From Vicinamibacterales bacterium (GTDB lineage: Bacteria; Acidobacteriota; Vicinamibacteria; Vicinamibacterales; 2-12-FULL-66-21), in assembly GCA_035491715.1 (NCBI GenBank), contig DATJKH010000140.1, forward strand, positions 2,071 to 66,070: a DNA stretch of 64,000 nucleotides, written 5' to 3'. Below are positions 1 to 64,000 of this stretch, piece after piece. How positions within the stretch are numbered: the stretch's first letter is position 1; each line of letters begins with the position of its first letter. Under the pieces are notes generated by a model. The model saw only the letters and a list, made by a program, of their open reading frames with translations, ran no database searches and was not told the origin of the DNA. Both the position numbers and the translations under genes were made by a program.

Positions 1-623
1 TTGAATACCTTGCTGCCAAATACCTTGTCGATTTGCGAGCGAATATCCCGCCCGAGCGCCGTGCGCTTGTCGTGCATCGTGATGACGACGCCGAGGATAC
101 GCAAGTTGGGATTCGCTCGTGCCCGGACCTTTTCGATAGTTTCGAGGAGGTCATCCGTCCCTTCGAGCGCGAAGTACGAGGACTGGATGGGAATGAGCAA
201 ATGGGTCGCGGCGACGAGCGCGTTGACGGTCAAGAGTCCGAGCGTCGGCGGGCAATCGATGACGATGTTCGGATAGTCACTGCGGATTGGATCGAGACGA
301 TCCTTGAGCCTGAAGTGGGCGTCGAGCTCCCCAACCAGCTTCGACTCGATTTTCGCCAGCGCGATGCGCGACGGCGCGACCCACAGGTTCGGCTGTGTCG
401 AGGGCACGATGACGTCGGCGAAGCTGCAGGACGCCTCCGCGATCGCGTCGTACACGCTGCGCGTGACGGTTGACATGTCGACATACGACATCGTGCTGTT
501 GGCCTGGGGATCGAGATCGACAAGAAGGGTCCGAGTGCCGCGTAAGGAAAGTGCCGCCGCCAGGTTGATCGCGGTCGTGGTCTTCCCCACGCCCCCTTTT
601 TGGTTGGCTATCGCAACGATCAT
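1..623 (-). CDS. parA: ParA/Soj-type chromosome partitioning ATPase (C-terminus lies beyond window start)
   Basis: Absent from the ORF track because it runs off the edge. Reverse translation from ATG at 623-621 reads MIVAIANQKGGVGKTTTAINLAAALSLRG...LLVDLDPQ...IDCPPTLGLLTVNAL, with the deviant Walker A KGGVGKT. Confidence 0.9.
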   Translation of the reverse strand, partial: MIVAIANQKGGVGKTTTAINLAAALSLRGTRTLLVDLDPQANSTMSYVDMSTVTRSVYDAIAEASCSFADVIVPSTQPNLWVAPSRIALAKIESKLVGELDAHFRLKDRLDPIRSDYPNIVIDCPPTLGLLTVNALVAATHLLIPIQSSYFALEGTDDLLETIEKVRARANPNLRILGVVITMHDKRTALGRDIRSQIDKVFGSKVF

Positions 624-775
624 CGTGTCCGTACGTCTGAATTCACAGGGGGTGCGGCCATTGTAGGAAGCGTGTGCGGGGGTGTCAATCAAAAGGGCAC
701 ACGCCCGAACTGGTTTTTCAGATGTGCACGGGTGGGAAAGGGTGAGCAGTAGAGCGAACCAATTGCGGGGGCGGA

Positions 776-798
776 CGCGCGGTCTTCAAAACCGCGCG
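776..798 (-). terminator. GC-rich hairpin immediately after the BFN stop codon (8-bp stem CGCGCGGT/ACCGCGCG, 7-nt loop), no U-tract
   Basis: Inverted repeat read directly from the sequence, 1 nt downstream of the TAA at 802-800. Confidence 0.4.
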
Positions 799-799
799 C

Positions 800-1282
800 T
801 TACATCTTGTACTTGCCCATGTCGTTCGGGTCGAGGCTCTCGAGCCACTTTTGCAACTCGGTATCGCGCTTCTCCGGTACAGGATCGCTGCTCTTCGCGT
901 TGTCGATGACCGTGTCCTCGACGAAGATCGGGGCTCGCGCGCGAAGCGCCAGGGCGATCGCATCACTGGGGCGCGCGTCGATCGCCATCGACTCGCCGTT
1001 GACCAGCAAATAAATCAACGCGTAGAACGTGTTGTCTTTCAGATCCGAGACGACGATTTTCTGGATGTCCGCTTTCAGGTCGTGAATGACGTTGCGCAGC
1101 AGGTCGTGCGTCATCGGACGCGGCGTGGTGACGTTTTCGATCTGCAGCGCGATGGCGTTGGCCTCGAACACGCCGACCCAGATCGGCAGAACCCGCTGCT
1201 CGGCCTTGTCGCGCAGAATGATGATCGGCATGTTGGTGATCGGATCGACCATCAGTCCCTTGATCGTCATCTCAATCTGCAT
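800..1282 (-). CDS. Bifunctional nuclease family protein (BFN/DUF151)
   Basis: ORF 800..1333. The sequence MQIEMTIKGLMVDPITNMPIIILRD...LPIWVGVFEANAIA...RPMTHDLL is typical of DUF151. I prefer the internal ATG at 1282 (weak GGGAC upstream); the longest start is 1333. Confidence 0.8.
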   Translation of the reverse strand: MQIEMTIKGLMVDPITNMPIIILRDKAEQRVLPIWVGVFEANAIALQIENVTTPRPMTHDLLRNVIHDLKADIQKIVVSDLKDNTFYALIYLLVNGESMAIDARPSDAIALALRARAPIFVEDTVIDNAKSSDPVPEKRDTELQKWLESLDPNDMGKYKM

Positions 1283-1329
1283 GGTGTCGTGTCCCGTTCG
1301 CAGTTGGCCAGAGGGCCGCAGAATCCGTT

Positions 1330-2697
1330 TCAAACGTAGGCAGCCGTTGTGGCAGTGTCAAGCGCAACCGACTCCCCTCGCAGGCTGTTCGGGTTTGCGC
1401 CCGTGATTCGCACCGCAATGATGTCGCCGATCTCAGTCCCCGATCCCGCGAAGTTCACCACCGTGTTGCCGCTGGTGCGACCCGAGAGTTCCCAGTCGCG
1501 CCTCCGGCTGCGCGAGTCCACCAGCACCTCGAACGTCTGTCCGATCGCGGCATTGTAGATCTCGGTCTGGATGCGCTTCTGCAGCGACTGCAGCGCCACG
1601 ATTCGCTCCGTCTTGTCGCGCTCGGAGATCGCGTCCGGCATGCGCTTGGACGCCAGCGTGTTCGGCCGCTCCGAGTACTTGAATGAAAACATGCTGTGAT
1701 ACCTGACCTGTTCGACGAGCGACAGCGTGTCGGCAAAGTCTCGCTCGCTCTCACCCGGGAACCCGACGATCATATCGGTCGATAGCGCGATGTCCGGGAT
1801 AGCCTCACGCAACGCCGCCACAAGTTCCAGGTAGTGCTCGCGCGTGTGACGCCGGCGCATCGCCGCCAGCACTCGCGTCGACCCGGATTGCACGGGCAGA
1901 TGAAGATGCCGGCAGACCGCGGGCAAATCCCGCATCGCCGCGATCATCCGCGGCGTTACGTGCCGCGGGTGTGGGCTGGCAAACCTGATTCGCGCCAGAC
2001 CCTCGATGGCGTTGAGCCGTTCGAGCAGCGCAGCGAAATCGCAGGTCGGATCATCGGGCGCCTGATAGTGATTCACGATCTGGCCGAGAAGCTGCACTTC
2101 CCTGGCGCCGGTCGCCACTGCATGCCTGGCGTCTGCGACAATGTCGCCGACGGGACGCATCCGCTCGTGGCCGCGCGTGTAGGGGACGACGCAGAAGGCG
2201 CAGTACTCGTTGCACCCTTCGATGATGGTGACATACGCCTTCACAGGATCGCTTCGACGCGCAATCCCCAACGGAAACGACACGTCGTCTACAGGATCGA
2301 TCGCGACCGTCGCCGGTTCTGTCCTGCGACGCGGGTGCTCGAGCGCTTCGGTGACGAGAAGCGGAAGACGTTTCAGATTCTGCGTACCTAGAATCACATC
2401 GACCGACTTGGAACGTCGCAGAATCTGCGATCCTTCCTGTTGTGCGACGCAGCCGGTGACGGCGACCACCGGACGACCGCCGGTCTCGTTCCCCATCAGT
2501 CGAATCTCACCCAGGCGAGTGAATAACTTCTCTTCGGCACGTTCGCGGACACTGCAGGTATTGATCACGATGACGTCCGCATCGCGCTCGTCGCTGGTCG
2601 ACTCGAAGCCTGCCTGCTCGAGGAGACCCGCCATGCGTTCCGAGTCGTGGATGTTCATCTGACATCCAAACGTTTCGATCAGATACTTGCGCCCCAT
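1330..2697 (-). CDS. miaB: tRNA (N6-isopentenyl-A37) methylthiotransferase MiaB
   Basis: 455 aa. N-terminus YLIETFGCQMNIHDSE, radical-SAM CNEYCAFCVVPYTRG, C-terminal TRAM region. Confidence 0.93.
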   Translation of the reverse strand: MGRKYLIETFGCQMNIHDSERMAGLLEQAGFESTSDERDADVIVINTCSVRERAEEKLFTRLGEIRLMGNETGGRPVVAVTGCVAQQEGSQILRRSKSVDVILGTQNLKRLPLLVTEALEHPRRRTEPATVAIDPVDDVSFPLGIARRSDPVKAYVTIIEGCNEYCAFCVVPYTRGHERMRPVGDIVADARHAVATGAREVQLLGQIVNHYQAPDDPTCDFAALLERLNAIEGLARIRFASPHPRHVTPRMIAAMRDLPAVCRHLHLPVQSGSTRVLAAMRRRHTREHYLELVAALREAIPDIALSTDMIVGFPGESERDFADTLSLVEQVRYHSMFSFKYSERPNTLASKRMPDAISERDKTERIVALQSLQKRIQTEIYNAAIGQTFEVLVDSRSRRRDWELSGRTSGNTVVNFAGSGTEIGDIIAVRITGANPNSLRGESVALDTATTAAYV

Positions 2698-2702
2698 CGA
2701 CC

Positions 2703-2737
2703 TTCGCTTTCGCTTTCGTGTTTATTTCGCTTTCGCC
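2703..2737 (-). repeat. Short-period tandem repeat (CGCTTT/TTCGCT units) in the recN-miaB gap
   Basis: Sequence cttcgctttcgctttcgtgtttatttcgctttcgcc read directly. No inverted partner seen. Confidence 0.6.
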
Positions 2738-2769
2738 TGAATTGACGCGTTCGAACGACCCGGCCCCTA

Positions 2770-4473
2770 TCAATTCGTCTTTCTCTGTTTACCTGGCTTC
2801 CTCTGTGGTGAAGCCTCTCCGTTTCCTCGAGAACTACTCTGCTCTCTCCCCCGCCGGAAGGCGAGCATTTCCTTCGCGCTCGCCATGACGGCGGCCGAGA
2901 CATCGCTGCCGCCGATCATGCGCGCCAGCTCCTCTTCTCTTTTGACTCCTTCGACCCGCGCAACGTCGGTCACGGTTCGGCCGGTTCGGATGCTCTTTTC
3001 GATGCGATAGTGCGTCGAACCGTACGCGGCGATCTGTGGAAGGTGTGTGATACAGAGCACCTGGTATGTGGCGCCGAGGCGTTGCAGTCGCGCGCCGACC
3101 ACATCGGCGACGGCGCCTCCAATCCCGGCATCCACCTCGTCGAAGATGAGCGTTTTTCCCGGCGCGTCGGTGGACGCCAGTGTCTTCAAGGCGAGCATCA
3201 CGCGAGACAGCTCACCGCCCGAGGCGATGCGCGCCAGGGGCCGAAGATCCTCCCCCGGATTCGGCGAGATGTAGAACTCCCCGTCCTCGATTCCGCGCGC
3301 AGTCCATTCCGCCTCGGTCGGGGCCTCCGTGAATCGCACGTCACACCGGGTGCGGGTCATCGCCAGTTCGCCAAGCGCGCGTTCGAGTGCGCGCGAGAAC
3401 TCGACGGCCGCGGAACGGCGTTGGCTCGCCAATGCCTTGGCAGCCTGCAGATAGGCGTCCCCTGCCTGCGCCAACGCCCGATCGATCGTGGCGACGCGCT
3501 CGGTCGCATGCGTCAAGTCGTGCTGTTCGCGTCGCAGCGAATGTGCCTTGTCCAGTACCTCGGCAAGCGTGGCGCCGTGCTTTTTCTTCAGTCGTTCGAG
3601 CTGGGCGAGACGATCCTCGACTTCCTGCAGGCGCGCCGGGGACGCGTCGATGGCGCCGGAATACGAGCGAAGAAAGAAGGAGAGATCTTCCAGCTGCGAT
3701 TTCACTGCGTCGCGACCATCGAGATACGGAGCGAACCGCGTGTCCAGCGCCGCCAGATCACCCACCTTCTTCCAGACGACGCCGAGAGCCGGAAGTACGG
3801 CCGCGTCTCCTTCGTAAAGCGCGTCATAGGCTTCCGAGCAGAGCCGTTGCAGCCTGTCAGCATTCGCGAGCACGGTTCGCGTCGCCGACAGTTCATCGTC
3901 TTCACCAGGCTTGGGCGAGATGCGATCGATCTCGGCAAGCTGGAACGACAGGAATTCGAGACGCGAGGCTTTCTCGCGCTCGCCACTGACCAGGCGATCT
4001 CGTTCGGCCCGCACGGTCTCGAACGCGGCAAAGCGATCGCCGACCGCGCAACGTTGATCGCGGAGATTCGCAAATGCGTCGAGCACGTCGAGATGTGTCG
4101 ACGCGTCGAGCAACCGCTGGTGTTCGTGTTGCCCGTGGAGGTCGACAAGCGGTGAGCAGACGTCGCGCAGTGTCGCGGACGTCGCGAGCGCACCATCGAT
4201 CGACGCGCGGCTTCGTCCTTGTGCCGAGACTTCCCGCCTGACGATCACCTCGTCACCATCAGCCGTTTCGAAGATGGCTTCGACCGTAGCGGTTTCTTCT
4301 CCCGTCCGCACCAGATCGGCTGATGCGCGGCCGCCAACGAGGAGTCCGACGGCGCCCACCAGGATGGACTTCCCCGCCCCAGTCTCCCCGGTCAGCACGT
4401 TGAGACCGCTCTCGAACTCGAGTTCAAGCCGATCGATCACGGCCAGATTCCGGACGGAAAGAAAACGGAGCAT
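2770..4473 (-). CDS. recN: DNA repair protein RecN
   Basis: ORF 2770..4488. MLRFLSVRNLAVIDRLELEF...LTGETGAGKSILVGA (Walker A), coiled-coil middle, C-terminal SGGELSRVMLALK and LIFDEVDAGIGG. Start taken at ATG 4473. Confidence 0.93.
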   Translation of the reverse strand: MLRFLSVRNLAVIDRLELEFESGLNVLTGETGAGKSILVGAVGLLVGGRASADLVRTGEETATVEAIFETADGDEVIVRREVSAQGRSRASIDGALATSATLRDVCSPLVDLHGQHEHQRLLDASTHLDVLDAFANLRDQRCAVGDRFAAFETVRAERDRLVSGEREKASRLEFLSFQLAEIDRISPKPGEDDELSATRTVLANADRLQRLCSEAYDALYEGDAAVLPALGVVWKKVGDLAALDTRFAPYLDGRDAVKSQLEDLSFFLRSYSGAIDASPARLQEVEDRLAQLERLKKKHGATLAEVLDKAHSLRREQHDLTHATERVATIDRALAQAGDAYLQAAKALASQRRSAAVEFSRALERALGELAMTRTRCDVRFTEAPTEAEWTARGIEDGEFYISPNPGEDLRPLARIASGGELSRVMLALKTLASTDAPGKTLIFDEVDAGIGGAVADVVGARLQRLGATYQVLCITHLPQIAAYGSTHYRIEKSIRTGRTVTDVARVEGVKREEELARMIGGSDVSAAVMASAKEMLAFRRGREQSSSRGNGEASPQRKPGKQRKTN

Positions 4474-4503
4474 GGACGCGAAGTACAATCTTATCAGATG
4501 TTT

Positions 4504-4549
4504 GACAGCGCATAGGGGGCATGTTACTCTTCAAAAACCCTGCGCTGTC
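4504..4549. promoter_or_regulatory. Inverted repeat GACAGCGCA(T)GGG ... CCCTGCGCTGTC in the divergent recN/tolQ control region
   Basis: 12 bp of complementarity with one bulged T and a ~20-nt AT-richer loop, read directly. Confidence 0.45.
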
Positions 4550-4585
4550 CCAGCGGCGCGACATACGATCGTAGCGGAGGAATGT

Positions 4586-5353
4586 TTGCGCACGCCCGGA
4601 TACTACGCCCTTGCGCTGTACGCGCAGGGCGACACGCCGGCAACTGGGGCCGGCGACGTCAACACCGACATCATTTATCTCGTCCTTCACGCGAGCCTGA
4701 TCGCGCAGCTCGTGCTGGCGATCCTGCTGCTCTTCTCAGCGATCTCGTGGGGAATCATTCTTTACAAGTTCTGGCAGTTCAGCCGCTCGTCGCGCCAGTC
4801 ATCGACGTTTCTCGACGTCTTCCGCAAGAGCAGCAAGTTCTCTGAAGTGCAGGCGGTCTGCCGCACGCTGTCGGCCAGTCCGCTCGTGGGGCTGTTTCAA
4901 TCGGGGTACACGGAGCTGAATTCACAACTGCGAACGGCTGGCAATCCCGAGCCCGCCAAGCCAGCCGCGGCAGCCGGACGTCCAACTCTGAAGAGCCTCG
5001 ACGCGGTCGACCGCGCTCTGCTTCGCGCGACGACCGTCGAGATGACCAGGCTCGAACGTCGTGTGACGTTCCTCGCGACGACAGCGAGTATCACGCCGTT
5101 CATCGGACTGTTCGGAACCGTGTGGGGGATCATGAATTCGTTCCAGCAGATCGGCGCGCAGGGATCGTCGAGCCTGGGCGTCGTCGCTCCAGGAATCGCG
5201 GAGGCACTGATCACCACGGCGGCGGGTCTCTTTGCCGCGATACCGGCCGTGTACTTCTACAACTACTTCACCAGTCGCGTGAAACACTTTGCCTCGGACA
5301 TGGACGATTTCTCGCTCGAGTTTCTCAATATCTCGGAGAGGAATTTCACGTAA
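4586..5353 (+). CDS. tolQ: TolQ (MotA/TolQ/ExbB proton-channel family)
   Basis: Part of ORF 4274..5353. Three TM segments, C-terminal PFIGLFGTVWGIMNSF and GIAEALITTAAGL motifs. Start placed at TTG 4586, 5 nt after GGAGG; the long N-terminal extension overlaps recN and was rejected. Confidence 0.85.
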   Translation: MRTPGYYALALYAQGDTPATGAGDVNTDIIYLVLHASLIAQLVLAILLLFSAISWGIILYKFWQFSRSSRQSSTFLDVFRKSSKFSEVQAVCRTLSASPLVGLFQSGYTELNSQLRTAGNPEPAKPAAAAGRPTLKSLDAVDRALLRATTVEMTRLERRVTFLATTASITPFIGLFGTVWGIMNSFQQIGAQGSSSLGVVAPGIAEALITTAAGLFAAIPAVYFYNYFTSRVKHFASDMDDFSLEFLNISERNFT

Positions 5354-5406
5354 GTGATCGTCATGTGGCTTCCGCCTCGCGGCGGAAGGCGAGATGAGGA
5401 ATTCAA

Positions 5407-5865
5407 TTGCCAAAAGTACATGACACCGCAGGCTCGAACGGTTCACGGCGAGGGCGAAGTGCGCGCGTGTCGACGACGCTGGCCGAGATAAACGTGGTGC
5501 CGCTGGTCGACGTGATGCTCGTGCTGTTGATCATCTTTATGGTGACGGCGCCGATGATGCAGCAGGGACTGCAGGTCAACCTTCCGCAGGCGCGGCGCTC
5601 CACACCGGTGACTGCGGAACCGGTCTATGTCACGGTGCCGGCAGATTTCACTCGCACTCGAACCGTGCAAATCGGCAAGGACGATGTGCGAATTGATTTT
5701 GTCGGCGAGCGCGTCCGCCAGGCACTGCTGGCGCGAACCGACAAGTCGGTCTTCATTCGCGCCGACGGTGCGGTGACGGTGCAGGAGATGGCGGCGGTCT
5801 GGGACAAACTGAAGGAAGGCGGCGTCGAGAAGGTCGGCATGATGACCAAGCCGATCACCCGATAA
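5407..5865 (+). CDS. tolR: TolR (ExbD/TolR family)
   Basis: 152 aa. [23 protein letters not shown] is the TM signature. TTG start preceded by GAGGA. Confidence 0.88.
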
Positions 5866-5868
5866 CAC

Positions 5869-6660
5869 ATGCACGAAGCGGTCAGCGACATCCTCCTCGA
5901 ACGATCGCGCGAATCCGATCGCGTCGGACAGATGATGCTGATCTCGTCGCTTGCGCACGCCGTTCTCCTTGCGGCGCTTGTCGTCATGCCGGCGAATTGG
6001 CGTACATCATCGAAATCGACCGACGTGATTCCGATGACTATTACGCTGAGCAGCGGCGGCGGCCCGGACACCGGTGGGCGCACGCCGATCTCCACGAGTC
6101 CGGTGCAGGAAGTCGCGGCGACGACCAAACCGGCGCCAGTCGCGCCACCCGTATCCAAACCGCCTGAGATGGTTGCGCCGGAGCGGACGGCCAAGCCGGT
6201 CGCAAAGACGCCGCCGAAGACGGAGAAGCCCGTCGACAAATCAACGGCGCGGAAGCCGACGACAGGGCCGGAAGTCAGAACCGGCGATGCGCGCGTCGAG
6301 GGAGGGGCGCCGATCCCGTTCGGAGGATTGACGCGTCCGGCTGGTGCGAGTTCGGTTGGCGCCTCGGCAACGACCGACTATGCGAATTTCTGCTGTCCGG
6401 AGTATCTGATCAAGATACTGGACATCATCAAGCGAAACTGGAATTCGAATCAGGGCGCCAATGGCCAGGTCGGTGTGAAGTTTACTATCCGTCGAGACGG
6501 AACGATCACGGCGGTAGAACTGGAGCAGCCGAGCCAGATCTCGCTGCTCGACCTGGAGTCGCAGCGGGCGTTGCTGAAGACACGAAATCTACAACCCTTA
6601 CCGCGTGAGTTTCCGGAAAACGCGCTCACGATTCATCTGGTCTTTGATTACCATCGTTGA
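5869..6660 (+). CDS. TolA/TonB-family energy-transducer protein in the tolA position
   Basis: 263 aa. N-terminal TM (MMLISSLAHAVLLAALVV), Pro/Lys/Thr-rich spacer, TonB_C-like C-terminal domain. Sits between tolR and tolB. Confidence 0.75.
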   Translation: MHEAVSDILLERSRESDRVGQMMLISSLAHAVLLAALVVMPANWRTSSKSTDVIPMTITLSSGGGPDTGGRTPISTSPVQEVAATTKPAPVAPPVSKPPEMVAPERTAKPVAKTPPKTEKPVDKSTARKPTTGPEVRTGDARVEGGAPIPFGGLTRPAGASSVGASATTDYANFCCPEYLIKILDIIKRNWNSNQGANGQVGVKFTIRRDGTITAVELEQPSQISLLDLESQRALLKTRNLQPLPREFPENALTIHLVFDYHR

Positions 6661-6668
6661 TTACACCT

Positions 6669-8039
6669 ATGCGAACACTCATCACCGGCATCGTGGTCGC
6701 GTCCGTCGGCTTGACGCTCGCGTCCCAGAATGCGCCACAGGGGAACCCCTCGCCGGCTCCCACCCAGCAGCCGGCGGAAATCCGTCTCACGATCAGCGGA
6801 CCACCGGGACTGCCGCCGAAATACGCGGTGCCCGATTTCATTCCCCTCACCAACGATCCGGAAACGGTCGCCGCTGCCAAAACAGTCGGTCAGGTTCTCT
6901 GGGACGACTTGAACTTCGAACGCGAGTTCTACCTGATTCCGCGCGACACTTACCGGACGATTCCGCCGGCGAGTTCAATCGATCATGTGCCGCTGGATCA
7001 ATGGAAGCAGCTCGGCGCCGACGGTCTCATCGTCGGCACCGTCAGAAAGACTCCGACCGGCGCCGCCGTGCAGGTGCGGCTAATCGAAGTGACGTCGGGG
7101 CAGACGGCATTCGGCAAAGAGTACAGCGGCACATTGAAGAACCCGCGGCTCTACGCTCACACGGCTTCCGACGAGATTCATCTGCAGCAGCGAAGTCTCA
7201 AAGGCGTGGCGCGCACGAGGCTGGCCTTCGCGTCCGATCGCGATGGCGAGCGTATGAAAGGCCCAATCGTCGATCGCGGCATCTCCAACATCTATATGTC
7301 GGACTACGACGGCGCCAATCAGCAGCGCGTGACGATTACCCGTTCGCTCGACATCACGCCTGCGTGGTCGCCTGATGCGAGGGCTATCGCTTACACGTCG
7401 TATCGCACGGGGTTCCAGGACATCATCGTTTCATACATTTACGAGGGGAAATACTCGAACCCCACGGCCGGGACCTCGGAGAGACAGAATTTCCTGCCTG
7501 CATGGTCGCCTGATGGGTCGCGGTTGGCGTTCACGTCGAATCGCGACGGTAACAGCGAGATCTACGTCATCAACCGCGACGGTAGCGGGCTAAGGCGTCT
7601 CACGAATCATCCCTCGATTGACGTGACGCCGACGTGGTCCCCGACGGGAAAACAGATTGCCTTTACCTCCGATCGCACCGGCTCGCCGCAGATCTGGGTC
7701 ATGAATGACGATGGATCCGAGCCGCGCAAAATCACGAACGAATCAAGATGTGATCGTCCGACCTGGTCGATTTCGCCGAACAACGAGATTGCGTACGCGT
7801 CACAGACCGGGGCTGGGTATGACATCCGTATTTACGATGTGGCGACGAGCGAGAGCCACACGATCACCGATGGCATCGGCAGCAATGAGAGCCCCGCATT
7901 TTCGCCGAACGGCCGTCACATCGCGTTCACGTCGACGCGGGCCGGCAAGGCACAGATCTTCCTGATCGACCGAGATGGAAAGAACCTGCAGCAGATCACC
8001 AGAACCGGCATGAACAGGTATCCAAACTGGTCGCAATAG
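6669..8039 (+). CDS. tolB: Tol-Pal system beta-propeller protein TolB
   Basis: ORF 6657..8039. Signal peptide MRTLITGIVVASVGLTLA and repeated PD40 motifs (PAWSPDG, PTWSPTG, PAFSPNG). Confidence 0.92.
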   Translation: MRTLITGIVVASVGLTLASQNAPQGNPSPAPTQQPAEIRLTISGPPGLPPKYAVPDFIPLTNDPETVAAAKTVGQVLWDDLNFEREFYLIPRDTYRTIPPASSIDHVPLDQWKQLGADGLIVGTVRKTPTGAAVQVRLIEVTSGQTAFGKEYSGTLKNPRLYAHTASDEIHLQQRSLKGVARTRLAFASDRDGERMKGPIVDRGISNIYMSDYDGANQQRVTITRSLDITPAWSPDARAIAYTSYRTGFQDIIVSYIYEGKYSNPTAGTSERQNFLPAWSPDGSRLAFTSNRDGNSEIYVINRDGSGLRRLTNHPSIDVTPTWSPTGKQIAFTSDRTGSPQIWVMNDDGSEPRKITNESRCDRPTWSISPNNEIAYASQTGAGYDIRIYDVATSESHTITDGIGSNESPAFSPNGRHIAFTSTRAGKAQIFLIDRDGKNLQQITRTGMNRYPNWSQ

Positions 8040-8059
8040 CCGCGCGCTTTCGCGCGCGG
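8040..8059 (+). other. Perfect 8-bp GC hairpin (CCGCGCGC tttc GCGCGCGG) directly after the tolB stop
   Basis: Read directly. Possible intra-operon attenuator or RNA-stability element. Confidence 0.4.
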
Positions 8060-8153
8060 AAGCGCCTGCGGGCCGAGCGGGGGCGACGTCGCCGAGTGAG
8101 AGCGAGCGGGATGGGCCCCCGCGAGCCGTGAGAAAAGGGAAAAGGCAGAGACG

Positions 8154-8726
8154 ATGAAACAGAGACGAACGGTTGTGGCAGTGGCGATGGTAGCGCTGAT
8201 GCTGGTGAGCGCGTGTTCGAAGAAGAAGCCGCCGGTTGCACGGCCCCTTCCGCCGCCGCCTCCGCCTACGTCCTCGACGAACCGGGTGCCAGGTCCACCT
8301 GAGCCAGTGCGCGAGCCCGTTCCTGTTCCGGCTGAACCCATGGCGTCCGACACCTTGTCCTCGACCGATATCGACACGCTGAACAAGAACTCCCCCTTTC
8401 AGCCAGTGTTTTTTGCTTACGATCAGGACGATATCGACGCCATCGGCCAGCAGGCGCTGAACAACAACGCTGAGCTGATGAAGAAATACTCGACCTGGAT
8501 TGTCACGATTGAAGGGCACGCCGACGAGCGCGGTACGGCAGAATACAATCTGGCGCTTGGTGAGCGGCGGGCGCTTGCGGCGCGAAATTATCTCGTGTCG
8601 CTCGGAATCCCGGCCGATCGCCTCCGCACCGTCAGCTATGGTAAGGAATTTCCCTTCGAGCCCGGCCACGACGAAGGGTCGTGGTCAAAGAATCGCCGGG
8701 CGCATTTTGTCGTGACCAGTAAATGA
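8154..8726 (+). CDS. pal: Peptidoglycan-associated lipoprotein Pal (OmpA family)
   Basis: 190 aa. Lipobox LMLVSAC, Pro-rich linker, OmpA_C motifs ([22 protein letters not shown]). Confidence 0.92.
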
Positions 8727-8746
8727 TCGCGGTTGAGGCACGAACG

Positions 8747-9601
8747 ATGAAACAAAGTGCATGGACGATAGTTCCAGTGCTGCTGCTGATGCTCGCGTCG
8801 CCGGTGGCCGCCGCCGACAAAGCACATCAGCAACTGATGGCGGAGATCCGGATGCTGCAGGAGCAGCAACAGCAGCTTCAGCAGATGATGGGCGCGCTGG
8901 CGGAAACGCTGAAGACCGTCTCGACGAAGATCGACGATCAAACAGCGGCGAACAGAAAGTCGTTCGCCGATCAGAAGCTGCAAATCGACAATGTCGCCGA
9001 CGGTGTGAGAGTGCTCCGCGAGAAGGCCGACGATACCAATGTTCGTCTTTCGACGGTGTCGCAGGAACTCGGGGCGGTCCGACAGGCGATGTCGTCGATG
9101 CCGACCGGGCAAGCTCCGCCACCGATTGCTGGCGCCGAACCTTCTCCGGCCGGAGAGCCCGGCGCCACTCCGACCACCACGGCGCCGGTGCCAACGACGC
9201 CGCCTGGATCAGCGCCGTTCATCTCGCCGCAACGGATGTACGACAATGCCTATAGCGACTATGCCGGCGGGCAGTTCGACATCGCCATCCAGGGATTCAA
9301 CGCGTATATCGCGAGCTTTCCCAAGTCCGACAAGGCAGACGACGCACAGCTGAACATCGGCAATGCGTACTACGGGGCTGGAAAACAGCGCGAAGCGGTG
9401 GACGCGTATCAGAAGGTGATTGCGAATTATCCGAACAGCGACAGCATTCCCGTCGCCTACTACAAGCTGGGTGTCACCTACACCGACCTCAAGCAGGCCG
9501 ATCTTGCGCGACGCTCGTTCGAGACGGTGATGCAGAAATATCCGGCCGCGCCCGAGGCATTCCTCGCGAAGCAGAGACTGGACGCGCTGAACAGAAAATA
9601 G
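8747..9601 (+). CDS. cpoB: Tol-Pal system protein CpoB/YbgF
   Basis: ORF 8723..9601. Signal peptide, Gln-rich coiled coil, C-terminal TPR (YDNAYSDY...AQLNIGNAYY). ATG 8747 follows GAGG. Confidence 0.85.
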   Translation: MKQSAWTIVPVLLLMLASPVAAADKAHQQLMAEIRMLQEQQQQLQQMMGALAETLKTVSTKIDDQTAANRKSFADQKLQIDNVADGVRVLREKADDTNVRLSTVSQELGAVRQAMSSMPTGQAPPPIAGAEPSPAGEPGATPTTTAPVPTTPPGSAPFISPQRMYDNAYSDYAGGQFDIAIQGFNAYIASFPKSDKADDAQLNIGNAYYGAGKQREAVDAYQKVIANYPNSDSIPVAYYKLGVTYTDLKQADLARRSFETVMQKYPAAPEAFLAKQRLDALNRK

Positions 9602-9608
9602 CTGGCAC

Positions 9609-10040
9609 TTAAAACGGAATATCGTCGTCGGTCAGTTCCGACACGGGTTCCCCCATGTGTTCTTCGGCCGGCGCGGATGCCGCGCGGGGCTGTTGACGGG
9701 CGCCTCCTCCGCCGCCGCCAAGAAGTACGACGCGATCACCACGGATTTCCGTGGTGTAGCGCTTTGAGCCGTCCTTGTCGGTCCACTCTCGCGTCTGAAG
9801 TTTCCCCTCGACGTAGATCTGCTTTCCCTTCATCAGGTATTCGTTCAGGCTCTCGGCCGTCTTGCCCCAGAGGACGACGCGGTGCCACTCGGTTTTTTCC
9901 TGGCGCTGTCCGGCCTTGTCGTTCCACATCTCTGTTGTCGCCAGACTCAGCGTCGCGACCGGTGCGCCGCCAGGCGTGTAGCGAAGCTCGGCGTCGCGTC
10001 CGAGATTTCCAACAAGGATCACTTTATTCACGCTGCCCAT
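9609..10040 (-). CDS. ssb: Single-stranded DNA-binding protein
   Basis: 143 aa. [18 protein letters not shown], Gly-rich tail, acidic tip DDDIPF. Confidence 0.95.
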
Positions 10041-10048
10041 CGAAGCCT

Positions 10049-10083
10049 CAATTCACCATCACCAATTCACCAACTCACCAGTT
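10049..10083 (-). repeat. One-armed short-period tandem array (CACCAA/TCACCA units) ending 8 nt before the ssb ATG
   Basis: Sequence caattcaccatcaccaattcaccaactcaccagtt. Its last 17 nt recur exactly at 59176..59192. Confidence 0.65.
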
Positions 10084-10105
10084 AACAAGAGTCGCGCCAT
10101 TGTGT

Positions 10106-10126
10106 GACGCGAGTGTTTGTCGCGTC
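10106..10126 (-). terminator. Hairpin GACGCGA-7nt-TCGCGTC downstream of the cupin gene
   Basis: 7-bp inverted repeat read directly. No clear U-tract. Confidence 0.3.
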
Positions 10127-10191
10127 AATCTGGATGTTCATCATGCCAGCTGCGCGGTTTCTGCAACCTCGATTAGTGCCGGATGTTGTGA

Positions 10192-10587
10192 TTACGTCGT
10201 ACGACCATAACGGTCTTCGAGCCGGACGACGTCGTGAAGTTCAGGTGTCGAGACTTCGAAGACGTCGCAATCCGTAATCGCGGTCATGCGGTGGACGGTC
10301 TTCGGTGTCACGTGAATCGCGTCTCCAGGCTGCATCTCGCGCTTGACGAGTTCGTCTCCTTCTTTGATCTCAAAGAGCATTCGGCCGGAGGCCAGATAGA
10401 TCGTTTCGTCTTTCTGATTGTGGTACTGGAGGCTGAGCGCGTGCCCGGCGTTGATGTGAATCACCTTGCCGACGTAGCGCTCGGTCTTCGCCCAGTGCAG
10501 TTCGTAGCCCCAGGGTTTATCGACTTTCGTTACTGGATCAGGCACGTCTTCTCCTTGATGGCGGGGTCTCAAGACCCCGCCTTGCAC
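10192..10587 (-). CDS. Cupin-domain protein (mannose-6-phosphate isomerase type II C-terminal-like)
   Basis: 131 aa. KPWGYELHWA...LSLQYHNQKDETIYL...GDAIHVTPKTVHR is a cupin pattern. Confidence 0.75.
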   Translation of the reverse strand: MQGGVLRPRHQGEDVPDPVTKVDKPWGYELHWAKTERYVGKVIHINAGHALSLQYHNQKDETIYLASGRMLFEIKEGDELVKREMQPGDAIHVTPKTVHRMTAITDCDVFEVSTPELHDVVRLEDRYGRTT

Positions 10588-10599
10588 GATCGTTCGACG

Positions 10600-12345
10600 T
10601 TATAGACGGGGTCCTACCTTCATTCGCGTCGACATGAATTCAGCCAGCACCTTCTCCACCTCGGACGCCGTCCGCGCGCGCAACGCGCGCGCCGCCATCT
10701 GTGTCGCCCCGGCGGCGCTCAGTCCACGCAGCGCCTGCTTGGCCAGAGCTACCGCCGTTGGCGCCATGCTGAATTCGGTCAGGCCCAGTCCCACGAGTAG
10801 TGTCAGCACGATCGGATCGGCGGCCATCTCGCCGCAGACCGATACCGGAATACCGCGCCTGCGCGCCGCGCGCGCGACCAGCCGAAGCATCCTCACCATG
10901 GCGGGATGAAGCGGTTCGTACAAATTCGACACCCGTTCGTCGGTGCGGTCGACCGCCAGACAGTACTGAATGAGATCGTTTGTGCCGATGCTGAAGAAGT
11001 CGGCGTGCTCGGCCAGCAAATCGGCGGTGAGTGCCGCCGACGGGACCTCGATCATCACGCCAATGGGCACCGGGGGTATGCCGATGCCGCGGCCACGAAG
11101 CGTCTCAGCGGCGCGGACCACGGCGGCGCGCGCCTCACGCAGTTCATCGACTCCTGACACAAACGGGAACATGATCCGCAGTGGCCCGTGCGCCGCCGCG
11201 CGGAGTAACGCCCGAAGCTGCGCCTGAAATACGTCGTCCATCGCCAGGCTCAGGCGAACTCCGCGCAGGCCGAGCGGTGCGCGCGCGCCGGCAGCGTCTG
11301 GTTCGTCGACCGGCAACTGACCCTCGCTGATATCGAATGTCCGGATGGTGACTCGACCGGGCGCCATGCTCTCGACGAGACGCGTGTACGCGGCGAACTG
11401 TGTCTCTTCCGTCAGCGCCGCGTGTCCGCCCCATGCAAGCAGAAACTCCGATCGGAAAAGGCCGATGCCCTCAGCACCCGCCTCACGTGCTCGCATGGCA
11501 TCGTCGGGGGACTCGACGTTCGCTTCCAGGCGGATCTGAACGCCATCTTCGGTGACCGGCGGCAGCCGGCGGTATTCGTCGAGCGACTGTTCGAATTTTT
11601 CGCGTCGCTGCTGCCGTGTCCGAACGTGCTCGAGCGTCGCCGGGTCCGGATCGACGAACACTTCGCCGCTCGCGCCGTCGACCGCGATCAACGCGCCTGG
11701 AGCGATCACGGTGCTTGCGTTGCGGAGCCCCGCCACTGCAGGCACCTGGATCGACCTGGCAAGAATCGCCGTGTGATACGTCCAGCTGCCGCCATCGGTC
11801 AGAAACGCCGAGAAACGCTGCCAATCGAGCTGCGCGATCACAGAGGGCGTCAACTCATCGGCGACCAGCACCAGCGGCCCGTCAAGATCCTTGAACAGCT
11901 CGAGCGGATCTCCTCCGGTGCGAAGGTTCATGCAGAGGCGGCCGACGACGTCCCCGACGTCTCCCTGCCGTTCTTTGAGATACGCGTCTTCGCCCTGATC
12001 GAATAGCGCCGAGATCTCGGAAAACGCCCGTTCGAGCGCCGATCCGGCGTTCAGCTGTTCGGTGCGGATGATCTCCGCCGCGCGATCAATCAGCATCGCA
12101 TCGTCGAGCATCAGCAACTGCGCGTCAAACAGATACGCGTGCTCGGCACCGGCCGATTCCGCAATCCGCTGCCGGATCTGTTGCAGTTGCTCGCGTGAGC
12201 GGGCGCGCGCCTCGGCCAGCGTCTCGATTTCCCGCTCGATGCGCGCCGCGGGAATCCGGAATCGGAAATCGCGCGCACCGCGGCGGAGCACGAGCGCTTT
12301 GCCGATGCCGATGCCGGGCGATACGCCGAGGCCGGTCAGACGCAT
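10600..12345 (-). CDS. ptsI: Phosphoenolpyruvate-protein phosphotransferase (PTS Enzyme I)
   Basis: 581 aa. GGSWTYHTAILARSIQVPAV (active-site His region) and FFSIGTNDLIQY near the C-terminus. Confidence 0.92.
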   Translation of the reverse strand: MRLTGLGVSPGIGIGKALVLRRGARDFRFRIPAARIEREIETLAEARARSREQLQQIRQRIAESAGAEHAYLFDAQLLMLDDAMLIDRAAEIIRTEQLNAGSALERAFSEISALFDQGEDAYLKERQGDVGDVVGRLCMNLRTGGDPLELFKDLDGPLVLVADELTPSVIAQLDWQRFSAFLTDGGSWTYHTAILARSIQVPAVAGLRNASTVIAPGALIAVDGASGEVFVDPDPATLEHVRTRQQRREKFEQSLDEYRRLPPVTEDGVQIRLEANVESPDDAMRAREAGAEGIGLFRSEFLLAWGGHAALTEETQFAAYTRLVESMAPGRVTIRTFDISEGQLPVDEPDAAGARAPLGLRGVRLSLAMDDVFQAQLRALLRAAAHGPLRIMFPFVSGVDELREARAAVVRAAETLRGRGIGIPPVPIGVMIEVPSAALTADLLAEHADFFSIGTNDLIQYCLAVDRTDERVSNLYEPLHPAMVRMLRLVARAARRRGIPVSVCGEMAADPIVLTLLVGLGLTEFSMAPTAVALAKQALRGLSAAGATQMAARALRARTASEVEKVLAEFMSTRMKVGPRL

Positions 12346-12611
12346 GGCGCTTCGTCCAGGCCGCGCTCGATCAACGCACAGAGCGCCGCCACGGCCGCCT
12401 CCTCGTCAGGTCCATCCGCCGATATCGTGATTTCGCTGCCCTTGGCGGCAGCAAGCAGGAGCAGTCCCATGATGCTTTTCCCGTCAACTTCGCGGCCGCC
12501 GCGGCCGACCTTGATGCGGCACGAGAAACCGCTGGCGGCGTGAACGAACCGTGCGGCGGCGCGGGCATGCAGCCCAAGCGGATTGAGTATGGTGACGAGA
12601 CACCGTGTCAC
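12336..12611 (-). CDS. ptsH: Phosphocarrier protein HPr
   Basis: 91 aa. His15 in NPLGLHARAA and Ser46 in GKSIMGLL are both present. Confidence 0.9.
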   Translation of the reverse strand: MTRCLVTILNPLGLHARAAARFVHAASGFSCRIKVGRGGREVDGKSIMGLLLLAAAKGSEITISADGPDEEAAVAALCALIERGLDEAPCV

Positions 12612-13039
12612 GCCTTTTCGCCCTTCAGCAAGTCCGAAGCGACCCAGATGGCGTTCCGGCCATGCTCGCGCATGTCGCGCGCGAGTGACGCGAGGTCGGC
12701 GAACTTCTGTGGCCGCGCAAGCTTAATCAACATCGCCAGATTCACGCCGGTAATGACTTCGACGTGCTCGCTGACGAACGTGACCGCCAGGTTCGCAGGC
12801 GTCCCGCCGAACATGTCAGTCAGCACCAGCACTTTCGCCGGCTCCTCGTCGCTGCCGCCCGCCGAAGCGCTGACGCGAGCGATCGCCGCCCCGATTCCCT
12901 CGCGCGCATGATCGACATCCTCATGCCATCCGATGGAGACCGCTGCGAAATGCGGCAGGTCGCCGACGATCATCTCGGCAGAGTTGACCAGTTCGGTCGC
13001 CAGTTGGCCGTGGGTGACGACAACGATACCGAGTTTCAT
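12608..13039 (-). CDS. PTS EIIA component, mannose/fructose/sorbose family
   Basis: 143 aa. MKLGIVVVTHGQLA carries the phosphorylatable His10 context; DMFGGTP motif present. Confidence 0.85.
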   Translation of the reverse strand: MKLGIVVVTHGQLATELVNSAEMIVGDLPHFAAVSIGWHEDVDHAREGIGAAIARVSASAGGSDEEPAKVLVLTDMFGGTPANLAVTFVSEHVEVITGVNLAMLIKLARPQKFADLASLARDMREHGRNAIWVASDLLKGEKA

Positions 13040-13087
13040 GTTCTGATCCGGGGGGCTGCGCCCGTGGCGCGCCTTGACGGACGACGT

Positions 13088-14002
13088 CTATTCATTCGCA
13101 ATGTCTCTATGCTTGACACGCAATCTGACCCCCGGAATTCCCGACAGTCCCTTCCGTAGCGCCTCCGCAATCGCGACCGACCGATGCCGCCCGCCAGTGC
13201 ATCCGATTCCGATCGTCAAATACGTTTTTCCTTCATGAGCGTACTGCGGAATCAGGAACTTCAGCAGGTTGAGTGTGTGGTCCAGGAAGTCGTGAGTGGC
13301 GCTGGATCGATCGAGATACCGAGCGACTTCCGCGTCTCGTCCCGTGTACGGCCGTAGCGCAGGTACGAAATGCGGATTGGGGAGAAACCGCACGTCAAAC
13401 AACAGATCCGAGTCGACCGGAATGCCGTGCTTGAACCCGAAGCTCAGAATCGTGACGACGAGTTGCGATCCAGGGGTGCTGCCCGACGCGACCCCGGTGA
13501 AGACGTGTCGCAATTCATGGACGGTCATCTCCGTCGTGTCGATGACGTGATCGGCCAGCTTCCGGATGGCGCGCATCGCGTCCCGCTCTTCCCTGATTCC
13601 TTCGATCGCCGATCGATCGGGTGCGAGCGGATGGGGCCGGCGGGTCTCGCTGAATCGCCGCACCAACGCAGGCTCGGCCGCCTCAAGGAATATCAGGACC
13701 GGATTCAAATTCTTCCGCGCCTTCAAGCGACGGTAGACGCCCGGAAACTCCTTGAGCATCTTCCCTTCGCGCACGTCGACGACGACGGCGGCGCGGGAAA
13801 TCTCGGTACCGGCCCTGAGCGTCAGTTCCGCGAGCATCGGCAGGAGCGTCACCGGCAGGTTATCGACGCAGAAGTACCCAAGATCCTCGAGAGCACGGAT
13901 CGCCTGGGATTTTCCCGATCCGGAAAGGCCGGTGAGCACGACGAAGCGGGAGGTCACCGCCGTGCGAGCGGCCCGTCGGGCAGCGTGGCGCTTCTCTCGC
14001 AT
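13088..14002 (-). CDS. rapZ: RNase adapter / nucleotide-binding protein RapZ (YvcJ family)
   Basis: 304 aa. Walker A GLSGSGKS, C-terminal GCTGGRHRSV motif. Confidence 0.9.
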   Translation of the reverse strand: MREKRHAARRAARTAVTSRFVVLTGLSGSGKSQAIRALEDLGYFCVDNLPVTLLPMLAELTLRAGTEISRAAVVVDVREGKMLKEFPGVYRRLKARKNLNPVLIFLEAAEPALVRRFSETRRPHPLAPDRSAIEGIREERDAMRAIRKLADHVIDTTEMTVHELRHVFTGVASGSTPGSQLVVTILSFGFKHGIPVDSDLLFDVRFLPNPHFVPALRPYTGRDAEVARYLDRSSATHDFLDHTLNLLKFLIPQYAHEGKTYLTIGIGCTGGRHRSVAIAEALRKGLSGIPGVRLRVKHRDIANE

Positions 14003-14988
14003 CAGTGATCCTCTCCCAAATCAACATCCTGGCCGCGGCCGGCGAGCCGGTCGTTCAGGCGAGTCACAAGTTTGCGGGCTGCATGGTGGCCGCGGACTCG
14101 CAACAGCTGGTTACGCGCCGCGACTTCGACGAGAATCGCCACGTTACGGCCCGGAGCGACCGGCATCCGAATCATCGGCGTGCGCACGCCGAGTGTTTCA
14201 TAGAACTCGTCGTCGACGCCGAGCCGATCGTATTCCCGGCCGTGCTCCCAGCGTTCGAGTTGCACCACCAGTTCGACGCGCTTCGACGATCGTGTCGAGG
14301 CGACGCCAAAAAGATCCTGCACGTTAATCAACCCGAGGCCGCGAATCTCCATGTGGTTCCGCGTCAACTCCGGACATGTTCCGATGAGGAACGACTGTGC
14401 CCGGCATCTGAGTTCGACGACGTCGTCGGCGACAAGGCGGTGGCCACGAACGACCAGATCCAGCGCACATTCACTTTTGCCGATGCCGCTCTCTCCGATC
14501 ACGAGCACGCCAAGGCCGAGGATGTCCATCAGCACGCCGTGGACCACACCGCGCGCGGCGAGATGGGCATCGAGGATCGACGAGAGTTTCGAGATCGCTT
14601 CAGGCGTCGGCGTTCGCGACCGCAGCAACGGCACGCTGGCGCGGTCGGCTTCGGTGATGGTTTCCGGCGGCGGCGAGGCGCCTCCGGTCACCAGCAGGCA
14701 CGGAAGCTCGTGGCTGAACACCCGCCGTAGCGCGACGGCGCGGTCCTCGGCGGTCAGCGTTTCGAGATATCGCACTTCGCTCGTGCCGAACACGAGCACA
14801 CGGCCGGGACGGAGGTAGGCATCGAACCCCGAGAGCGCGAGGCCGGTCTTCTGGGTGTGCGGAATGGTGATCTGGCGTTCGAGGCCCGACTGCCCGGCAA
14901 GCAGTTCGAGATCGAAAGCGCCGGAATCCGAGACGTCTCGAAGGATGGTTGCGACGGTGACGCCCCGCGGCTGGGCGGTTTCGGTCAT
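14002..14988 (-). CDS. hprK: HPr kinase/phosphorylase
   Basis: 328 aa. P-loop GESGIGKSECALDLV, followed by the LVADD and EIRGLG signature. Confidence 0.9.
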   Translation of the reverse strand: MTETAQPRGVTVATILRDVSDSGAFDLELLAGQSGLERQITIPHTQKTGLALSGFDAYLRPGRVLVFGTSEVRYLETLTAEDRAVALRRVFSHELPCLLVTGGASPPPETITEADRASVPLLRSRTPTPEAISKLSSILDAHLAARGVVHGVLMDILGLGVLVIGESGIGKSECALDLVVRGHRLVADDVVELRCRAQSFLIGTCPELTRNHMEIRGLGLINVQDLFGVASTRSSKRVELVVQLERWEHGREYDRLGVDDEFYETLGVRTPMIRMPVAPGRNVAILVEVAARNQLLRVRGHHAARKLVTRLNDRLAGRGQDVDLGEDH

Positions 14989-15056
14989 CGCGCCAATGCT
15001 ACGTGAATCTGCACGAAATCGTCATCACTCCGAGGGCCTTCGCCCGTCGGACTCCC

Positions 15057-15581
15057 TTACTCCGGCTCGATCAATCCGAGATTTCCGTCCTTTCGTCGGT
15101 ACAAAATGCTGACCGTATCGGTCTCAGCATTGCGGAACACGACGAAGTTCTCTCCCTCGCCATCAACGCGCAGGGCCGCGTCTTCGAGTGACATCGGTTT
15201 CACGGCGTACCGCGTGTTTTTGACAATCCGCGGGGCCGGCGGCGTGTCGCCCGGTGCGGCGCGAACGACGCGGGGAGCAGTCGTCCGTTTCCGGCCATCC
15301 CACTTGCCCTTCAACGTCTGCGCCTGCTGCTCGATCTTCTCCGTCGCCTGGCGGATCGAGATCGGCCACGCATTGCCTTCGCCGTTCCCGCGGAGCACGT
15401 GGTCCCCCTTCGTGTGGACGGCAATCTCCGTACGCAGACGGTACTTCTCTTTCGTCAGCGTGATGATTGCGGAGACAGCCGCGTCGTTCAGGAGACGCTC
15501 GAGACGGGAGAAACGTTTGGTAATCAGCTGCCGCACAGGAGCGGTGATCTCCACGTGCCGGCCGGTTATATCGAGTCGCAT
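15057..15581 (-). CDS. hpf: Ribosome hibernation promoting factor (long HPF)
   Basis: 174 aa. MRLDITGRHVEIT start typical of sigma-54 modulation/HPF proteins, plus a C-terminal dimerisation domain. Confidence 0.9.
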   Translation of the reverse strand: MRLDITGRHVEITAPVRQLITKRFSRLERLLNDAAVSAIITLTKEKYRLRTEIAVHTKGDHVLRGNGEGNAWPISIRQATEKIEQQAQTLKGKWDGRKRTTAPRVVRAAPGDTPPAPRIVKNTRYAVKPMSLEDAALRVDGEGENFVVFRNAETDTVSILYRRKDGNLGLIEPE

Positions 15582-15587
15582 AAAGAA

Positions 15588-15680
15588 AGCTTCCAGCTCC
15601 CAGCTGTCAGCTTCCAGCTCACATTACTCGCAGCGTCCGCGTTCAGCAGCTGGTAGCCGGAAGCGGGAAGCTGGAACCTG
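15588..15680 (-). repeat. Heptad-periodic palindromic element (TNCCAGC units) between rpoN and hpf
   Basis: Plus-strand arm agcTTCCAGC TCCCAGC TGTCAGC TTCCAGC TCAC, ~21-nt loop, then the inverse arm CAGCAGCTGGTAGCCGGAAGCGGGAAGCTGGAACCTG. Confidence 0.8.
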
Positions 15681-15691
15681 ACACGTGAAGC

Positions 15692-17131
15692 TCAAAAGAG
15701 CACTTTTCTCTGGTTCGATGTTGGAATCTTCAGCTCCTCGCGATACTTCGCGATGGTGCGGCGGGCGAGCATCAGCCCTTCTTTCTGGAGGATGCTCACG
15801 ATTTTCGAGTCGCTCAACGGCTTTCGCGGATCCTCGTTCTCGATGATCTTGCGGATGCGCTGTTTGATGGTGACCGATGAGACGCTCTCGCCGAACGAGC
15901 TGCTGATCCCGCTGTGGAAAAAGTATTTCAGCTCGAAGACGCCCTGCGGCGTATGCATGTATTTGTTGTTGACGACGCGGCTGACGGTGGACTCGTGCAT
16001 ACCGATGTCGTTGGCGACATCACGAAGCACGAGCGGCCGCAGATACTCGATCCCGTGATCGAGAAACTCGCGTTGAAAATTGATGATGCTGGTCGCCACC
16101 TTGTGAATCGTCTTCTGCCGCTGATCGACCGACTTGATCAGCCAGAGCGCCGATCGGAATTTGTCCTTCACATAGGCGCGCGTCTCGTCGTTCTGCTCTC
16201 CGCCGCCGGCGCCGGTCTTGTCGAGCAGCCGTCGGTACACAGGACTGATCCGCAGTTGCGGCAGTCCTTCTTCGTTCAACGCGGCGACGTACTGATCCTC
16301 GACCTTGACCACGTACACGTCGGGGATCACGTATTGTGATTGCGACGGGTTGTAGCGGCTCCCCGGCTTCGGATCCAGGTTGCGAATAATCTCGACGTGT
16401 TCCTTCAAGTCGTCGAGCGAGATGCCCAGCTTCCTCGCGATTTCAGGAACCTGATGGTTCTGGAGCAGTCGCAGGTGTTCAGTGACGATCTTCTCGGTCG
16501 GGGTGCCTTCGAGACCGAGATGACGAATCTGGAGCCAGAGACATTCCTGCAGATCACGCGCCGCGACACCGATCGGATCGAACGTCTGCACGTGCTGCAG
16601 CGCCCGTTCGACATCGGCGACGGGCCACTCCCCCATGGCCGCGATTTCCTCGACCGACGCGACCAGATACCCGTCGTCGTCGAGATTGCCGATAATCGCG
16701 CCACCGATCTCCTTGAGCCGTTCGTCGTCTGTTTGTAGGGAGAGTTGCCAGAGAAGGTGGTCGGAGAGCGAAGCCGCCGTCGAGAGTGTGTTCTCGATCG
16801 GCGGCAGTTCCTTGACCTCGGACGGGGTCCGGGAGCGATACCCGTCGTCGAGATAGTCTCCGAAGAAATATTCGTAGTCGGCGTCGTCCCACGGATCGCC
16901 CTTGTCGGCGGGCTGCTGTTCCGCGGCTTTCTCCTGCTGCTGCTGTTGTTCGGCCGGCTGCAGTTCCTCGGTCGGCACCTCTTCGAGCAGGGGGTTCTCG
17001 ACCATTTCCTGGTTCAGCAACTCCGCGAGCTCGAGTGTCGACATCGGCAACAGCTTGATCGCCTGTTGCAGCGATGGAGTAAGGATGAGCTTTTGAACGA
17101 GCTTGGTATGGAGCTTCTGCTGAATCGCCAT
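15692..17131 (-). CDS. rpoN: RNA polymerase sigma-54 factor
   Basis: 479 aa. Gln/Glu-rich region I, C-terminal RpoN box ARRTIAKYRE. Confidence 0.95.
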   Translation of the reverse strand: MAIQQKLHTKLVQKLILTPSLQQAIKLLPMSTLELAELLNQEMVENPLLEEVPTEELQPAEQQQQQEKAAEQQPADKGDPWDDADYEYFFGDYLDDGYRSRTPSEVKELPPIENTLSTAASLSDHLLWQLSLQTDDERLKEIGGAIIGNLDDDGYLVASVEEIAAMGEWPVADVERALQHVQTFDPIGVAARDLQECLWLQIRHLGLEGTPTEKIVTEHLRLLQNHQVPEIARKLGISLDDLKEHVEIIRNLDPKPGSRYNPSQSQYVIPDVYVVKVEDQYVAALNEEGLPQLRISPVYRRLLDKTGAGGGEQNDETRAYVKDKFRSALWLIKSVDQRQKTIHKVATSIINFQREFLDHGIEYLRPLVLRDVANDIGMHESTVSRVVNNKYMHTPQGVFELKYFFHSGISSSFGESVSSVTIKQRIRKIIENEDPRKPLSDSKIVSILQKEGLMLARRTIAKYREELKIPTSNQRKVLF

Positions 17132-17164
17132 TAGTCGAGTGGGGCCGTGTCCGTCCCTTCCATC

Positions 17165-17890
17165 TTAGTCCAATCGGAACTCCGAGCCGAGGTAAATCCG
17201 TTTCACGTCCTCGTCGGCGGCGAGGCTGGCGGGGGTTCCACTGCGGAAAATTACCCCATCATGGACGATATAAGCACGGTCCGTTATCCTGAGCGTTTCC
17301 CGCACGTTGTGGTCGGTGATCAAGACACCGATCCCTCGCTCCTTGAGATGAAAGACGATCTTCTGGATGTCGGTCACCGCAATCGGATCGATTCCGGCGA
17401 ACGGCTCATCCAGGAGCATGATTTTCGGCGACACCACGAGTGCACGGGTGATTTCGACGCGCCGCCGTTCGCCCCCCGACAGGGTGTAGGCGGGCGCCTT
17501 CGCAAGCGGCGTCAGGCCGAGTTCGGCGAGCAGTTCGGTTCGGCGATTGCGGCGACTGGCCGAGTCAAGCGGAAGGGTTTCGAGAATGGCGGTAATGTTG
17601 TCTTCAACGCTGAGGCCGCGAAAGATCGATGCTTCCTGCGGCAGATATCCGATGCCTTTTCGGGCTCGGACGTACATCGGATCGTCGGTCACGTCCGAGC
17701 CATCAAGCAGGACCCGTCCGGAATCGGGCGCTGTCAGGCCCACCACCATTGAAAAGGTTGTCGTCTTTCCGGCACCGTTCGGACCGAGCAGACCGACAAC
17801 CTCGCCCGACGAGACATCCAGATTCACGCCCTTGACGACCGTGCGGCCGCTGTAAGACTTTGTGAGGTCGGTCGTATGTAGTGTGGCCAC
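17165..17890 (-). CDS. lptB: LPS export ABC transporter ATP-binding protein LptB
   Basis: 241 aa. [31 protein letters not shown]. Position immediately upstream of rpoN. Confidence 0.92.
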
Positions 17891-17893
17891 GTC

Positions 17894-20101
17894 CTATCGC
17901 GTCTCCGTCGGACACGCGATTGACGTCGCCACAGATCTGATTAGGTTGTTTCCGGTCATCGTGATGCTGTCGACGGCGCGCTGGAATTTGAGGACGGACC
18001 CGACCGACTTCTTGCAGTCGGGTGGCGCGATTTCGACAGCTTCGACCGGTGTTCCGGTCATGTGATACGTTTCGTCGCGGGCCAGATACGTCACACGGGC
18101 GCCAGTGGCCACGCGGCCGCCTTCCTTGACCACCACCGAACCATTCGCGCCATAGCCTTCGACGCGCTCGAGCTCATTGACGTCCTTCTTCATAAACAGC
18201 TCGAGCTTTTCGGCCGCGACGTCCCCCTGTGAACCGATCAGGTGCGCCTTGGTGGTGTAGGTCGCCAGACGTTTCGCGTCGTCGTACAAAAATGTTTCCG
18301 ATTCTCCAGTTGACTTCGTGCTCTTGCGCACATTGGTCTTCGGATCGACGTCGTCCATCATCATTTCGGTATGCACGTTGACGCGAGCTTCCAGGTTGCC
18401 GGTCTTATCGTCAACCACGATGGTGTCGGCGTTCACTTTGGTGACTCCCTGCCACAACCGGGAATTTCCAACGTAGACGGCGCGGCCTGCCAGCCCATCG
18501 TAGTCGAGCCGGTTGGACGTGACGGTGACGGGTTGGTCCTGCTGGAGCAGCGACGGGACGTGTGTGTCCGAACCGGATCGGTTCGCCGGGGTCTGACCCT
18601 GGTCTGACCCCGGTTTGACCCCGGTCTGACCCCGGTCTGGCCCCTTCTGCGGCAGCATGGACGTTCGCACTTTCGTGTCCGCTTTCAGCTTCCGCGTTCC
18701 AATCGAGAACTCGATCGTTCGCGCTTCGACGGTGACACGCCCGTCGCTCACCCGCGGGGCCGGCGGACCCGGATCCTGCGATGGCGACAGATCGATCTGG
18801 TCTTTGTCGACATGGTACAAGCCGTGAGTCGAGTCGGCCACGACCTGCGGACCGTCGGTGAAGTGCACGTTGCCGCGAAAGTCTGCCTGTTCGACCGCGC
18901 CAAACCCCGGCTTGGTCGTCACGATCAGGGTCATCGCGCGGGCCTGCCGATCGATCGCCGGCAGAGTGCCGCGTGCCGCGCGGATCTCGCGATAGTCGAC
19001 ATTGCCGCCAAACGTTGCGTTCTGCAGCCCCGTTCCCGGTGCGCCGGTGGCGTTCAAAGTCGCTGAACGAATCCGCTTTGCGGGTGAATCGCCGTCGGGC
19101 GGCAGGTCCACCTGGACGTTCTCCATCGCGTCGAGATTGGTCAGCGTCTTGCCATCTGGCGACATCGTCAGGTCGATCGTCTTCCCGGCGACCCGCTTCC
19201 CTGCACCGTTGCCTTCACCCGGCAGCTGGACGACCGCGTTTTCGACCAGATGCGAACGCTGGAGCGTGCGGCCATCGTCGCCGTAGGTCAGGTCGATGTC
19301 GCGAGCGGTCATCGATTGCGGACCGCCGTCGCCAGAGCCGGTGATCCGGCTGTTGTTGCGGAGCTGCAGAAGCTGGACGCGCTGATCGTCCTGGGTCAGC
19401 ATGATGGTGATGTCGTCGGCGTCGATCACCCGTCCTTCGGCAACGATATGTGCGCTTCGCGTCAGCTTCAGATAGTGTTCCGCTCTCGCGAGGCCGATCG
19501 TTTCGGCCCTGGCATCGATCGCGCCCTGACCTTTCTCGTCAGGCGTCACAGTCACGTGCGGCTGCGCCAACAGCCACAGCACTTCACGGTTGAAATCGTA
19601 GGTCGCTCCGACACCGGTTCCGTGCATACGACTACGCGTGAAGGCGACCGGTCCGGGTGCCTTGAGTAGTCCGGCCTGGTGATCATAGGTCGCGTCCTCG
19701 GTCGTGACCTCGGTGCCGTCGCTCGTCAGCTTGACCGCGCCGATGTAATGCGCCGTCTTCAAATCCTCACCAGCCTGAACCACCTCCGCCTCGTTGCTTC
19801 GAACCGTGAACGGCTTTCCATTTCTCTCCGACGTGATCTCGACACCATTCACCAGACGTGTGCGACCGTCGCTGTAGCTGCACTGGCCGCCAAACTTCAT
19901 GGAGAACACAATCTTGCCGTCTTTCGACTGCTTGATTTCGCCGCCCTGCATGTTTTCGAGAATGCAGTCCTTGTCGCGCCGCTCGGGCACGGCCGCGGCA
20001 GCCGGCGGCGCCTGACGCTGACGCAAGGCGATAGCGACGATCGCGATGAAGACGATCACGAACGCGGCGATAGCGAACCGGGCCTTTTTCTGCCAAGTCA
20101 T
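17894..20101 (-). CDS. Membrane-anchored LptC/LptA (OstA-like) multi-repeat protein, putative fused LPS-transport bridge
   Basis: 735 aa. Single N-terminal TM (FAIAAFVIVFIAIVAIAL), then several OstA-like repeats of the 'A..l.Yd......a.l.GnV' kind. Occupies the lptC-lptA position upstream of lptB. Confidence 0.7.
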   Translation of the reverse strand: MTWQKKARFAIAAFVIVFIAIVAIALRQRQAPPAAAAVPERRDKDCILENMQGGEIKQSKDGKIVFSMKFGGQCSYSDGRTRLVNGVEITSERNGKPFTVRSNEAEVVQAGEDLKTAHYIGAVKLTSDGTEVTTEDATYDHQAGLLKAPGPVAFTRSRMHGTGVGATYDFNREVLWLLAQPHVTVTPDEKGQGAIDARAETIGLARAEHYLKLTRSAHIVAEGRVIDADDITIMLTQDDQRVQLLQLRNNSRITGSGDGGPQSMTARDIDLTYGDDGRTLQRSHLVENAVVQLPGEGNGAGKRVAGKTIDLTMSPDGKTLTNLDAMENVQVDLPPDGDSPAKRIRSATLNATGAPGTGLQNATFGGNVDYREIRAARGTLPAIDRQARAMTLIVTTKPGFGAVEQADFRGNVHFTDGPQVVADSTHGLYHVDKDQIDLSPSQDPGPPAPRVSDGRVTVEARTIEFSIGTRKLKADTKVRTSMLPQKGPDRGQTGVKPGSDQGQTPANRSGSDTHVPSLLQQDQPVTVTSNRLDYDGLAGRAVYVGNSRLWQGVTKVNADTIVVDDKTGNLEARVNVHTEMMMDDVDPKTNVRKSTKSTGESETFLYDDAKRLATYTTKAHLIGSQGDVAAEKLELFMKKDVNELERVEGYGANGSVVVKEGGRVATGARVTYLARDETYHMTGTPVEAVEIAPPDCKKSVGSVLKFQRAVDSITMTGNNLIRSVATSIACPTETR
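18589..18643 (-). repeat. Five tandem copies of an 11-bp unit (GGTCTGACCCC consensus) inside the LptC/LptA-like CDS
   Basis: Units ggtctgaccct ggtctgacccc ggtttgacccc ggtctgacccc ggtctggcccc. Encodes ...GPDRGQTGVKPGSDQGQTP... Confidence 0.9.
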
Positions 20102-20111
20102 CTCGGTTGAA

Positions 20112-20174
20112 GTTACCAGTTGCCAGTTACCAGTTTCCAGTTCCGACGATTGAGGAGTGGAAACTGGAAACCGG
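20112..20174 (-). repeat. Heptad-periodic palindromic element (GTTNCCA units) between recJ and the LptC/LptA-like gene
   Basis: GTTACCA GTTGCCA GTTACCA GTTTCCA GTTCCGA, 12-nt loop, then GGAAACT GGAAACC GG. Confidence 0.8.
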
Positions 20175-20180
20175 CGACTA

Positions 20181-21905
20181 TCACTCAGCGTCGCCCAGGC
20201 TTTTGATGTCCGCGACGCTCAGTTCAAGATACGTTTCCCCCTGGAACTCGTTCTTTTCGAGCGAGAAGGCGAGGTTCACTCCGGCGCGGTTTTGATTGAG
20301 AAACTCGGCGCGATCGGCGGCGCGCCACGCGATGGCGCGAAAACGCCGCCCATCCTGCGAAAACGTCATCTTCAGATGCCGATCCTTGAGCGCGCGCGGT
20401 CCGTCAACTATCTCGACGCCTGAGGCATGAAAGACGGGGCGCGGATTCGCCATGCCGAACGGGCCCATCGTGTCGAGTTCGCGCATGAAGTCGGGGGTGA
20501 TCGACCGCAGGCTCAACGGACCATCGATACGAAGACGTGGACGAAGCTGATCCGGCTCGAGCACCGCGTCGGCATAGGCATTTATGCGCGACCGGAACTC
20601 GGGGACTCGGGCGGCTTCCATCGTCAGGCCGGCCGCCTGCTTGTGACCGCCGAATCTGAGGAATACGTCGGAGCAATGCTCCAGGGCGGCGAGCATGTCG
20701 AAATCAGGAATGCTTCGACAGGATCCATGCGCCACTCCCCCTTCGACCGACAGAACGATTGCCGGCTTGTGGAATGTATCCACGAGCTTCGAGGCGGCAA
20801 TACCGATGACACCGCGATGCCATCCATCTCCACCGACCACCAGGACGTTATGCGCGCCGATGGCCGGGTCCGTTTCGATGCCCCTGCGAGCCTGGGCAAC
20901 GAGGTCTGCTTCTTCCTGCTGCCGCCGGAGGTTCTCGTCGTTCAACTGTTGCGCGAGCCCGCGGGCTTCCTCCCCCATGGCTTCGTCGGTCGCCAGCAGC
21001 AGCCGTGTCGCGATATCCGGCGTGCTCATACGACCGGCGGCGTTGACTCGAGGCGCCAACATGAACGCGACCTGGTAACTATCGATCGTCTTCCCGCTCA
21101 GGCCGGACGCGTCGAGCAGCGACCGCAGGCCGATCGTGTGCGGCCCGCGACTGAGTGAGGCCAGCCCGAGGCGCGCGATCACGCGATTCTCGCCAACCAA
21201 TGGGACGACATCCGCCAGTGTGCCAATCGCCGCGACCTTGATGAATGCCGGCAGCCACTTTCCCTTGCCGGCGCGATGGCAGAGCGCCTGGACGAGTTTG
21301 AGAGCGACGCCAACGCCGGCCAAATGCTTGTCTGGATAGGTGCAGTCGGCGCGCTTGGGGTTGATCACCGCGAGCGCTGCTGGCAGCGTCCCCTCGGGTT
21401 CGTGATGATCGGTGACGATCAGGTCGACACCGAGTTCGCGGGCGCGAGCCGCAGCATCCGAGCTTCTGATTCCGCAGTCGACCGACACAATCACACCGAC
21501 GCGTTCGCCATGAAGCCGGTCGATCGCGGCTCGCTGCAATCCATACCCGTCGCGCAGTCGTTCAGGGATGAAATGGATGACATCGCCCCCCAGCATTTCG
21601 AGGGCGCGGCGAAGGATGACCGTGGAGGTAATACCGTCGACGTCGTAATCGCCATGAATCGCAATCCGCTCGCGGCGCGCGAGTGCCTGCTCCAGCCGAT
21701 CGACAGCCCGGTCCATATCCGCCAGGCGGAACGGGTCGTGTAAGTGATCCAGCGAGGGATTCAAAAAGCGAGTGGCGTCGTCAACGTTACTGAATCCACG
21801 AAGGCACAACAGCCGGGCGATGATCGGGTGGACGCCAAGTGCGGCGGCGAGGGTGGCGGCCTGGTCGTCATTGCACGGCAGATGATGCCATAGGAGGGTT
21901 TTCAT
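20181..21905 (-). CDS. recJ: Single-stranded-DNA-specific exonuclease RecJ
   Basis: ORF 20181..22106 trimmed to ATG 21905 (MKTLLWHHLP...). DHH motifs IAIHGDYDVDGITS and DLIVTDHH, then DHHA1 GGHKQAAG. The 67-codon extension overlaps accA. Confidence 0.92.
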   Translation of the reverse strand: MKTLLWHHLPCNDDQAATLAAALGVHPIIARLLCLRGFSNVDDATRFLNPSLDHLHDPFRLADMDRAVDRLEQALARRERIAIHGDYDVDGITSTVILRRALEMLGGDVIHFIPERLRDGYGLQRAAIDRLHGERVGVIVSVDCGIRSSDAAARARELGVDLIVTDHHEPEGTLPAALAVINPKRADCTYPDKHLAGVGVALKLVQALCHRAGKGKWLPAFIKVAAIGTLADVVPLVGENRVIARLGLASLSRGPHTIGLRSLLDASGLSGKTIDSYQVAFMLAPRVNAAGRMSTPDIATRLLLATDEAMGEEARGLAQQLNDENLRRQQEEADLVAQARRGIETDPAIGAHNVLVVGGDGWHRGVIGIAASKLVDTFHKPAIVLSVEGGVAHGSCRSIPDFDMLAALEHCSDVFLRFGGHKQAAGLTMEAARVPEFRSRINAYADAVLEPDQLRPRLRIDGPLSLRSITPDFMRELDTMGPFGMANPRPVFHASGVEIVDGPRALKDRHLKMTFSQDGRRFRAIAWRAADRAEFLNQNRAGVNLAFSLEKNEFQGETYLELSVADIKSLGDAE

Positions 21906-21915
21906 TAATGGATTG

Positions 21916-22908
21916 TCACTGAGCCGGCTCCATTCGCGGCTCGTTCGTATCCAGGAATGAGCTTCGCTCCTCACCCATCTTGCGGAACTTGTCGTAACGA
22001 ACGCGAAGCCGATCGTCGACCGAAAGCGCGGCAACTTCCGGCAGCGCGGCAGAGAGAGCTTGATCGACCAGCGCGGTTGCGGCATCGGCGTTGTTGTGTG
22101 CGCCACCGGTCGGTTCGGGCACGATCCCGTCGATGAGGCCGAGGGCCAGCATATCGGGCGCCGTGATCTTCAATGCCGCCGCGGCCTCGACCTTGCGGTT
22201 GGCGTCTCGCCAGAGAATCGCCGCGCATCCTTCAGGTGGAATCACGCTATAGACGGCAAACTCCTGCATCAGCACGCGATCGCCAATCGCAATACCCAAG
22301 GCGCCGCCACTGCCACCCTCGCCGCAGACGAGCACGACAATCGGCACTTCGAGCATCATCATCTCGCGGAGATTGAAGGCAATCGCCTCGGCGACGCCGC
22401 GCTCCTCTGATTCGACGCCGGGATAGGCCGCCGGCGTATCGATAAAGACGATGATCGGCCGGGCAAACTTCTGGGCGAGCTGCATCACCCGAAGCGCTTT
22501 ACGGTAACCCTCCGGCCGCGCGTAGCCGAAATTCCGGTAAATCTTCTGCTTGGTGTCGCCGCCTCCCTTTTGATGGCCGATGATCGCGACTGGTTGGTCG
22601 CGATACTGCGCCAGGCCGGCGACCATCGCATGATCGTCGGCGAAACGGCGATCGCCGTGGAGCTCGTCCCATCCGGTGAACAGGCGCTCGATGTAATCGA
22701 GCGTGTTCGGGCGATTCGGGTGACGCGCGACCAGCACGCGCTGCCACGGCGTCAGATTGGCGTATAACTCTGCCCGGATCTCGTCCGCCCGCCGCCGCAG
22801 CGAGTCGATCGAGCGCTCCCGATCGGGCGTGCGTGGCAGCATGCTCAGCGCTTCGATTTCCTTTAGCAGTACTCCGATCGGTTCTTCGAATTCCAGTAAG
22901 TCAGGCAT
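21916..22908 (-). CDS. accA: Acetyl-CoA carboxylase carboxyltransferase subunit alpha
   Basis: 330 aa. RPNTLDYI...FIDTPAAYPG...AEERG-type blocks. Confidence 0.93.
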   Translation of the reverse strand: MPDLLEFEEPIGVLLKEIEALSMLPRTPDRERSIDSLRRRADEIRAELYANLTPWQRVLVARHPNRPNTLDYIERLFTGWDELHGDRRFADDHAMVAGLAQYRDQPVAIIGHQKGGGDTKQKIYRNFGYARPEGYRKALRVMQLAQKFARPIIVFIDTPAAYPGVESEERGVAEAIAFNLREMMMLEVPIVVLVCGEGGSGGALGIAIGDRVLMQEFAVYSVIPPEGCAAILWRDANRKVEAAAALKITAPDMLALGLIDGIVPEPTGGAHNNADAATALVDQALSAALPEVAALSVDDRLRVRYDKFRKMGEERSSFLDTNEPRMEPAQ

Positions 22909-22916
22909 GATTCGAT

Positions 22917-25900
22917 TCAGCGTAGCTCCACCGTTCCTGTCCCACAGATCTGTTCGACCTCCGCGACGAGCTTGTCCGACGGCCGCACCCGTTGCGCGAC
23001 GTCGGCGCGCACGCGCATTGGTGGCGGACCGCTGACGTCGAGCTCCAGCGACACGCGCCGGTCACCGCGATGCCGGGCGAGTAACTCGGCGAGCGCTTCG
23101 AACATCGTCCGCGCCTGCGACCCTTGACCGAGATGAATCACCACTTCGCGCGTCGTCTTTTCTTTCAGCGATGCGATCGGCATCAGTTCCGTCGAGACGA
23201 TGCGCGCCGATTCATCGTCGCGTTCGAGCTTGCCGCGCACGAGCAGCATGGCGTCGGCTTCGATGAGCGCGCCAAACTTGCTGAAGGTTTCGGGAAAGAC
23301 GACCACTTCGACCGCGCCACCGACGTCGTCGAGCATGAACACCGCCATGCGTTCGCCCCGGCGCGTCTTGAGTGGACGAAGCCCGGACACAATGCCGCCA
23401 ACCCAGATGTCCGCTTCGGAAGCCGTCAAATCGGCGACGCGGCGGGCTCCGAACGTCTTCAATTCTTCGCTAAAGCGATCGAGCGGATGGCCGCTCATAT
23501 ACAGGCCGAGCGCTTCCTTCTCACCGGCGAGCTGCTGGATTTCGGTCCACGCCGGCGCCTCCGGCAGGGGCACTGCGGCCGTCGGGCTGTCGTTGTCGCC
23601 GCCGCCGAACAACTGGGACTGTCCCTTCTCGCGATCGCGCTGGTGACGGCCGCCGTGTTCGATTGCCCTGTCGACCGCGGCAAACAGGCGCGCCCGCCGC
23701 GCAGCGACGCTGCCGCTTGCCTGTGAGACGAGTGAATCCAGGGCACCTGCCTTGATCAAGCTCTCGAGCACCCGCTTGTTAACCAGCCGCAAATCGGCAG
23801 ATTCACACAGCGTGTAAAGCGAATCGATGCGCCCGCGCTCGCGACGGACGTTGAGCATGGACTGGATCGCACCCTCTCCGACGTTCTTGACCGCGCACAG
23901 TCCGAACCTGACGCCCCCGTTCACCACCGTGAACGCCATCTCGCTCGAGTTGATGTCGGGCGCAAAGATGGTGACGCCGAGTTCGCGGCATTCTCCAAGG
24001 TACATCGCGAGCTTGTCTGTATTGGCCGCCTCGATGGTGAGCAGCGCCGCCATGAAATGCGCGGGATAATTCGCCTTGAGGTATGCGGTCTGATATGCCA
24101 CCCACGCATACGTCGTCGAGTGCGACTTGTTGAAGCCGTAGCCGGCAAAGAATTCCATCAAGTCGAAAATCTTGGTGGCCTTCTTCTCGCTGACTCCGTT
24201 CTTGATGGCGCCGCTGACGAACGCCTCGCGCTGCTTCGCCATGACCTTGGGATCTTTCTTTCCCATGGCCTTCCGAAGGACGTCGGACTGGCCCATCGTA
24301 AAGCCCGCCAGCACGGCGGCAATGCGCATGACCTGTTCCTGGTAGGCAATGACCCCGTAGGTATCTTTGAGGATCGGCGCGAGCTGCGAGAGTTCGTATT
24401 TGACCTCGGTCTTTCCCTGCTTGCGTGAGATGTAGTCGTCGACCATCCCGCTCTTGAGCGGGCCGGGCCGATACAGCGCATTCAACGCAATCAGATCGTC
24501 GAGCCGCTCCGGCTTGGCCTTCCGGAGCAGCTCACGCATGCCGGAGCTTTCGAACTGGAACACGCCGTAGGTCTGACCATCGCAGAACAACTGGAAGGTT
24601 TTCGCGTCGTTCAACGGAATGGCGTCGATGTCGAGATCGATGGCCTCGGTGCGTCGAATCTCGTCGAGCGCATCACGAATAAGCGTGAGGGTACTCAGCC
24701 CGAGAAAATCCATCTTGAGGAGGCCCATCCGTTCGACCTCCTTCATTGCCCATTGGGTGACGATTTCGTCCTTTTGACTCTTGTAGAGAGGAACGAACTC
24801 GGTCAAGGGCCGTGGCGCGATCACGACACCCGCGGCGTGGACCGACGCATGCCGGGTCATGCCCTCGAGTCGACGCGCGACGCCGAGCAGCTCCTTGACC
24901 CGATCGTCCTTCTGCTCCATGTCTTTGAGGACGGGGTTCTCCTCGAGCGCCTTGTCGAGCGTCATGTCCAGTGCCGGCGGGATCGCTTTCGCCACGCGAT
25001 CGGCGTCGGCATACGGAATGTCCATGACGCGCGCGACATCGCGAACGACCGCTCGCGCCTTCATCGTGCCGAACGTGATGATCTGGGCGACGTTCTCGCG
25101 GCCGTACTTGCGCGTCACGTAGTCGATGACTTCGCCGCGCCGCCGCTCGCAGAAGTCAATGTCGATGTCGGGAAGCGACACGCGCTCGGGATTGAGGAAC
25201 CGTTCGAAGATCAGGTCGTACGCGATCGGGTCGACGTCGGTAATCCGAAGACAATACGCGACGAAACTGCCGGCGGCGGAACCACGGCCGGGCCCGACCG
25301 GAATGCCCTGCTCGCGGGCGTAGCGAATGAAGTCCCAGGTGATCAGGAAGTACCCCGGGTATTTCATTTTCTTGATCATGTCGACTTCGTACGTCAGCCG
25401 GCGAACGTATTCGTCAATCGTATGGCTGAGCACTCCAGCTGCCGCCAGTTCCTTGAGCCTCGGCAAACGCTGCGCGAAACCCTCTCGCACGACGTGTTCG
25501 AAGTAGTCGTCGAGCGTCGAGCCGGGAGGCACGTCGAAATTCGGCAGGTGGTTGATCGCGTTGGAGAGGTCGACATTGCACCGCTCCGCGATCCGCATCG
25601 TGTTTGCCAGCGCGTCGGGGTGGTCCTTGAATACCACCGACATTTCCTCGGCGGTCTTCAGGTAGAACTGATCGCCGTGGTATCGCAGACGCTCCGTGTC
25701 GTTGACCGATTTACCAGTGCCGATGCACAGCAGCACATCGTGCGGTTTGAAGTCCGAGTTCTGGAGATAATGCACGTCGTTGGTCGCGACCAGCGACAGG
25801 CCCAGGTCCCTTGCGATCGGGAGCAGCCCGGTATTGACGACCGTCTGCTCGTCGATCCCCTGATACTGCATCTCGAGGAAGAAATTCTTCGCACCGAGAA

Positions 25901-26393
25901 TGTCGCGATACGCGGCCGCCGCGGCGATTGCTTTCTGCTGCTGCTCGGTGCGGATGCCGGTCGCCACTTCTCCCTTGAGACAACTGCTCAAGCCAATCAG
26001 GCCTTCGGCATGCTGCGCCAGCAGGTCCTTGTCGATGCGTGGCTTGTAGTAGAACCCCTCGGTATACCCCGACGACACCAGCTTGATCAGATTGTGATAG
26101 CCGGTCTTGTTCTCGGCCAGCAACACCAGGTGATTGGCGGTTTCACCGGGCGTTCCGCTCTTGGTCCGTCGATCGCCCGGCGCGACGTAGACCTCGCATC
26201 CGAGGATCGGGTTGAGTCCCCGTTTTCTCGCCTGATCGTGAAAAATCACCGACGAGAACATGTTCCCGTGCTCGGTGATCGCCGCGCCCGGCATTTTCAG
26301 CTCCGCGACACGATCCAGCAGCTCCTCAATCCGGCACGCGCCGTCGAGCAGCGAGTATTCGGAGTGAAGGTGAAGGTGGACGAAGTCGGACAT
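22917..26393 (-). CDS. dnaE: DNA polymerase III subunit alpha
   Basis: ORF 22917..26399. PHP domain FVHLHLHSEYSLLDG, polymerase core, OB fold. ATG at 26393; the TTG at 26399 lies inside the heptad repeat. Confidence 0.95.
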   Translation of the reverse strand: MSDFVHLHLHSEYSLLDGACRIEELLDRVAELKMPGAAITEHGNMFSSVIFHDQARKRGLNPILGCEVYVAPGDRRTKSGTPGETANHLVLLAENKTGYHNLIKLVSSGYTEGFYYKPRIDKDLLAQHAEGLIGLSSCLKGEVATGIRTEQQQKAIAAAAAYRDILGAKNFFLEMQYQGIDEQTVVNTGLLPIARDLGLSLVATNDVHYLQNSDFKPHDVLLCIGTGKSVNDTERLRYHGDQFYLKTAEEMSVVFKDHPDALANTMRIAERCNVDLSNAINHLPNFDVPPGSTLDDYFEHVVREGFAQRLPRLKELAAAGVLSHTIDEYVRRLTYEVDMIKKMKYPGYFLITWDFIRYAREQGIPVGPGRGSAAGSFVAYCLRITDVDPIAYDLIFERFLNPERVSLPDIDIDFCERRRGEVIDYVTRKYGRENVAQIITFGTMKARAVVRDVARVMDIPYADADRVAKAIPPALDMTLDKALEENPVLKDMEQKDDRVKELLGVARRLEGMTRHASVHAAGVVIAPRPLTEFVPLYKSQKDEIVTQWAMKEVERMGLLKMDFLGLSTLTLIRDALDEIRRTEAIDLDIDAIPLNDAKTFQLFCDGQTYGVFQFESSGMRELLRKAKPERLDDLIALNALYRPGPLKSGMVDDYISRKQGKTEVKYELSQLAPILKDTYGVIAYQEQVMRIAAVLAGFTMGQSDVLRKAMGKKDPKVMAKQREAFVSGAIKNGVSEKKATKIFDLMEFFAGYGFNKSHSTTYAWVAYQTAYLKANYPAHFMAALLTIEAANTDKLAMYLGECRELGVTIFAPDINSSEMAFTVVNGGVRFGLCAVKNVGEGAIQSMLNVRRERGRIDSLYTLCESADLRLVNKRVLESLIKAGALDSLVSQASGSVAARRARLFAAVDRAIEHGGRHQRDREKGQSQLFGGGDNDSPTAAVPLPEAPAWTEIQQLAGEKEALGLYMSGHPLDRFSEELKTFGARRVADLTASEADIWVGGIVSGLRPLKTRRGERMAVFMLDDVGGAVEVVVFPETFSKFGALIEADAMLLVRGKLERDDESARIVSTELMPIASLKEKTTREVVIHLGQGSQARTMFEALAELLARHRGDRRVSLELDVSGPPPMRVRADVAQRVRPSDKLVAEVEQICGTGTVELR

Positions 26394-26394
26394 A

Positions 26395-26467
26395 CTCAAT
26401 GTTCAATGTTCAATGTTCGATGTCCAATGGCGACCGCGATGCATTGCACATTAAACAGTGAGCATGG
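26395..26467 (-). repeat. Heptad-periodic palindromic element (TNCAATG units) between guaA and dnaE
   Basis: CTCAATG TTCAATG TTCAATG TTCGATG TCCAATG, loop, then GCATTGCACATTAAACAGTGAGCATGG. On the coding strand the 3' arm ...CATTGAACATTGAGT abuts the dnaE ATG. Confidence 0.85.
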
Positions 26468-26469
26468 GT

Positions 26470-28056
26470 TTATTCCCATTCAATCGTCGACGGCGGCTTG
26501 GAACTGATGTCGTAAACGACGCGATTGATGCCTTTGACTTCGTTGACGATCCGCGACGAGATGGTCGCCAGCAGTTCGTGCGGCAGACGTGCCCAGTCGG
26601 CGGTCATGCCGTCGCGGCTCTCCACCGCGCGGAGCGCGATCGTGTACTCGTACGTCCGCGCGTCCCCCATGACACCGACGCTCTGTACCGGCAGCAGCAC
26701 CGCGAACGATTGCCACAGCCGGCGATACCACCCGGCACGTTTCACTTCTTCCGCGACGATGTGATCGGCGCGGCGAATCAACTGGAGTCGCGCCGGCGTA
26801 ACCTCGCCGAGGATGCGGACGGCGAGTCCGGGTCCGGGGAACGGTTGCCGCCACACGAACTCGTCGTCGAGACCGAGTTCCTTTCCGACCAGCCGCACTT
26901 CGTCCTTGAAGAGAAGCCGAAGGGGTTCGACCAGTTTGAAGCGCATGCGCTCGGGCAGGCCGCCCACGTTGTGATGGCTCTTGATCACGTGCGACGGGCC
27001 GATGACCGACACGCTCTCGATCACGTCCGGATACAGTGTCCCCTGCCCGAGAAAATCGAACGACCCGAGTTTCTGCGCTTCCGCCTCGAAAACGTCGATG
27101 AATGCCGCCCCGATGATCTTGCGCTTCTGCTCTGGATCGGTCACTGCCGCCAGTCGCTCGAGAAACAGGGTCGATGCGTCGGCGAAGACGAGCGGCAGAT
27201 TGAGCCGTTCGAAACGCCGTCGGATCTGTCCCGCTTCATCCTCGCGCATGACGCCGTTGTCGACGAAGATGCACGTCAGGTGATCGCCGATCGCGCGATG
27301 AATCAGCAGCGCGGCGACCGTGGAATCGACGCCGCCGCTCAGGCCGCAGACGACGCGCCCCTGGCCAACCTGTCGCCGAATTCGTTCCGTCGCCTCCTCG
27401 ACAAATGACGACATCGTCCAATCGCCGGTGCAACCGCAAACGTCGTAGGCGAAGTTGCGAAGAATGTCGATTCCATGATCGGTGTGCGCCACTTCCGGAT
27501 GAAACAGCAGCGCATACAGGCGCCGGTCCTCGGCGACCATTGCCGCGACCGGCGCATTCGCGCTGGTCGCGATCACCTGGAAACCGGGTGGGGCCGCCTT
27601 GACGAAATCGCCGTGGCTGGCCCACACACGCAGATTGGCTGGAATCGATCCGAACAGCGGCGCGCCGGGTTGGATATCGATGGTCGCCAACCCGAACTCG
27701 CGATGAGGCGCCGGCGCAACCTCGCCGCCGAGCGCGTGGGTCATCAACTGCATGCCGTAGCAGATGCCCAGCACCGGCACGCCTGCGTCGTAGACACCGG
27801 TTTCACAATGTGGCGCGCCCGCCTCCGAAACACTCTTCGGGCCGCCGGATAACACGATACCGACGGGATTGCGTCGTCTGATCTCGTCGAGCGGCGTGTT
27901 GAACGGAAGAATCTCTGAATAGATCGAGAGTTCACGCAGCCGCCGCGCGATCAATTGCGTGAACTGCGATCCGAAATCGAGAACGACGATGGTCTGGTGA
28001 GTCACTGGGCGTGCCGAGTGGTGACCGAACGACGAAACAATTTCATTCGCGATCAT
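26470..28056 (-). CDS. guaA: GMP synthase (glutamine-hydrolysing)
   Basis: 528 aa. GATase [11 protein letters not shown]-PPase SGGVDSTV, C-terminal KPPSTIEWE. Confidence 0.95.
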
Positions 28057-28123
28057 CGAGAGGCCCGACCGTCGAATGAAGCAGCGCAGGAGTCAAGGGG
28101 TGTCAGGCACACTATTATAAGAC

Positions 28124-29197
28124 GTGCACCCGCTTCGCACCACACTTCTTCTCCTCCTCTCGCAGATCGTCGGCACCACGCCGCCTGCGCCGCATTCTCT
28201 CCCAACGGCGATTCGTTGGGCGGTAGAAATTTCTGCCAGCCCGGCCGCATCGCCGGTCATCGATGGCGATCAGATATTCATTGTTCTGCAGTCGGGTGTC
28301 GTGTCCGCGCGCAAAGTCAGCGATGGAACGCCGGCATGGGACGTGTCCCTGACATCTGAGCGACCGGTCGCGGTAGACGGCGGCCACGTGTATGTCGCGA
28401 CGTCCGATCAAATCGTCGCGCTGAACGTCGCCGACGGCGTCAAGGCGTGGAGTGTTCCGACACCAGCCGTCACGGTGCCACTGGTTGCGCAAGGCGGTTG
28501 GGTGATTGCGACAACCGGGAACGGAGTGACCGCCTTTCGCTCGGCTGATGGCAGTCGAGTGTGGACGCGCGATCTCGTCGGTGCGCAGACGACGCCGACA
28601 ATCGAAGGGGATAACCTCTACGTGCCGCTCCAGAGCGGACAACTCCTGGCGCTCGATCTGCGAACCGGGGCCGATCGCTGGTCGAAGAACTTCGTTGGAC
28701 CCTTGAGCGAGGTGCTCGCGTTTCCCGCCGAGATTTTTTTCGGAACAGACGACAAGTGGTTCTTCTGCCTGCGCGCGGCAGACGGCGAGCGCGTGTGGCA
28801 ACGCGTGCGGCTCGGGTCGATTGTCAGAGGCCGCCCCATCGGCGACGCGAATCACATTTACGTCGCCTCGATGGACAACACGCTGCGCGCATTCCGCCGC
28901 ACGAATGGGGCGCTACTGTGGCATCCCAGCGTGCCGTTCCGTCCGACGACCGGCCCAGTGTTGATCGACGCGGCAGTCGTCATTGCCGGCAACGCCCCCG
29001 AGCTCCGGGCGTTCGACGCCTTCAACGGCCGTCCCGCAGGTGAAATCAAACTCGAGGCGTCGCTGGTCATGCCGCCGACATTCGGCAAATCTGGCGACGG
29101 GATGCTGATGTCGGGTTTTACCGGTACGCTCAACGGCCAGTGGAAGCTCGTGCTGGCCGGTCCGCCGGTTCCCGCTCCTGCAGCTCCTCGCGAATAG
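28124..29197 (+). CDS. PQQ-like beta-propeller repeat protein (BamB-like)
   Basis: 357 aa. Signal peptide and repeated 'v.a....dG...W' blades (ALNVADGVKAWS, AFRSADGSRVWT, ALDLRTGADRWS, CLRAADGERVWQ, AFRRTNGALLWH). Confidence 0.7.
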   Translation: MHPLRTTLLLLLSQIVGTTPPAPHSLPTAIRWAVEISASPAASPVIDGDQIFIVLQSGVVSARKVSDGTPAWDVSLTSERPVAVDGGHVYVATSDQIVALNVADGVKAWSVPTPAVTVPLVAQGGWVIATTGNGVTAFRSADGSRVWTRDLVGAQTTPTIEGDNLYVPLQSGQLLALDLRTGADRWSKNFVGPLSEVLAFPAEIFFGTDDKWFFCLRAADGERVWQRVRLGSIVRGRPIGDANHIYVASMDNTLRAFRRTNGALLWHPSVPFRPTTGPVLIDAAVVIAGNAPELRAFDAFNGRPAGEIKLEASLVMPPTFGKSGDGMLMSGFTGTLNGQWKLVLAGPPVPAPAAPRE

Positions 29198-30395
29198 CTT
29201 CCGCGAGCCGACCAACGCCCTCGCGGATCTGGTCGTGGGACGGCGCGGAAAAGGACAATCGAATCTGACTGGTGCCGCCGTCGTTCACGAAGAACGCGCT
29301 GCCGGCGACGTAGACGACGCCGTGCTTCACTGCCCGCTCGAGCAGACGATCCGCGTTCAGTTCGCGCGGCAATGTCGCCCACAGGAAGAAGCCGCCGCGC
29401 GGATCCGCCCATGTGAGGGCGGTGTCTGACTCCTTCCGGAACGCTGCCACCATCACATCGCGCTTCTCGGCGTAGTGCCGGCGAAGCAGCGGCACCTGCC
29501 GATCGAGAATTCCCCGTCGTCCGCATTCGTGAACGATACGTTGATCGAAGACGCCGGTGCAGAGATCGCCGGCCTGCTTGGCCATCTCGAGCTTCACCGC
29601 AATCGGCGCCGGCGCGTCGACCCAGGCAACCCGAAAGCCAGGCGCGAGTGTCTTCGAGAAACTGCTGAGGTAGATGACCCGCCCTTCCCGATCGTCTGCT
29701 TTGATCGGGCGAACATCCGTTGCGCTGGCGGAGTCTTCAAAGTACAGCTCGCGGTAGGGGTCGTCTTCCACGATGAGGACGTTGCGCAACGCGGCCCACT
29801 CCAGCAGCTGCCGCCGTTTGGCGAGGCTCATCAACATGCCGGTGGGATTCTGAAAATTCGGCACGACATAAACAAATCGCACGCGCCGATTGTTTTTGAG
29901 CACACGTTGATAGGTCGCGTCGAGCGCGGCGAGATCAATCCCATCCTGCTCCTGCGGAACTCCCTCCATCGTCGCGCGGACATTGCGAAACGCGGTGATG
30001 GCTCCGGTGTAGGCCGGCAGTTCGACGAGTGCGACGTCGCCCGGATCGAGGAGCACGCGCGCGACAAGATCGAGGCCCTGCTGCGATCCCGTCGTGATGA
30101 GCAGCCGGTTCATCTCGGTAGGAGCATCCCGCTGCGCCATGATCGCGCTGATCATTTCGAGCAAGGGACGGAATCCGCGAGTCGCGCCGTACTGGAGCGC
30201 GTTCGGATGCGAACCTGACAGGAGTTCGCGCGCGATGTCCGAGAACTCGGACCACGGGAATGTTTCGGGAGCAGGATACCCGGGCGCAAAGGAAATCAGG
30301 TCCCGGTTCTGCGCGAGGATGGTGCCCATGCGCCGGATCGCCGATTCCTGCATTCCCGACGCCGCCTGAGAGAGAAAGTCGTCGTAGTTGATCAT
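29130..30395 (-). CDS. PLP-dependent aminotransferase (class I/II fold)
   Basis: ORF 29130..30839 trimmed to ATG 30395 (MINYDDFLSQAASGMQESAIRRM...). Has FAPGYP and the Schiff-base context SFSKTLAPGFRV. Its ATGA overlaps the upstream gene's stop. Confidence 0.85.
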   Translation of the reverse strand: MINYDDFLSQAASGMQESAIRRMGTILAQNRDLISFAPGYPAPETFPWSEFSDIARELLSGSHPNALQYGATRGFRPLLEMISAIMAQRDAPTEMNRLLITTGSQQGLDLVARVLLDPGDVALVELPAYTGAITAFRNVRATMEGVPQEQDGIDLAALDATYQRVLKNNRRVRFVYVVPNFQNPTGMLMSLAKRRQLLEWAALRNVLIVEDDPYRELYFEDSASATDVRPIKADDREGRVIYLSSFSKTLAPGFRVAWVDAPAPIAVKLEMAKQAGDLCTGVFDQRIVHECGRRGILDRQVPLLRRHYAEKRDVMVAAFRKESDTALTWADPRGGFFLWATLPRELNADRLLERAVKHGVVYVAGSAFFVNDGGTSQIRLSFSAPSHDQIREGVGRLAEAIREELQEREPADRPARASTGR

Positions 30396-31411
30396 GCGAG
30401 ACGTGGTCCCGTGACATCGCTTGCCGGCTCGGGCACGTGAACGGTCACGAGGCTGTGCTGGTAATACCGATACTGGGTCAGATAGGCGCCGAGCGCAGTC
30501 AGTCCGAGAAACTCGAAGACGACGCCGCGTAACAGCCACGCGCCAAGCTGCAATGGCACCATGGCCAGGCCGACGAACGGCACGACCGCGATCAGGCCTA
30601 GACCCGCGGTAGCGAGGATTGATGCGCCCGTCATGATGGCAACGAGCAGGAGCACGACGCCGAAGATTCCTGCGACCTCGCGAATGCTCGCGCGGATGAA
30701 CTGCGCAACTTTGCGAGTTCCCTCGCGCACGCCGACGTTCTCCACCGCGATGGCCATCTGCGTCAGGAGATAGAAGAAGTTGACGAGCGTGATCCACATG
30801 ACCAGCGCGCTGAGCGCCGGAATCGCGGCGACCGTCCATCCGAGGAATACTCCGAAGTTATCGGACAGCCCATATCCCCCGGCGAGAAACCCGAGACAGG
30901 CGGCAGCCGTCAGACCGTAGACCACCAGGAGGCACAGTCCGAGCTTGACGTAGCGACGTCCTAACTTTCGACAGCCGTCGAGAAACGGTTCGATGTTCGT
31001 GAGGTTTGCGCGGCGAAGCGCCGCCAGGCGAAGCGGCGGGCGCTCGATCGGTCCTGCCTGCGACTCGGCGGCGGCAAGAATCGACACGGTTCCCGCTTTG
31101 ATGATGAAGGTCAGCACCGACGCCCCGAGAAGCACGACGAGGAAGGCCGCGGCAAACAACCCGAGCGCCACTGGATTGGCGCGAAGGGCCGCGATCACGT
31201 GGGGGATGGTTCCCTTCACGTCGTTGCCCATCACGTCTTCCACATTCGCTCCGAGGAGCAGTACCACCATCGCCACTCCGCCGACGACCGGCACCGCCAG
31301 CAGAAGCTGCTGCGTGCCTTCGGCAATGAACTGCACGGCAATGAGTGGCCAGTTGGCGGCGGCGATAAAGGCGCCGCGCTTGAGTGACGCCTTCAGGGCG
31401 GGAGGTTGCAT
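30392..31411 (-). CDS. Polytopic membrane protein of unknown function
   Basis: 339 aa with about 6-8 hydrophobic helices. No family recognised. Translationally coupled to the aminotransferase. Confidence 0.6.
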   Translation of the reverse strand: MQPPALKASLKRGAFIAAANWPLIAVQFIAEGTQQLLLAVPVVGGVAMVVLLLGANVEDVMGNDVKGTIPHVIAALRANPVALGLFAAAFLVVLLGASVLTFIIKAGTVSILAAAESQAGPIERPPLRLAALRRANLTNIEPFLDGCRKLGRRYVKLGLCLLVVYGLTAAACLGFLAGGYGLSDNFGVFLGWTVAAIPALSALVMWITLVNFFYLLTQMAIAVENVGVREGTRKVAQFIRASIREVAGIFGVVLLLVAIMTGASILATAGLGLIAVVPFVGLAMVPLQLGAWLLRGVVFEFLGLTALGAYLTQYRYYQHSLVTVHVPEPASDVTGPRLA

Positions 31412-31423
31412 CGAACTAATTGA

Positions 31424-34400
31424 TTGTACCCTTTGCGGTATTCTGCTGCTTCAGTGTCCTCATCGCTAAAGCCGAGTCTCCGCGAGCGGCGGATTAGCGC
31501 GAAACGCCTGCTCCTGGGGGGCTTGGCAATCGCGCTCATGGCGGCGATTTCCGGCGCGGCGGCCGAGGTCTGGCGGTTTGGCCTCACTCGAGCCGCGACT
31601 CAGGCACGAGTCGAAGAGCGGGTCCGGCGCGATTTCGATCGCACAACCACGGCGCTCTCGCGCGTCGCGCTCAGCGTCGCGATGGACTCCGGCGCCGCTC
31701 GCACGCTGTCTGGCGGACCCGACGCGGCCCGCGACCTCTTCAATCTACTCGACCGTCACGTGCCAGAAGGTGACGCCGTGCCCGATGCGATTGCGGTCAC
31801 GATTTACGATCGCGGGGGCGTTGCCCTGGCGTGGGTTGGCCGTCCATCCGATGTTGGCGTGTCGTCGCGGCTGATGGGGCCGTCGGCGTTCTACGTCGCG
31901 CGAACCCCTCTGGGACTCCGGCTCTTCCATGTTTTGCCGATCGTCGAAGCCGATCAGCGCCGCCAGGGCTCGGTCGTCGCGGAGCACGCCCTTTCGCCGG
32001 CCCCAGCAACGGCGACGATTACGTCGGGCGGAGACGTCCTCGAAACGCCGGTTGGACCGGCGTCGTTGAGAACGCGGGTGGAAGGCGCCGGCGATCGGCC
32101 GCGCGACAACGCATTCCTGCTTCGGTCGCCTGGCGGCGAGACGCTCGTGGAGGTGTCGCTCCAGCCCGATACGCTCGACAACGCCCGGCGTACCTGGAGG
32201 CGCCACGTTGCCGCGGTGCTTCTATGGATCGTCGGGGTCACGATCCTGCTGTTGATCGGTCCGGCGCTCGATCGGCGTGCACAAGCCACGCTCGCGCGAG
32301 ACTTCCTCCTGTACACGGCAGTGAGCCTTCTCTTTCTGGCTGCGGGCTCAGCCCTGTTCGGCATCGCACTGGCCATTGAACTCGGCCGTCGTCCCCCACC
32401 GAGTGCCATTGTCCTTGCGACGGGCGCGACAACGGCTGCCGCCATTGCGCTGCTGGCTGGGCCAGTGGTTCGACTGCGCCTCGCGCTGCGTGCGCGACGG
32501 CGAAACGTCGACGACGGCACCGTGGGCTTTCTGAGTCGTCAGCTTCTGGCCGGGACCGCAGTAGCGGCGGTTCTGCTGGCTTTTGAACTGCTTCTGCCGC
32601 GCGTTGGCGATCCGGTGACCGCGGATCTGCGGCGGTTCTCGTTTTACCCGTGGAGTGCGAAGCGGCTGGCGATGCTCACGGGAGTCCTCGCATGCCATGC
32701 GGCGGCCCTGTGGACGTGCACGCTCATTCTGAGCGCGGCACTGGCGCAATGGCGGCTGAGCCCGACGGCACGAGGGCGGATTCAAACACTTCTTTTGTGG
32801 GTCGGACCCTCAGTCGCAATCGGAATCATCGCGCCGCTGCGCGGATGGTCGCTGCCGTCGATCGCGCTGATCCTGTCCGCCTTCACGTGCGCGATCGCGG
32901 CGCTCATGGCGTCACGCGTCGTGGTCTGGTATCGCCATACGACGGTTGCCGCGCGAATCCTCGCGCTGTTTGTCGCCTTCCTCTTGCCCGCGTTGCTGTT
33001 GTATCCGTCCGTCGACGACTACGCCGAACGGGCGATGCGAGTGCTCGTCGAGTCGCGATATGCCACCCAGGCGCAGCAGTATCCGCAGCTTTTGCAGGAG
33101 AGACTCAGCGAAGCCCGCGCTGAAATCGACGCGCTCGAATCGCTTCCCGTGCTGGTGACCGAGCAGCCGATCGAGCCCAAGCCGTGCGAGCGCACCCAGC
33201 CGGCCTATTTGGTGTGGAGTCGAACCGCTCTCGCGCGCGCGCGCCTGACTTCTGCGGTCGAACTCTACGATGCCGCCGGCGAGTGCGTCAGCCGATTCGG
33301 GCTCGATCTACCGGAATATTCCGGAACCGCTCAGGCGCCGCAAATCGAGGGCAAGCCATGCCAGTGGGACGTCTTCGGTGAGGCAGCTCCCTTCGGCGCC
33401 TCCGAGCGGCGGCTGCTGCATGCGGCACGGCAGATCTGCACGACGGCCTCCGCCGATGAACCGCGGCGCGTCGTTGGCACAATCGTCGTTCACGTGTTGG
33501 TGTTCGACTACCGCACACTTCCCTTCATCACGTCGCAGAATCCCTACTTCGAAGTGTTTCGACCAGCCGACGCGGGCACGCGGCTCGACGACGCGGCCGG
33601 CAGCGAGGTCGAGGTCGCGATTTACGGGTGGGGCCTGGGTGCGGCGTACAACTCTCCGCACGCGGCATGGTCGATCGACGACGACCTGTTTGCACGGATT
33701 TACGATCCGGCACGGCGGCCGTTCTGGACGACGGTCGAAACCAACGGCGACCGCTATCGCGTGTTCTTTTCAAACGATCGGGTCTTCATTTACGCGATCG
33801 GCTACCGCACGTTGACGCTCTTCGATCACCTGGTCCACCTCGCGGAGTTGACGACGCTGGCCGGCGTCTTCTATGTCCTGGTCCTCGTCGCCACTGCGTT
33901 CTTCACGCGCCTGGCCCGTGCGCGTCCTCGCCTCGGCCGCGCGCTGCTTCGTGAGATTCGATCGAGTTTCTATCGCAAGCTGTTCCTCGCCTTCGTGCTC
34001 GCGGCGATCATCCCGGTCCTGATTCTCTCAGTCGCGATTCGTTGGTACTTCGCGAACCTTCTCACCGCCGGCGTCGCACTCGAGGCGGCGCGCACGGCTG
34101 CCGTCGCCCAACGTGTCATCGAGCAATCGAACGCGCTGACGCAGCGGACGGAAGGGCTGGCACCGGCGAGCGATGACGTCATGATCTGGATCAGCCAGGT
34201 CATCGATCAGGACGTCAACATTTTTGAGGGCGCGCAACTCGTGGCGACGAGCAAGCGCGATCTGTTCGCGTCCGGCCTTCTCGCGACGCGCACGCCCGAT
34301 GCGGTGTACCGCGCCATCGCGCTGCAACGGCTCCCCAGCTTCGTTGGCGAAGATCGCATCGGCACGGTTCCGTACACAATCGCTGCCGCACCGGTGCATG

Positions 34401-35395
34401 CCGGCGGCAAGAAAGTCATTCTGACTGTGCCGCTCGCGACACGGCAGCGTGACATCGATCGCGAGATCGATGATCTCGATCGCGGTGTTCACCTGGCGGC
34501 GCTGCTGTTCGTGCTCCTGGGAGCGGCGATTGGGCTCTCGATGGCGGAGCGCATTGGCGATCCTATCCGGCGGCTCACGCGGGCAACGCGGCGCATCGCG
34601 CGCGGCGACTTTGATGCGCAGATCGCCGTACGTTCGTCAGACGAGCTGCGTCGCCTGGTCGATGCCTTCAACAGCATGGCTGCCGAGCTCAAGGCCCAGC
34701 GGGTGCAGCTCGAACGCACCCATCGTCTCGAGGCATGGGCGGAGATGGCGCGACAGGTCGCGCACGAAATCAAGAACCCGCTGACCCCCATTCAGCTCTC
34801 GGCGGAGCATCTGCGTCGAGTCCATACCGATCGCGGCGAGCCGATGGGTGAGGTGCTCGAAGGGTGTGTCAATTCGATCCTCGGCCAGGTGAAACTGCTC
34901 CGCCAGATTTCAGCCGAGTTTTCCAGCTTTGCCTCGTCACCCACGGCGCGACCGGCAGCGGTCGATGTTCCGGAGCTCGTCACCGACGTCATCGATCCGT
35001 ACCGCACCGGCCTGAGCGGCCGGATCGACATTGTCAATAACGTCGCCGGGCCGCTGCCGCGCGTGTTCGTCGATCGCACGCTCACGGCGCGGAGTCTCGC
35101 GAACATTGTGGAGAATGCTCTGCATGCGATGCCCAGCAAAGGCCGACTGACGATCGACGCGTCGGCCGATCATCAGTTCGTCCTGCTTCGCATCCATGAC
35201 AGTGGCGTCGGGATGGACGAAGAATCGCTGGCGCGCGTCTTCGAGCCCTACTTCTCCACCAAGACCACCGGCACGGGCCTTGGCCTGCCAATCGCGCGGC
35301 GGAACATCGAACTGAATGGTGGAACGATCGAAGTGGAGAGCGGCAAGGGACGCGGCACAACCGTCATCGTGCGTTTGCCGATTGTTGCTGCTTGA
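31424..35395 (+). CDS. Very large multi-TM sensor histidine kinase (NtrY-like HAMP-HisKA-HATPase C-terminus)
   Basis: 1323 aa. HAMP (PIRRLTRATRRIARGDFD), H-box VAHEIKNPLTPIQLSAE, N/G boxes (NALHAM, DSGVGM, GTGLGL). Start uncertain: TTG 31424, GTG 31454 or ATG 31538. Confidence 0.85.
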   Translation: MYPLRYSAASVSSSLKPSLRERRISAKRLLLGGLAIALMAAISGAAAEVWRFGLTRAATQARVEERVRRDFDRTTTALSRVALSVAMDSGAARTLSGGPDAARDLFNLLDRHVPEGDAVPDAIAVTIYDRGGVALAWVGRPSDVGVSSRLMGPSAFYVARTPLGLRLFHVLPIVEADQRRQGSVVAEHALSPAPATATITSGGDVLETPVGPASLRTRVEGAGDRPRDNAFLLRSPGGETLVEVSLQPDTLDNARRTWRRHVAAVLLWIVGVTILLLIGPALDRRAQATLARDFLLYTAVSLLFLAAGSALFGIALAIELGRRPPPSAIVLATGATTAAAIALLAGPVVRLRLALRARRRNVDDGTVGFLSRQLLAGTAVAAVLLAFELLLPRVGDPVTADLRRFSFYPWSAKRLAMLTGVLACHAAALWTCTLILSAALAQWRLSPTARGRIQTLLLWVGPSVAIGIIAPLRGWSLPSIALILSAFTCAIAALMASRVVVWYRHTTVAARILALFVAFLLPALLLYPSVDDYAERAMRVLVESRYATQAQQYPQLLQERLSEARAEIDALESLPVLVTEQPIEPKPCERTQPAYLVWSRTALARARLTSAVELYDAAGECVSRFGLDLPEYSGTAQAPQIEGKPCQWDVFGEAAPFGASERRLLHAARQICTTASADEPRRVVGTIVVHVLVFDYRTLPFITSQNPYFEVFRPADAGTRLDDAAGSEVEVAIYGWGLGAAYNSPHAAWSIDDDLFARIYDPARRPFWTTVETNGDRYRVFFSNDRVFIYAIGYRTLTLFDHLVHLAELTTLAGVFYVLVLVATAFFTRLARARPRLGRALLREIRSSFYRKLFLAFVLAAIIPVLILSVAIRWYFANLLTAGVALEAARTAAVAQRVIEQSNALTQRTEGLAPASDDVMIWISQVIDQDVNIFEGAQLVATSKRDLFASGLLATRTPDAVYRAIALQRLPSFVGEDRIGTVPYTIAAAPVHAGGKKVILTVPLATRQRDIDREIDDLDRGVHLAALLFVLLGAAIGLSMAERIGDPIRRLTRATRRIARGDFDAQIAVRSSDELRRLVDAFNSMAAELKAQRVQLERTHRLEAWAEMARQVAHEIKNPLTPIQLSAEHLRRVHTDRGEPMGEVLEGCVNSILGQVKLLRQISAEFSSFASSPTARPAAVDVPELVTDVIDPYRTGLSGRIDIVNNVAGPLPRVFVDRTLTARSLANIVENALHAMPSKGRLTIDASADHQFVLLRIHDSGVGMDEESLARVFEPYFSTKTTGTGLGLPIARRNIELNGGTIEVESGKGRGTTVIVRLPIVAA

Positions 35396-35423
35396 ACAAC
35401 CCTCACAGTCACGGAGGACGTAG

Positions 35424-36245
35424 TCAAATAGGATTCCCGCCTGAATCGGGAACTGGATGGTCTTCTGGCGCCTGCCCCGCAGGTCTTCGGCGCAGCTTCG
35501 TATATCCCCACACGACGAGCGCAGCGGTGGTGTAGGTATACGAGAGGACGACGAGCGCGATACGCGGATGCGTCGCGATTAACGCCAGGGCGACGGCGCC
35601 GAGGAATAGCGAGAAGTAGGATCGCGTGTGACCAACGTCGATCGCTTTGACGCTGCGGAAGCGAATCGTGCTGACCATCAGGAACGCCGGCACGAGTACC
35701 ATCGCGAGCGCCGGGAATGCGGCTTCCCGTTCTTGCAGCCCGTAGGGATAGAGATACACCGTCGACGCAATCACCGATGCCGCAGCCGGACTCGGCATGC
35801 CGACGAAATACCGTTTGTCGGTTGACGCGGTGGTGGTCGTCGTCTGCACGTTGAAACGTGCGAGCCGCATTGCCGCAGCCGTCACATAAAGAAACCCGGC
35901 CGCCCATCCCAGCCGTTCGAGCGGCCACAGCCCCCACGTGAATGCCAGGATCGCCGGCCCAAGGCCGAACGAGACGACGTCGGCGAGAGAGTCGAGTTCG
36001 ACGCCAAATGCCGACGATGAATTGGTCAGGCGTGCGAAGAAGCCGTCAAGGGTATCGAGCACCATCGCGAAACCAATGAACAGCGCCGCGGTGTCGAAAT
36101 CGGATCGCGTCGAGTACACGATGCACGCGTAACCGCAGAACAGGTTCGCGACCGTAAAGAGCGACGGCAGCAGGAAAACGCCACGACGGAAACGGTTCGG
36201 CCGATCCTCGCGGCGACGCCGGGGGAGCGAACGGTTATCGAGCAC
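35424..36245 (-). CDS. pssA: CDP-diacylglycerol--serine O-phosphatidyltransferase
   Basis: 273 aa. CDP-alcohol phosphatidyltransferase motif DTLDGFFARLTNSSSAFGVELDSLADVV. Confidence 0.88.
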   Translation of the reverse strand: MLDNRSLPRRRREDRPNRFRRGVFLLPSLFTVANLFCGYACIVYSTRSDFDTAALFIGFAMVLDTLDGFFARLTNSSSAFGVELDSLADVVSFGLGPAILAFTWGLWPLERLGWAAGFLYVTAAAMRLARFNVQTTTTTASTDKRYFVGMPSPAAASVIASTVYLYPYGLQEREAAFPALAMVLVPAFLMVSTIRFRSVKAIDVGHTRSYFSLFLGAVALALIATHPRIALVVLSYTYTTAALVVWGYTKLRRRPAGQAPEDHPVPDSGGNPI

Positions 36246-36873
36246 TGGATTGCCTCAGCGTTGCCAGGACCGTCTCGCCGCCGACGACCTGGTCCCCAAC
36301 GCGAACCTGCAGGACTGCATCGTCTGGCATGAACACGTCCATCCGTGATCCAAATCGCATGAGCCCGACGCGTTCTCCTCGTTCAAGGGTCTGCCCTTCA
36401 TGAACGCGGCAGACGATCCGGCGCGCGAGAATCCCAACCACCTGACGGAAGACAAGCGGCCGGCCGTGATAATCGACCCAGACCTCGTTCAGCTCGTTGT
36501 CGTTGGATCGTTGGTCGTACGCAGGCAGGAATCTGCCCGGGCGGTAATCGACTCGCGTGATCCGGCCGGCGACCGGTGAACGATTGATGTGCACGTCCAA
36601 CGGCGAGAGAAAGATCGTCACCTGTTTCCAGGCGCCGGGTGGTGACCAGCGGCCGTCGCTCGGACCGGCGATCATCACGCGTCCATCGGCAGGCGACACG
36701 ACGGCGTCGGGATCCTGTGGGACGACGCGCTCCGGATCGCGGAAGAAATACGCCATGAACCCGCCGAGCGCCGCAAAGGGGGCCGCCAGCGCGTAGCGTC
36801 GCACGGCGACCAGAAATGCGGCCGGGACGAGGGCGGCGGCGATAAACGGAAATCCCGCGCGATCGATTCTCAT
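36235..36873 (-). CDS. psd: Phosphatidylserine decarboxylase (short Asd-type proenzyme)
   Basis: 212 aa. Self-cleavage context MRFGSRMDV. Overlaps pssA. Confidence 0.85.
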   Translation of the reverse strand: MRIDRAGFPFIAAALVPAAFLVAVRRYALAAPFAALGGFMAYFFRDPERVVPQDPDAVVSPADGRVMIAGPSDGRWSPPGAWKQVTIFLSPLDVHINRSPVAGRITRVDYRPGRFLPAYDQRSNDNELNEVWVDYHGRPLVFRQVVGILARRIVCRVHEGQTLERGERVGLMRFGSRMDVFMPDDAVLQVRVGDQVVGGETVLATLRQSSAR

Positions 36874-36996
36874 TGAATGTGATGATGCCCGGAAGCGGGC
36901 GGAAAGTCACGAGGGCCAGGAATCGGTCAGCGCAGCTGAACCGGTTGCTGGCCCTTCGGTGAAAAAGGAGCCGAAACTGTGGTCAGGCGGCGCGTC

Positions 36997-37248
36997 TTAA
37001 CGATGCGCGGCGTGCCGAGAACCGCCGTCGGTCCGATGGCGGCGGAGGATAGTCTCCATCTGATCTTTTAGTTGGAGCTTGACCTTTTTCAACCGGACTT
37101 CTTCGAGCTGTTCTGGCTGCGTCAGATAGGGGCGATCGCTGAGGTTGTGAATCTGTTCGTCGAGGGCGTGGTGGCGGCTGGCTAACTGTCGATACTCTTC
37201 GTCGCTCTGTAACAGCTGACGCTTCAGCTCTTCGAAGTCGTTTGGCAT
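36997..37248 (-). CDS. DUF465 (YdcH-like) small protein
   Basis: 83 aa. LLQSDEEYRQLASRHHALDEQI...LEEVRLKKVKLQLKDQM pattern. Confidence 0.75.
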   Translation of the reverse strand: MPNDFEELKRQLLQSDEEYRQLASRHHALDEQIHNLSDRPYLTQPEQLEEVRLKKVKLQLKDQMETILRRHRTDGGSRHAAHR

Positions 37249-37319
37249 TTCCGACCTCCTGGGAATGAAGTTACTCCTGGACGCTCATAAATCCAACCTA
37301 TCACAAGGGGCGGCACGCT

Positions 37320-37817
37320 TCAAGGTTCCGTATTTAAATTCAAAAAGCCGAGTTTTTGGCTCCAGAGAACGAGGGCGTCCTCGACCGGCTGGGTATAGTA
37401 CGCCCGTCTCACCCCCCGCACCTCGAAGTCGAACCGGTCGTACAGTCGCAGGGCCGCCACGTTTGACCGGCGGACTTCCAGTGTTGCGCGGGTGATGCCG
37501 GCGGCGGCGGCTTCGGCAAGTACGAATCGCAACAACCGCGTCGCGTGGCCGCGCCTGCGAAATTCGTCGGCAACCGCCAGCGTGTTGATGTGCAACTCGT
37601 CGGCGACGAACCAGCAGCCACAGAATCCGACCAGCCGTCGGTCGCCATCGCGCAGCACATAGACACGGACGACGTCGGTATTTCGAAGGTCGCGCTCCAG
37701 CGTGTCGCGCGACCACGGGTTGCTGAACGAGGCGGCTTCGAGGGCGACGACGTCGGCAAGATCGTCCCGGGCATGCAGGCGCGAGATCGAATAGTCAGGC
37801 ACGTCGTTAGCCGTCAT
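37320..37817 (-). CDS. rimI: Ribosomal-protein-alanine N-acetyltransferase RimI (GNAT)
   Basis: 165 aa. GNAT motif A (RRRGHATRLL). Overlaps the tsaB stop, which is the conserved tsaB-rimI pairing. Confidence 0.85.
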   Translation of the reverse strand: MTANDVPDYSISRLHARDDLADVVALEAASFSNPWSRDTLERDLRNTDVVRVYVLRDGDRRLVGFCGCWFVADELHINTLAVADEFRRRGHATRLLRFVLAEAAAAGITRATLEVRRSNVAALRLYDRFDFEVRGVRRAYYTQPVEDALVLWSQKLGFLNLNTEP

Positions 37818-38506
37818 GGCAGCGCGGCGCGCCGCGCGCGCGCGAGTTCCGCGTCCGACCGGCGGACGTAGATCGGAACGATCGCGTGCGGCAGAACGGC
37901 GCGCGCGGGATTGTCAGCCGCGATCTGGCCGACGAGACCGGCAAGCGGCGGTGGTGCCACGATCGTCACGTCATCGCCGATGCGGCGGCGCAAACGGTCC
38001 TCGTGACGCGTACCGCCATCGCCAACGAACGTTACCTGCGTGAGATCCGTTGTATCCGACCAGGCGTTCAGTACTGCCTCGGGTGCCGCCGATACCGGTG
38101 GAATCAACTCGTCATTGCCATCTGCCGAGTAGAGCGCGGCAAACACCTCAGCGCGTTGCGCGTCCATCCATGCACCGATCAGCCGATCGGCGTTGACCGC
38201 GGCGCGCGCAAGCGCCTCGAGCGCCGATACCGCGACGACACGTTTCTGCAGCGCCATCGCGATCCCTTGAATCGTCGCAATGCCCACGCGCAGCCCGGTG
38301 AACGATCCTGGGCCCGCTGCAACGGCAAGCAGGTCGATGTCTTCAACACGAACGCCCGCATCGGCGAGCGCCGCCGCCAGTTCACCGGGCAGTCGCTGCC
38401 CATGCGTCAAAGAGGGATCGCCGACCCGCTCGACACGAATCGTGCCGTCATGGAGCACGGCAATGCTCCCATCTCTCGTGGTCGTATCGAGCGCGAGAAT
38501 GATCAC
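37814..38506 (-). CDS. tsaB: tRNA threonylcarbamoyladenosine biosynthesis protein TsaB
   Basis: ORF 37814..38542. GTG at 38506 gives (M)IILALDTTTRDGSIAV, followed by GPGSFTGLRVG. Confidence 0.85.
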   Translation of the reverse strand: MIILALDTTTRDGSIAVLHDGTIRVERVGDPSLTHGQRLPGELAAALADAGVRVEDIDLLAVAAGPGSFTGLRVGIATIQGIAMALQKRVVAVSALEALARAAVNADRLIGAWMDAQRAEVFAALYSADGNDELIPPVSAAPEAVLNAWSDTTDLTQVTFVGDGGTRHEDRLRRRIGDDVTIVAPPPLAGLVGQIAADNPARAVLPHAIVPIYVRRSDAELARARRAALP

Positions 38507-38592
38507 GATGAATAAACCTTGTAGAACCCGGACGAACCCCAACAGAACCCAATAAACCTAGATGTTATACTCACGCCCAGACGCTCCCCGAA

Positions 38593-41235
38593 ATGGCCTC
38601 CCCTCCTGTGTCTTCGGAACCCACCGGCGCAACGCCGGCCATGCGTCAGTATTTCGAAGCCAAGCGCCAGTTCCGCGACGCGATCGTGTTTTTTCGCATG
38701 GGGGATTTTTACGAGATGTTCTACGAGGACGCGCTCACGGCGGCGCGCGCCCTCGAACTGACCCTCACCTCTCGCTCCAAGGATTCCAGTGGCGGTGCCA
38801 TTCCGATGTGTGGGGTGCCGCATCATGCGGCCGACGGCTATATTGCGCGGCTCGTGAAGAAAGGGTTTCGCGTCGCCGTCTGCGAGCAGATGGAAGACCC
38901 GAAAAAGGCCAAGGGGCTGGTCCGTCGCGAAGTCGTGCGCGTCGTCTCGCCAGGCACACTCACTGACGCGAGCTATCTCGACGCGCGCGAGCCGGCGTTT
39001 CTCATGGGCATCTTTCCCGCTGGAGCATCTGCCTATGGGGTGGCGCTGCTCGACGTCTCCACCGGCGAGTTCACGGCGACCGAGTATTCAGGAGAGGCCG
39101 GGCGTCAGTCGCTTGCCGACGAGCTGGTCGTCATTCGTCCGCGCGAGATCCTTGCCCCGAGCGGTGCCACCGACGTCGTGGAAATGGTGAACCGGTTGCG
39201 GCTCGACACCCGCGTGACGAGCGCCGCCGACTGGACGTTCGAGTTCGAAGCGGCTCGAGCCGCCGTCTTGTCGCAGACCGGTGCGCAAACACTTCATGGT
39301 TTCGGTCTCGAGGATCACTTGGCAGCGACGAGCGCCGCGGGAGCGCTCGTGCAGTATCTACGCGAAACACAGAAAGCGGATCTCGCGCACGTGCGAGACC
39401 TGAGCTACAGGACTGGCGCCGATTCGATGGTCGTTGATCCAACGACGCTGCGTAATCTCGAAGTCATTGCGGCGGCAGACGGCGGCAAGAACGGTTCGCT
39501 GCTGCAGGAAATCGATCGAACGGTGACCTCGATGGGCGGCCGCCTGATTCGATCGTGGGTTCTACGGCCGCTCCTCGCCCTCGAACGGATTCAGGATCGC
39601 CTCGACGCCGTCGAAGAGTTTGCCTTTCGCAGCACCGAGCGAGCCAAGGTGCGCGAAACGCTGAAAGGCGTGCACGACATCGAACGGCTGGTGGCGCGAG
39701 CGGCGTTAGGCACCGCTGGACCACGCGATCTCGTCGCCCTGCGGCAATCGCTTGCCGCCGTTCCGCGAATCCGTATGCTGCTCGAACCGTTTCAGGCGCC
39801 GCTCAACCGCAGCCTCGAAGCCGAACTCGACGATCTCTCCGACCTTCGAGCGGAACTCGATCGTGTGCTCGACGACGAACCACCGGCGAACGCCCGCGAC
39901 GGCGGCGTGGTCCGCGACGGTGTCGATCCTGAACTCGACGACTTGCGCGGTATCAGTCGGTCCGGAAAGGAACGGATCGCGGCGATGGAAGAAGCCGAAC
40001 GCGCGCGAACCGGAATCGGGTCACTGAAGATCCGTTTCAATCGCGTGTTTGGCTACTACATCGAGGTCTCACGATCGAACCTCTCGAACGTACCGTCTGA
40101 TTACCATCGCAAGCAGACAATCGCCGGTGGTGAACGTTTCATTACGCCTGATTTGAAGGCGTACGAAGAAAAGGTGCTGGGCGCCGACGAGCGGATTCTC
40201 GAGCGCGAGGTCGCACTCTTCGAAGACCTGCGCCGGCGTGTCGCGGTGGAGGCACCGCGGATTCAGGACACCGCCAGAGGACTGGCGACGTTCGACGCGT
40301 TGAGCGCGATGGCCGAAACCGCCGCCGTCCAAAACTACACCAAGCCGTTGATGCACGCCGGTGACGAGCTCGCGGCGACGGATGTGCGGCACGCGGTCGT
40401 CGAGCGATTTGCCGCTGATGCGTTCGTGCCGAACGACGTGCGCCTCGACGGCGACCAGCACCAGCTGGTGATTCTCACCGGGCCGAACATGGGAGGCAAG
40501 TCGACATACCTTCGTCAGACGGCGCTGCTCTGCCTGATGGCGCAGGCTGGATCGTTCGTGCCCGCCCGGTCAGCAAAGCTGCCGATCGTTGATCGGATCT
40601 TCGCGCGTGTCGGGGCCGCCGATAACATTGCCCGTGGCCAATCGACGTTCATGGTCGAGATGCAGGAGACGGCGAACATCCTGCACAGCGCGACGGCGAG
40701 AAGCCTGGTGATCCTCGATGAAATCGGCCGCGGCACCTCGACGTTCGATGGGTTGAGTCTCGCCTGGGCGGTCGCTGAGCACCTCGCCTCCAATCCTCGA
40801 GCGCGGCCAAAAACCATATTCGCAACGCACTATCACGAGCTGACGGATCTTGCCGACGCACTGCCCGGGGTCGTCAACTTCCATGTCGTCGTTCGTGAAT
40901 GGAAGGACGACATCGTTTTTCTGCGCAAGGTCGTGCCCGGACGATCGGACCGCAGCTATGGCATCCACGTGGCGCGGTTAGCCGGGCTGCCTCCCGCCGT
41001 GGTTGCGCGAGCGCGCGAGATCTTGAATGGACTGGAGCGAGACGAGCTGTCGCGTGGCGGACGCCCGTCGATGAGCGCCGCCGAAAACGCCGCTCAAGGT
41101 CAGATGGGATTGTTCCAGGTGCCGACCGAGGACGACGCGCTCCGCCGGCGGCTGCGCAGCCTCGATGTCAACGAGATCACTCCGATGCAGGCGTTGACGT
41201 TGCTCGCGGAATTGAGAGCCGAGGCGGACGAATGA
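38593..41235 (+). CDS. mutS: DNA mismatch repair protein MutS
   Basis: 880 aa. TPAMRQYFEAK, FRMGDFYEMF, Walker A GPNMGGKST, DEIGRGTSTFDG. Confidence 0.96.
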   Translation: MASPPVSSEPTGATPAMRQYFEAKRQFRDAIVFFRMGDFYEMFYEDALTAARALELTLTSRSKDSSGGAIPMCGVPHHAADGYIARLVKKGFRVAVCEQMEDPKKAKGLVRREVVRVVSPGTLTDASYLDAREPAFLMGIFPAGASAYGVALLDVSTGEFTATEYSGEAGRQSLADELVVIRPREILAPSGATDVVEMVNRLRLDTRVTSAADWTFEFEAARAAVLSQTGAQTLHGFGLEDHLAATSAAGALVQYLRETQKADLAHVRDLSYRTGADSMVVDPTTLRNLEVIAAADGGKNGSLLQEIDRTVTSMGGRLIRSWVLRPLLALERIQDRLDAVEEFAFRSTERAKVRETLKGVHDIERLVARAALGTAGPRDLVALRQSLAAVPRIRMLLEPFQAPLNRSLEAELDDLSDLRAELDRVLDDEPPANARDGGVVRDGVDPELDDLRGISRSGKERIAAMEEAERARTGIGSLKIRFNRVFGYYIEVSRSNLSNVPSDYHRKQTIAGGERFITPDLKAYEEKVLGADERILEREVALFEDLRRRVAVEAPRIQDTARGLATFDALSAMAETAAVQNYTKPLMHAGDELAATDVRHAVVERFAADAFVPNDVRLDGDQHQLVILTGPNMGGKSTYLRQTALLCLMAQAGSFVPARSAKLPIVDRIFARVGAADNIARGQSTFMVEMQETANILHSATARSLVILDEIGRGTSTFDGLSLAWAVAEHLASNPRARPKTIFATHYHELTDLADALPGVVNFHVVVREWKDDIVFLRKVVPGRSDRSYGIHVARLAGLPPAVVARAREILNGLERDELSRGGRPSMSAAENAAQGQMGLFQVPTEDDALRRRLRSLDVNEITPMQALTLLAELRAEADE

Positions 41236-42803
41236 CACAACTCTGTGGCTTCCGCTTTCAGGCGGAAGGACACGTGCGCGCCCTGCTCCTTGTCACCGCG
41301 CTGCTCGCGGCATCCGCCTGCTCGCACGAACGGCCAAACGGCAACGTCATCATCCTCGGCACCACCAATTCGGCAACCAACCTCGACCCCCGTGTCGGGA
41401 CGGACGAAGCCTCACAGAAGATCCATCAATTGATCTTCAACACACTGGTTCATATCGACAGCCAGTTGCGCGTCGTCCCCGAGCTGGCCGAGTCGATCGA
41501 GCATCCTGATCCGCTGACCTACATCGCGCGGCTGCGAAAGGGCGTGCTGTTTCACAACGGTCGCGAGCTGACGTCTGCGGATGTCGTCTATACGTTCCGC
41601 AGTTTTCTCGACCCGACGTTCAAGGGACGTTCGGGGGCATACCGCGTTGTCGCTGCGGTCAACGCCATCGACCCCTACGCGGTCGAATTCAAACTGAAGA
41701 ACCCGCTGAATTCATTTCCCGTCAACCTGGTGATGGGAATCGTGCAGGACGGCTCCGGCGCGGCAAACGCGCGGAAGCCGATAGGCACGGGACCCTACCG
41801 CCTGACGGAGTTCGTGCCTGACGACCACGTCGGCTTAGCCGCGTTCGATCAGCATTTCGCCGGCCGGCCGCGCAACGACGGTCTCGTTCTGAAAGTGATT
41901 CCCGACGACACTATGCGCGGGCTCGAACTACGCAAGGGCTCGGTCGATCTCATCGTCAACGACCTCTCTCCCGATATCGTCTGGCAGCTGCAGCGCGAGG
42001 GGCGTGTGCAGGTAGAAACCGCCGCGGGTACCGACTATGCCTACGTCGGTCTGAATCTCAATGATCCGGTGCTCCGCCACGTCGAGGTGCGCAAAGCGAT
42101 TGGCTATGCGATCGATCGCGATGCGATCGTCAAATACTTGCGCCGTGGATTTGCCAGTAGGGCGGTCGGCATCGTGCCACCGATGTCGTGGGCATTCGAA
42201 AAAGAGGTCTTCGATTTCACCCACGATCCGGTGAAAGCCGAGCAACTGCTCGACGCCGCCGGCTTCCGGGATCCGGACGGGTCGGGGCCGCTTCCGCGTT
42301 TTCGCGTGTCGCTGAAAACGTCGACGACGGAGGTGTATCGAATCCAAGCCGCGGCCATTCAGCATGACCTCGCGCGCGTTGGCATCGCCGTCGACGTTCG
42401 TTCATCGGAGTTCCAGACATTGTCCGCCGACGTGCTGCGCGGAAACTTTCAAATGTACACGCTCCAGTTCGTCGGCGTCACCGATCCCGACATCCTCCGG
42501 CTCGTGTATCACTCGCAGCAGGTGCCGCCAACCGGTCTCAACCGGGTGCGCTATCAAAACAACGAGGTGGATCGCCTGATCGAAGGTGCATCGGCGGCGG
42601 CCGACGATGAAGAGCGCCGGAAGCTGTATGGTCAGGCGCAGCGGCGCATTGCCGACGATGTGCCCTACATCCCGCTGTGGGACAAGACCAACGTGGCGAT
42701 TTTCCAGCCGGACATCCACGGCGTCACGCTCTCCCCCATCGCTGATTTCACGTTCCTCAAAGACGTTTACCGCCAGCCGAACGGGAGCCGTTCCGGTTCG
42801 TGA
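41232..42803 (+). CDS. ABC transporter substrate-binding lipoprotein, family 5 (peptide/nickel type)
   Basis: ORF 40899..42803 trimmed to ATG 41232, which overlaps the mutS TGA as ATGA. Lipobox LLAASAC. SBP_bac_5-like sequence throughout. Confidence 0.85.
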   Translation: MTQLCGFRFQAEGHVRALLLVTALLAASACSHERPNGNVIILGTTNSATNLDPRVGTDEASQKIHQLIFNTLVHIDSQLRVVPELAESIEHPDPLTYIARLRKGVLFHNGRELTSADVVYTFRSFLDPTFKGRSGAYRVVAAVNAIDPYAVEFKLKNPLNSFPVNLVMGIVQDGSGAANARKPIGTGPYRLTEFVPDDHVGLAAFDQHFAGRPRNDGLVLKVIPDDTMRGLELRKGSVDLIVNDLSPDIVWQLQREGRVQVETAAGTDYAYVGLNLNDPVLRHVEVRKAIGYAIDRDAIVKYLRRGFASRAVGIVPPMSWAFEKEVFDFTHDPVKAEQLLDAAGFRDPDGSGPLPRFRVSLKTSTTEVYRIQAAAIQHDLARVGIAVDVRSSEFQTLSADVLRGNFQMYTLQFVGVTDPDILRLVYHSQQVPPTGLNRVRYQNNEVDRLIEGASAAADDEERRKLYGQAQRRIADDVPYIPLWDKTNVAIFQPDIHGVTLSPIADFTFLKDVYRQPNGSRSGS

Positions 42804-45625
42804 GCCCCGTTGTCCGACTCGTCGTTGGCCTGATCCTCGTGGTCGTCGGTTGCTCTTCCGCGGACGCTGCCAATCGCTACGACCCGCGGTTTCGATTTCG
42901 CACCATCACAACGCCGCATTTCGCTATTCACTTTCATCAGCGGGAGGAATCGCTCGCGCGCAGGCTGGCGACGATTGCGGAAGATGTTTTCGCTCGCGTC
43001 TCGCGTCAGATCGGCACGCCCAGCGGTCGGGTGCACGTCATTCTGGTCGACCAGCACGATATCTCGAACGGCTGGGCGACACCGGTCCCCTTCAACTTGA
43101 TCGAGATTAGCGTGGCGGCCCCTGCCGGCGACAGCACCATCGGCAACACCGATGATTGGCTTCGACTCGTCTTGGCGCACGAGTACACGCATATCGTGCA
43201 TCTCGACAAGGCTCGCGGATGGATCGGCGGGCTCCGCAACGTCTTCGGACGTGCGCCCGTGTTGTATCCGAATCTGTTTCTGCCGCTGTGGCAGATCGAA
43301 GGGATTGCGACCTACAACGAGAGTGTGTTGACGGGCGAAGGCCGGGTGCCGACCGGAGACTTCCGCATGATCGTCGATCGCGCCGCGGCGGTTCGGCGGT
43401 TCGACCCGATCGATCGGGCGAACGGTGGCCTGATCGACTGGCCAGGAGGATCGACGCAGTACGCGTACGGCGCATACTTCCATCAATACCTCGCCGACCG
43501 TTACGGCCCGGAGTCGATCGCGAAGCTGGTCGCCGAAACGTCGGGCCGCCTGCCGTACCTGGGCGCTCCGGCATTTCGCAAAGTCTTTAAACGCTCGCTG
43601 GGCGAACTCTGGGACGACTTCGAAACCGATACCAACACCCGCGCCGCGGCGCAGTCGGATAGCACCAGCCCGCGTCGCCTGACCCATCATGGATTCTCTG
43701 TCGGTGGCCCCAGCTTCGGAGAACACGGACAAATCTTGTACTCAGTGGCCAATCCACACGGATTCCCCGCCCTCATGAAGTTGAGCGGTGACGGATCGAA
43801 TCCGCGCGAAGTGACAACGAGATACCTCGGACGGCAAATCGGCGCTCGTGGTGGACGTCTCGTGTTCGATCAGTTCGAGCTCGTGCACAACGTCGGCTTA
43901 CAGTCCGACCTGTATATGGTCGGCGAGAATGGCGGCAACGTTCGACGCCTAACACATCTCGCGAGGGCGCAAGATCCGGATCTCTCGCCGGACGGAAAGA
44001 CCATCGTCTGCACGATTCAACGCGCAGATCGCCGCGATGTCGCGACCCTCGAACTCCCCGCTGCGGGTTTTGCGTCGCCCACGGTTCTGCTGTCGGACGC
44101 GGCCGTCGACTACTCGTCACCGCGATGGTCGCCTGACGGTCGATCGATTGTTGCGGAGCGTCGACGTCTCGGTGGTCCGTCAGAGATCGTCATCATTGAT
44201 GCGACGACCGGTCGCAGCCGGGCACTCGTGTCATCACATGACGCGCGTAACGTGACACCTGCGTGGTTGTCAGCGACGACGGTTCTGTTTGCGTCCGATC
44301 GCGGCGGACAGCCGTTCAGCCTCTACGCAGTTGATACCGGATCGGGCGCCGTGCGGCGTCTGAACGGCACCGGTTCGTCGGCGCAATCGCCCGCTGTGTC
44401 GCCTGATGGTGAGACGCTGCTTTTCGTTGGCTACACGGCAGACGGGTACGATCTGTTCACCATTCCGCTGACGTCGGCGTCGTGGACAAACGTGGACTCG
44501 ACACCACGTTCTGGTCCGTCATCGCAGGTTGAGCCGTCGCCGCCGATCGACACGAATGCGATCAGCGATACCGTCTATCGTCCGTGGCGAACTCTCGCTC
44601 CGCAGTCCTGGCTGCCGATCGTTGAATCCGACTCCGGCGAGTTGGCGGTCGGCGCGGAGACGGGGGCGAACGATGCCCTCGGCCGACACGCATATGACGC
44701 GACCGTCGCCTGGGCGTCGTCGAGAGCGCGTCCCGACTGGTTGGTCGCCTACGGCTACGATCGATGGTGGCCGACCTTGTTCGCCAGTGTGTCGGACGAC
44801 ACCGATCCATGGCGCGGTGGCGAGATTCGAACGCGTGAGGTCAACGCCGGGACGCTGTTCACCGTCGCGCGCGTCCGATGGTCGCAGACGGCACTGACGG
44901 CGCTCAATCTGTCCGACGACACCTTCTCCTGTGATGTGTGCACCGACCGTCCGGCACAGGATGTCGTCCAGCGCGGCGCAATTCGGCTGGGCTGGAATTT
45001 CGTGAATGCAAAAAGCTACGGCTACTCCGTCACTCGCGAGTCGGGAACTGCCGTTCGAGTGACCTGGGAGAATGCGCCGGAAGCGCTTGGCTCGGACGCC
45101 TCATCGAGCTCGATCACGATCGACACGAGAGCGTACGGTCAACTCGGTCCGCGTCATGCAGCCATCGCGGCTCGATTGGCCGGCGCATCGTCATGGGGAG
45201 ACGAGCATGCGCGCCGCGTCTTCAGCGCCGCAGGTTCGGACGCGGCCCCGGCTTTTTTTGATTTTGGCCGAAGCGCTGTCGGGTTGCTTCGAGGTTTCGA
45301 CTCCGATACGGTCATCGGCAGTCGCGCGGCAGTTGCCAATCTCGACTACCGCTTTCCCGTGCGGTATATCCAGCGCGGCTCTGGCACGATTCCATTGTTC
45401 CTTCGCACGATCCATTCGGCGGTTTTTGCCGATGCCGCCAACGCGTGGAACGACACCTTCCGCTGGAACGATGTCCGTATTTCCGCGGGTGCCGAGCTCT
45501 CGGTCGACACGGTGATCGGTTTTGGACTTCCGCTTTCGTTCAGCGCCGGTGTCGCATGGCGCCACGATCCGGTGGGAACGCAGGACGGAGTTGCGGTGTT
45601 CGGGAGGATTGGACGGGCGTTCTAG
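42800..45625 (+). CDS. Multidomain envelope protein: HExxH region + PD40 (TolB-like) repeats + C-terminal beta-barrel-like domain ending in Phe
   Basis: 941 aa. Signal/lipobox LVVVGCSS, LAHEYTHIVH, PD40 motifs (DLSPDGKT, RWSPDGRS, AVSPDGET), alternating-hydrophobic C-terminus ...VAVFGRIGRAF. GTGA overlap with the upstream SBP gene. Confidence 0.65.
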   Translation: MSPVVRLVVGLILVVVGCSSADAANRYDPRFRFRTITTPHFAIHFHQREESLARRLATIAEDVFARVSRQIGTPSGRVHVILVDQHDISNGWATPVPFNLIEISVAAPAGDSTIGNTDDWLRLVLAHEYTHIVHLDKARGWIGGLRNVFGRAPVLYPNLFLPLWQIEGIATYNESVLTGEGRVPTGDFRMIVDRAAAVRRFDPIDRANGGLIDWPGGSTQYAYGAYFHQYLADRYGPESIAKLVAETSGRLPYLGAPAFRKVFKRSLGELWDDFETDTNTRAAAQSDSTSPRRLTHHGFSVGGPSFGEHGQILYSVANPHGFPALMKLSGDGSNPREVTTRYLGRQIGARGGRLVFDQFELVHNVGLQSDLYMVGENGGNVRRLTHLARAQDPDLSPDGKTIVCTIQRADRRDVATLELPAAGFASPTVLLSDAAVDYSSPRWSPDGRSIVAERRRLGGPSEIVIIDATTGRSRALVSSHDARNVTPAWLSATTVLFASDRGGQPFSLYAVDTGSGAVRRLNGTGSSAQSPAVSPDGETLLFVGYTADGYDLFTIPLTSASWTNVDSTPRSGPSSQVEPSPPIDTNAISDTVYRPWRTLAPQSWLPIVESDSGELAVGAETGANDALGRHAYDATVAWASSRARPDWLVAYGYDRWWPTLFASVSDDTDPWRGGEIRTREVNAGTLFTVARVRWSQTALTALNLSDDTFSCDVCTDRPAQDVVQRGAIRLGWNFVNAKSYGYSVTRESGTAVRVTWENAPEALGSDASSSSITIDTRAYGQLGPRHAAIAARLAGASSWGDEHARRVFSAAGSDAAPAFFDFGRSAVGLLRGFDSDTVIGSRAAVANLDYRFPVRYIQRGSGTIPLFLRTIHSAVFADAANAWNDTFRWNDVRISAGAELSVDTVIGFGLPLSFSAGVAWRHDPVGTQDGVAVFGRIGRAF

Positions 45626-45722
45626 CCATGTCCAATGCTCAATGTTCAATGTCCAATGTTCAACGACGTTGCGCATTAAGATTGAGCATCGAGCATTGGA
45701 CATTGGAACATTGAACATTGAT
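45626..45722 (+). repeat. Heptad-periodic palindromic element (TNCAATG units) filling the whole gap up to the speB ATG
   Basis: ccatg TCCAATG CTCAATG TTCAATG TCCAATG TTCAACG acgttgcg CATTAAG ATTGAGC ATCGAGC ATTGGAC ATTGGAA CATTGAA CATTGAT, immediately followed by ATG. Confidence 0.9.
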
Positions 45723-46613
45723 ATGAATTTCCCTTTCACCTACGACCATGGCGCGCCGATGGCCTTCGGCGGCGCCATGCCGACGATGCGCTCGTTTGAC
45801 GATTCGCGCGCGGTGATTCTGCCGGTTCCTGTCGATCGAACGACTTCTTACGTCTCAGGCACGCGCAACGGACCGCGAGAAATCATCGAGGCGTCGTCGC
45901 ACATGGAGTTGTGGGACGAAGAGATCGGTGCCGACGTCCACGACATCGGCATCTATACGCTGCCGCCGATGGAGCTGCCATTCGGCGAAATGGCGCCGCT
46001 GATGGATGAAATCCGTCGCGTCGCTTCCGAGATTCTGTCGCGCGGGAAATTCCTCGTGAGCCTCGGTGGCGAGCACTCGATCACGCCGCCGCTCGTAGAG
46101 GCGGCTGCAAGCGCCTTCAAGGGGCTGTCGGTGCTCCAGATCGATGCTCATGCGGATTTGCGCGAGTGCTACATGGGCACGCCACACAATCACGCGTGTG
46201 CGATGCGGCGGAGCCTCGAATTCGCCCGCGTGACACAAGTCGGCATTCGAAGCATGTCGACGGAAGAGGCTGAAGCGGCGCCGGGTCTCAATACGACGAT
46301 TTTTTACGACGCTCACATGCGAAAGGATCCTGCCTGGATCGACCGCGTTGTCGACACGCTGAAGGGGCCGGTTTACATAACAATCGACGTCGACGGCATG
46401 GATCCGGCGATCATGCCCGCGACCGGCACACCGGAACCCGGCGGCCTGTCGTGGTACGAGATCCTGGCGCTCCTGCGGGCAACCATCTCAAAGAGAGAGG
46501 TCGTCGCCTGCGACGTTGTCGAGTTGAGTCCGTTGCCCGGGCTGATGGCGCCCAATTTTCTGTGCGCGAAGCTGGTTTATAAGATTCTGACCTATCGGTT
46601 TGCTGGGAGGTAG
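45723..46613 (+). CDS. speB: Agmatinase (arginase/ureohydrolase family)
   Basis: ORF 45522..46613 trimmed to ATG 45723. Metal-binding blocks GGEHSIT, QIDAHADL, ITIDVDGMDP, DVVELSP. Confidence 0.88.
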   Translation: MNFPFTYDHGAPMAFGGAMPTMRSFDDSRAVILPVPVDRTTSYVSGTRNGPREIIEASSHMELWDEEIGADVHDIGIYTLPPMELPFGEMAPLMDEIRRVASEILSRGKFLVSLGGEHSITPPLVEAAASAFKGLSVLQIDAHADLRECYMGTPHNHACAMRRSLEFARVTQVGIRSMSTEEAEAAPGLNTTIFYDAHMRKDPAWIDRVVDTLKGPVYITIDVDGMDPAIMPATGTPEPGGLSWYEILALLRATISKREVVACDVVELSPLPGLMAPNFLCAKLVYKILTYRFAGR

Positions 46614-46615
46614 TC

Positions 46616-46643
46616 CGGGATCCGGTCCGCAAAACGGATCCCG
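46616..46643 (+). terminator. 9-bp hairpin CGGGATCCG-10nt-CGGATCCCG just after the speB stop
   Basis: Read directly. No strong T-tract. Confidence 0.4.
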
Positions 46644-46684
46644 CAAGTATCCGCTCCCCCTGTATACCTGCTATACTCCCCGCC

Positions 46685-49573
46685 GTGTCAGCGGCTGATC
46701 TTTATGGACAAGCCGTGCGGGCCCTGGAACGCGGAATGGGGGCCGAGGCGGCGTCCTTGCTGGTCCGCGGCTTTCGTCAACCGGGGCTTCACCGGGACGA
46801 ACAGGTTCAAATCCGGTGCGCTCTGGCGGAAGCCTGGCTGCTTCAAGACGACGTGCGCCGCGCGGCCGAAGCCTTGGGGGCTCCTCCAGAAGGACGGGAG
46901 CGGCTCGATCCGGCCCGCCTCTCCGATCTTTGGCGGATTCACGGCCGCCTCGCCGTGGCTCGCGGCGAACCGTCGCGCGGGATCGCTCTCCTCACCAAGG
47001 CACTGAGCCAGGCCGAACGCGCGCACGATTCGCGCGCAATCGGACTCGCCCACTACGAGCTCGGTCTCTGCTATCGCCAGGTGGGCGAGATGGCGATTGT
47101 GCGCGAGCACATCACGAAGGCTGCCTCCGCCCTGCACGCCGCCGGCGACCGGCGCCATCTCGCCATGGTCCACTCGCTATCGGGCGTCACACGCGCCCAG
47201 GAAGGGCGGCTCGACGAAGCAGTGGCCGCGCTGCGGCAGGCGGAACGGCTCGCCGTCATCGTCGAGGCCTTTGACGTGCTGGCGACCGTTTGCGGCAACC
47301 AGGCGAATGTCGCCCTGATGCAGCACCGGCATGAGCAGGCGCTCGCGCTTGCCGAGCGAAGCGTCGATCTGCAGCAGCAATCCGGCACGCCGCATGGTCT
47401 CGGCGTCGCGCTGGCGTCGCTCGGCCAGATTTGCGTTCGCGTCGGCAACCTGAAGCGCGCAGAAGACGCGCTGAATCGCGCGCTCGACGTCCGAAGTCCG
47501 CTTCATTTCATGCGCGAGACGACCGGCGCGGTGTTCGACACGCTGGCGCAAATTCATCTCATTCGCGGACAACACGACGAAGCGGGCCGCTGTCTTGAAA
47601 AGGCGCGCGAAGCGTATGGGCCGACGCTTGCGAGCCGCTGGTATCAGTGGTCGGTCCGTGCCCTGGAGGCACGTGTTGCGCTCCGCCGCGGCGATGCATC
47701 GAGTGCGCTTGCGATTTCGGGCGAGGTGGCCGGCTCGACCGACGCACCTCCGCTGTATGCGTTGCAGGCGGAGTTGATTGCGATCGAATCGCTCCTCGCG
47801 CTGGGGCGCATCGATGTGGCGGAGCAACGTCTCGAGTCAGTATCTGGTCGCGTCGAACCTGGCAGCATGAGCGGCACCTGGGGAGAATTTCTGCGAATGC
47901 GCGGCCGTCTCCACGCCGCCGCGGGACGTGCCACCGAGGCGTATCACGACTTCGGACAAAGTGTGAGCGTCTTCGATTTGCTGGGCGAAGGGTACCAGTC
48001 GGGTCTCAGTTATCTTGAACTCGGACGTCTGGCGGCGAAGGCGGGCGCGCGCTCGCGCGCGACGCGTTACCTCACCGATGCGGCGCGAGTGTTCGAGGGA
48101 CTCGGCGCCGAACCTGATCTGGCCGACGCCCGTGCGGCTTTGAATCAAGTGCCCGCAGTCACGACCGGAGGCTACGTCGGCGTGCAGGTGGACGGCGACG
48201 ACGCGCTGGTGAGACGCATCGTCGGGGCTGCGGCGATCCCGGCCCTACTCGCGCGTGATGGCGCGACCGCGCTTCTGGAAGCGTGCGACGCACAGGCGGT
48301 CGTGCTGTTCGTTCGATCGCCCACCGGACAGATTCACCTGCTCGGCGCCGCTGGATGCGACGGCGAAAGCGCCCGCGCGCTTGCGACAGCGTCGCAGCGG
48401 CCGTCGGCCGGGCTGCCGCAGAGTCTGGTCGAGCCGATCGGCCGCGCGCCAACCGGACAACGGTTTGTGGTGCTCTCGACGTCGCGCAGCCTGGCCGGAC
48501 CTACCCTTCAACGTTTTCGCACGCTGTGCGCGGTGCTGCGCCAGGGGTTCGATCTCTGTGAAGCGCGTGATCGGCAGCCAGAGGCCGCCGGCGGCGCGAT
48601 CGAACGGCCGCTCGAACCGCTGCTTCCCGGATTCGTCTCCACCAGCGCGGTGATGCAGCGCGTGGTCGAGCAGATCCAACGGATGCAGGGGAATGACCTG
48701 ACTGTTTTAATCACCGGCGAGAGCGGCACCGGCAAGGATCTCGTGGCGCGCGCCATCCACGCCGGATCTCCGCGTCGCGGAAACATGTTCCTTCCGTATA
48801 ACTGCACCAGCGCGACGCGCGAACTCGCGGATAGTCAGCTCTTCGGCCATCGCCGCGGGAGCTTTACCGGGGCAATCGCCGATCAGGCGGGTGTGCTTCG
48901 GACGGCGGTCGGAGGCACGCTGTTTCTGGACGAGATCGGCGACCTGCCACTCGACGTTCAACCCAAGCTCCTTCGGTTCCTCGAACAGGGAGAGGTCCTG
49001 CCGGTGGGTGATACCAGACCGCAGCGTGTCGACGTTCGAGTCGTCGCTGCCACCAACGCGGACCTCGAGAGCCGTGTCAGCGAGGGAAAGTTCCGCGAGG
49101 ATCTCTTCTACCGGTTGAGCGTCATTCGTATCCACGTTCCGCCCCTGCGTGACCGGCGCGAGGAGATTCCTCACCTGAGCACGTTTTTTCTTCGCGAAGC
49201 GTGCGAACGGCTGGCAAAACCGGGCGTGCGTCTCACGGCGGAGACGCTCGACATCTTCGACACGTTCCCATGGCCGGGTAACGTGCGCCAGTTGAGAAAC
49301 GAAGTGCAGCGGGCGGTGGCCATGGCCACACCCGGCGGAGCTATTACGCCCGATTTGCTTTCGCCGGTTTTTGGTGTCCAGACGGCAGTTGCCGCAGAAG
49401 GCGCCCGATCGCGCCGCCAGACGACTCTGGCCGCCGCAGTAGAAAAAATCGAGCGCGAGATGATTCAAACCGCGCTCGAACGTTCGTCCGGCAACATCTC
49501 GGAAACCGCACGATCGCTCGGCCTCACCCGTCGCGGGCTTTATCTCAAGATGGATCGCCTTGGCGTTTCGTAA
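46685..49573 (+). CDS. Sigma-54-dependent transcriptional activator with large TPR + GAF-like N-terminal region (no receiver domain)
   Basis: 962 aa. AAA+ core GESGTGKDLVARAIH, GSFTGA loop (GAFTGA variant), FLDEIGDL, R-finger region, C-terminal Fis-type HTH (SETARSLGLTRRGLYLKMDRLG). The first ~480 aa are TPR-like. Confidence 0.88.
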   Translation: MSAADLYGQAVRALERGMGAEAASLLVRGFRQPGLHRDEQVQIRCALAEAWLLQDDVRRAAEALGAPPEGRERLDPARLSDLWRIHGRLAVARGEPSRGIALLTKALSQAERAHDSRAIGLAHYELGLCYRQVGEMAIVREHITKAASALHAAGDRRHLAMVHSLSGVTRAQEGRLDEAVAALRQAERLAVIVEAFDVLATVCGNQANVALMQHRHEQALALAERSVDLQQQSGTPHGLGVALASLGQICVRVGNLKRAEDALNRALDVRSPLHFMRETTGAVFDTLAQIHLIRGQHDEAGRCLEKAREAYGPTLASRWYQWSVRALEARVALRRGDASSALAISGEVAGSTDAPPLYALQAELIAIESLLALGRIDVAEQRLESVSGRVEPGSMSGTWGEFLRMRGRLHAAAGRATEAYHDFGQSVSVFDLLGEGYQSGLSYLELGRLAAKAGARSRATRYLTDAARVFEGLGAEPDLADARAALNQVPAVTTGGYVGVQVDGDDALVRRIVGAAAIPALLARDGATALLEACDAQAVVLFVRSPTGQIHLLGAAGCDGESARALATASQRPSAGLPQSLVEPIGRAPTGQRFVVLSTSRSLAGPTLQRFRTLCAVLRQGFDLCEARDRQPEAAGGAIERPLEPLLPGFVSTSAVMQRVVEQIQRMQGNDLTVLITGESGTGKDLVARAIHAGSPRRGNMFLPYNCTSATRELADSQLFGHRRGSFTGAIADQAGVLRTAVGGTLFLDEIGDLPLDVQPKLLRFLEQGEVLPVGDTRPQRVDVRVVAATNADLESRVSEGKFREDLFYRLSVIRIHVPPLRDRREEIPHLSTFFLREACERLAKPGVRLTAETLDIFDTFPWPGNVRQLRNEVQRAVAMATPGGAITPDLLSPVFGVQTAVAAEGARSRRQTTLAAAVEKIEREMIQTALERSSGNISETARSLGLTRRGLYLKMDRLGVS

Positions 49574-49753
49574 TACTCGTCCTGCCAGCAGCTCGCAGGC
49601 GATGAGCGAGGAGCAAGCAGCTGGCAACTGAGTATCCAATCTCAGACCGAATTGGATAGCGAGTATTCATCTGCCAGTATGGTATAAGTCCACAGGCGCG
49701 TGACCTAACACTGAATTAATCAATTAGTTAACGACGGTAGTGGCAGTAACTGC

Positions 49754-49766
49754 GTACTGACAGTAC
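49754..49766. promoter_or_regulatory. Perfect palindrome GTACTG-A-CAGTAC ~60 nt upstream of the PilZ gene, next to a TGATATAGC extended -10-like motif (49781-49789)
   Basis: Read directly. Function inferred only. Confidence 0.3.
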
Positions 49767-49825
49767 TCAGGCCTGCAACTTGATATAGCTTCCAGCATCA
49801 ACTGCGAGTCTGAGGAGTCACGTCA

Positions 49826-50251
49826 ATGGAACAGCGTCTTCGCCTGGTCGGCGCCAGCCGGTACGAGAAGCGAATCGAGGACCGTCACCCGATCGCGGTC
49901 CCTGGTCAGATTCTTTGGAAGGACGCCAAGGGCAACACGCGGATGGCCAACGTCGTGACGCGAGACGTCAGCGTCCACGGTGTCAGTGTCGATTGTCAGG
50001 GCGGGACTCCCATCCCGCTTTATCGGCTGGTCTATTTCCAGGTGGATCGCACGTCGCGCGACCGGGCTGATTTACCGGCTCCCCTTCGCAAATCGACCGT
50101 GCTCTCGGCGATCTTCCGCGTCGATCCGGTCAACAAGGACACCGGCTCACCGACGGGATACGCGCTCCGCCTGCTGGTTGAGCCCGAGCGTCGCGCGGCG
50201 ACGCCAGCGTCCGACTGGCAGGCAAGCGAGAGTGCGACGAGAACTGCATGA
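49826..50251 (+). CDS. PilZ domain protein
   Basis: 141 aa. RYEKR (RxxxR) and DVSVHG (DxSxxG) motifs at the canonical spacing. GGAG 8 nt upstream of the ATG. Confidence 0.7.
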   Translation: MEQRLRLVGASRYEKRIEDRHPIAVPGQILWKDAKGNTRMANVVTRDVSVHGVSVDCQGGTPIPLYRLVYFQVDRTSRDRADLPAPLRKSTVLSAIFRVDPVNKDTGSPTGYALRLLVEPERRAATPASDWQASESATRTA

Positions 50252-50643
50252 GCACTGCTGCCACGCCACGTGCCTCTGGTGGGGGAACAACCGTGAAGCA
50301 TCGCACGGACATCACCCTCTTAATGCAGGTCGATCGGTGGGATCCGCGGGTCGACGGCCCCCTCACCGAAGCAGCGCTCCAGCAGAAGCTCAAAAACCAC
50401 GGATACGATCCGTTGCCGCGCTCAAATCCCACCGGCGCCATCGTCTCGGCGCGAGTCCATCATCGCCATCGGGCAGAGGCAGTCCTTTCCGGGCTGCTCA
50501 GAGTGACGATCGACGATGAGTCGGTGATTCTGACGGATGGCGATATCGTGTTCGTTCCAGCCGGTGCGGCTCGGCGGATCGAGCCAGTCGGGAGTGCGCC
50601 GGTGCTGTGCATCGAAGCGGTTGACCGATCAACCCGCGCCTGA
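50248..50643 (+). CDS. Cupin domain protein
   Basis: 131 aa. H-rich cupin-like core (ARVHHRHRAE...GDIVFVPAGAARR). ATGA overlap with the PilZ gene. Confidence 0.6.
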   Translation: MSTAATPRASGGGTTVKHRTDITLLMQVDRWDPRVDGPLTEAALQQKLKNHGYDPLPRSNPTGAIVSARVHHRHRAEAVLSGLLRVTIDDESVILTDGDIVFVPAGAARRIEPVGSAPVLCIEAVDRSTRA

Positions 50644-50658
50644 GAGACGAATCGCCCC

Positions 50659-51399
50659 TTACCCTTTCTTCGCCTCTTCCATCTCGCGCCGCGCGTCGGC
50701 GGCATACGCTGATGTCGGGAACTCTTCGACGACACGTGTAAACGCGTGCGCCGCCTCGGTCTTTTTCCCCGCTTTCATGTAGGCGCGCCCGAGCTGCATC
50801 AACACGCCGTCGAGCGGCAGCTGTGAGTTCGAATCTGTCGCCGCTTCCTGGTAGATCTTGATCGCGTTGTCGTATTTGCCCTGCAGCACCTGTACGTCGG
50901 CCAGTCCGAGCTTCGCGGTGCGACCGTAGACACGGTTGCCGGCCTTGTCGACCACTTCCTTATAGCGTTGCTCCGCTTCGGTGTAGCGTCCAAGCGCCGC
51001 GAGAACGCCGGCCGCGTGATACCGCGCTGTAATCCCCGCGTCTGTACTCGGATACGCATCCGCTGCTTTAATCAACTCCGGCAACGCCGCTTCAAGCTTG
51101 GCTTGCTCGGTTGGATACGTGCCGGCTTGCTGCACTGGAATGGGACTGCCTGGCGCCGGCGCCGACGGCGCGATGACCTGGGCTTCTTCAACCGCGAGGG
51201 CAGAGGCAAGCAGTCCGTTCGCTTTCGCATTGCGCGTCTGGCGCCACAGGGCGAAGCCGCCTGCCAGAAGCAACGCGACGACGATCACTGTCGCGTAGGT
51301 GGTGACTTCGCGGCCTCGCGTCTGCATCAAGTCGCTCGCATGAGCGACGGTTCGCGCGAACTCGTTTTCCTTGAGCTTGTGCCGTTCTTTGCTTTTCAT
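50659..51399 (-). CDS. Membrane-anchored TPR protein (YfgM-like architecture)
   Basis: 246 aa. Basic N-terminus, one TM (YATVIVVALLLAGGFALW), C-terminal TPR repeats. Confidence 0.6.
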   Translation of the reverse strand: MKSKERHKLKENEFARTVAHASDLMQTRGREVTTYATVIVVALLLAGGFALWRQTRNAKANGLLASALAVEEAQVIAPSAPAPGSPIPVQQAGTYPTEQAKLEAALPELIKAADAYPSTDAGITARYHAAGVLAALGRYTEAEQRYKEVVDKAGNRVYGRTAKLGLADVQVLQGKYDNAIKIYQEAATDSNSQLPLDGVLMQLGRAYMKAGKKTEAAHAFTRVVEEFPTSAYAADARREMEEAKKG

Positions 51400-51413
51400 G
51401 ATGTTGTTCGAAA

Positions 51414-51487
51414 TGCGCCCGGCAGGTCTCGAACCTGCGACCCCCGGTTTAGGAAACCGATGCTCTATCCTGCTGAGCTACGGGCGC
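51414..51487 (-). tRNA. tRNA-Arg (anticodon CCT), CCA not encoded
   Basis: Reverse complement GCGCCCG TA GCTC AGCAGGATA GAGC A TCGGT TTCCTAA ACCGG GGGTC GCAGG TTCGAGA CCTGC CGGGCGC A folds as a 74-nt cloverleaf with GTTCGAGA in the T-arm. Confidence 0.9.
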
Positions 51488-51524
51488 GGCAAACGAGCAT
51501 TTTACCGCATAACTGCTTTAGCGC

Positions 51525-52040
51525 TCAGTACTTGAGCACCACATGAATCGTTTCCCCCGGTAGCTTCGACCGTCCGTTGAGGGCGACGAGTTCGATAAGA
51601 AACGCAACTCCTTCGACCACGCCACCGATCTGCTTGACGAGATCCACTGTCGCTTTCGCGGTCCCGCCAGTGGCGAGCAGATCGTCGACGATGAGGACGC
51701 GCTGACCGCGCTCGATCGCGTCGCTGTGCATCTCCAGGCTGTCGGTGCCGTATTCGAGGTCGTAACTCGCCCGGATGCGGTCCGACGGCAGCTTTCCGAC
51801 TTTACGCACCGGCACGAACCCCGCCCCAATTCGGTCGGCGACCGCAGAGCCGAGAATGAATCCGCGACTCTCGATCCCGACGACCAGACTGATCGCTTTG
51901 TCCTGAAACGGCGTCGCGACGCTATCGATGGCGAGCCGGAACCCTGCCGGATCCCGCAGCAGCGTCGTGATGTCGTAGAAGAGAATTCCCGCCTTTGGAA
52001 AATCCGGGACGTGGCGAATCTTTGATTTCAGAGCTTCCAT
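51525..52040 (-). CDS. apt: Adenine phosphoribosyltransferase
   Basis: ORF 51525..52121 trimmed to ATG 52040 (MEALKSKIRHVPDFPKAGILFYDIT). PRPP motif VLIVDDLLATGGTA. The 27 extra codons are translated heptad repeat (GNWKLGTGNWKL). Confidence 0.92.
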   Translation of the reverse strand: MEALKSKIRHVPDFPKAGILFYDITTLLRDPAGFRLAIDSVATPFQDKAISLVVGIESRGFILGSAVADRIGAGFVPVRKVGKLPSDRIRASYDLEYGTDSLEMHSDAIERGQRVLIVDDLLATGGTAKATVDLVKQIGGVVEGVAFLIELVALNGRSKLPGETIHVVLKY

Positions 52041-52042
52041 AA

Positions 52043-52126
52043 GTTTCCAGTTTCCAGTTCCCAGTTTCCAGTTCCCAGCAGTACATCTCTGCACTGGCAA
52101 CTGGAGACTGGAAACTGGCAACTGAC
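52043..52126 (-). repeat. Heptad-periodic palindromic element (GTTNCCA units) between acyP and apt
   Basis: GTTTCCA GTTTCCA GTTCCCA GTTTCCA GTTCCCA g, 13-nt loop, then CACTGGCAACTGGAGACTGGAAACTGGCAACTGAC. About 28 of 31 positions are complementary in the best register. Confidence 0.9.
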
Positions 52127-52142
52127 ACGCAACTTCAAGCCA

Positions 52143-52415
52143 TCATCGTGTCGAGAATCCGGTTGCGCGGTGTGTCGGTTGTGTGTCCTCGACGTCGAAC
52201 GATTCCACGTCCGCGTGCGAGGGGCCCCGGCGGAGCGCGAGCTCCATTCGATCGACCGCGTCGTTATCGCCTTCCATCAGCACTTCGACGCGGCCATCAG
52301 GAAGATTGCGCGCATACCCGTGGATGCCTTCCGCGGCAGCGCGCGCCGCGGCAAACATCCGGAAGCCGACGCCCTGCACGCGGCCGCCGATAAGAACCCG
52401 CCGCGCCACGATCAT
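52143..52415 (-). CDS. acyP: Acylphosphatase
   Basis: ORF 52143..52601 trimmed (ATG 52415, alternative 52439). VLIGGRVQGVGFR and YARNLPDGRVEV signatures. Confidence 0.85.
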   Translation of the reverse strand: MIVARRVLIGGRVQGVGFRMFAAARAAAEGIHGYARNLPDGRVEVLMEGDNDAVDRMELALRRGPSHADVESFDVEDTQPTHRATGFSTR

Positions 52416-52454
52416 GAAACGCTCATTATAGCGGCTCATGGTACAGTTCGTCGC

Positions 52455-53300
52455 ATGCCTCGCATCGGGTCGACCAGCCACGGTGAGTCCCGCCTCAGAA
52501 TGCTTCGCGTCACACGCCGTGGAGACCGACACGATCCGAAAGAACTCTCGGTGTCGTGTCGGTTCGAGGGAGCGTTTGCCGCAGCGTTTCGTCAGGGCCA
52601 AGCCGACGGCTTACCCCCCGGCGAGGCGCTCAAGAATCTCGTCCACCGCGCGGCGCGCGAACATGGATCCTGCGAGATTGAAGAGTTTGGTCTGGCGATC
52701 TGCGATCGCATCCTCAAGGACTATCGCGCGATCACGCGCGCACGGGTGGAAATCAGCGAGCGCGCATGGATGCGGCTCGACGCCGGCGGTCGCCCGCAAG
52801 GGCAGGCGTTTCTTGCCGGTTCCCCCGAAGTCAAAACCACAGCCGTGACGAGTAACGGAAAACAGATCGCGGTCGTCTCGGGCGTCGATGCCTTGAACGT
52901 GATGCGGACATCAGGGTTCGTTCCGCGCGAGGGTGCCGCAGTCGACGACGGTCGACACGACGGACTGCAGCGGCTCCTGGTCGGCGAGTTGTGCGGCCGG
53001 TGGACGTACAGCAGTCCGGACGTGACGTTCCGCCCGTATCGACAGGGAGTCCGTGCGGCGATCGTCGAGACGTTTGCCTGGCATTCCGGTCGATCCGTCC
53101 ATCACACTCTCTACGCCATCGCCGATGTCGTGCTCGCGACGTATCAGGAAATCGCCGATGTCACGCTGACGTTCCACGAGCGCCCGTACCGCCCCGCCGA
53201 TCTTTTCAGCACCGGCATGGAGAATCCCGACGACCTGTTCGTCTCGGTGGAAGAACCGCTCGGCGTGGTCGAGGTCACGGTTGAACGAGAGATCTCGTAG
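52455..53300 (+). CDS. Urate oxidase (uricase) family T-fold protein
   Basis: ORF 52170..53300 trimmed to ATG 52455. HGESRLRMLRV resembles the YGK..VR..RV start. LNVMRTSGF.., SVHHTLYAI and HERPYR blocks parallel uricase motifs. Divergent, so the call is moderate. Confidence 0.55.
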   Translation: MPRIGSTSHGESRLRMLRVTRRGDRHDPKELSVSCRFEGAFAAAFRQGQADGLPPGEALKNLVHRAAREHGSCEIEEFGLAICDRILKDYRAITRARVEISERAWMRLDAGGRPQGQAFLAGSPEVKTTAVTSNGKQIAVVSGVDALNVMRTSGFVPREGAAVDDGRHDGLQRLLVGELCGRWTYSSPDVTFRPYRQGVRAAIVETFAWHSGRSVHHTLYAIADVVLATYQEIADVTLTFHERPYRPADLFSTGMENPDDLFVSVEEPLGVVEVTVEREIS

Positions 53301-53303
53301 CGT

Positions 53304-56300
53304 CTATTTCCCATCCGCCTCTGGCGGCAACGTATCCTTCACCGGTTCGAGCTTCTTCCGCTGCAGCAGCTTGTTCAAATTCGCGAGATCGATGCTGAAC
53401 AGGGAATCGAGCTGCCCGAACTGTTTGTCGAGCCGCGCCGAGAGCTCCTTGAATACGGCATACGACTGGTCGGTGGGCTTGACATCACCGATTTCGACGA
53501 GCCCCTGAAGGGCCGCGAGCTTGTTGTTCAAACGAATCGGGTAGTTCAGCGGATCCTGACTGCTACGGTTGCGGTATTGATAGATCTCCCCTTCAACCGA
53601 CGTGAGCTTCTCGACGAGGGATTCCGCCGCCGTCTTGATCGCCGCATCATTTGCTTTCGCGACACGGGCGTTGATCTGATCCTTCACGCTGCGGATGCGA
53701 AGCACGGCTTCGTTCGCCGCGTTGACGCGCTCGTTGATTTGCTTGGCCAGCTTGAACTGCTCGACCAGATCGGCATCCGTGACTGCCTTGACCGCTTCGT
53801 TGCGCGTGATGGTGAACTCCTCGGTCTTCGTCACGCCATTCGCGGTGAGCCGAACCGAGTATTTCGCCGGAGGCGCAAGCGGCCCGCGCGTGCTTCCCGC
53901 CCACATGATCAGCCCGGGAAAATCGCGCGCCCCCGCGTAGCGCATGTCCCAGGTGAACCGATTCATTCCCTGCTTGCCGGGAGCGCGTGGAGTCGGCGGC
54001 CGCGCGCTGTCGTCGCCGCCGTCTCCTTGCGGCGTTGACTCCGGCTTTTCTGGCGCCGGTCCGGTGAACCTGCGGATCACCGAACCGCCGGAGTCGAGGA
54101 TCTCGAGGGTGACTGCGTTCGCTGCAGTTTTCAGGAAGTAATCGATCGATACCCCGCGCGAGACCGAGCGGATCGCGCCGGCTGGTCGGAACAGAACGGC
54201 TGGCGCGTTGCTCGTTGTGGACGTTACCTGCCGTAGCACCGAGATGTCGTTCATGACATAGAAGGACCGGCCGTGCGTCGCGATGACCACGTCGTCACCT
54301 TTGACCTCGATGCCATGTACCGGTGTGACCGGTAATTCGAGCCGCAGCGACTGCCAGCCGCCGCCATCATCGAACGAAACGTAGATGCCGTTTTCGGTGC
54401 CGACAAAGAGAAGCCCTTTACGCCTCTTGTCCTCGCGAATCGTTCGCGCGAAGTCTGTGAACGGGAGGCCGCGCACGATCCGCGTCCATGTCTTCCCGTA
54501 ATCGCTCGTTTTGTAGACGTACGGCGACCGATCGGCTCGCTGGTACCGGTTGCCAGCGAAGTACGCGGTGCCCGCGTCGTGCGGCGATGCCTCGATGAAA
54601 CTGATCCGCGTGAAATCGGGCAGATCGGGCGGAGTGACTTTCTCCCATGTCTGTCCGCCGTCCCGCGTCACATGCACGTAACCATCATCCGACCCGGCCC
54701 ACAAGACGCGGCCGTCGACCGGACTCGGGGCGAGGGCGAAGACGACTCCATAGGTCTCGACGCCGGTTTGATCCAACGTGATCGGCCCGCCTGACGGTCC
54801 CATCGTTGCTGGATCGTGGCGCGTGAGATCGGGACTGATGCGCTCCCACGTTTGTCCTTCGTTCCTCGATCTCCAGACGTGCTGAGACGTCGAGTACAGC
54901 GTCCGCGCGTCGGTCGGTGAGAAGACGATCGGGTATGTCCACTGAAATCGTTCGGACATGTCAGACGACGAGAAGCCCATTGGGTTGTCGGGCCAGACAT
55001 TGATCGCGCGTTGCTCGCCGGTGCGCCGATTGATTCGCGTCAACAGGCCACCGTAACTGCCGGCGTAAAACACGTCAGTGTCGCGCGGATCCGGCGCGAT
55101 GTATCCGCTCTCCCCGCCGCCCGCGTCATACAGATTTTCATCGCCGGTACTGGAAACGCACGCCGTGCTGTTGTCCTGTTGCGCGCCACAGACGTGATAG
55201 GGCACGTGCGACGTCGTGATCACGTTGTAGAACTGCGCCGTCGGAAAGTCCTGATCCGTCCAGCTCTCTCCTCCGTTGATCGAGACATTGGCGCCGCCGT
55301 CGTTGCTGTTGATCAGGCGCTTCGGATCGTTCGGCGCAATCCACAGATCGTGGTTGTCGCCATGAGGCACTCGAATGGCGCGGATGGTTTTTCCCGCATC
55401 GGTCGAGCGGTACATTCCAGTATTCAGAATGTAGACGGTGTCTTTTGCCTGAGGATCGGCGTAGATGCGCGTGTAATAGAACGCACGCTGTCGCAGCCGG
55501 CGGTCGTCGTTGATGATTTTCCAGTTCTGTCCCGCATCGTCGGACATGAAAACGCCGCCGTCGGCGGCTTCGATGATGGCGTAGATCCGGTTGGCGTCGG
55601 CACCCGAAACGGCAACACCGATTTTTCCCCACACGGGTTTTGGCAGACCGGTGTTACGGCTGATCTCCGTCCACGTCGTTCCCCCATCGGTTGTCTTGAA
55701 CAAACCGCTGCCTGGTCCGCCGCTGGACAGCGAATGCGGCGTGCGAAAGACTTCCCAGAGACCGGCATAAAGAATCTCTGGCTGCCCGACGTCCATCGCC
55801 AGGTCGACCGCACCGGTCTTTTCATCGCGAAACAGTGACTTCGTCCACGTCTTTCCCCCATCGGTCGATTTGAAGACGCCACGGTCAGGCGTGGCACCAT
55901 AGGGATCGCCGAGCGCCGCAACGTAGACGATATCGGGATTCGTTGGATGGATCCGAATGCGTGCGATGGCCAGTGTCTTCTCGAGGCCAACGTGTGTGAA
56001 GGTTTTGCCGCCGTCGGTTGATTTGTAGACACCATCTCCTTGAATGATGTTGCCGCGCAGCTCCGTTTCGCCCATCCCGACGTAGACGACGTCGGGATTT
56101 GATTGCGAGACCGCGACTGCGCCCACCGACGACGACTTGAAGAACTTGTCCGAAACGGCCCGCCACGTGACGCCCCCGTCAGCCGTCTTCCAAAGTCCAC
56201 CGCCCGTGGCGCCGAAATAGTATTCAAGAGGACGACTGCTGCTGCCGGCAACTGCCTGCGAACGCCCGCCGCGGGCCGGGCCAAGTGATCGCCAGCTCAG

Positions 56301-56441
56301 TCCTGCGAGTAGCGCAGGATCGATCTGGTCGCCGTTAGACGGCGGACTGGACGACGCGCTTTGCGCGCGACCTGGTGCATGAGTTCCTGTGATCAGTAAG
56401 CCAACGATGACGGCCGCTCTGACCGATGTCGATGAACGCAT
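53304..56441 (-). CDS. Secreted BNR/Asp-box (sortilin/VPS10-like) beta-propeller repeat protein
   Basis: ORF 53304..56522 trimmed to ATG 56441 (signal peptide MRSSTSVRAAVIVGLLITG). Many Asp-box motifs: KTADGGVTW, KSTDGGKTF, KSTDGGKTWT, KTTDGGTTW, RSTDAGKT, VTRDGGQTW, KTSDYGKTW. Confidence 0.75.
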   Translation of the reverse strand: MRSSTSVRAAVIVGLLITGTHAPGRAQSASSSPPSNGDQIDPALLAGLSWRSLGPARGGRSQAVAGSSSRPLEYYFGATGGGLWKTADGGVTWRAVSDKFFKSSSVGAVAVSQSNPDVVYVGMGETELRGNIIQGDGVYKSTDGGKTFTHVGLEKTLAIARIRIHPTNPDIVYVAALGDPYGATPDRGVFKSTDGGKTWTKSLFRDEKTGAVDLAMDVGQPEILYAGLWEVFRTPHSLSSGGPGSGLFKTTDGGTTWTEISRNTGLPKPVWGKIGVAVSGADANRIYAIIEAADGGVFMSDDAGQNWKIINDDRRLRQRAFYYTRIYADPQAKDTVYILNTGMYRSTDAGKTIRAIRVPHGDNHDLWIAPNDPKRLINSNDGGANVSINGGESWTDQDFPTAQFYNVITTSHVPYHVCGAQQDNSTACVSSTGDENLYDAGGGESGYIAPDPRDTDVFYAGSYGGLLTRINRRTGEQRAINVWPDNPMGFSSSDMSERFQWTYPIVFSPTDARTLYSTSQHVWRSRNEGQTWERISPDLTRHDPATMGPSGGPITLDQTGVETYGVVFALAPSPVDGRVLWAGSDDGYVHVTRDGGQTWEKVTPPDLPDFTRISFIEASPHDAGTAYFAGNRYQRADRSPYVYKTSDYGKTWTRIVRGLPFTDFARTIREDKRRKGLLFVGTENGIYVSFDDGGGWQSLRLELPVTPVHGIEVKGDDVVIATHGRSFYVMNDISVLRQVTSTTSNAPAVLFRPAGAIRSVSRGVSIDYFLKTAANAVTLEILDSGGSVIRRFTGPAPEKPESTPQGDGGDDSARPPTPRAPGKQGMNRFTWDMRYAGARDFPGLIMWAGSTRGPLAPPAKYSVRLTANGVTKTEEFTITRNEAVKAVTDADLVEQFKLAKQINERVNAANEAVLRIRSVKDQINARVAKANDAAIKTAAESLVEKLTSVEGEIYQYRNRSSQDPLNYPIRLNNKLAALQGLVEIGDVKPTDQSYAVFKELSARLDKQFGQLDSLFSIDLANLNKLLQRKKLEPVKDTLPPEADGK

Positions 56442-56639
56442 TGGGCAATCAACCTCCGGCGTCTCCACTGAACCTCTGCCCGTATTCATGAGCAAAGTTG
56501 GGGGGCATGCTAGCAGAGCCACGGCTCAATGGTGGAATCGATCGACACACATGGGTGCATAAGTGGCGAGAAAATCGCAACGGCTCAGTCGGTGCGGGGC
56601 GGCACGTCTTGTGCTGATTAGGTGGCCGAGGAGGGAACG

Positions 56640-56789
56640 ATGCTTTTCACGATTGCGGTGATCTTGCTGGTCCTTTGGCTGCTCGGGCTGGTCAGCGGAT
56701 ACACACTCGGCAACTTCATCTATGTGCTGCTCGTGATCGCGCTCGTGCTGTTCGTGGTCGGGCTCGTCAGTGGCCGTCGGACCGTCTGA
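56640..56789 (+). CDS. Small two-TM membrane protein (lmo0937-family-like), 49 aa
   Basis: Below the ORF-track cutoff. GGAGGGAACG precedes the ATG. Reads MLFTIAVILLVLWLLGLVSGYTLGNFIYVLLVIALVLFVVGLVSGRRTV. Followed by a hairpin at 56800-56818. Confidence 0.7.
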   Translation: MLFTIAVILLVLWLLGLVSGYTLGNFIYVLLVIALVLFVVGLVSGRRTV

Positions 56790-56799
56790 CACAGCTGAG

Positions 56800-56818
56800 A
56801 CCGGCTTCCAGAGCCGGT
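56800..56818 (+). terminator. Hairpin ACCGGCT-5nt-AGCCGGT after the small membrane protein gene
   Basis: 7-bp inverted repeat read directly. Confidence 0.35.
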
Positions 56819-56977
56819 AGCTATTCTGCGGGCGGCCAAGCGGTTGGCCAGTGGTCAATCGGTTGGCCGTCCACGATACCTCTTAAAATCGGAATCACTG
56901 CGATTTTCTGAGGAATTTCGACTGCTGCGGCGGTTCGTCCCCGGGCACGCGTGTTGCTCCGTGTCTTTGGACTCCCA

Positions 56978-57214
56978 ATGCGGCGATCGTCTCTTTCCAC
57001 CACACCCCGTGCGGTAGACCTCTCCACCCTTCCTCTGCAGTCAGACCTTCAGGTGGGCAAACGGGACTTCTGTTGTTCCCAATGCAAGTACCCCCTTGAA
57101 TGCGTCGAGCAGAGCCGTCGCGCGGGATCATGGCTGGGCTCGCTCATCTGTCCTAACTGCCGGAGCGAGTATTTGTACGCCTATCGGTGGGGACGATTGA
57201 TGCGCAGGAGTTAG
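56978..57214 (+). CDS. Possible small zinc-ribbon protein
   Basis: Part of ORF 56951..57214. CSQC-x23-CPNC pair. The stop is followed at once by an 8-bp hairpin. No family recognised. Confidence 0.35.
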   Translation: MRRSSLSTTPRAVDLSTLPLQSDLQVGKRDFCCSQCKYPLECVEQSRRAGSWLGSLICPNCRSEYLYAYRWGRLMRRS

Positions 57215-57232
57215 TCGCGAATCCTTCGCGAC
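57214..57232 (+). terminator. Hairpin GTCGCGAA-tcc-TTCGCGAC overlapping the stop of the zinc-ribbon ORF
   Basis: Perfect 8-bp stem read directly. Confidence 0.4.
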
Positions 57233-57411
57233 AGGCAGTAGACAGCAGGGTGCGATTGTGAGACTCCGGTCTCCTCCGGACCGGGTTGCCGCGTCAGCTT
57301 GCAGCGCTGATTTGGTTCCAGCCGCCGTCCTGCTGTCTACTGGCTGTTGCGACGTTCTTCCCTCTTGAAATCTCTTATCGACGACTCATGACGCAGCCCT
57401 TCGGGACTGCC

Positions 57412-57642
57412 CTACTTATCCTCTTCATCGCTCACATTCTCGAGGTCGTCATCGTCCCAGGGTCGCGGCTGAGGACCGGGAACGATCCCGGCAATATCGG
57501 GATCTTCTCCGCCTGCTTGATGCGGCTCGTTCGCCTTTCGTACTTTGGCTTCCTCGCGGCGACGCGTCTTCTCCTGCTGGCGTTCCTGCTTGGCACGCTC
57601 GCGTGCGCGCTTCTGTTGAGTAACTTTCGTCCGGTTCGCCAT
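57412..57642 (-). CDS. Small highly charged protein (Lys/Arg/Glu-rich N-half, acidic C-tail), unknown function
   Basis: 76 aa. AGGGAG lies 7 nt upstream of the ATG. Reads MANRTKVTQQKRARERAKQERQQEKTRRREEAK...WDDDDLENVSDEEDK. Confidence 0.55.
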   Translation of the reverse strand: MANRTKVTQQKRARERAKQERQQEKTRRREEAKVRKANEPHQAGGEDPDIAGIVPGPQPRPWDDDDLENVSDEEDK

Positions 57643-57679
57643 GGAGAACTCCCTGTGTAAGCTGCCCGCGCGGGGGTAC

Positions 57680-57708
57680 AGAAAAAGGGCCGGTCAGCGA
57701 ACCGGCCC
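57680..57708 (-). terminator. Intrinsic-terminator-like hairpin (GGGCCGGT-6nt-ACCGGCCC followed by TTTTTCT on the minus strand) in the leader of the small charged-protein gene
   Basis: 8-bp GC stem plus U-tract read directly. Lies ~40 nt upstream of the ATG at 57642. Confidence 0.55.
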
Positions 57709-57779
57709 GGGGGGAATTGTGAGGACTGCTGGTTCCCGATTCGGTCATCAGATAGATTCTAGCTGATCCGGAGGTCAGG

Positions 57780-59174
57780 GTGTCGAAAAACCCCAGAAGC
57801 GCGTCTGTAGCGGACGCGATCGCTGAGCTGAAGCAACTGCTTGATGTTCGCGCAACGGACGCAGACACGGTCCGCGAACACCACAGTCACGGCGAGTCGT
57901 ACCACACGCCTGCTCCTCCCGACGTGGTGTGCTTCCCGCAATCCGTTGAGGAAGTTGCTGAAATTGTTCGAATCAGTGCGCGGCACGATCTTCCGATCGT
58001 CCCCTTTGGTGCGGGGACATCGCTCGAAGGACACGTTCAGGCTTTGCGCGGCGGCATTACGATCGACGTCCGCGATCTCAATCGCATCATCCGCGTCAGC
58101 GTCGACGATCTCGACGCGACCGTGGAAGCGGGCGTGACACGCCTGCAGCTCAATAAAGCCCTGCGCAACACCGGTCTCATGTTCCCGGTCGATCCCGGCG
58201 CCGACGCCACGATTGGAGGCATGACGGCCACGCGCGCATCCGGAACGACCGCGGTCAGATACGGGACGATGAGGGAAAACGTTCTGGCATTGACGGCCGT
58301 GCTCGCCGACGGACGGACCATTCATACCGGGACACGGGCGAGAAAGTCGGCAGCCGGTTATGACCTCACACGTCTCTTCGTCGGATCGGAAGGCACACTC
58401 GGCGTGATCACCGACGTCACGGTTCGTCTTCATCCCGTCCCTGAAGCCGTGGCCGCTGCCGTGTGTGCGTTTGACACGATCAAAGGCGCCGTCGACACGG
58501 TGATCGCCACGATTCAACTGGGAGTGCCAGTCGCGCGGATCGAGTTGCTGGACGACGCGCAGGTCGACGCCGTCAATCGCTACTCGAAGACCAGTTACAC
58601 CGTTGCTCCGACACTGTTCTTTGAATTTCACGGAGATACGGATCGATATGTGTCGGAACAGGCGGCAGCCGTTGAGGCGCTCGCCTCGGAACGTGGAGGC
58701 CACGCGTTCGAGTGGGCGACCCGGCTCGAAGACCGCGAGCGGCTGTGGCAGGCGCGGCATAACGTGCATTTCGCATCCCTGGCACTGCGTCCCGGGTGCC
58801 GGTCATGGGCGACCGATGTCTGCGTGCCAATCTCACGCTTGACCGAATGCGTGGTCGAAACCAAGGCAGATCACGCGAATGTGCCGTTCCCGGTCTGCCT
58901 CGTCGGTCATGCGGGTGACGGGAATTTTCACGTGATCTACCTGCTCGACCCGGCCAACGAGGAAGAACTGGCCCAGGCGCGCCGTTTGAACGATCGCATG
59001 GTGGCGCGAGCACTTGCGATGGGCGGCACGTGCACCGGGGAACACGGAGTCGGCTACGGCAAGATGAAGTTTCTCGAGGCCGAACACGGAGAGAGTCTCG
59101 AGGTCATGCGCGCGATCAAACGCGCGCTGGATCCCGACAATCGGATGAACCCGGGGAAGATAGTCGATATCTAA
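57780..59174 (+). CDS. FAD-linked oxidase (GlcD / D-lactate dehydrogenase family)
   Basis: 464 aa. FAD_binding_4 region (PFGAGTSLEGH) and C-terminal GEHGVGYGK, DPDNRMNPGK. Confidence 0.88.
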   Translation: MSKNPRSASVADAIAELKQLLDVRATDADTVREHHSHGESYHTPAPPDVVCFPQSVEEVAEIVRISARHDLPIVPFGAGTSLEGHVQALRGGITIDVRDLNRIIRVSVDDLDATVEAGVTRLQLNKALRNTGLMFPVDPGADATIGGMTATRASGTTAVRYGTMRENVLALTAVLADGRTIHTGTRARKSAAGYDLTRLFVGSEGTLGVITDVTVRLHPVPEAVAAAVCAFDTIKGAVDTVIATIQLGVPVARIELLDDAQVDAVNRYSKTSYTVAPTLFFEFHGDTDRYVSEQAAAVEALASERGGHAFEWATRLEDRERLWQARHNVHFASLALRPGCRSWATDVCVPISRLTECVVETKADHANVPFPVCLVGHAGDGNFHVIYLLDPANEEELAQARRLNDRMVARALAMGGTCTGEHGVGYGKMKFLEAEHGESLEVMRAIKRALDPDNRMNPGKIVDI

Positions 59175-59175
59175 C

Positions 59176-59192
59176 TCACCAACTCACCAGTT
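59176..59192. repeat. 17-nt copy (TCACCAACTCACCAGTT) of the ssb-upstream array, filling the gap between two convergent stops
   Basis: Exact match to 10067..10083. Confidence 0.7.
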
Positions 59193-59193
59193 C

Positions 59194-61158
59194 TCATGTC
59201 GCCATCGCCCGCTTGCCCGCGGCGATGACCTCGAGAATCGCCGCCACGTCATATACCGACCCACCCCACGGGCCGCCACTAACGTCCTGCAGCGCTGCCC
59301 AGATGCGTGTGTCGTCCGGCAGATTCGGATCCGGAGCGAGGTCGGGGCGTGCACCCCGACGCTCGAGAATGCGTGTCCCCTCCTCTACTCCCGCATCGGC
59401 TCCCGCTTCACCGACCAGGTTCAAGCGTCCTTCCAGCGTCCGCGTGTCGATGACGATTTCGATGAGATCTCCATCGCGAACCCGTCCGATCGGACCGCCG
59501 GCGAGCGCTTCCGGAGAGACATGTCCGATGCATGCGCCGGTCGACACACCGCTGAATCGCGCGTCGGTGACGACCGCGACACGCTTACCAAACGGCAAAT
59601 ACCGCAGCGCCCCTGTGAGCTGATAGGTTTCCTCCATCCCCGCGCCGAGCGGACCACGGCAGATGAGGACGAGGACATCCCCCGCTTGCACGCGGTTCGC
59701 CTTGATGGCCGCGATCGCCGCCGGTTCGGTCAGAAACACTCTTGCCGGACCGGTGAGCCGGTAGACACCGTCTGCGCCAACGACTGAGGTGTCGATCGCG
59801 GTGCTCTTGATCACCGACCCTTCCGGTGCAAGATTGCCGTGCGGAAAGCAGACCGTCGGCGTAAGGCCGCGCGCCCGCGCGTCCGACGGCGCCATGATGA
59901 CGTCGTCTGGATCGATGCCGTCGCGATCGCGCAGGAGCCGCCGTAGCGATGCGCGCCGCGCCGACGACTCCCACGCGTCGAGCTGTTGATCGAGCGTCAT
60001 TGCCTGGACGGTGCGCACGCGAGTGTCGAGCGCACCGAGTCGTCGCAGGTGCAGCATGACCTCCGGCACGCCGCCGGCGAGAAACACCTGGACGGTGGCG
60101 AAGTGCCGCGGGCCGTTTGGCAACGCATCGACCAGCCGGGGGATCTGCCGGCTGACGCGTGCCCAGTCCTGCGCGGTTGGCCGCCGCAATCCTGCGGCGT
60201 GTGCGATGGCCGGCAGATGAAGGATCAAATTCATCGATCCGCCGAATGCGGCATGCACGGCCAGCGCGTTCTGCACGGAGGCATCGGTCACGATATCGGC
60301 GACGCAAGTGCCGTGATTATCGAGCGCCATCAACGCGAGCGCGGAACGCCGCGCCATATCGAGCCAGATTGGATGGCCGGATGGGGCAAGGGCCGAATGT
60401 CCGAGTGCCATCCCCAGCGCCTCGCCGACGACCTGTGCGGTCGCAGCCGTCCCGAGAAACTGACACCCTCCACCCGGCGACGCACAGGTATGGCATCCCA
60501 CATCCGCCGCATGTTCGAGGGTGATCTCTCCGTGCGCGAACCGCGCGCCGATGGTTTGCACGCGCGCCGTGTCTTCGCCTTGAGTCGGGAGCAGCGTCAC
60601 GCCTCCAGGGACCAGGACGCAGGGTAAATCGCGGCTGGCGGCGAGCGCCATCATCATGGCGGGAAGACCCTTGTCGCACGTCGCGACGCCCAGGACCCCG
60701 CGACGTGTGGGCAACGACCGGATAAGTCTGCGAAAGATCGTGGCCGCGTCGTTGCGGTACGGCAGACTGTCGAACATGGCGGTGGTTCCCTGCGATCGAC
60801 CGTCACACGGATCCGTGCAGGACGCAGCGAAAGGAATGGCGCCGTTCGACTTTATCGCGCGCGCGGCTTCTTCCATGAGAAGACCGACTTCCCAATGACC
60901 TGTGTGATACCCAAGCGCGATCGGAGTTCCGTCGGCGGCGCGAATGCCACCGTGCGTGGAAAGAATGAGATATTCTCTGCCGCTCATCGCAGCAGGCTCC
61001 CACCCCATACCGGCGTTCTGCGACCATCCGAAGAGATCGCCGGATGGCCGCTCCCGGAGCATCTCCGGCGTGAACGGTAACGAGCCCGCTGGCCCCGGCA
61101 CACGCGTTCGAATGTCGGTCAGGGATGGATCATCTGAATCGAATGGATTGGTGGCCAC
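59194..61158 (-). CDS. IlvD/Edd-family dehydratase of the YjhG/YagF (D-xylonate dehydratase) type
   Basis: 654 aa. Close collinearity with my recollection of E. coli YjhG: [78 protein letters not shown]. Confidence 0.8.
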
Positions 61159-61188
61159 GAAGGAATGGTAGCGCGGATGGCGCGGTCT

Positions 61189-63051
61189 TTAGATCCCGCC
61201 ACCATTGGCCGCCCGGGATCTTAATGTTCCCGCGAGCGACTTGAGCCGCTCCGCATCGTTGGCGGCCGCAGCCGACGCATCCTTCTCGAGATCGGCCGCC
61301 AGCGTGGTCAACTGTTCCTTTACCGCCGCGGCTCCCTTATCTGCTGGATTCTTGATCTTGTCCGCGCGCTCCAGTGCGGATTTCACGGTTGCCGCCTTCT
61401 CGGCACTGATCCCTTTGGTGCGCGCGAGCTGGTCCAGGTAAGCGCGTGCGACGGCGGAAGTCGGCGCCCAGGTGATGCGCTGTTGATGTTGCGCGTTGAA
61501 CTCAGTCGTGTGGACCTGGCTCGCTGCATCGATTTCGTTCTGCGACAGGAACTCGCTTGGCGTCAGCTTGAAGATATCGAGGCCGCGCGCGATCTCAGTC
61601 CCATAGATGTATCCGTTGAACCAATACGTCGACCAGAATCCACCGATGATCAACTTGGCGGGATCGAGCGGGCCTCGATCGAAGAAGGCGATCTCGACCG
61701 GGTGCGCCGAGTCGGTGAAGTCGAATACCGACACACCGCCTTGGTACCATGCCTGCGCCATGATGTCGCGTCCCGGCACCGGGATGATCGATCCATTGTG
61801 AGCGACGCAATTCTCGGTCTCGGTCTGCGGCGCGGGCATTTTGAAATACCCGCCGAACCGAAGCTTGCGATCGACGACGTCGAAGATCGCGTCGGCGCCC
61901 CAGGTCATTTGATCTGTGGCGCGGCACCGCGGACGTGTCCCGCCTCCCCACTCGTCGGTGAAGATCACTTTCGTTCCGTCGTTGTTGAACGTCGCTGAAT
62001 GCCAGAACGCGAAATTTGGATCGGCGACCGCGTCGAGCCGCTCCGGATGCACGGGATCGGAGATGTCGAGCAGGATACCGTTCCCCGAACACGCTCCCGC
62101 CGCCAGCCCCTTCTCGGGAAACACGGTGATGTCGTGGCACCGGTCCGTAAGCGACGTCTTCTGCGTGCCGGGTCCGTGATCGCCGCCGGGCCACAGCCCT
62201 CCCGGCGCACCGGTCCTCGGGTCGGCAAAGATTCTCGGGCGGTTCACGATCTTCGCCGTGGCGGGGGCGGCCAGGGAAACCTGGATGACGTCGATACTGA
62301 ACAGCGACGTATTCGGATCGGTTTTATCGTCCGTGCAGCCAGAGAGCTCTTCGCCGGATCTCACGCGGCTGGTTCCCGAACCGTAGATGTAGATGTTCTC
62401 CGCATCTTTCGGATTCACGACGAGCGTGTGCGTGTGCGAACCACGGCAGGTTTGCACGGCCGCGATCTGTTTCGGTTTCTTGACGTCGCTGATGTCGAAG
62501 ATGCGCACGCCGCGGAAGCGTTCCCGGCTGGCCGTATCGAGCACACCCTGGGTTCCGCAGTCAATCCGTCCCCGGGTTTCTTCAACCGACATGAACAGCA
62601 AGTGACCGTAGACCGAAACATCGCCTTGCCCGCCCGGACACACGACCGACGCCAGCAACTGAGCCTTCTTCGGCGTTTCAATGTCGTAGGTATTAAACCC
62701 GTTGAAGTTGCCGACGAAGACGAGCGTCCCGCTGAACGCCAGGTCGGAGTTCGCAAAGCTCAAGCTGACGGGGCTTCGCGTCGGTGACGACGGACCGGTG
62801 ACCGTGTTGTCGCGGGAGTTGTCCGACGGCGATTCCGGTGGGACCTCGAGTCCCGCCGGTGTTTTCGGGTCGAAAAAGCCCGCCGGTTTTGGCAGGCTGG
62901 CGACCAGTTCCATGTGTCGCGCCACCTGGCCGGCATCGCGTAGTCCTGGCTTGAGCCCAACCCGGGGATCCTGTTGTTGTGCGTCTCCGCCGGCGCTCAG
63001 GCAGAGTACGACCGCCGAGCCGCAGACCAGACGCACCAGACCCGATTTCAT
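61189..63051 (-). CDS. Secreted LVIVD-repeat beta-propeller protein
   Basis: 620 aa. Signal peptide and repeated motifs (VRIFDISDVKKPKQIA, ILLDISDPVHPERL, VSVFDFTDSAHPVEIA, GLDIFKL). Confidence 0.6.
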   Translation of the reverse strand: MKSGLVRLVCGSAVVLCLSAGGDAQQQDPRVGLKPGLRDAGQVARHMELVASLPKPAGFFDPKTPAGLEVPPESPSDNSRDNTVTGPSSPTRSPVSLSFANSDLAFSGTLVFVGNFNGFNTYDIETPKKAQLLASVVCPGGQGDVSVYGHLLFMSVEETRGRIDCGTQGVLDTASRERFRGVRIFDISDVKKPKQIAAVQTCRGSHTHTLVVNPKDAENIYIYGSGTSRVRSGEELSGCTDDKTDPNTSLFSIDVIQVSLAAPATAKIVNRPRIFADPRTGAPGGLWPGGDHGPGTQKTSLTDRCHDITVFPEKGLAAGACSGNGILLDISDPVHPERLDAVADPNFAFWHSATFNNDGTKVIFTDEWGGGTRPRCRATDQMTWGADAIFDVVDRKLRFGGYFKMPAPQTETENCVAHNGSIIPVPGRDIMAQAWYQGGVSVFDFTDSAHPVEIAFFDRGPLDPAKLIIGGFWSTYWFNGYIYGTEIARGLDIFKLTPSEFLSQNEIDAASQVHTTEFNAQHQQRITWAPTSAVARAYLDQLARTKGISAEKAATVKSALERADKIKNPADKGAAAVKEQLTTLAADLEKDASAAAANDAERLKSLAGTLRSRAANGGGI

Positions 63052-63692
63052 TGCTGATACTCCTTCAACATGGCGCGCATGCGATCGATTTCCATGCGCT
63101 GATCTGCGTCGACGTCGGACGCGAACGCAAAAATGTCGGATTCCTGACCAGCGCCCGGCGTCGCAAAGAGATCCTTGACCATGACGAGCGCTCCTTCGTG
63201 GTGTTTGATCATCCCCTCGAGAAACAATCGATCGAACTCACGTCCTTTGCTCGCCGACAGGCGGGCCATTTCATCCGCCGTCAACATGCCAGGCATCAGT
63301 GTCGCCCCCATGGCGTGATGCGCATGGATCGCCGGGGATTCTGCTCCGCGCGTGGACAACCAGCGCTCCATCATTTTGATCTCGTCGGCTTGCGACACCT
63401 GAATCCGCTGGGCGAGTTTCCGCATCGTGTCACTGGAGGTGTGGCTATCGACGAGATCGGTCATCTCGACCGCCTGGGCGTGATGACCGATCATCCCCTG
63501 CATGAACCGTACATCAGCGTCTGTGTGCCCAACGCGTGACATATCGACAGCCGCATTCGGACCGATGACGCGGGTCGGTTCCCCAGGCGCTCCGGGTTGA
63601 ACAATCGGCGGGTTGGATCGCGCAGTGTCGCCGCAGGTAGAGCAGGCAACACAGAGAACCGCGAGGACGACGCGTTTTGGCGAGGTCGACAA
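63048..63692 (-). CDS. DUF305 domain protein (periplasmic, four-helix HH-motif family)
   Basis: 214 aa. Duplicated FMQGMIGHHAQAVEM and FLEGMIKHHEGALVM motifs. ATGA overlap with the LVIVD gene. Confidence 0.8.
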   Translation of the reverse strand: MSTSPKRVVLAVLCVACSTCGDTARSNPPIVQPGAPGEPTRVIGPNAAVDMSRVGHTDADVRFMQGMIGHHAQAVEMTDLVDSHTSSDTMRKLAQRIQVSQADEIKMMERWLSTRGAESPAIHAHHAMGATLMPGMLTADEMARLSASKGREFDRLFLEGMIKHHEGALVMVKDLFATPGAGQESDIFAFASDVDADQRMEIDRMRAMLKEYQQ

Positions 63693-63738
63693 CCTTCAAA
63701 GGATACACACAGTCGCCCCGTCCAGTCATACTGTCGGC

Positions 63739-64000
63739 GTGCAACTACTACTTGTCGCGCTTGGCGGGGCTCTGGGGTCGGTCTGTCGCTTCGGGTTATC
63801 GTCGGCGGTCCAGCGCCTGTCTTCCCCTTTTTTTCCCTGCGGCACGTTTGTCGTGAACGTCCTGGGTTGTCTCGCATTCGGCGTCATCATGGGGGCCGCC
63901 CGGCAGCGATTCGTCCTGGGTCCGTCCGAACGCGCGTTTCTCCTGATCGGCGTGCTGGGTGGATTCACCACTTTCTCGACATTCACCTACGAAACATTCG
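63739..64000 (+). CDS. crcB: Fluoride channel CrcB (3' end beyond window)
   Basis: Not in the ORF track (open at the edge). GTG 63739 gives VQLLLVALGGALGSVCRFGLS...FPCGTFVVNVLGCLAFG...GVLGGFTTFSTFTYE. Confidence 0.85.
   Translation, partial: MQLLLVALGGALGSVCRFGLSSAVQRLSSPFFPCGTFVVNVLGCLAFGVIMGAARQRFVLGPSERAFLLIGVLGGFTTFSTFTYETF

Follow-up and report, generated by a model that had tools for sequence, protein, structure and literature searches.

The heptad palindrome at positions 15588–15680 of the window, the 64,000-nt stretch of genomic DNA analysed here, belongs to a lineage-wide class of inverted heptad arrays, its own unit being YCAGYTN, and comparison across the lineage showed it to be a non-coding insertion into a former gap of ≤15 nt between rpoN and hpf. 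It looks like a generic repeat insertion rather than a control element dedicated to this gene pair. Our preferred explanation, to which we assign a probability of roughly 0.6, is an insertion at the DNA level, placed after the stop codon of rpoN, that turns over fast and is tolerated because its hairpin holds stop and start close together, with incidental effects on the transcript of the kind attributed to repetitive extragenic palindromes (REPs). A dedicated regulator is disfavoured because the gap is variably filled in relatives, the seventh base of the unit does not covary, the site shows no strand bias and the hairpin lacks a terminator tail. For rpoN–hpf the outcome is deflationary: the genome carries some 160 such generic insertions, this element among them, and annotating it as a riboregulator of sigma-54 or of the hibernation factor is unwarranted.

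The rpoN–hpf spacer and its hairpin

The source genome is a soil MAG of the Vicinamibacterales (Acidobacteriota; 6.73 Mb, 223 contigs, 62% G+C). The original prediction had set the rpoN–hpf pair in a proteobacterial frame, which does not apply to an acidobacterium, but the gene identities it gave on either side of the element held. Upstream lies rpoN (sigma-54; 15692–17131, minus strand, with its stop codon at 15692–15694), an open reading frame matching NCBIfam TIGR02395 at 465 bits against a cut-off of 277. Downstream lies hpf (15057–15581, minus strand, ATG at 15579–15581), which encodes a long-form ribosome hibernation-promoting factor of 174 aa and matches TIGR00741 at 44.7 bits (cut-off 40.9) in an alignment that starts at residue 1. 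Both belong to a row of minus-strand genes in which lptB (17165–17890) precedes rpoN, and hprK (14002–14988) and rapZ (13088–14002) follow hpf. The rpoN–hpf spacer occupies 15582–15691 (110 nt).

On the plus strand, 15588–15680 reads as first reported, namely AGCTTCCAGC TCCCAGC TGTCAGC TTCCAGC TCAC, the loop, then CAGCAGCTGG TAGCCGG AAGCGGG AAGCTGG AACCTG. In mRNA orientation the spacer runs GCUUCACGUGUC AGGUUCCAGCUUCCCGCUUCCGGCUACCAGCUG, the loop, then GAGCUGGAAGCUGACAGCUGGGAGCUGGAAGC UUUCUUU AUG. The 12 nt between the rpoN stop codon and the stem (GCTTCACGTGTC, 15680–15691) are unpaired in the minimum free energy (MFE) structure and may be read, from their letters, as the decayed remains of outer heptads, in part TCA-type; a homologous flank, GCTTCRCNTGTCA, is found in the relatives L001 and L004. 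The 5′ arm (AGGTTCCAGCTTCCCGCTTCCGGCTACCAGCTG, 15647–15679) comprises about 4–5 YCAGCTN units, with a period of 7 detected by Tandem Repeats Finder at 15655–15676 (3.1 copies), and the 3′ arm (GAGCTGG AAGCTGA CAGCTGG GAGCTGG AAGCT, 15588–15620) comprises NAGCTGR units with the same period over its whole length (4.7 copies). Both arms are paired in the folds. The intervening loop region (15621–15646) is locus-specific and contains a small internal hairpin of 5 bp; it has no second copy in the source genome (blastn-short), and shares TGAACGCGGACGCT with the orthologous element of L001. Its length, previously put at ~21 nt, is ~26–32 nt depending on the arm boundaries chosen.

The stem extends from 15679 to 15588 as one long imperfect hairpin with an MFE of −52.5 kcal/mol. 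None of 200 dinucleotide-preserving shuffles of the spacer was as stable (mean −40.7, z = −3.2). With both arms periodic and the fold strong, the description of a structured heptad palindrome separating rpoN from hpf stands. The arms are separate tandem arrays with a common six-base core and a free seventh base, so that the stem consists of 6-bp blocks split by mostly mismatched single positions. An unpaired TTCTTT (15582–15587) joins the stem to the hpf ATG. The 3′ arm had been said to end 4 nt before this ATG, which is right if the last recognizable unit, AAGCTTT, is counted, but the last paired base is 6 nt away (UUCUUU being unpaired). Runs of GGAG or GGAA resembling a Shine–Dalgarno (SD) sequence occur upstream of hpf only inside the 3′ arm.

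Heptad hairpins across the source genome

Searched at equal stringency, the source genome contains 217 arrays of period 7, versus 21 of period 6 and 45 of period 8. There are 118 occurrences of the three-unit pattern CCAGCTNCCAGCTNCCAGCT, and none of the same pattern written backwards as a control. A more sensitive scan returned 484 heptad arrays, roughly half of them paired with an inverted array within 130 nt, which gives ~160 hairpin elements. Approximately 90% of the paired elements are intergenic, and 11 of the 160 overlap a called coding sequence by >50%. By setting, 97 are co-directional, 35 convergent and 16 divergent.

These array and pair scans bear out the expectation that the window's other heptad palindromes have the same period and architecture as the element at rpoN–hpf. 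About 10 unit families coexist in the genome, with 5′-arm units that include CCAGCTN together with CCAGTTN, TTCAATG, AAGGGAA and GGAGAAG, ATTGCTG, ATCCGGG and a ~150-nt AATCACT element. The element between rpoN and hpf had been taken to represent an independent third family. It does not: CCAGCTN is one transition away from CCAGTTN, which is the GTTNCCA family, and the two also mix inside individual arrays (C17:12678 and C42:8029 are examples), so that the element and the GTTNCCA elements at window positions 20111 and 52042 belong to a single superfamily. CCAGCTN, CCAGTTN and TCAGCTN together form this one YCAGYTN superfamily.

Arm order is fixed in every family, with YCAGYTN always forming the 5′ arm and NARCTGR the 3′ arm; the reversed arrangement was found in no family of the source genome, nor in the relatives. 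Because such a hairpin reads alike on both strands, its polarity belongs to the DNA itself and is independent of the direction of transcription. The distance to the upstream stop codon has a median of 5 nt and that to the downstream start 15 nt, and among 87 co-directional elements 48 fill the whole gap, 20 are only stop-proximal and 4 only start-proximal. Genome-wide, the association is tighter with the upstream stop codon than with the downstream start. That the 3′ arm comes so near the hpf ATG simply follows from the element filling what was formerly a gap of ~10 nt.

A long, stable hairpin directly past a stop codon, followed by UUCUUU, could be a transcription terminator or attenuator dividing the rpoN transcript from that of hpf, and the class is relatively commoner in convergent (35/802) than in divergent gaps (16/813). 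We nevertheless consider such a role highly improbable. A terminator scan found no site at the spacer, where no U-tract directly follows the stem, and the class as a whole is not enriched: at least five T in the 8 nt after the stem occur in 6 of the 87 co-directional elements, not above the 9 of 87 on the antisense side. Like hairpins also lie inside ribosomal-protein operons, which must be read through.

Turnover among relatives

We retrieved 80 loci from other species of the lineage, of which 66 include both rpoN and hpf. The gap between the two genes ranges from 0 to 121 nt: 19 gaps are ≤15 nt (for example, GCC, TCGTC and TTTCACATC), 36 are ≥60 nt and hold hairpins of differing units, and 11 are intermediate (19–50 nt), among them four one-armed arrays. 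Hairpins of CCAGCTN units occupy the gap in L001, L004, L013, L021, L041, L056 and others, those of TCAGCTN units in L003, L005–L007, L023, L025, L026, L043 and L044, and those of CCAGTTN units in L002 and L008, with other variants also present. The gap of L019 contains direct ATCCGTG repeats, those of L031 and L039 a GTAG-headed, REPIN-like palindrome doublet, and those of L009, L012, L035 and L037 the start-proximal arm alone (39–62 nt).

The nine relatives that branch basally in a tree of the flanking coding DNA all show gaps of 4–32 nt and lack a heptad array, and within the inner clade occupied and empty states and unit types are interleaved, indicating that the window element is an insertion relative to the ancestral state. 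The window copy shares the GCTTCRCNTGTCA flank with L001 and L004 and 14 nt of loop with L001, which identifies these as orthologous copies. In L023, the nearest relative (93% DNA identity at the marker), TCAGCTN arrays begin directly at the stop codon. We rejected the idea that units switch between identical genomes: RpoN proteins can be 98–100% identical, yet the DNA marker is 81–93% identical. Turnover is fast, yet it takes place between species and not within a strain, and the element at rpoN–hpf is neither conserved nor required.

This record bears directly on a reading in which the hairpin is a cis-regulatory RNA dedicated to hpf, hiding its ribosome-binding region or attenuating, so that hpf is uncoupled from rpoN and induced only when the stem is opened or processed, for instance in stationary phase. 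The position of the only GGAG/GGAA runs in a stem base that ends 6 nt short of the ATG would suit such a device, some hairpin is present in the gap of 36 of the 66 relatives, and the window copy folds 10 kcal/mol more stably in sense than in antisense, with 4 G–U pairs against 1. We regard this reading as improbable. The 19 relatives with gaps of ≤15 nt and the nine basal ones do without a heptad array, the remaining gaps are filled in different ways, by several unit types, by half arrays or by a REPIN, and like architecture recurs at about 160 unrelated junctions. The sense advantage of the window copy is not a general property of the site: over 37 filled rpoN–hpf gaps (36 relatives and the window) the sense strand is the more stable in 21 and the antisense in 16, with 96 versus 87 G–U pairs.

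Corresponding figures for 76 hairpins at ribosomal-protein junctions are 38:38, with 182 versus 241 G–U pairs. A weak sense excess exists genome-wide (230 versus 162 G–U pairs; stability P = 0.055), but strand-specific selection on RNA was discarded as an explanation as this signal is not replicated at either set of sites. Nor does the variable seventh base covary among the relatives, where it forms Watson–Crick pairs in 28.6% of cases versus 26.6% expected; the two Y positions do agree between arms. In the window genome the seventh base pairs in 13% of cases versus 31% expected, and we considered whether a periodic mismatch had been selected, a claim that was dropped because seventh-base pairing is simply random in the relatives. 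Neither compensatory covariation nor sense-specific pairing, as expected of a structured cis-regulatory RNA in general, was found here or in the relatives. The element has no match in Rfam 15 at the gathering threshold; at E ≤ 10 the sub-threshold matches are to eukaryotic miRNA-precursor hairpins alone, that is, to generic hairpins.

The ribosomal-protein superoperon of the source genome, from rpsL to rplQ (contig C17, 9–30 kb), holds 11–13 CCAGCTN/CCAGTTN hairpins. Eleven of the 42 CAGCT/CAGTT hairpins lie within this 20-kb superoperon, a quarter of the type in 0.3% of the genome, and outside it the genes flanking hairpins have higher codon adaptation (P = 9 × 10⁻⁶). We compared 30 ribosomal-protein junctions in nine genomes. 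Each inner-clade genome has hairpins of 70–200 nt at 10–17 of these junctions, and two basal genomes have mostly tight gaps. Some junctions are filled in nearly all of the genomes compared, and those at which genes overlap (by −1 or −4) are never occupied. Occupancy differs at 13 of the 30 junctions between the window genome and its nearest relative, which are 93% identical at the marker. Where filled and empty junctions can be paired, the element is a clean insertion directly behind the stop codon that leaves the ancestral spacer and SD sequence on its 3′ side; no target-site duplication was seen in the small sample of such pairs (at g14|g15 and g28|g29). Losses leave short remnants of the 3′ arm.

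Each genome also uses units of its own at a given junction. At rpsJ|rplC these are CCAGCTN in the window genome (G000), TCAGCTN in G012 and G008, GCTGATC in G018 and CCGGGAT in G001. Counted over whole genomes as three-unit patterns, CCAGCTN predominates over TCAGCTN in G000 (118 versus 1), in the genome of L001 (G003; 91 versus 0) and in G011 (156 versus 26). The reverse holds in the genome of L003 (G004; 25 versus 269), G007 (25 versus 135), G012 (11 versus 81) and G015 (7 versus 104). Backwards controls gave zero or near-zero matches across the counted genomes. G018 and G021 have neither type, yet show a period-7 excess from other units. The unit at rpoN–hpf is the majority type of its genome in 12 of 15 genomes, a suggestive match, given that the genomes are not independent. 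By the whole-genome pattern counts and the junction comparison, unit type tracks the genome and not the locus.

Under our preferred explanation of a tolerated DNA-level insertion, a process acting on DNA would make the element, inserting it directly behind stop codons; slippage would then lengthen or shorten the arrays, and palindrome deletion would remove them. Insertion between coupled genes could be tolerated because the hairpin would keep the upstream stop and downstream start close. The rpoN–hpf transcript is predicted to fold into an imperfect hairpin of about −50 kcal/mol starting 12 nt past the rpoN stop codon, the base of which would bury the only SD-like purines of hpf. REPs are credited with protection of mRNA 3′ ends and with damping of the translation of the upstream gene. 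A generic REP-like outcome seems likely in outline: hpf initiation may be damped somewhat or made dependent on coupling, and the rpoN 3′ end might be shielded from exonucleases. We do not infer a dedicated growth-phase switch from the hairpin.

Some observations weigh against insertion being wholly passive. Placement is not random, and the concentration in the superoperon, the codon adaptation of flanking genes and the near-universal occupancy of some junctions could reflect a selected function. The weak genome-wide sense excess and the greater sense-strand stability of the window copy point the same way. Fixed polarity and genome-specific units, moreover, are not accounted for by slippage or by simple template switching, and purely local slippage is not supported given that loci within a genome have a common unit repertoire as well as one polarity.

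Mobility, protein binding and related repeats

Several properties of the class recall a miniature mobile element of the MITE or REPIN kind moved in trans by a transposase, or the remnant of an insertion-sequence end: polarity is fixed, copies are dispersed and fall into genome-specific subfamilies, and gain and loss are fast. The same genome contains a true MITE-like family, AATCACT, with interiors 97–98% identical and heptad-like ends, and REPINs occupy the rpoN–hpf gap of L031 and L039. We judge this origin quite unlikely for the CAGCT, CAGTT and CAATG elements, since no two of them in the source genome have a loop in common, that of the window copy is unique, and filled-versus-empty pairs lack a target-site duplication. 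An autonomous partner is likewise missing. In the draft assembly no segment of 0.2–6 kb with complementary heptad arms encloses a transposase-like gene, the matches being adjacent operon hairpins, and the hairpins have no GTAG head. A link to REP-associated transposases (RAYTs) was rejected, as none of the genome's three genes for a Y1-transposase (PF01797) has a heptad array within 2.5 kb. With neither common loops nor a partner, classic master-copy transposition is not supported.

One of the Y1-transposase genes is flanked by inverted repeats of its own, which differ from the heptad arrays. Two further readings were also set aside. Nested transposon footprints, composed of a palindromic target and end nucleotides, as the source of the period would fit units containing AGCT but not CCAGTT or CAATG, and a Chi-like reading of GCTGG does not extend to other unit families, which are without the motif.

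The closest published counterpart of the unit is TAACTGA, which forms direct repeats just upstream of start codons, also in ribosomal-protein operons, in marine Beggiatoaceae, some Cyanobacteria and Bacteroidetes; the Beggiatoaceae sets are 169 direct and one inverted (MacGregor 2015, PMC4679880). Its reverse complement, TCAGTTA, fits YCAGYTN, and the two systems have in common a period of 7, an intergenic location, a patchy distribution, the ARCTGR strand in sense just upstream of starts, and ribosomal-protein operons as a setting (there before fusA, L3 and S4). They differ in that about half of the arrays here have an inverted partner and form long hairpins, the ARCTGR arm before the start pairing with an inverted arm behind the upstream stop. 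The dominant variant here is also GC-richer (CCAGCTN), its seventh base is free and many other families coexist with it. The window unit is two transitions from TCAGTTN, and the intermediates CCAGTTN and TCAGCTN are seen in the same arrays and among the relatives, while other Acidobacteriota contain arrays of TCAGTTG/TCAGTTA. TAACTGA and CCAGCTN lie on a continuous series of sequences, a continuity of letters that need not mean common descent.

Inverted pairs of heptads have been described in Geobacter metallireducens, where eight pairs of five tandem heptanucleotides (MTYCTGA) were proposed as putative IHF/HU sites (Aklujkar et al. 2009, PMC2700814). As here, inverted arrays of ~5 heptads with a CTGA core lie between co-transcribed genes, such as proB–proA, and are missing or swapped for another repeat in sister species; in contrast to the present class, only eight pairs were described, with a putative protein-binding role and in a different phylum.

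Protein binding has been proposed for both the TAACTGA repeats and the Geobacter pairs (MacGregor 2015, PMC4679880; Aklujkar et al. 2009, PMC2700814), and the present arrays might similarly carry a YCAGYT/ARCTGR core bound by an abundant protein acting in trans, such as an IHF/HU-like, S1, Csp or CsrA-like factor, and so form a network, regulatory or architectural, that spans the genome and takes in hpf. Six conserved positions and one free position per unit resemble a recognition site with a spacer, genome-specific units would be expected if sites co-evolve with their binder, and the arrays are enriched in ribosomal-protein operons and beside highly expressed genes, with the core recurring patchily in distant families and phyla (MacGregor 2015, PMC4679880; Aklujkar et al. 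2009, PMC2700814). Even so, we think this unlikely. Many unrelated families of like architecture share one genome (CAATGNT, AAGGGAA, ATTGCTG and ATCCGGG, among others), which would call for many binders, about a third of the relatives dispense with the site, and no candidate protein was identified.

A more speculative origin, which we rate a long shot, is that the hairpins are scars of a templated, end-extending enzyme (telomerase-like, or of the reverse transcriptase or primase type, with a template of ~6+1 nt) that extended the two 3′ ends at a break just behind a gene with (YCAGYT+N)n before these were joined. If true, templated writing would explain the inverted arms, and their polarity would be absolute because synthesis is possible onto 3′ ends only. 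The genome-specific unit would reflect one template per genome and the free seventh base the translocation step, and unequal arm lengths and one-armed arrays would follow. Unique loops would be junction filler, and the lack of target-site duplication and the constancy of the period across phyla while the sequence changes would likewise be accounted for. Polarity, genome-specific units, the free seventh base and enrichment in highly expressed operons together leave room for either templated writing or a protein-binding network.

A third published parallel is provided by the GGGAATC heptamers of Xanthomonas (GGGGAYT in Nostoc), with 70–75 convergent inverted pairs per genome (Rehm et al. 2015, PMC4692102). 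Both there and here, tandem heptamers are ~90% intergenic, mostly co-directional in setting and nearer to the gene on their 5′ side, and form inverted pairs of one fixed orientation whose length and sequence vary at a given junction among close relatives. The Xanthomonas units contain G-tracts and were studied for quadruplexes, whereas those here lack G-tracts, and a single unit per genome there contrasts with about 10 families here.

The present elements also resemble the REP, BIME and REPIN sequences of Proteobacteria in being imperfect intergenic palindromes, which in the latter often lie within ~15 nt of a stop codon and are transcribed within operons. They differ in having no GTAG/CGTC head and no conserved palindrome, unlike the true GTAG-headed doublets of L031 and L039, in arms made of tandem heptads and in the absence of a linked Y1-transposase. 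By their 7-nt head-to-tail units, dispersed intergenic occurrence and junction-by-junction variability among relatives, they belong with the heptameric intergenic repeats. We found no literature on such elements in Acidobacteria. To our knowledge, the excess of 7-nt repeats in bacterial genomes, on record since 2007, is still without an explanation. Any mechanism has to satisfy four constraints: absolute arm polarity, a genome-bound unit type, a free seventh base and abutment to the upstream stop codon. These regularities connect three separately published oddities, namely the TAACTGA repeats, the inverted heptamer pairs of Xanthomonas and the paired heptanucleotides of Geobacter. The lineage itself amounts to a rich natural experiment, with dozens of close genomes in which like junctions are empty, half-filled or differently filled.

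On a practical level, the hairpins break assemblies, yield false open reading frames and start codons, and alter the spacing of ribosomal-protein operons. Of 301 Acidobacteriota genomes sampled, 36 contain four-unit YCAGYTN arrays. Such arrays turn up in at least ten distant families, and none was seen in 24 genomes that belong to the same order but to other families.

Heptad hairpins across the genome of the window

In the ribosomal-protein superoperon from rpsL to rplQ, which lies outside the window on contig C17 of the same draft genome (C17:9000-30000), the junctions between genes hold 11-13 heptad hairpins with CCAGCTN or CCAGTTN units. Relatives either carry hairpins built from other units at these junctions or have them tightly spaced, and junctions at which genes of the superoperon overlap are never occupied by a hairpin. 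Genome-wide, co-directional heptad elements lie between minus-strand gene pairs in 65 cases versus 32 between plus-strand pairs, even though the contigs of a draft assembly are expected to be oriented arbitrarily; the skew probably reflects clustering in a few operons.

One superoperon junction (g13|g14) holds a 98-nt inserted hairpin of the ATTGCTG type in the relative G001 (the genome of rpoN-hpf locus L023), where six other genomes have no more than two nucleotides (CC) between the genes. This insert ends in its own SD-like CAGGAG, 8 nt upstream of the start codon.

Palindrome doublets in relatives

In two relatives, the rpoN-hpf gap is filled by a REPIN-like, GTAG-headed palindrome doublet, TTTGTAGGCCCGACCTTCAGGTCGGGCGTGCTC...GAGCACGCCCGACCTGAAGGTCGGGCCTAC (L031:4432-4529 and L039:4432-4536), with a folding energy near -70 kcal/mol. 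Another relative, G018, has a palindrome related to these, GCCCGACCTTCAGGTCGGGC, at the g28|g29 junction, on the rpsD side of the alpha operon.

Other repeats in the same genome

A MITE-like family of ~150 nt (C170:31932, C77:17782, C193:846, C100:68445 and about 10 more) has the ends AATCGCTAATCACTGATCACT...AGTGATCAGTGATTAGCGATT and an interior made up of GAATCNT-like repeats. Its copies are up to 97-98% identical, whereas the CAGCT/CAATG hairpins have unique loops. Hairpins with GGAGAAG heptads, ACAGGAGAAGGGAGAAGGGAG...CTCCCTTCTCCNTTCTCCTGT, were identified at C170:8882-9202, C191:237-552, C194:185-928 and C155:21865-22142; because they occur as local tandem copies spaced 130-700 nt apart, the arrangement suggests that each belongs to a longer repeat. 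A Y1-transposase gene (PF01797; C81:24875-25738) has inverted repeats of its own on either side, with GGTGTCAGGCAGTGAATCGTGAAC present twice upstream and the complement of GGTGTCAGGCAGTGAATCGTGAAC downstream. Gene and repeats probably represent a RAYT and the REP that belongs to it, and bear no relation to the heptad hairpins.

Within the window, a large LptA/OstA-like ORF on the minus strand (17894-20101) contains a tandem array at positions 18590-18644, in which an 11-nt unit (coding-strand sequence GGGGTCAGACC) is repeated five times with 90% matches. Since 11 is not divisible by three, a change in copy number would shift the reading frame.

Follow-up and report, generated by a model that had tools for sequence, protein, structure and literature searches.

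In some bacteria, tandem arrays of 7-nt units are the most frequent class of long simple repeat, known since 1990 and 2007 from the cyanobacterial STRR (Mazel et al., 1990) and the heptanucleotide LSSR (Mrazek et al., 2007), both cited here through later studies (PMC4679880, PMC4692102). Among the closest described systems are the inverted pairs of GGGAATC heptamers in Xanthomonas, where tandem 7-nt units are ~90% intergenic and form 70–75 convergent, opposite-strand, stem-loop-capable pairs per genome, and the GGGGAYT repeats of Nostoc (Rehm et al., 2015, PMC4692102). Two further heptamers lie close to start codons: the (ATCTTTC)n tract of Haemophilus influenzae hmw1A, part of a 5′-UTR hairpin processed by RNase III (PMC12721329), and the TAACTGA direct repeats of marine Beggiatoaceae, cyanobacteria and Bacteroidetes (MacGregor, 2015, PMC4679880). 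Our literature searches found no report of heptamer repeats in Acidobacteria or Vicinamibacter.

Here we describe such an element from a soil acidobacterium (Vicinamibacterales), in which the 76-nt spacer between guaA and dnaE (26394-26469, minus strand) is made of 7-base repeats laid out as a hairpin; all coordinates refer to the window, i.e., the whole 64-kb stretch of DNA analysed. Its upstream neighbor guaA (GMP synthase, 528 aa; 26470..28056, minus; an ORF with Pfam GATase and GMP_synt_C on the identical protein, and its stop TAA at 26470-26472) is the first gene of a co-directional run, guaA-dnaE-accA-recJ-lptC/A-lptB-rpoN-hpf-hprK-rapZ, and the second is dnaE (DNA polymerase III alpha, 1158 aa; 22917..26393, minus; ATG 26391..26393). 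Read along the minus strand, the sequence passes from the guaA TAA (26472-26470) through ACC and CATGCTCACTGTTTAATGTGCAATGC ATCGCGGTCG CCATTGGA CATCGAA CATTGAA CATTGAA CATTGAG T to the dnaE ATG (26393-26391). This is exactly the layout given in the original prediction, and both Tandem Repeats Finder and RNA folding agree that the heptad palindrome before dnaE is real.

The 5′ arm CATGCTCACTGTTTAATGTGCAATG (26442..26466, minus; fold positions 7-31) consists of degenerate TNNAATG-type units pairing with the 3′ arm, and begins 4 nt past the guaA stop, the three bases ACC in between being unpaired. The 3′ array, which runs from CCATTGGA to the final T (26394..26430, minus), contains five CATTGNA-type heptads, is reported by Tandem Repeats Finder as a tandem heptanucleotide repeat (26396-26429, period 7, 4.9 copies, 88% matches), and blocks all three reading frames with TGA stops 2, 9, and 16 nt upstream of the dnaE ATG. 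In the RNA fold, the apical region (26416..26441, minus) combines a loop with a weak apical helix of 6 bp; within it fall the first 3′-array heptads (CCATTGGA, CATCG), which are left without a partner. As in the Xanthomonas pairs, the two arrays lie on opposite strands, convergent, close together and able to form a stem-loop, here with a degenerate 5′ arm. A gapless inverted-repeat finder returned no arm pair at this element, because its arms are interrupted; it is therefore the most degenerate of the five palindromes of the window, and its 5′ arm is the most degenerate arm among them. Its CATTGNA / TNCAATG units hold no G runs and are thus not G-quadruplex units, and it differs from the TAACTGA repeats both in unit and in having an inverted partner, sharing with them only the start-proximal position.

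When folded as RNA, the region from the guaA stop to the dnaE start (26390-26472, minus) reached -33.2 kcal/mol, against -17.2 ± 3.3 for 200 shuffled sequences (z = -4.9, none of the 200 as good), with ~23 pairs in the main stem and an imperfect apical part, or a hairpin of ~30 bp overall; folded as DNA, it had a z of -3.5. At the base of the predicted stem, CCAUGCUCA, of which CAUGCUCA is the paired part 4 nt past the guaA UAA, pairs with UGAGUAUG, which holds the dnaE AUG, such that the start codon (26391..26393, minus) is predicted to pair with CAT 26464-26466. The 3′ arm had been said to abut the dnaE ATG, and the predicted fold even takes in that codon. Scans for sigma-70 promoters and intrinsic terminators yielded nothing in the guaA-dnaE gap (26394-26469) or in the gap upstream of apt (see below), and the element was rejected as an intrinsic terminator, with no terminator-like site in 26394-26469 and a stem that runs into AUGUCC. 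Only a tRNA-Arg passed the Rfam gathering score over the window, and at E ≤ 5 the sub-threshold, miRNA-precursor-like matches fell on the hairpin at 52041, with none on the guaA-dnaE element.

A period scan of the window revealed period-7 tracts at five loci and next to nothing at other periods. All five are inverted pairs of the form (U)n-loop-(U′)n, built from three unit types, with predicted helices of 20–35 bp, and each fills or nearly fills its intergenic gap and ends 0–20 nt from a start codon. The sister palindrome (TCAATGN)5-loop-(CATTGNA)6 (45626..45722, plus), between a Tricorn/PD40-like gene and an arginase-family gene, folds at -44.7 kcal/mol (z = -6.7), and the CAUG right after the stop is predicted to pair with the downstream AUG. 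The remaining three are a CCAGCTT / AAGCTGG palindrome that fills the rpoN-hpf gap (15582..15691, minus), a CCAGTTN / NAACTGG palindrome that fills the recJ-lptC/A gap (20102..20180, minus) with a stem that stops ~20 nt short of the AUG, and a second CCAGTTN / NAACTGG palindrome (52041..52128, minus) that lies in a divergent gap, adjoins the start codon of apt (52040) and has no upstream cistron. The neighboring genes (guaA/dnaE, recJ/lpt, rpoN/hpf, arginase-family, apt) share no functional theme.

The claim that the elements before dnaE and the arginase-family gene share a unit, (TCAATGN)/(CATTGNA), is borne out: CATTGNNCATTG (≤1 mismatch) has 15 matches in the 64-kb window, compared to 2.7 ± 1.7 in shuffles, and 12 of these lie in the two elements (5 in guaA-dnaE and 7 in 45626-45722). 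A specific “TNCAATG family” joining these two genes proved too narrow a description, since theirs is one unit type among dozens, with AGCTNCC/AGTTNCC versions in the window itself. The two elements do have the same orientation to the downstream gene, as had been pointed out, but this agreement is uninformative: an inverted repeat is its own reverse complement, reads alike on both strands and takes this orientation automatically.

To place these palindromes in a wider context, we compared the window, which its DnaE relatives assign to the Vicinamibacterales (Acidobacteriota), with 80 related loci of that order gathered by DnaE relatedness (1.5 Mb in total), with genes and starts called by a simple home-made caller; these loci are syntenic, MAG-derived and phylogenetically non-independent, and the gap counts are therefore not independent. 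Across the 1.5 Mb, 126 arrays had a period of 7, as compared to 1–22 for each other period from 4 to 13, and 88 of 92 heptad elements were intergenic. Of the gaps in these syntenic loci, 74 of the 300 between co-directional genes (~25%) showed a strong period-7 signal, as did 2 of the 95 divergent and 2 of the 26 convergent ones (co-directional vs. divergent, Fisher p = 6e-8, on non-independent loci); the signal was absent from all 803 coding segments. Elements occurred at 6.9 per 100 kb where DnaE was ≥79% identical to that of the window and at 1.3 per 100 kb in more distant loci, which points to a clade-specific bloom.

These arrays comprise at least 69 canonical units, each with a conserved 5-nt core and two variable positions, in the superfamilies GATTGNN, GAATGNN/TCAATGN, CCAGCTN/CCAGTTN/CAGCTNT, and GGCTCAN. 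Pairs of gaps had a unit in common (≤1 mismatch) in 33% of cases within a genome and 16% between genomes (permutation p = 0.003). When five CATTGNA elements were aligned, they had the heptads alone in common and differed in loops and flanks, which is not the shared palindrome of a REP/REPIN family. The guaA-dnaE element is thus one copy of a clade-wide, self-complementary heptad class, and not a dedicated dnaE control element. The CATTGAA unit itself is common elsewhere: among the matches listed in a metagenome scan for CATTGAA x 2.9, most came from unrelated organisms (GC 29–65%) and were direct arrays without an inverted partner, and such matches say little on the guaA-dnaE element.

This class resembles the Xanthomonas repeats in lying mostly between co-directional ORFs, rarely between divergent ones and close to the upstream ORF, in varying in length and sequence among close relatives and in having no association with gene function (PMC4692102), and by our reading of that study the G-rich arm comes first in both, i.e., with the same chirality. 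However, the Xanthomonas units carry G-tracts and form G-quadruplexes, whereas the acidobacterial ones (CATTGNA, CAATCGN, CCAGCTT) are devoid of G-tracts, come in dozens of types instead of one, belong to a different phylum and make arrays that span the whole stop-to-start gap up to the start codon. The TAACTGA repeats are likewise start-proximal, without a functional theme and found at essential genes included, but consist of a single, nearly always direct unit (one inverted in 170), in contrast to the many, mostly inverted units seen here (PMC4679880). As for the LSSR and STRR, period 7 is the dominant class of long repeat, intergenic and ascribed to polymerase slippage, and the summaries of these repeats (PMC4679880, PMC4692102) report no self-complementary layout, stop-to-start bridging or occurrence in Acidobacteria. 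Finally, REP/BIME/REPIN and SRPS stem-loops are also intergenic operon hairpins in genome-specific families with potential effects on segmental mRNA stability (PMC4423207), but REP sequences are fixed, 20–40 nt long, without 7-nt periodicity and mobilized by RAYT, unlike the acidobacterial copies, which share the unit only. Relative to known heptamers, the differences lie in the phylum, in how many unit types there are, in the lack of G-tracts and in the consistent bridging from stop to start.

The orthologous guaA-dnaE gaps, named in the original prediction as the place to look, do differ in the presence of the element and in unit number. Among 67 genomes, 23 had a gap of ≤15 nt (often an ATGA overlap) and 40 a gap of ≥40 nt, of which 23 showed strong period 7, with CAATCGG, CATTCAG, and GATTGCC among the other units encountered. 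The only relative with the window's own unit at this position is locus L001 (DnaE 94% identical), with a gap of 76 nt as well, and of two loci with a 92% identical DnaE one has a 10-nt gap (L079) and the other a 260-nt GATTGNN/NNCAATC palindrome (L002); three more (L003, L004, and L006) have different heptad units. Because so many orthologous gaps are ≤15 nt long, the element is not required for dnaE expression, and these comparisons indicate that dnaE can do without it and that its turnover is quick in evolutionary terms. The next junction provides a snapshot of such turnover: downstream of dnaE, L001 has a TCAATGN hairpin in place of the 8-nt gap of the window, and a comparison of filled and empty dnaE-accA sites places the insert right behind the stop codon, with the ancestral “gcgccctt” spacer kept beside the ATG and with neither a terminal signature nor a target-site duplication. 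At rpoN-hpf, 18 of the 46 related genomes have a hairpin, its units altered in both arms.

Variation at the population level was assessed in 11 near-identical natural genomes (the window plus ten other soil assemblies, contigs ~99.8% identical). The guaA-dnaE gap is 76 nt long in all 11, with a single SNP (C/T at 26453, giving TTCAATG or TTTAATG) that keeps the pairing as C-G or U.G. At 45626, seven genomes have a 97-nt allele and four a 90-nt allele that is short by exactly one 5′-arm heptad, which is direct evidence of unit slippage; the other three elements of the window are constant in length across the sampled genomes. The likeness to hmw1A, namely a heptamer arm of a long hairpin 5′ of a start codon, with post-transcriptional control known there and transcription of the leader inferred here, has its bounds: the hmw tract is perfect, highly phase-variable and attached to a surface adhesin, and its right arm is a non-repeat G-rich sequence, whereas guaA-dnaE has repeats in both arms, made of imperfect units, no length variation in the 11 genomes and housekeeping genes on either side. 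With respect to mismatch repair, a MutS gene is present in the window, and thus the heptad bloom does not stem from its loss; MutS recognizes 7-nt loops poorly.

Over longer distances, the gaps of the window and L001 are 75% identical, compared to 66% for dnaE third codon positions, which corresponds to a near-neutral rate of evolution of the gap. Still, both fold at about -33 kcal/mol, in different registers, and 19 random substitutions introduced in the window hairpin would leave -18 ± 4.5 kcal/mol (p ~0.004, under a null that is biased if the ancestor was a more perfect palindrome), so that this simulated decay tentatively suggests conservation of the hairpin. Arm duplexes of guaA-dnaE average -69 kcal/mol when native and -40 kcal/mol for chimeras of orthologous arms from other genomes, with the same direction at four other junctions, and the rpoN-hpf unit is CCAGCTT, CCAGTTN, or TCAGCTN depending on the genome, C-to-T in the 5′ arm being matched by G-to-A in the 3′ arm. 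Judged from these alignments and predicted duplexes, the two arms co-evolve within each genome.

A further regularity concerns the order of the arms. Across the 74 heptad gaps between co-directional genes, G and T prevail in the 5′ half and A and C in the 3′ half (G minus C, +309 vs. -242; A minus T, -97 vs. +148), and ATG, GTG, and TTG triplets number 310 in 5′ halves vs. 120 in 3′ halves, compared to 387 vs. 328 in control gaps. Thus, which of the two possible palindromes occurs is not automatic, and the chirality is fixed. It may reflect the shunning of false starts near the true one, or of a transient C-rich RNA arm able to load Rho. In 67 gaps, RNA folds of the two strands, sense and antisense, were equally stable (32 vs. 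34) and had similar numbers of G-U pairs (251 vs. 246); given this absence of asymmetry, there is no hint that selection acts on the sense RNA in particular, and a DNA-level or purely mutational origin fits equally well. Distances from the outermost MFE pair to the stop and start codons are of no diagnostic value for heptad versus non-heptad gaps, as the MFE pairs the ends of any gap and the control class kept degenerate heptad gaps (strict array detector).

The clade appears to use little Shine-Dalgarno signal: anti-Shine-Dalgarno pairing of ≤-6 kcal/mol was found in 12% of gaps ≥20 nt vs. 11% of the coding background, and in 3% of heptad gaps, all approximate values that depend on the simple gene caller. 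Two candidate roles of the arms in initiation were considered and set aside. The 3′ arm could be a source of Shine-Dalgarno sequence solely for GGAAGCT-type units, and not for CATTGNA or CAATCGG. An upstream ORF, with ATGs in the 5′ arm and TGAs in all frames of the 3′ arm, comes automatically with the CATTGNA unit, and the idea fails for other units.

Building on the anatomy, predicted fold, clade-wide distribution, turnover, arm co-evolution and one-unit slippage observed above, the reading that we hold to be probable, if only just, is that the guaA-dnaE element is a member of a clade-wide heptad class that arose through slippage and templating, and now acts as a self-folding spacer masking the dnaE AUG, where transcription of the spacer, its folding in vivo and its effect on translation are what we infer. 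Units of 7 nt would be gained and lost through replication slippage, and the arms kept complementary via arm-to-arm templating (quasi-palindrome template switching), selection for foldability, or both, with the outcome of slippage and templating then filtered by selection. Quasi-palindrome template switching is established in E. coli. The arrays would grow right behind the stop codon, within a former 0–10-nt stop/start junction, and an insert may be tolerated in so tight an operon junction since it folds on itself. In the mRNA, the predicted hairpin would juxtapose the guaA stop with the dnaE start and mask the AUG, and in a Shine-Dalgarno-poor lineage dnaE initiation would need the stem to be opened. 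The opener we favor is the ribosome terminating at guaA (translational coupling), because it would reproduce the coupling of the overlapping ATGA junctions in relatives; the main alternative opener would be RNase III cleavage. Ribosome coupling cannot be a general mechanism, given the apt element, with no upstream cistron, and the recJ-lptC stem, which stops ~20 nt short of the AUG.

A less probable reading is that the arrays are a neutral or selfish by-product, i.e., debris of slippage and template switching that builds up at any site where it does not kill the cell and that leaves the expression of guaA and dnaE unaffected. Presence/absence and unit replacement among close relatives, near-neutral divergence (75% vs. 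66% at third codon positions), the missing sense/antisense asymmetry and the lack of a functional theme in adjoining genes would all be expected of such debris, and a dedicated study of the comparable Xanthomonas and Nostoc repeats did not reveal their function (PMC4692102). Harder to reconcile with it are the strong depletion in divergent gaps, a chirality (310 vs. 120 start-type codons) that implies at least a selective filter, and arms that remain complementary as their units change. Structured ribosome binding sites are established in general to affect initiation, and a predicted 30-bp stem with the start codon inside it is difficult to square with zero effect.

More doubtful is a primary role as an RNase III site, where cutting of the duplex would separate the guaA and dnaE messages, set their relative stability and unmask the dnaE AUG. 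Helices of 20–35 bp, as predicted for all five elements of the window, are long enough for RNase III, and cleavage would also suit the apt element, for which no upstream cistron is at hand. There are precedents in the hmw1A heptamer hairpin, where cleavage by RNase III in the 5′-UTR raises expression (PMC12721329), and in the intercistronic stem-loops that set operon stoichiometry in Clostridium (PMC4423207). However, sense strands are not enriched in G-U pairs, and selection at the RNA level is thereby unsupported. We have similar reservations about a wholly selected origin, in which the element would be a standard intercistronic spacer with complementary arms, a chirality owed to co-transcriptional constraints, and hairpins working as switches, operated by ribosomes or RNase III, that set how much neighboring cistrons yield relative to one another in a lineage with hardly any use of Shine-Dalgarno sequences; the order of the arms, G/U-rich and start-codon-bearing first, A/C-rich and start-codon-free beside the AUG, would then possibly serve to avoid exposed C-rich Rho loading sites and false starts.

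Transposition provides an improbable alternative, according to which the palindromes would be REP/REPIN- or MITE-like elements spread by a hairpin-recognizing transposase. Unit families are genome-specific, chirality is fixed within them and new junctions are occupied (e.g., the TCAATGN hairpin after dnaE in L001, opposite the 8-nt gap of the window), but copies share the heptad unit alone and not loops, lengths, or flanks, filled and empty sites reveal no terminal signature or target-site duplication, and no transposase came to light among the genes identified in the window, which is ~1% of a genome. Slightly less credible still is an array of protein-binding sites, in which 5-nt cores (CATTG, CAATC, CAGCT) recurring every 7 nt would be recognized by a regulator that binds RNA or ssDNA (S1, a cold-shock protein or CsrA), along the lines proposed for the TAACTGA repeats: the conserved core with two variable positions per unit, and the location directly 5′ of starts in a Shine-Dalgarno-poor lineage, as in Beggiatoaceae (PMC4679880), would suit such a role, but ≥69 units that differ at orthologous positions leave no single sequence-specific binder, and self-complementary pairing would hide single-stranded sites. 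A phase-variable contingency locus that switches DnaE through frequent changes in heptad number is very improbable indeed, as the one-unit polymorphism at the 45626 sister element stands against a guaA-dnaE gap of 76 nt with a single SNP in 11/11 natural genomes, imperfect units that suppress slippage, and housekeeping genes on either side.

Should hairpins of this kind indeed control initiation or RNA processing, the effect would extend to about a quarter of the longer (35–400-nt) operon junctions sampled around dnaE, in a clade that belongs to an abundant soil order. Irrespective of function, this acidobacterial clade offers clean natural material for the study of heptamers, with its many units, strict stop-start hairpins, co-changing arms, chirality and one-unit slippage in the wild.

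The arrays also mislead start calls that are based on ORFs. The mechanical start of the dnaE ORF, TTG 26399, does lie inside the last heptad as first noted, but the proposal that the dnaE start depends on how the element is interpreted did not hold: TTG 26399 is merely the first start-type codon after a stop and would add two codons to DnaE, whereas the ATG at 26393 gives MSDFVHLHLHSEYSLLDG, and DnaE orthologues begin at the equivalent ATG or GTG in ~70 of 78 upstream regions, the N-terminus being conserved across the 80 related loci. In many relatives the guaA stop overlaps the dnaE start (…GAGTGGGAATGA…), which leaves no space for an upstream start in these genomes. As judged from these orthologues, there is no real doubt about ATG 26393 as the start of dnaE. 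Within the sister palindrome, an in-frame ATG at 45642 is a similar trap for the arginase-family gene, and such arrays are best masked when genomes of this kind are annotated.

The heptad palindrome at 45626-45722 on the plus strand, a sister of the guaA-dnaE element, bears on the annotation of the arginase-family gene that follows it. Public gene calls place the start of this gene at ATG 45723. The 5' arm of the palindrome contains an in-frame ATG with no stop before the gene (45642-45722), in a reading frame open from 45516. Start calls made from open reading frames can thus give the arginase-family protein a spurious N-terminal extension of 27 residues (MFNVQCSTTLRIKIEHRALDIGTLNID). Across the window and the related loci, regions preceding the predicted starts showed no more Shine-Dalgarno complementarity than random coding sequence did, and short pyrimidine-rich spacers (…CTT, …CCTT, …TTCTTT) often lie between the 3' arm and the ATG. 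This background-level complementarity, together with the spacers, suggests that initiation in this clade may not rely on Shine-Dalgarno pairing.

Other repeats occupy the dnaE-accA and guaA-dnaE junctions in some related Vicinamibacterales genomes. The dnaE-accA gap carries heptad hairpins in some of these and, in three dnaE loci, a non-heptad palindrome of 130-230 nt (caagatc…aggag…ctcct…gatcttg; L079:13478-13710, L004:12341-12482 and L006:13396-13527). The guaA-dnaE gaps of five loci (L010, L036, L037, L039 and L045) have in common a GC-rich palindromic motif, GCG(G/T)GGGGTGGGGCCCC(G/A)CG(A/C)GCA, which suggests a REP-like family separate from the heptads. In a further guaA-dnaE gap (L022:9748-9840), G-rich heptads come first (GGAGGGC, about 12 copies) and are followed by CAATC-type heptads; the GGAGGGC units resemble the G-quadruplex-capable heptamers of Xanthomonas.

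Beyond this clade, arrays of tandem CATTGAA units, the longest about 240 nt, were common in unrelated organisms among the matches listed from a CATTGAA-repeat scan of metagenomes (loci L091-L170). Among these listed matches, hosts ranged from 29 to 65% GC, with many gut- or rumen-type samples and one apparently phage-like contig (L167), and the arrays were almost always direct repeats with the inverted partner absent.

Two further arrays in the window are of other types. Directly upstream of the ATG of ssb (9609-10040, minus strand) lies an irregular one-armed array of 6-8-nt units (10041-10090), which reads GGTGAGT TGGTGAAT TGGTGA TGGTGAAT on the sense strand, has no inverted partner and is the same in 4 other natural genomes. 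Within an lptC/lptA-like ORF (17894-20101), five copies of the 11-nt unit GGTCTGACCCC (18586-18646) encode a low-complexity linker, GPDRGQTGVKPGSDQGQTP; this array is unchanged across 5 population samples, and the protein is the least conserved of its operon (57-85% identity). Separately, in one population sample (L213:11542-11973) ssb was called as two ORFs of 51 and 74 aa, vs. a single one of 143 aa; the split comes either from an assembly error or from a variant of the gene (frameshift or nonsense).

Follow-up and report, generated by a model that had tools for sequence, protein, structure and literature searches.

What is a palindrome built of 7-nt units doing between two genes of a Vicinamibacterales bacterium, where it takes up every base from the stop codon of the first gene to the start codon of the second? 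The question arises at positions 45626-45722 of the window, i.e. the whole stretch of 64,000 nucleotides that was analysed, where the following features succeed one another:

45623-45625, plus strand: stop codon TAG ending the 941-aa PD40/Omp85-like gene (42800-45625), 1 nt ahead of the first paired base of the stem
45626-45665, plus strand: 5' arm, CCATG followed by TCCAATG, CTCAATG, TTCAATG, TCCAATG and TTCAACG (units at 45631-45665)
45666-45673, plus strand: centre or loop, ACGTTGCG, 8 nt, G+C-rich and without periodicity
45674-45722, plus strand: 3' arm, seven inverse units, CATTAAG, ATTGAGC, ATCGAGC, ATTGGAC, ATTGGAA, CATTGAA and CATTGAT
45723-45725, plus strand: start codon ATG of an arginase-family (speB-like) gene (45723-46613), a paired part of the basal helix when the RNA fold is predicted

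About five TNCAATG units, the 8-nt loop and about seven CATTGNA units make up the element, which is flush with both codons, namely the TAG of the 941-aa gene on its 5' side and the ATG of the speB-like gene on its 3' side (frame checked); a preliminary description had noticed a heptad palindrome filling this gap and the sequence is exactly as claimed there. The 3' arm covers the entire zone where a ribosome-binding site would be expected and continues directly into ATGAATTTCCC. Both arms are assigned period 7 by TRF (5.1 and 5.7 copies), and 7 is the only short period enriched across the 64-kb window in a period scan. An assembly artefact is excluded by 16 independent assemblies of soil metagenomes that carry the same or nearly the same sequence, and the core observation at this locus is a real and highly non-random feature. 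On the other side of the arginase-family gene, the gap at 46614-46684 holds a short hairpin of GGGATCC-type pieces (CCGGGATCCGG...CGGATCCCG), which resembles the CGGGATC/GGATCCC heptad family of two of the compared loci (L007, at 23383-23440, and L044).

Folded as RNA, the 111-nt region reaches -44.7 kcal/mol at 37 °C with 40 pairs, which corresponds to z = -6.84 relative to dinucleotide-shuffled controls, none of the 200 shuffles folding as well; the opposite strand is nearly as good (-43.2 kcal/mol, z = -6.31). Complementarity between the arms peaks at each 7-nt register step, bearing out the idea that they can also pair in shifted registers, and eight overlapping inverted-repeat pairings link them. 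In the predicted fold, the AUG of the speB-like gene is paired with CAU at 45627-45629, beginning 2 nt past the UAG, and the region just upstream of the start is buried in a strong hairpin, in line with the occlusion of the start region that had been proposed; no GGAG-type motif lies outside the stem, as had also been remarked of Shine-Dalgarno sequences in general.

A strong hairpin burying a start region invites the reading first put forward, that of an adaptive RNA gate, i.e. a hairpin under selection for ending or insulating transcription and for blocking translation initiation until temperature or a protein opens it. At 55 °C, however, the fold is still predicted at -27.8 kcal/mol with the AUG paired, and a stem stable to at least 55 °C, far above the range of RNA thermometers, rules out a thermometer-like gate. 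Termination fares no better, as a terminator consensus scan of 45400-45900 returned 0 terminator-like sites and the U-tract is absent, so an intrinsic (Rho-independent) terminator is not supported; no sigma-70 promoter consensus was found in the same interval. Searched at the gathering threshold, Rfam gave a tRNA-Arg as its sole match in the whole window; a riboswitch or another curated RNA family was discarded since no covariance model matched at the element. In a permutation of unit order, moreover, the two arms at 45626-45722 were not better matched in mirror order than when permuted (z = -1.5), and the same holds for other short elements.

Is the locus then unique in the window? The preliminary description had listed four other junctions of co-directional genes with the same architecture, and a fifth, degenerate array can be set beside them:

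15582-15691, minus strand: AGCTGRN / NYCAGCT units, between the rpoN stop (15692) and the hpf start (15581)
20102-20180, minus strand: AACTGGN / NCCAGTT units, between the recJ stop (20181) and an LptC/LptA-like start (20101)
26394-26469, minus strand: TNCAATG units, between the guaA stop (26470) and the dnaE start (26393), with the AUG paired with CAU shortly past the stop
52041-52127, no strand assigned: AGTTYCC / ACTGGMA units, at a divergent junction, 1 nt from a minus-strand phosphoribosyltransferase start (52040)
10045-10085, minus strand: GGTGAATT-like repeats of period 7-8, degenerate and unpaired, just ahead of the ssb start (10040) and ending 4 nt from the start codon

All four sites exist and fold far better than shuffles (z from -3.8 to -6.3), but only three are co-directional, the one at 52042 being divergent and standing 42 nt upstream of a plus-strand uricase-like gene (start 52170). 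The CAU that pairs with the AUG lies 2-4 nt past the upstream stop in both the speB-like and the dnaE elements. The units, which had been taken for three unrelated sequences, prove to be related: written in one phase, CATTGRN, AACTGGN and AGCTGRN are 1-2 substitutions apart. What had been said to be conserved, namely position and period-7 palindromy but not sequence, is confirmed by differing units at orthologous junctions, the units at the rpoN-hpf junction being of the AGCT type in the window and of the AGTT type in L007, the nearest species. As for the array at 10045-10085, composed of CAATTCAC, CATCAC, CAATTCAC again and CAACTCAC, it probably belongs to the same family, as a copy that has decayed or has a single arm.

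Other repeats of the window were noted along the way. An array of period 11 (GGTCTGACCCC x5) lies at 18585-18647 inside the 735-aa LptC/LptA-like ORF (17894-20101); its unit is itself palindromic (GGGGTC.GACCCC), BLAST alignments of the window to L085 and L009 break exactly there, and L085 has a variant with an 18-nt period (GGGGTCAGACCCCAAACC). Motifs similar to GGGGTC...GACCCC also form the loops of some heptad palindromes of L009 and are present in a small hairpin upstream of dnaE in L013 and L046. Separately, the convergent gene pairs of the window (9601/9609, 35395/35424, 50643/50659, 53300/53304 and 59174/59194) are parted by only 3-28 nt, which leaves no space for conventional terminator hairpins.

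To what extent this architecture characterises the lineage was examined in 80 species-level Vicinamibacterales loci of about 23 kb each, gathered by a DnaE-based scan; together with the window they amount to 81 loci and 1.5 Mb. By the same scan, the window itself falls among uncultured Vicinamibacterales, in subdivision 6 of the Acidobacteriota. Gene calls were made with a rough caller of our own; a first codon-bias caller, which missed many genes, and a first start-refinement rule, which truncated genes, were both replaced, and start calls remain approximate. Arrays of period 7 number 170 in this set, against at most 26 for any other period. An inverted partner was found within 150 nt for 120 of 180 arrays versus none of 400 random segments, one third of the arrays being devoid of a partner arm, so one-armed arrays are common. 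By these rough gene calls, which make ~89% of the DNA coding, some 101 of 114 elements (~90%) fall between genes or at a gene edge, and elements are richer in A+T than the genome (55% vs. 66% G+C). Their lengths are continuous from 26 to ~290 nt. Density reaches 1.0 element per 10 kb where DnaE identity is at least 79% (49/53 loci) and 0.19 in more distant relatives; the former figure implies several hundred copies per genome.

Across 82 co-directional junctions, the predicted stem starts at a median of 0 nt past the stop and ends at a median of 2 nt before the start codon, and stop and start codons often belong to the first and last units themselves, e.g. TAGCTTCCAGCTTCC... and ...GGCAATCGGCAATG; pairing extends to the start codon in just 17 of the 82. 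Raw counts, i.e. 94 co-directional, 5 divergent and 2 convergent junctions, would suggest a strong co-directional preference, which was rejected as a sampling artefact, the same orthologous junctions having been counted across 80 species. Once orthologous junctions are collapsed and counted once each over the 81 loci, 10 of 78 co-directional, 4 of 22 divergent and 2 of 30 convergent junctions are occupied, a difference that is not significant; the intergenic bias expected from the preliminary description stands, but not the limitation to co-directional junctions.

Nor do the two strands differ. Folded in the sense or in the antisense direction, the elements reach the same stability (-60.1 vs. 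-59.3 kcal/mol, p = 0.35), G-U pairs are not in excess on the sense strand (298 vs. 316 on the antisense) and periodicity is equal in the stop-proximal and start-proximal arms. Because stability and G-U content are equal on both strands, there is no sign of selection on the sense RNA, which lends no support to the RNA-level role originally envisaged; to all appearances, palindromy belongs to the DNA level. Over all loci, Shine-Dalgarno-like tetramers are only slightly more frequent ahead of predicted starts than inside genes (18% vs. 13%, with rough start positions), which suggests that initiation is mostly SD-independent in the clade; given this rarity in the lineage, the absence of such a motif at 45626-45722 is not special. 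Low Shine-Dalgarno use could make initiation depend on the accessibility of the leader, and this, along with the persistence of palindromy despite turnover of the sequence, can be credited to a selected RNA gate; against it count the lack of any G-U excess or added stability on the sense strand and the close relatives that manage with overlapping genes and no element, beside the thermal, terminator, Rfam and mirror-order results above. Overall, such a gate seems quite unlikely.

A metagenome scan for (CAATGNN)x4 drew very mixed contigs (30-70% G+C), mostly with unpaired arrays of unrelated organisms, and provided no usable statistics, though it returned a few independent cases of the stop-palindrome-start arrangement (L106, L124, L147 and L153). 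On another contig (L144, 98-200), a CAATG heptad palindrome is directly followed by an array of period 9 made of CCTGGCACT units, the TGGCAC of which resembles a sigma-54 -24 box.

If the elements are a property of the DNA, how do they come and go? At four junctions of the comparison set, occupancy could be followed across species: guaA-dnaE in 26 of 69 genomes, recJ-lptC in 22 of 55, rpoN-hpf in 18 of 40 and dnaE-accA in 13 of 74. Unit families differ by species at one and the same junction (GATTGNN/NNCAATC, CAATG, GAATGCT, AACTCCG, AGCTNNN). Presence or absence varies among species with 83-94% DnaE identity; at dnaE-accA, for instance, the window has no element and an 8-nt gap, and heptad palindromes are found in L007, L008 and L009, while at recJ-lptC it is L007 that lacks an element (20-nt gap) and the window, L085 and L009 that carry heptad palindromes. 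Element-free relatives show gaps of 0-17 nt or, for guaA and dnaE, a 4-nt ATGA overlap, and the geometry in which the element makes up the whole gap results from the placing of a palindrome in a near-zero gap. These junctions also receive other palindromes, such as a G+C-rich element containing GGGGTGGGGCCCCGCGAGC upstream of dnaE in four species (L016, L043, L045 and L051) and a 240-nt palindrome without heptads at dnaE-accA in L085 (13475-13710); the recurrently occupied junctions seem to be general hotspots for palindromic inserts.

Long copies are unit-by-unit mirror images (z = 3-6), which short copies, including 45626-45722, are not. Two junctions of L033 and junctions in other species present the same terminal unit order, down to an aberrant 5-nt unit, and this common idiosyncratic order indicates, to judge from the sequences, copying or conversion between loci. 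On a much shorter time scale, six strains 99.85-99.95% identical over 20.9 kb show a single indel, i.e. one 7-nt unit missing from the 5' arm at 45626-45665 in strain L004, and ten further strains show no change at the elements at 15588 and 20111. The arrays slip by whole units without being hypervariable, and a contingency locus subject to phase variation was dismissed on the ground of this one unit indel in total among 16 near-identical strains. The only other length variant among the ten near-identical strains is a 3-nt in-frame indel at 6297-6300 in a TonB_2-domain gene (263 vs. 264 aa). In single strains, dnaE (L211, 1-2665) and ssb (L212, 15542-15973) are each called as two ORFs, reflecting either real disruption of essential genes in population variants or an assembly/consensus error.

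Such comings and goings bring to mind a selfish or neutral mobile palindrome, MITE- or REPIN-like, that would be copied by a trans-acting enzyme and play no host role, the hairpin being a by-product of heptad terminal inverted repeats. Presence and absence at orthologous junctions, recurrence of the same unit families at several junctions of one genome, the ends and odd 5-nt unit found at the same place in L033 and other species, strand symmetry, expansion in one lineage and the loss of any junction-type preference after collapsing all agree with it. The copies themselves fit less well: target-site duplication is absent at every boundary examined, no transposase adjoins any copy, lengths form a continuum from 26 to ~290 nt with no cluster at any one value, many arrays are one-armed, and the same junction holds an element in 30-45% of species with differing units. 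Among the features of MITEs, inverted ends common to non-orthologous copies are found, without boundary duplication, with continuous length and with no parent element seen. In Xanthomonas, no link between heptamer arrays and mobile elements was observed either (PMC4692102). We consider a mobile palindrome of this kind rather unlikely, if still a serious candidate. The REP/BIME/REPIN sequences of enterobacteria and pseudomonads are similarly abundant, species-specific extragenic palindromes found in operons, variably present among relatives, and their mRNA hairpins can alter the relative expression of neighbouring cistrons; a REP, however, is a single 20-40 nt palindrome whose sequence is fixed within its family and bears a GTAG-type head; RAYT transposases mobilise it, and it has no internal 7-nt periodicity. 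Membership in this class is not supported, as copies here vary in length (26-290 nt) and in unit and no common head is seen.

A closer precedent exists, and the view that the element belonged to no described class has to be given up, since inverted heptamer pairs are already described in Xanthomonas (PMC4692102; see also PMC4679880). Heptanucleotide repeats are, according to the summary of Mrazek 2007 in PMC4679880, the most abundant long simple-sequence repeats of most bacterial genomes. Xanthomonas genomes contain ~190 GGGAATC arrays each, among them 70-75 inverted pairs of the convergent type (Rehm et al. 2015, PMC4692102); most are found where neighbouring ORFs are aligned, no more than 50 bp from a start or stop codon, and no link to mobile elements was observed (PMC4692102). 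The Vicinamibacterales elements likewise consist of 7-nt units in tandem, are in excess in non-coding DNA and lie for the most part between aligned ORFs, 0-50 bp from start or stop codons with the stop sometimes overlapped, often as two inverted arrays able to form a stem-loop, without IS link, and with a unit number that varies between related species as the single or paired type is kept. They differ in that the units are not G-rich, several unit families coexist in one genome and replace one another at one junction, the host belongs to the Acidobacteriota, and whole intercistronic gaps are filled flush with both codons. Convergent same-unit arrays close together are indeed what 45626-45722 displays; G-tracts it does not have.

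This last point bears on the G-quadruplex, by which GGGNATC arrays of Xanthomonas and Nostoc have been explained. However alike the genomic behaviour (intergenic heptamers, inverted pairs, nearness to starts and stops), the TNCAATG/CATTGNA units contain no GGG or CCC run on either strand and most unit families of the clade are without GGG, so a G-quadruplex-forming repeat is refuted here by the sequence and its probability is negligible.

Cyanobacterial STRR, as they are cited from Mazel 1990 and Mrazek 2007 in PMC4679880 and PMC4692102, also have period 7, intergenic location, several units per genome and a presumed slippage origin; going by the same citations they are mostly one-directional, unlike the elements here, two thirds of which are palindromic pairs. 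Tandem 7-nt units, intergenic excess and change of copy number by whole units (at a low rate), the hallmarks of LSSR/STRR, are all found in the family. In marine Beggiatoaceae, Cyanobacteria and Bacteroidetes, TAACTGA arrays occur a few nt upstream of start codons (MacGregor 2015, PMC4679880). They share with the present family heptamer arrays that end a few nt before start codons, upstream of housekeeping genes, but have a single unit sequence in 2-6 copies and are almost never inverted (169 direct sets, 1 indirect) (PMC4679880).

For the TAACTGA repeats, it was proposed that the units are read by a protein (PMC4679880), and the heptads could by analogy be sites for a repeat-reading protein, either on RNA (S1, cold-shock or CsrA-type) or on DNA (nucleoid or regulatory), the array and not the hairpin being functional. 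Each unit does look like a spaced motif, its core of 4-5 nt being conserved and the other 2-3 positions free to vary (GATTG-NN, CAATG-NN, AGCTG-NN), and one-armed arrays stand directly upstream of starts. A single reader cannot, however, explain the many cores that coexist in one genome and swap at one junction, two thirds of the arrays have a complementary partner, so that the sites would be concealed in RNA, and no candidate protein was identified. The idea appears improbable.

The only mechanism experimentally tested for such a structure comes from the hmw1A gene of H. influenzae, where an (ATCTTTC)n hairpin in the 5'-UTR undergoes RNase III processing that affects expression (PMC12721329). 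Common to both cases is a long hairpin ahead of a start codon with a heptamer array as one of its arms, transcribed in hmw1A and predicted here (PMC12721329); in hmw1A, however, the second arm is a G-rich non-repeat and the array is perfect and phase-variable (PMC12721329), whereas both arms are imperfect repeats here and only one unit change occurred in 16 near-identical strains.

In short, the architecture is of an already described kind, namely heptanucleotide arrays including inverted pairs. What appears to be new is the host lineage, for which no literature on such repeats was found (Acidobacteria or Vicinamibacterales), the coexistence of several non-G-rich unit families that excludes the G-quadruplex explanation, the flush bracketing by stop and start codons and the repeated occupation of the same housekeeping junctions with turnover of the units.

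The reading we favour, to which we give a probability of about 50%, is that the element belongs to a genome-wide family of intergenic heptanucleotide-repeat palindromes, specific to this lineage, and that its hairpin in the transcript would couple or insulate the flanking cistrons. Each copy would comprise two arrays of a 7-nt simple-sequence repeat, inverted to each other, and the family would be made and remodelled in DNA by whole-unit slippage, by inverted duplication or arm copying, and by gain and precise loss at operon junctions. Against this reading as a whole count the equal folds of the two strands, the low share of junctions with a paired start codon (17 of 82), the third of arrays that lack a partner arm, and the fact that neither a transposase nor a target-site duplication nor a parent element was seen at the boundaries and copies examined. 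Copies would come to occupy gaps otherwise of 0-20 nt and in this way each would fill its whole gap, a tight stop-stem-start geometry being trivially expected for any palindrome in a near-zero gap.

Co-transcription with the neighbours is likely because genes overlap in relatives, and in a polycistronic transcript a stem of ~33-40 bp would form, the base of which would set the upstream stop beside the downstream start. Free 30S subunits would be excluded from the buried start region. During termination, a ribosome occupies and opens ~12-15 nt of RNA on the 3' side of the stop; at the UAG, this would melt the basal helix that holds the AUG and release the strand to which the AUG and the end of the 3' arm are bound. 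Upstream termination would in this way permit downstream initiation, with translational coupling of or re-initiation at speB as the putative result. Alternatively or in addition, RNase III, the substrates of which are stems of roughly 20 bp or more, might cut the long stem and part the two cistrons. The net outcome would be a fixed intercistronic insulator or ratio-setter rather than a switch controlled by temperature or ligand, and the periodic arms, able to re-register after gain or loss of units, would let the structure outlive its own mutation process. The element may also be simply tolerated rather than selected.

One variant goes further and is, in our estimation, unlikely: the stem could act as a coupling bridge, the ribosome that melts the basal helix at termination being handed to the start at the 3' foot and bypassing 60-290 nt. 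Plant pararetroviruses are known for a 'ribosome shunt' based on a short ORF and a stem, of which this may be a bacterial counterpart. On such a model, palindromes may be tolerated, perhaps even kept, within operons, since periodic arms would hold both feet of the stem together in any slippage register; if true, genes that overlap (ATGA) in relatives and have been pushed 100-300 nt apart would keep their coupled expression.

Whichever holds, the locus touches on a wider matter. Heptanucleotide arrays are the commonest long simple repeats in bacteria and have no known general function or generating mechanism, and the G-quadruplex, the sole explanation offered for inverted pairs (in Xanthomonas), is inapplicable to the units at 45626-45722. 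For annotation, the elements lead to over-extended start codons, and they merit recognition as a repeat class in soil metagenomes. With about 1 element per 10 kb located inside universally conserved operons, this clade of Acidobacteria is a natural test set: at junctions such as guaA-dnaE, recJ-lptC, rpoN-hpf and dnaE-accA, neighbouring species carry the element, another unit family or a gene overlap, which allows direct comparison of the effect of a 100-300 nt hairpin between coupled genes, as well as of the origin, spread and loss of the repeats.

Follow-up and report, generated by a model that had tools for sequence, protein, structure and literature searches.

In many free-living bacteria, long simple-sequence repeats are most often built of heptanucleotide units. 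Heptanucleotide LSSRs (Mrazek et al. 2007, as summarised in PMC4679880) and the STRR heptamers of cyanobacteria are described in those accounts as direct arrays. One heptamer, TAACTGA, is found in marine Beggiatoaceae, some cyanobacteria and Bacteroidetes, with a role in translational regulation proposed (MacGregor 2015, PMC4679880). Its arrays comprise 2-8 tandem copies and end most often 1 nt before a start codon (PMC4679880). In the hmw1A 5'-UTR of H. influenzae, a transcribed (ATCTTTC)n heptamer SSR forms a hairpin that is cleaved by RNase III, and expression is controlled by this structure rather than by its sequence (PMC12721329).

Two further systems involve RNA structure between genes. 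REP/BIME elements are extragenic, transcribed hairpin repeats between co-oriented or convergent genes, with units of 20-40 bp, a genome-wide consensus and a RAYT transposase, and mRNA stabilisation and attenuation have been proposed as their roles. In translational coupling, an RNA structure is opened by the ribosome on the upstream cistron, as in rpmI-rplT and the MS2 coat-replicase pair; such structures are conserved and unique, and their function has been demonstrated.

The locus described here is the 102-nt spacer between acyP and apt in soil acidobacterial DNA, which is almost wholly occupied by two inverted heptad arrays. It lies within a 64-kb stretch, referred to below as the window. 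The element is best read as a heptanucleotide simple-sequence-repeat palindrome, with inverted tandem arrays of CCAGTTN and NAACTGG transcribed as an intercistronic hairpin. Its parts, in the order of the transcript, are the following:

52143..52439, minus strand: acyP, acylphosphatase, 98 aa, the upstream cistron, with its stop TGA at 52145-52143
52137..52141, minus strand: GGCUU directly 3' of the acyP stop, predicted to pair with AAGCU in apt codons 2-3 (52032-52036)
52093..52126, minus strand: 5' arm of the transcript, about 4.6 heptads of CCAGUUN, from Tandem Repeats Finder, the inverted-repeat arm and predicted pairing
52079..52092, minus strand: apical region CAGAGAUGUACUGC, of unique sequence, predicted to contain a small helix of 3 bp
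52042..52078, minus strand: 3' arm of the transcript, 5.3 heptads, ending 1-3 nt before the apt AUG
51525..52040, minus strand: apt, adenine phosphoribosyltransferase, 171 aa, start ATG 52040-52038, from NCBIfam apt equivalogs and gene calls

The heptads read in the initial annotation are present in the letters, with the plus strand at 52043-52077 consisting of GTTTCCA GTTTCCA GTTCCCA GTTTCCA GTTCCCA. Tandem Repeats Finder assigns period 7 to 52042-52078 (5.3 copies, 90% matches, unit AGTT[T/C]CC) and to the inverse array at 52093-52124 (4.6 copies, unit ACTGGAA), and these copy numbers of a 7-nt unit are beyond chance length, as in LSSR and STRR arrays, whose head-to-tail units measure 5-11 nt. 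The arms (52042-52072 and 52093-52123) are complementary over 31 nt without gaps at 87%, which corresponds to 27 of 31 positions and not the approximately 28 first counted; the loop between the arrays (52078-52091) is likewise present, with a length of 14 nt instead of 13. On the transcript, the 5' arm reads GUCAGUU GCCAGUU UCCAGUC UCCAGUU GCCAGUG, and the 3' arm, which is 68% purine, reads CUGGGAA CUGGAAA CUGGGAA CUGGAAA CUGGAAA CU. The sense strand continues as ...CUGGAAACUGGAAACUU AUG, so that the forward array ends a few nucleotides from the start codon with no SD between. The pattern GTTNCCAGTTNCCA occurs 12 times in the 64-kb window with up to one mismatch, against 0.08 expected, and none of 100 shuffles reaches 12. 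The heptad palindrome at acyP-apt is thus real and non-random.

One of the closest parallels is to the TAACTGA arrays, which share the 7-nt unit with an AACTG core and the forward array ending a few nucleotides before a start with no intervening SD. Here, however, the unit is NAACTGG with a free position, and in the genome studied by MacGregor the TAACTGG variant does not form repeats (PMC4679880). An inverse array lies 14 nt upstream on the transcript and makes a hairpin, whereas a single inverted set was found among 170 TAACTGA arrays. Several unrelated units also share one genome here, and the phylum is Acidobacteriota. TAACTGATAACTGA is absent from the window even at 2 mismatches, as is any exact TAACTGA dimer. 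As with the LSSR and STRR heptamers in the accounts cited above, period 7 is the dominant non-coding class, and the repeats are intergenic, present at many loci and of lineage-specific abundance. The Nostoc STRR units ttgtcag and attgcga (PMC2408588, Table 3) are nearly identical to CAGTTGN here and to GCGAATT in a related locus (L002). Unlike the direct arrays of those accounts, an array here and its close reverse complement together fill intercistronic spacers, an arrangement for which no description was found, Acidobacteria included, in the part of the literature that was covered.

Resemblances to the two hairpin systems are partial. As in hmw1A, heptamer repeats form an arm of a long, presumably transcribed hairpin just upstream of a coding region, but the partner arm in hmw1A is a non-repeat G-rich stretch and both arms here are repeats. 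The hmw1A tract is phase-variable with an experimentally established mechanism, whereas this element is known from sequence and folding and is invariant in four conspecific contigs. In comparison with REP/BIME elements, only the 7-nt unit is shared between copies, and not always; in place of a 20-40 bp consensus, the units differ among the five elements in the window and at orthologous sites. Neither GTAG nor CGTC, the REP end tetranucleotides (PMC3733652), is found at either end of 52040-52130. A MITE or REP-like mobile element was rejected as a candidate on the basis of the unique loops and flanks, the differing units, and the lack of both a head motif and a target duplication relative to the empty site in L003.

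The longest ORF (198 aa, from TTG 52121) reads through the array as ...AGNWKLGTGNWKLMEALK, an N-terminus that had been suspected to be an artefact and proves to be one. The NCBIfam apt equivalog profiles align from residue 28-31 of this ORF, and independent gene callers give a 171-aa apt on conspecific contigs. Of the 160 related loci that were kept, nearly all align from Apt residue 1, the exceptions beginning within the first residues or being cut by a contig end. Together these rule out an extended apt beginning at 52121; the start is ATG 52040, and the array is therefore non-coding. Longest-ORF calling that runs through such repeats, as in the 198-aa 'apt', calls for caution in annotation. 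The two genes are same-strand neighbors in nearly all relatives, usually with a stop-start overlap or 2-60 nt apart. Judging from this context and from the lack of any promoter- or terminator-like site between them, acyP and apt are probably co-transcribed, in which case the element would be made as RNA. At one related locus (L081), the public gene call has a uricase ORF that swallows acyP.

The sense (minus-strand) RNA from 52146 to 52026 has a predicted folding energy of -54.2 kcal/mol, compared to -31.5 +/- 3.0 for shuffled sequences (z -7.5), and the antisense RNA of the same region is predicted at -48.2 kcal/mol (z -7.4). One stem of about 31 bp dominates the prediction, built of heptads and broken by periodic 1x1 mismatches. 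Within it, the bases from -41 to -7 relative to the apt AUG are paired, with probabilities above 0.95 for -36 to -7. A 'slippery' hairpin with several 7-nt registers was discarded, since one register accounts for 28.7 expected pairs and the registers at +/-7 for essentially none. The AUG itself is 55-96% unpaired, about half open, in the ensemble, and codons 2-3 fall in a 5-bp outer helix. By centroid and pair probabilities, this GGCUU/AAGCU pairing closes the outer helix, and the hairpin would then have its foot at the acyP stop and the apt start, although at only 5 bp the helix could be of chance origin. No Rfam 15 family reaches its gathering score at the element, and a single tRNA is the only such match in the whole window; in E-value mode, only sub-threshold miRNA-precursor matches appear, on both strands, as expected for a generic hairpin. 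Neither an intrinsic terminator nor a promoter-like site was detected in 51300-52700, and the stem is followed by UUAUGGAAG and not by a U-tract.

Including the one at acyP-apt, the window contains five heptad palindromes; they comprise three units, and neither their loops nor their flanks are related. The four sister elements, with z scores from predicted folds, are the following:

15586..15680, minus strand: sister 1, AGCTNCC / GGNAGCT palindrome in a same-strand spacer, sense -52.0 kcal/mol, z -3.2
20111..20179, minus strand: sister 2, AGTTNCC / NAACTGG as at acyP-apt, filling the spacer from stop 20181 to ATG 20101, z -4.6
26396..26465, minus strand: sister 3, CATTGAA-type heptad palindrome filling the spacer from stop 26470 to ATG 26393, z -5.4
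45626..45722, plus strand: sister 4, CAATGTT / AACATTG heptad palindrome between TAG 45625 and the speB-like ATG 45723, z -6.8

Folding predicts a paired AUG at the stem foot in sisters 3 and 4, and pairing of the downstream AUG to bases just 3' of the upstream stop in sisters 1, 3 and 4. Pairing of a start region near the upstream stop is also a feature of translational coupling systems; it is clear in these three sisters and weak (5 bp) at acyP-apt. In contrast to the coupling systems, the geometry here may follow simply from a palindrome that fills its spacer. The sense fold is more stable than the antisense in four of the five window elements, but in only 12 of 21 clade-wide. With this and the near-equal z scores of the two strands at acyP-apt, an RNA role and a DNA palindrome are not distinguished by folding.

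The window and 80 related loci were surveyed for repeats (1.37 Mb, of which about 1.0 Mb is Acidobacteriota and 0.37 Mb other taxa). Period 7 leads the non-coding tandem repeats, with 127 non-coding and 21 coding arrays and no other period exceeding 39. An inverted partner accompanies 44 of 107 period-7 arrays (41%), compared to 2 of 45 with period 6, 5 of 57 with period 9 and none of 30 with periods 10-12. None of the 36 merged elements is inside a gene. Acidobacteriota have 29 elements per 1.0 Mb, whereas the other taxa have 2 per 0.37 Mb, which come from a single, probably mis-binned contig; the density is about 3 per 100 kb clade-wide and 8 per 100 kb in the window. Co-directional, convergent and divergent spacers hold 17, 6 and 3 elements, without bias relative to the spacer proportions (62, 19 and 19%). 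The units NAACTGG, CAATGTT and CAGCAAT recur at unrelated loci and genomes, a recurrence not accounted for by purely local slippage. The best explanation is that the acyP-apt element belongs to a class that is abundant but evolutionarily short-lived in the intergenic spacers of Vicinamibacterales (Acidobacteriota).

The acyP-apt site itself turns over rapidly. Most relatives have a repeat-free spacer of 2-60 nt, and no array is present in L003, L004, L005 or L008. The window's unit is found at this site only in L001, with 3-4 versus 8 copies, while CAATGTT-type units occupy the spacer in L002, and L085, with 94% Apt identity, has a 468-nt spacer with inverted octads. Reverse-complement direct arrays are found in L092 and L093. 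Within the species, the 102-nt spacer is identical in four independent contigs; this absence of copy-number variation argues against very high slippage rates, weakly so given a background divergence of about 0.1%. At the site upstream of speB, both arms drift in concert across six lineages.

Taken as a whole, the element is probably a short-lived repeat palindrome of this clade that arose by slippage and template switching and is transcribed as a structural intercistronic hairpin. Replication slippage would expand the 7-nt unit, and intrastrand template switching in the quasi-palindrome would copy changes from arm to arm, such that both arms could grow and drift jointly with no requirement for selection. 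The hairpin would have replaced an ancestral short spacer with a stop-start overlap or an SD. Its likeliest effect is structural: initiation on apt would be SD-independent and limited by structure, without recognition of the GGAA runs as a binding site for the ribosome. How readily apt is initiated would hinge on the stem foot being opened, whether by a ribosome terminating on acyP or by RNase III-type processing specific for double strands, for which hmw1A offers a precedent. As a counterpoint, the acyP stop is 17-19 nt from the 5' arm and main stem, and the outer helix of 5 bp is all that a ribosome would open on terminating there. We lean towards an effect that is tolerated or weakly selected.

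A more specific role, following the initial annotation, would make the GGAA/GGGA runs in the 3' arm the ribosome binding site of apt, with the 5' arm as an anti-RBS dedicated to sequestering them and with translation controlled by the structure. Several observations of that annotation hold, as the 3' arm does abut the ATG, ending 1-3 nt from 52040, its runs are paired with high probability, and the spacer contains no other purine-rich, SD-like sequence. It is also consistent with this proposal that repeat-less relatives have GGAGA or AAGGAG at the equivalent place and that L001 retains one CTGGAGA unit at -21..-17. The runs are not a real Shine-Dalgarno match, however: about 3 nt (GGA) is all that they share with the anti-SD known to be conserved at the 3' end of 16S rRNA, the 64-kb window itself having no 16S gene. 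An SD-like 4-mer is present at -18..-7 in only about 29% of confidently called clade genes and missing from about 71%, so that SD-independent initiation is common here. The sequestering pairing is not kept in orthologues either, since most relatives are without the element and in L001, where the 5' arm is short, the three start-proximal units and CUUUCUUUU are unpaired in the predicted fold. Palindromes of the CATTGAA and CAGCAAT families occupy the same position at other genes without GGA, and CCAGTTT arrays are also found reversed, directly after stop codons, as in L004, where the CCAGTTT strand is in sense right behind one. A dedicated regulator of apt is not what the element proves to be, given its membership in a clade-wide and quickly turning-over repeat class, and we regard the sequestered binding site as improbable.

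Other roles can be weighed against the same survey. A REP/BIME-like 3'-end or intercistronic hairpin would shield the acyP mRNA from 3' exonucleases, or act as an attenuator lacking a U-tract, and so set the acyP:apt ratio. In co-directional spacers, the median distance is 7 nt from the upstream stop to the 5' foot and 24 nt from the 3' foot to the next start (paired Wilcoxon p=0.03), and the six elements in convergent spacers directly follow stop codons. The site 3' of speB also fits: in the window a plain hairpin lies there ahead of a conserved promoter-like box, and the L001 and L002 orthologues have heptad-expanded forms of it. We nevertheless consider such a role unlikely: the U-tract is absent, divergent (promoter) spacers are not significantly avoided (3 of 26 elements versus 19% expected, p=0.26), a shared consensus, a GTAG/CGTC head and a conserved loop are all lacking, and the stop-to-stem gap at acyP-apt is among the largest. 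The start-proximal direct array could instead be a platform that binds the 30S subunit or a protein (S1, cold-shock- or CsrA-type) and promotes SD-independent initiation, as has been suggested for the TAACTGA repeats, with the upstream inverted array modulating access to it. The AACTG core and start-proximal ends shared with TAACTGA point in this direction, as do a direct-only (CTGGNAA)x8 array that fills the entire stop-to-ATG spacer in L108 and a 3' arm longer than the 5' arm in L001, L099 and sister 2. NAACTGG/AGCTGG arrays are in sense and start-proximal at nine loci and otherwise arranged at four, but this split is not significant and so does not establish a fixed orientation to the downstream gene; start-proximal arrays in general show no purine bias (20 versus 18). 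As exact TAACTGA dimers are missing from the window, many unrelated units occupy such sites, and no factor has been identified even for TAACTGA, we judge a platform to be quite improbable. A role at the DNA level only, in which the transcript plays no part and a cruciform, slipped-strand structure or protein-binding array acts on replication, supercoiling or recombination, would accord with the equally good folding of the strands and the absence of clade-wide strand asymmetry or spacer-class bias. It is very improbable all the same, as a period of 7 bp does not stay in phase with the DNA helix, the sense fold is the more stable in most window elements, and the variation of units by site argues against a single binding protein.

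A broader version of the structural hairpin is that inverted heptad arrays are a functional device across the clade, bridging the long intercistronic spacers of Vicinamibacterales, with the start-proximal arm (NAACTGG and others) as the acidobacterial counterpart of a TAACTGA-type enhancer. The hairpin would bring stop and start together at its foot, keeping termination-reinitiation coupling or creating an RNase III site, while the start-proximal arm would enhance SD-independent initiation and the upstream one would serve as an anti-enhancer built into the element. We think this improbable; if true, the recurrence of near-identical units (AACTG core, ATTGCGA) in distant phyla would point to a shared recognition factor or a shared repeat-generating mechanism.

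The soil Vicinamibacterales are abundant and mostly uncultured, and they combine a high repeat density with a distinctive paired hairpin form in same-operon spacers. If these hairpins matter for expression, they would amount to a widespread, rapidly evolving level of post-transcriptional control in an organism whose genes mostly have no Shine-Dalgarno sequence, with a tie to the TAACTGA repeats of other phyla, themselves unexplained. If neutral, the hairpins would provide a clean natural system for the growth of palindromes by slippage and template switching.

As to the source of the unit at acyP-apt, one speculation is that CTGGRAA was seeded from an ancestral leader, CGGAGA(T)GGAACA, which is found in L003, L005, L008, L086 and L088. 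A source that is local alone is hard to reconcile with the presence of this unit at unrelated loci. In L086, the leader already reads ACGGAGA ACGGAAC.

The acyP-apt spacer contains a real, statistically robust and non-coding heptad-repeat palindrome (element #5). On the plus strand, 5.3 tandem copies of AGTT[T/C]CC (52042-52078) are accompanied by an array of the inverse unit, ACTGG[N]A, in 4.6 copies (52093-52124). Aligned without gaps, 52042-52072 and 52093-52123 form the best arms, complementary at 27 of 31 positions. The dimer pattern GTTNCCAGTTNCCA, allowing at most one mismatch, matches 12 times in the window versus 0.08 expected. The initial annotation was right in all essentials; its counts are corrected here from 28 paired positions to 27, and from an inter-array stretch of 13 nt to one of 14 nt. 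At least five such palindromes occur in the window, each filling a same-strand intercistronic (stop-to-start) spacer:

15586-15680: element #1, unit AGCTNCC
20111-20179: element #2, unit AGTTNCC
26396-26465: element #3, unit TCAATGT
45626-45722: element #4, unit CAATGTT
52042-52126: element #5, unit AGTTNCC, sense on the minus strand, between acyP and apt

The genes flanking element #5 are:

52143-52439, minus strand: acylphosphatase gene acyP, 98 aa
start ATG at 52040, minus strand: adenine phosphoribosyltransferase gene apt, 171 aa

In the longest ORF (198 aa), the match to the NCBIfam apt profiles starts at residue 28-31, Met28 being the ATG at 52040. Of the 160 related loci retained from genome and metagenome collections, almost every one aligns from the first Apt residue, the few exceptions beginning within the first residues or being cut by a contig end, and gene callers assign a 171-aa apt on four conspecific contigs. 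Profiles, homologues and gene calls agree on the shorter apt; a coding array is therefore ruled out, and the N-terminal extension ...GNWKLGTGNWKLM of the 198-aa ORF is an artefact. In the Vicinamibacterales (Acidobacteriota), of which this organism is an uncultured member, same-strand acyP-apt adjacency is the rule, and in relatives the two genes usually overlap or stand 2-60 nt apart (e.g. TGACCATG, ATAATG), or the spacer contains AAGGAG or GGAGA. Neither a sigma-70-like promoter nor an intrinsic terminator was detected around the spacer in the window, and the sequence suggests that acyP and apt are co-transcribed, with the element made as RNA. A tRNA gene (65.6 bits; 51414-51487, minus) follows apt on the same strand, 37 nt beyond its stop, and so may belong to the same transcription unit. 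On the strand opposite acyP, some public gene calls stretch a uricase ORF to 376 aa, swallowing acyP (related locus L081, 1741-2871), whereas those for L082 and L083 give acyP (98 aa) and a 266-281-aa uricase; the same ambiguity exists in the window at ORF 52170-53300 (region 52143-53300).

The sense RNA (minus strand, 52146..52026) is predicted to fold at -54.2 kcal/mol, against -31.5 +/- 3.0 in dinucleotide shuffles (z -7.5), and the plus-strand RNA at -48.2 (z -7.4); across all five window elements, sense-strand z values range from -3.2 to -7.5. A single register dominates the predicted ensemble of element #5 (28.7 expected pairs), in which registers offset by 7 nt are negligible. The main predicted stem is ~31 bp long and is interrupted at three points by 1x1 mismatches, the variable heptad position accounting for two. 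Positions -36 to -7 before the apt AUG are paired (P>0.95) in this ensemble, and the AUG and the six nucleotides preceding it are 40-96% unpaired.

The initial annotation had proposed that the hairpin sequesters GGAA/GGGA runs serving as the apt ribosome binding site. A non-coding array with a hairpin abutting the apt AUG is borne out by the start-site evidence and the predicted fold. The assignment of the GGAA runs as a ribosome binding site is weak, because they match the anti-SD over only 3 nt, initiation without an SD is common in the clade, units without GGA hold the same position at other genes, the start-proximal units are predicted to be single-stranded in the ortholog at L001, and most relatives are without such an element. 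The GGCUU just after the acyP UGA is predicted to pair with AAGCU of apt codons 2-3, so that the foot of the modeled hairpin holds both the acyP stop and the apt start. In #1, #3 and #4, the downstream AUG is predicted to pair with bases 0-10 nt past the upstream stop. In these models, stop and start meet at the foot in the arrangement typical of translational coupling, where the ribosome unfolds the structure; part of that arrangement is unavoidable for any spacer-filling palindrome. The acyP stop-to-stem gap is 17-19 nt, so a ribosome terminating on acyP would open only the 5-bp outer helix. The duplex, being long and almost perfect, could also plausibly serve as a substrate for RNase III. 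At H. influenzae hmw1A, the hairpin of a transcribed upstream (ATCTTTC)n heptamer is cut by RNase III, and expression is affected (PMC12721329).

Tandem arrays of at least 2.8 copies were counted by period in 1.37 Mb, comprising the window and 80 apt loci.

Arrays by repeat period, and those with an inverted partner within 60 nt (1.37 Mb)
Period 6: 45 arrays, 2 with partner
Period 7: 107 arrays, 44 with partner
Period 8: 40 arrays, 9 with partner
Period 9: 57 arrays, 5 with partner
Periods 10-12: 30 arrays, 0 with partner

The share with an inverted partner is strongly period-dependent, and among non-coding tandem repeats period 7 far outnumbers every other (127 non-coding versus 21 coding). 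No gene contains any of the 36 merged elements. In Acidobacteriota loci they number 29 per 1.0 Mb, against 2 per 0.37 Mb in other taxa, both of the latter on L055, which has synteny and an element in common with a Vicinamibacterales contig. The units are diverse, including NAACTGG, AGCTGG, CAATGTT, CAGCAAT, CATTCAG, GCGAATT, AAAACCG, CGGATCC and ATGAACC, among others. Loops and flanks are unique, so the elements are not copies of one mobile element. The CAATG arrays introduce several AUGs into the leader. On L055 (labelled Acidimicrobiia, and probably mis-binned), the ATGAACC palindrome at 3713-3810 and the gene order upstream of apt are nearly those of the Vicinamibacterales contig L054 (6699-6802).

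Element #5 is young and poorly conserved. The spacer is identical in four independent conspecific contigs, which differ by about 5 SNPs per 6.5 kb, and its state varies widely among close relatives:

L001 (Apt 92%): unit shared with the window; 5' arm of 3-4 copies, 3' arm of 8
L002 (93%): CAATGTT/GAATGTT array, with the ancestral GGAGAGATGAATCGCTG leader retained
L085 (Apt and AcyP both 94%; closest non-conspecific relative): 468-nt spacer (6533-7000) with long-range inverted octads enclosing nested hairpins
L003, L004, L005, L008: spacer without a repeat
L092: direct-only CGCGAAC x7, then AAGGAGAT and a TTG start
L093/L095: direct-only GTTCGCG (x6 in L093; reverse complement of CGCGAAC), then AAGGAGAT and a TTG start
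L142, L017, L054: palindromes of still other units

The octad arrays of L085 read CGAAGAAA ... TTTCTTCG, and 450 nt fold at -263 kcal/mol. The L092 and L093 arrays look like what remains of the two halves of a single ancestral palindrome, or like an inversion. The speB-upstream site (#4) carries a heptad palindrome in six lineages, where the unit drifts (CAATGTT, GATTGCT, AATGCTG, ATTGCGG, AAAACCG) and both arms shift jointly. In the window, a plain 10-bp hairpin (46615-46645; CCGGGATCCG...CGGATCCCG) lies on the downstream side of the speB-like gene, and the orthologous sites in L001 (9538-9645) and L002 (19362-19517) are expanded heptad palindromes with units CGGATCC and GTTTTNG/AAAACCN; a conserved promoter-like CTGTATACCTGCTATACT follows in the window (46660-46677), L001 and L002. 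Repeats may thus nucleate on short spacers or pre-existing hairpins and lengthen by slippage while the arms stay matched. Among established mutational mechanisms, intrastrand template switching in quasi-palindromes can match arms without selection, and it may be the cause of arm matching here.

None of the following tests decides between a selected function and a tolerated by-product. The sense strand is more stable than the antisense in 4/5 window elements, but in only 12/21 clade-wide. Elements occupy 17 co-directional, 6 convergent and 3 divergent spacers, indistinguishable from the 62/19/19% spacer make-up. The median 5' foot is 7 nt past the upstream stop and the median 3' foot 24 nt before the next start (p=0.03), so it is the stop codon, not the start, that consistently lies near the elements. 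NAACTGG and AGCTGG arrays are sense and start-proximal in 9 cases versus 4 otherwise. A direct-only (CTGGNAA)x8 array fills an entire TAG-to-ATG spacer in L108 (3249-3304), and a direct sense CCAGTTT array lies directly after a stop in L004 (12847-12888), orthologous to the window site 49617-49674. SD-like 4-mers peak at -13..-9 and are present in only about 29% of confident genes.

The closest parallel described is found in Beggiatoaceae, cyanobacteria and Bacteroidetes, whose TAACTGA heptamer arrays stop about 1 nt short of start codons (PMC4679880). These share with element #5 an AACTG core, forward orientation, the lack of an SD and a function that is not established; however, they are direct and of fixed unit, whereas element #5 has an inverted partner array. 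The exact TAACTGA unit is absent from the window; in structure, the L108 array comes nearest to the TAACTGA arrays of Beggiatoaceae. Heptanucleotide LSSRs (Mrazek 2007, as relayed in PMC4679880) and cyanobacterial STRR-type repeats provide general background. The Nostoc units ttgtcag and attgcga, the latter reported 79 times in Nostoc PCC 7120 (PMC2408588, Table 3), are strikingly close to CAGTTGN here and to the L002 palindrome unit GCGAATT/AATTCGC (543-738), a rotation of attgcga; identical heptads thus turn up in phyla far apart. Neither REP/BIME (consensus, head motif) nor an intrinsic terminator (U-tract) is a match, and no Rfam family fits. Paired inverted heptad arrays were not found described for Acidobacteria in the literature covered, which is too incomplete to prove that no description exists.

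Element #5 is best filed as an inverted, hairpin-forming, spacer-filling, acidobacterial form of the known heptanucleotide simple-sequence-repeat phenomenon. Most likely, it would have arisen by slippage and template switching and would be transcribed as an intercistronic hairpin whose effect is structural, burying the apt leader and taking the place of an ancestral short, coupled spacer; no dedicated function emerged for this copy. The class, abundant in a major soil lineage and apparently not yet described there, bears on an unresolved question about heptamer repeats.

Three other repeats were observed in the window. A direct-only array of roughly 8-nt UGGUGAAU-type units (10041-10085, sense on the minus strand), without an inverted partner, lies directly upstream of the GAGG and ATG of gene 9609-10040. 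The partly self-complementary 11-mer GGTCTGACCCC occurs five times in tandem (18586-18644, 90% matches) within a 735-aa ORF (17894-20101, minus), its non-multiple-of-3 period being odd for coding sequence. Finally, a weak inverted repeat (71%) with CAGCTGGCAACTGAG at 49617-49674, in the spacer after a sigma-54 activator gene, may be a decayed NAACTGG element.
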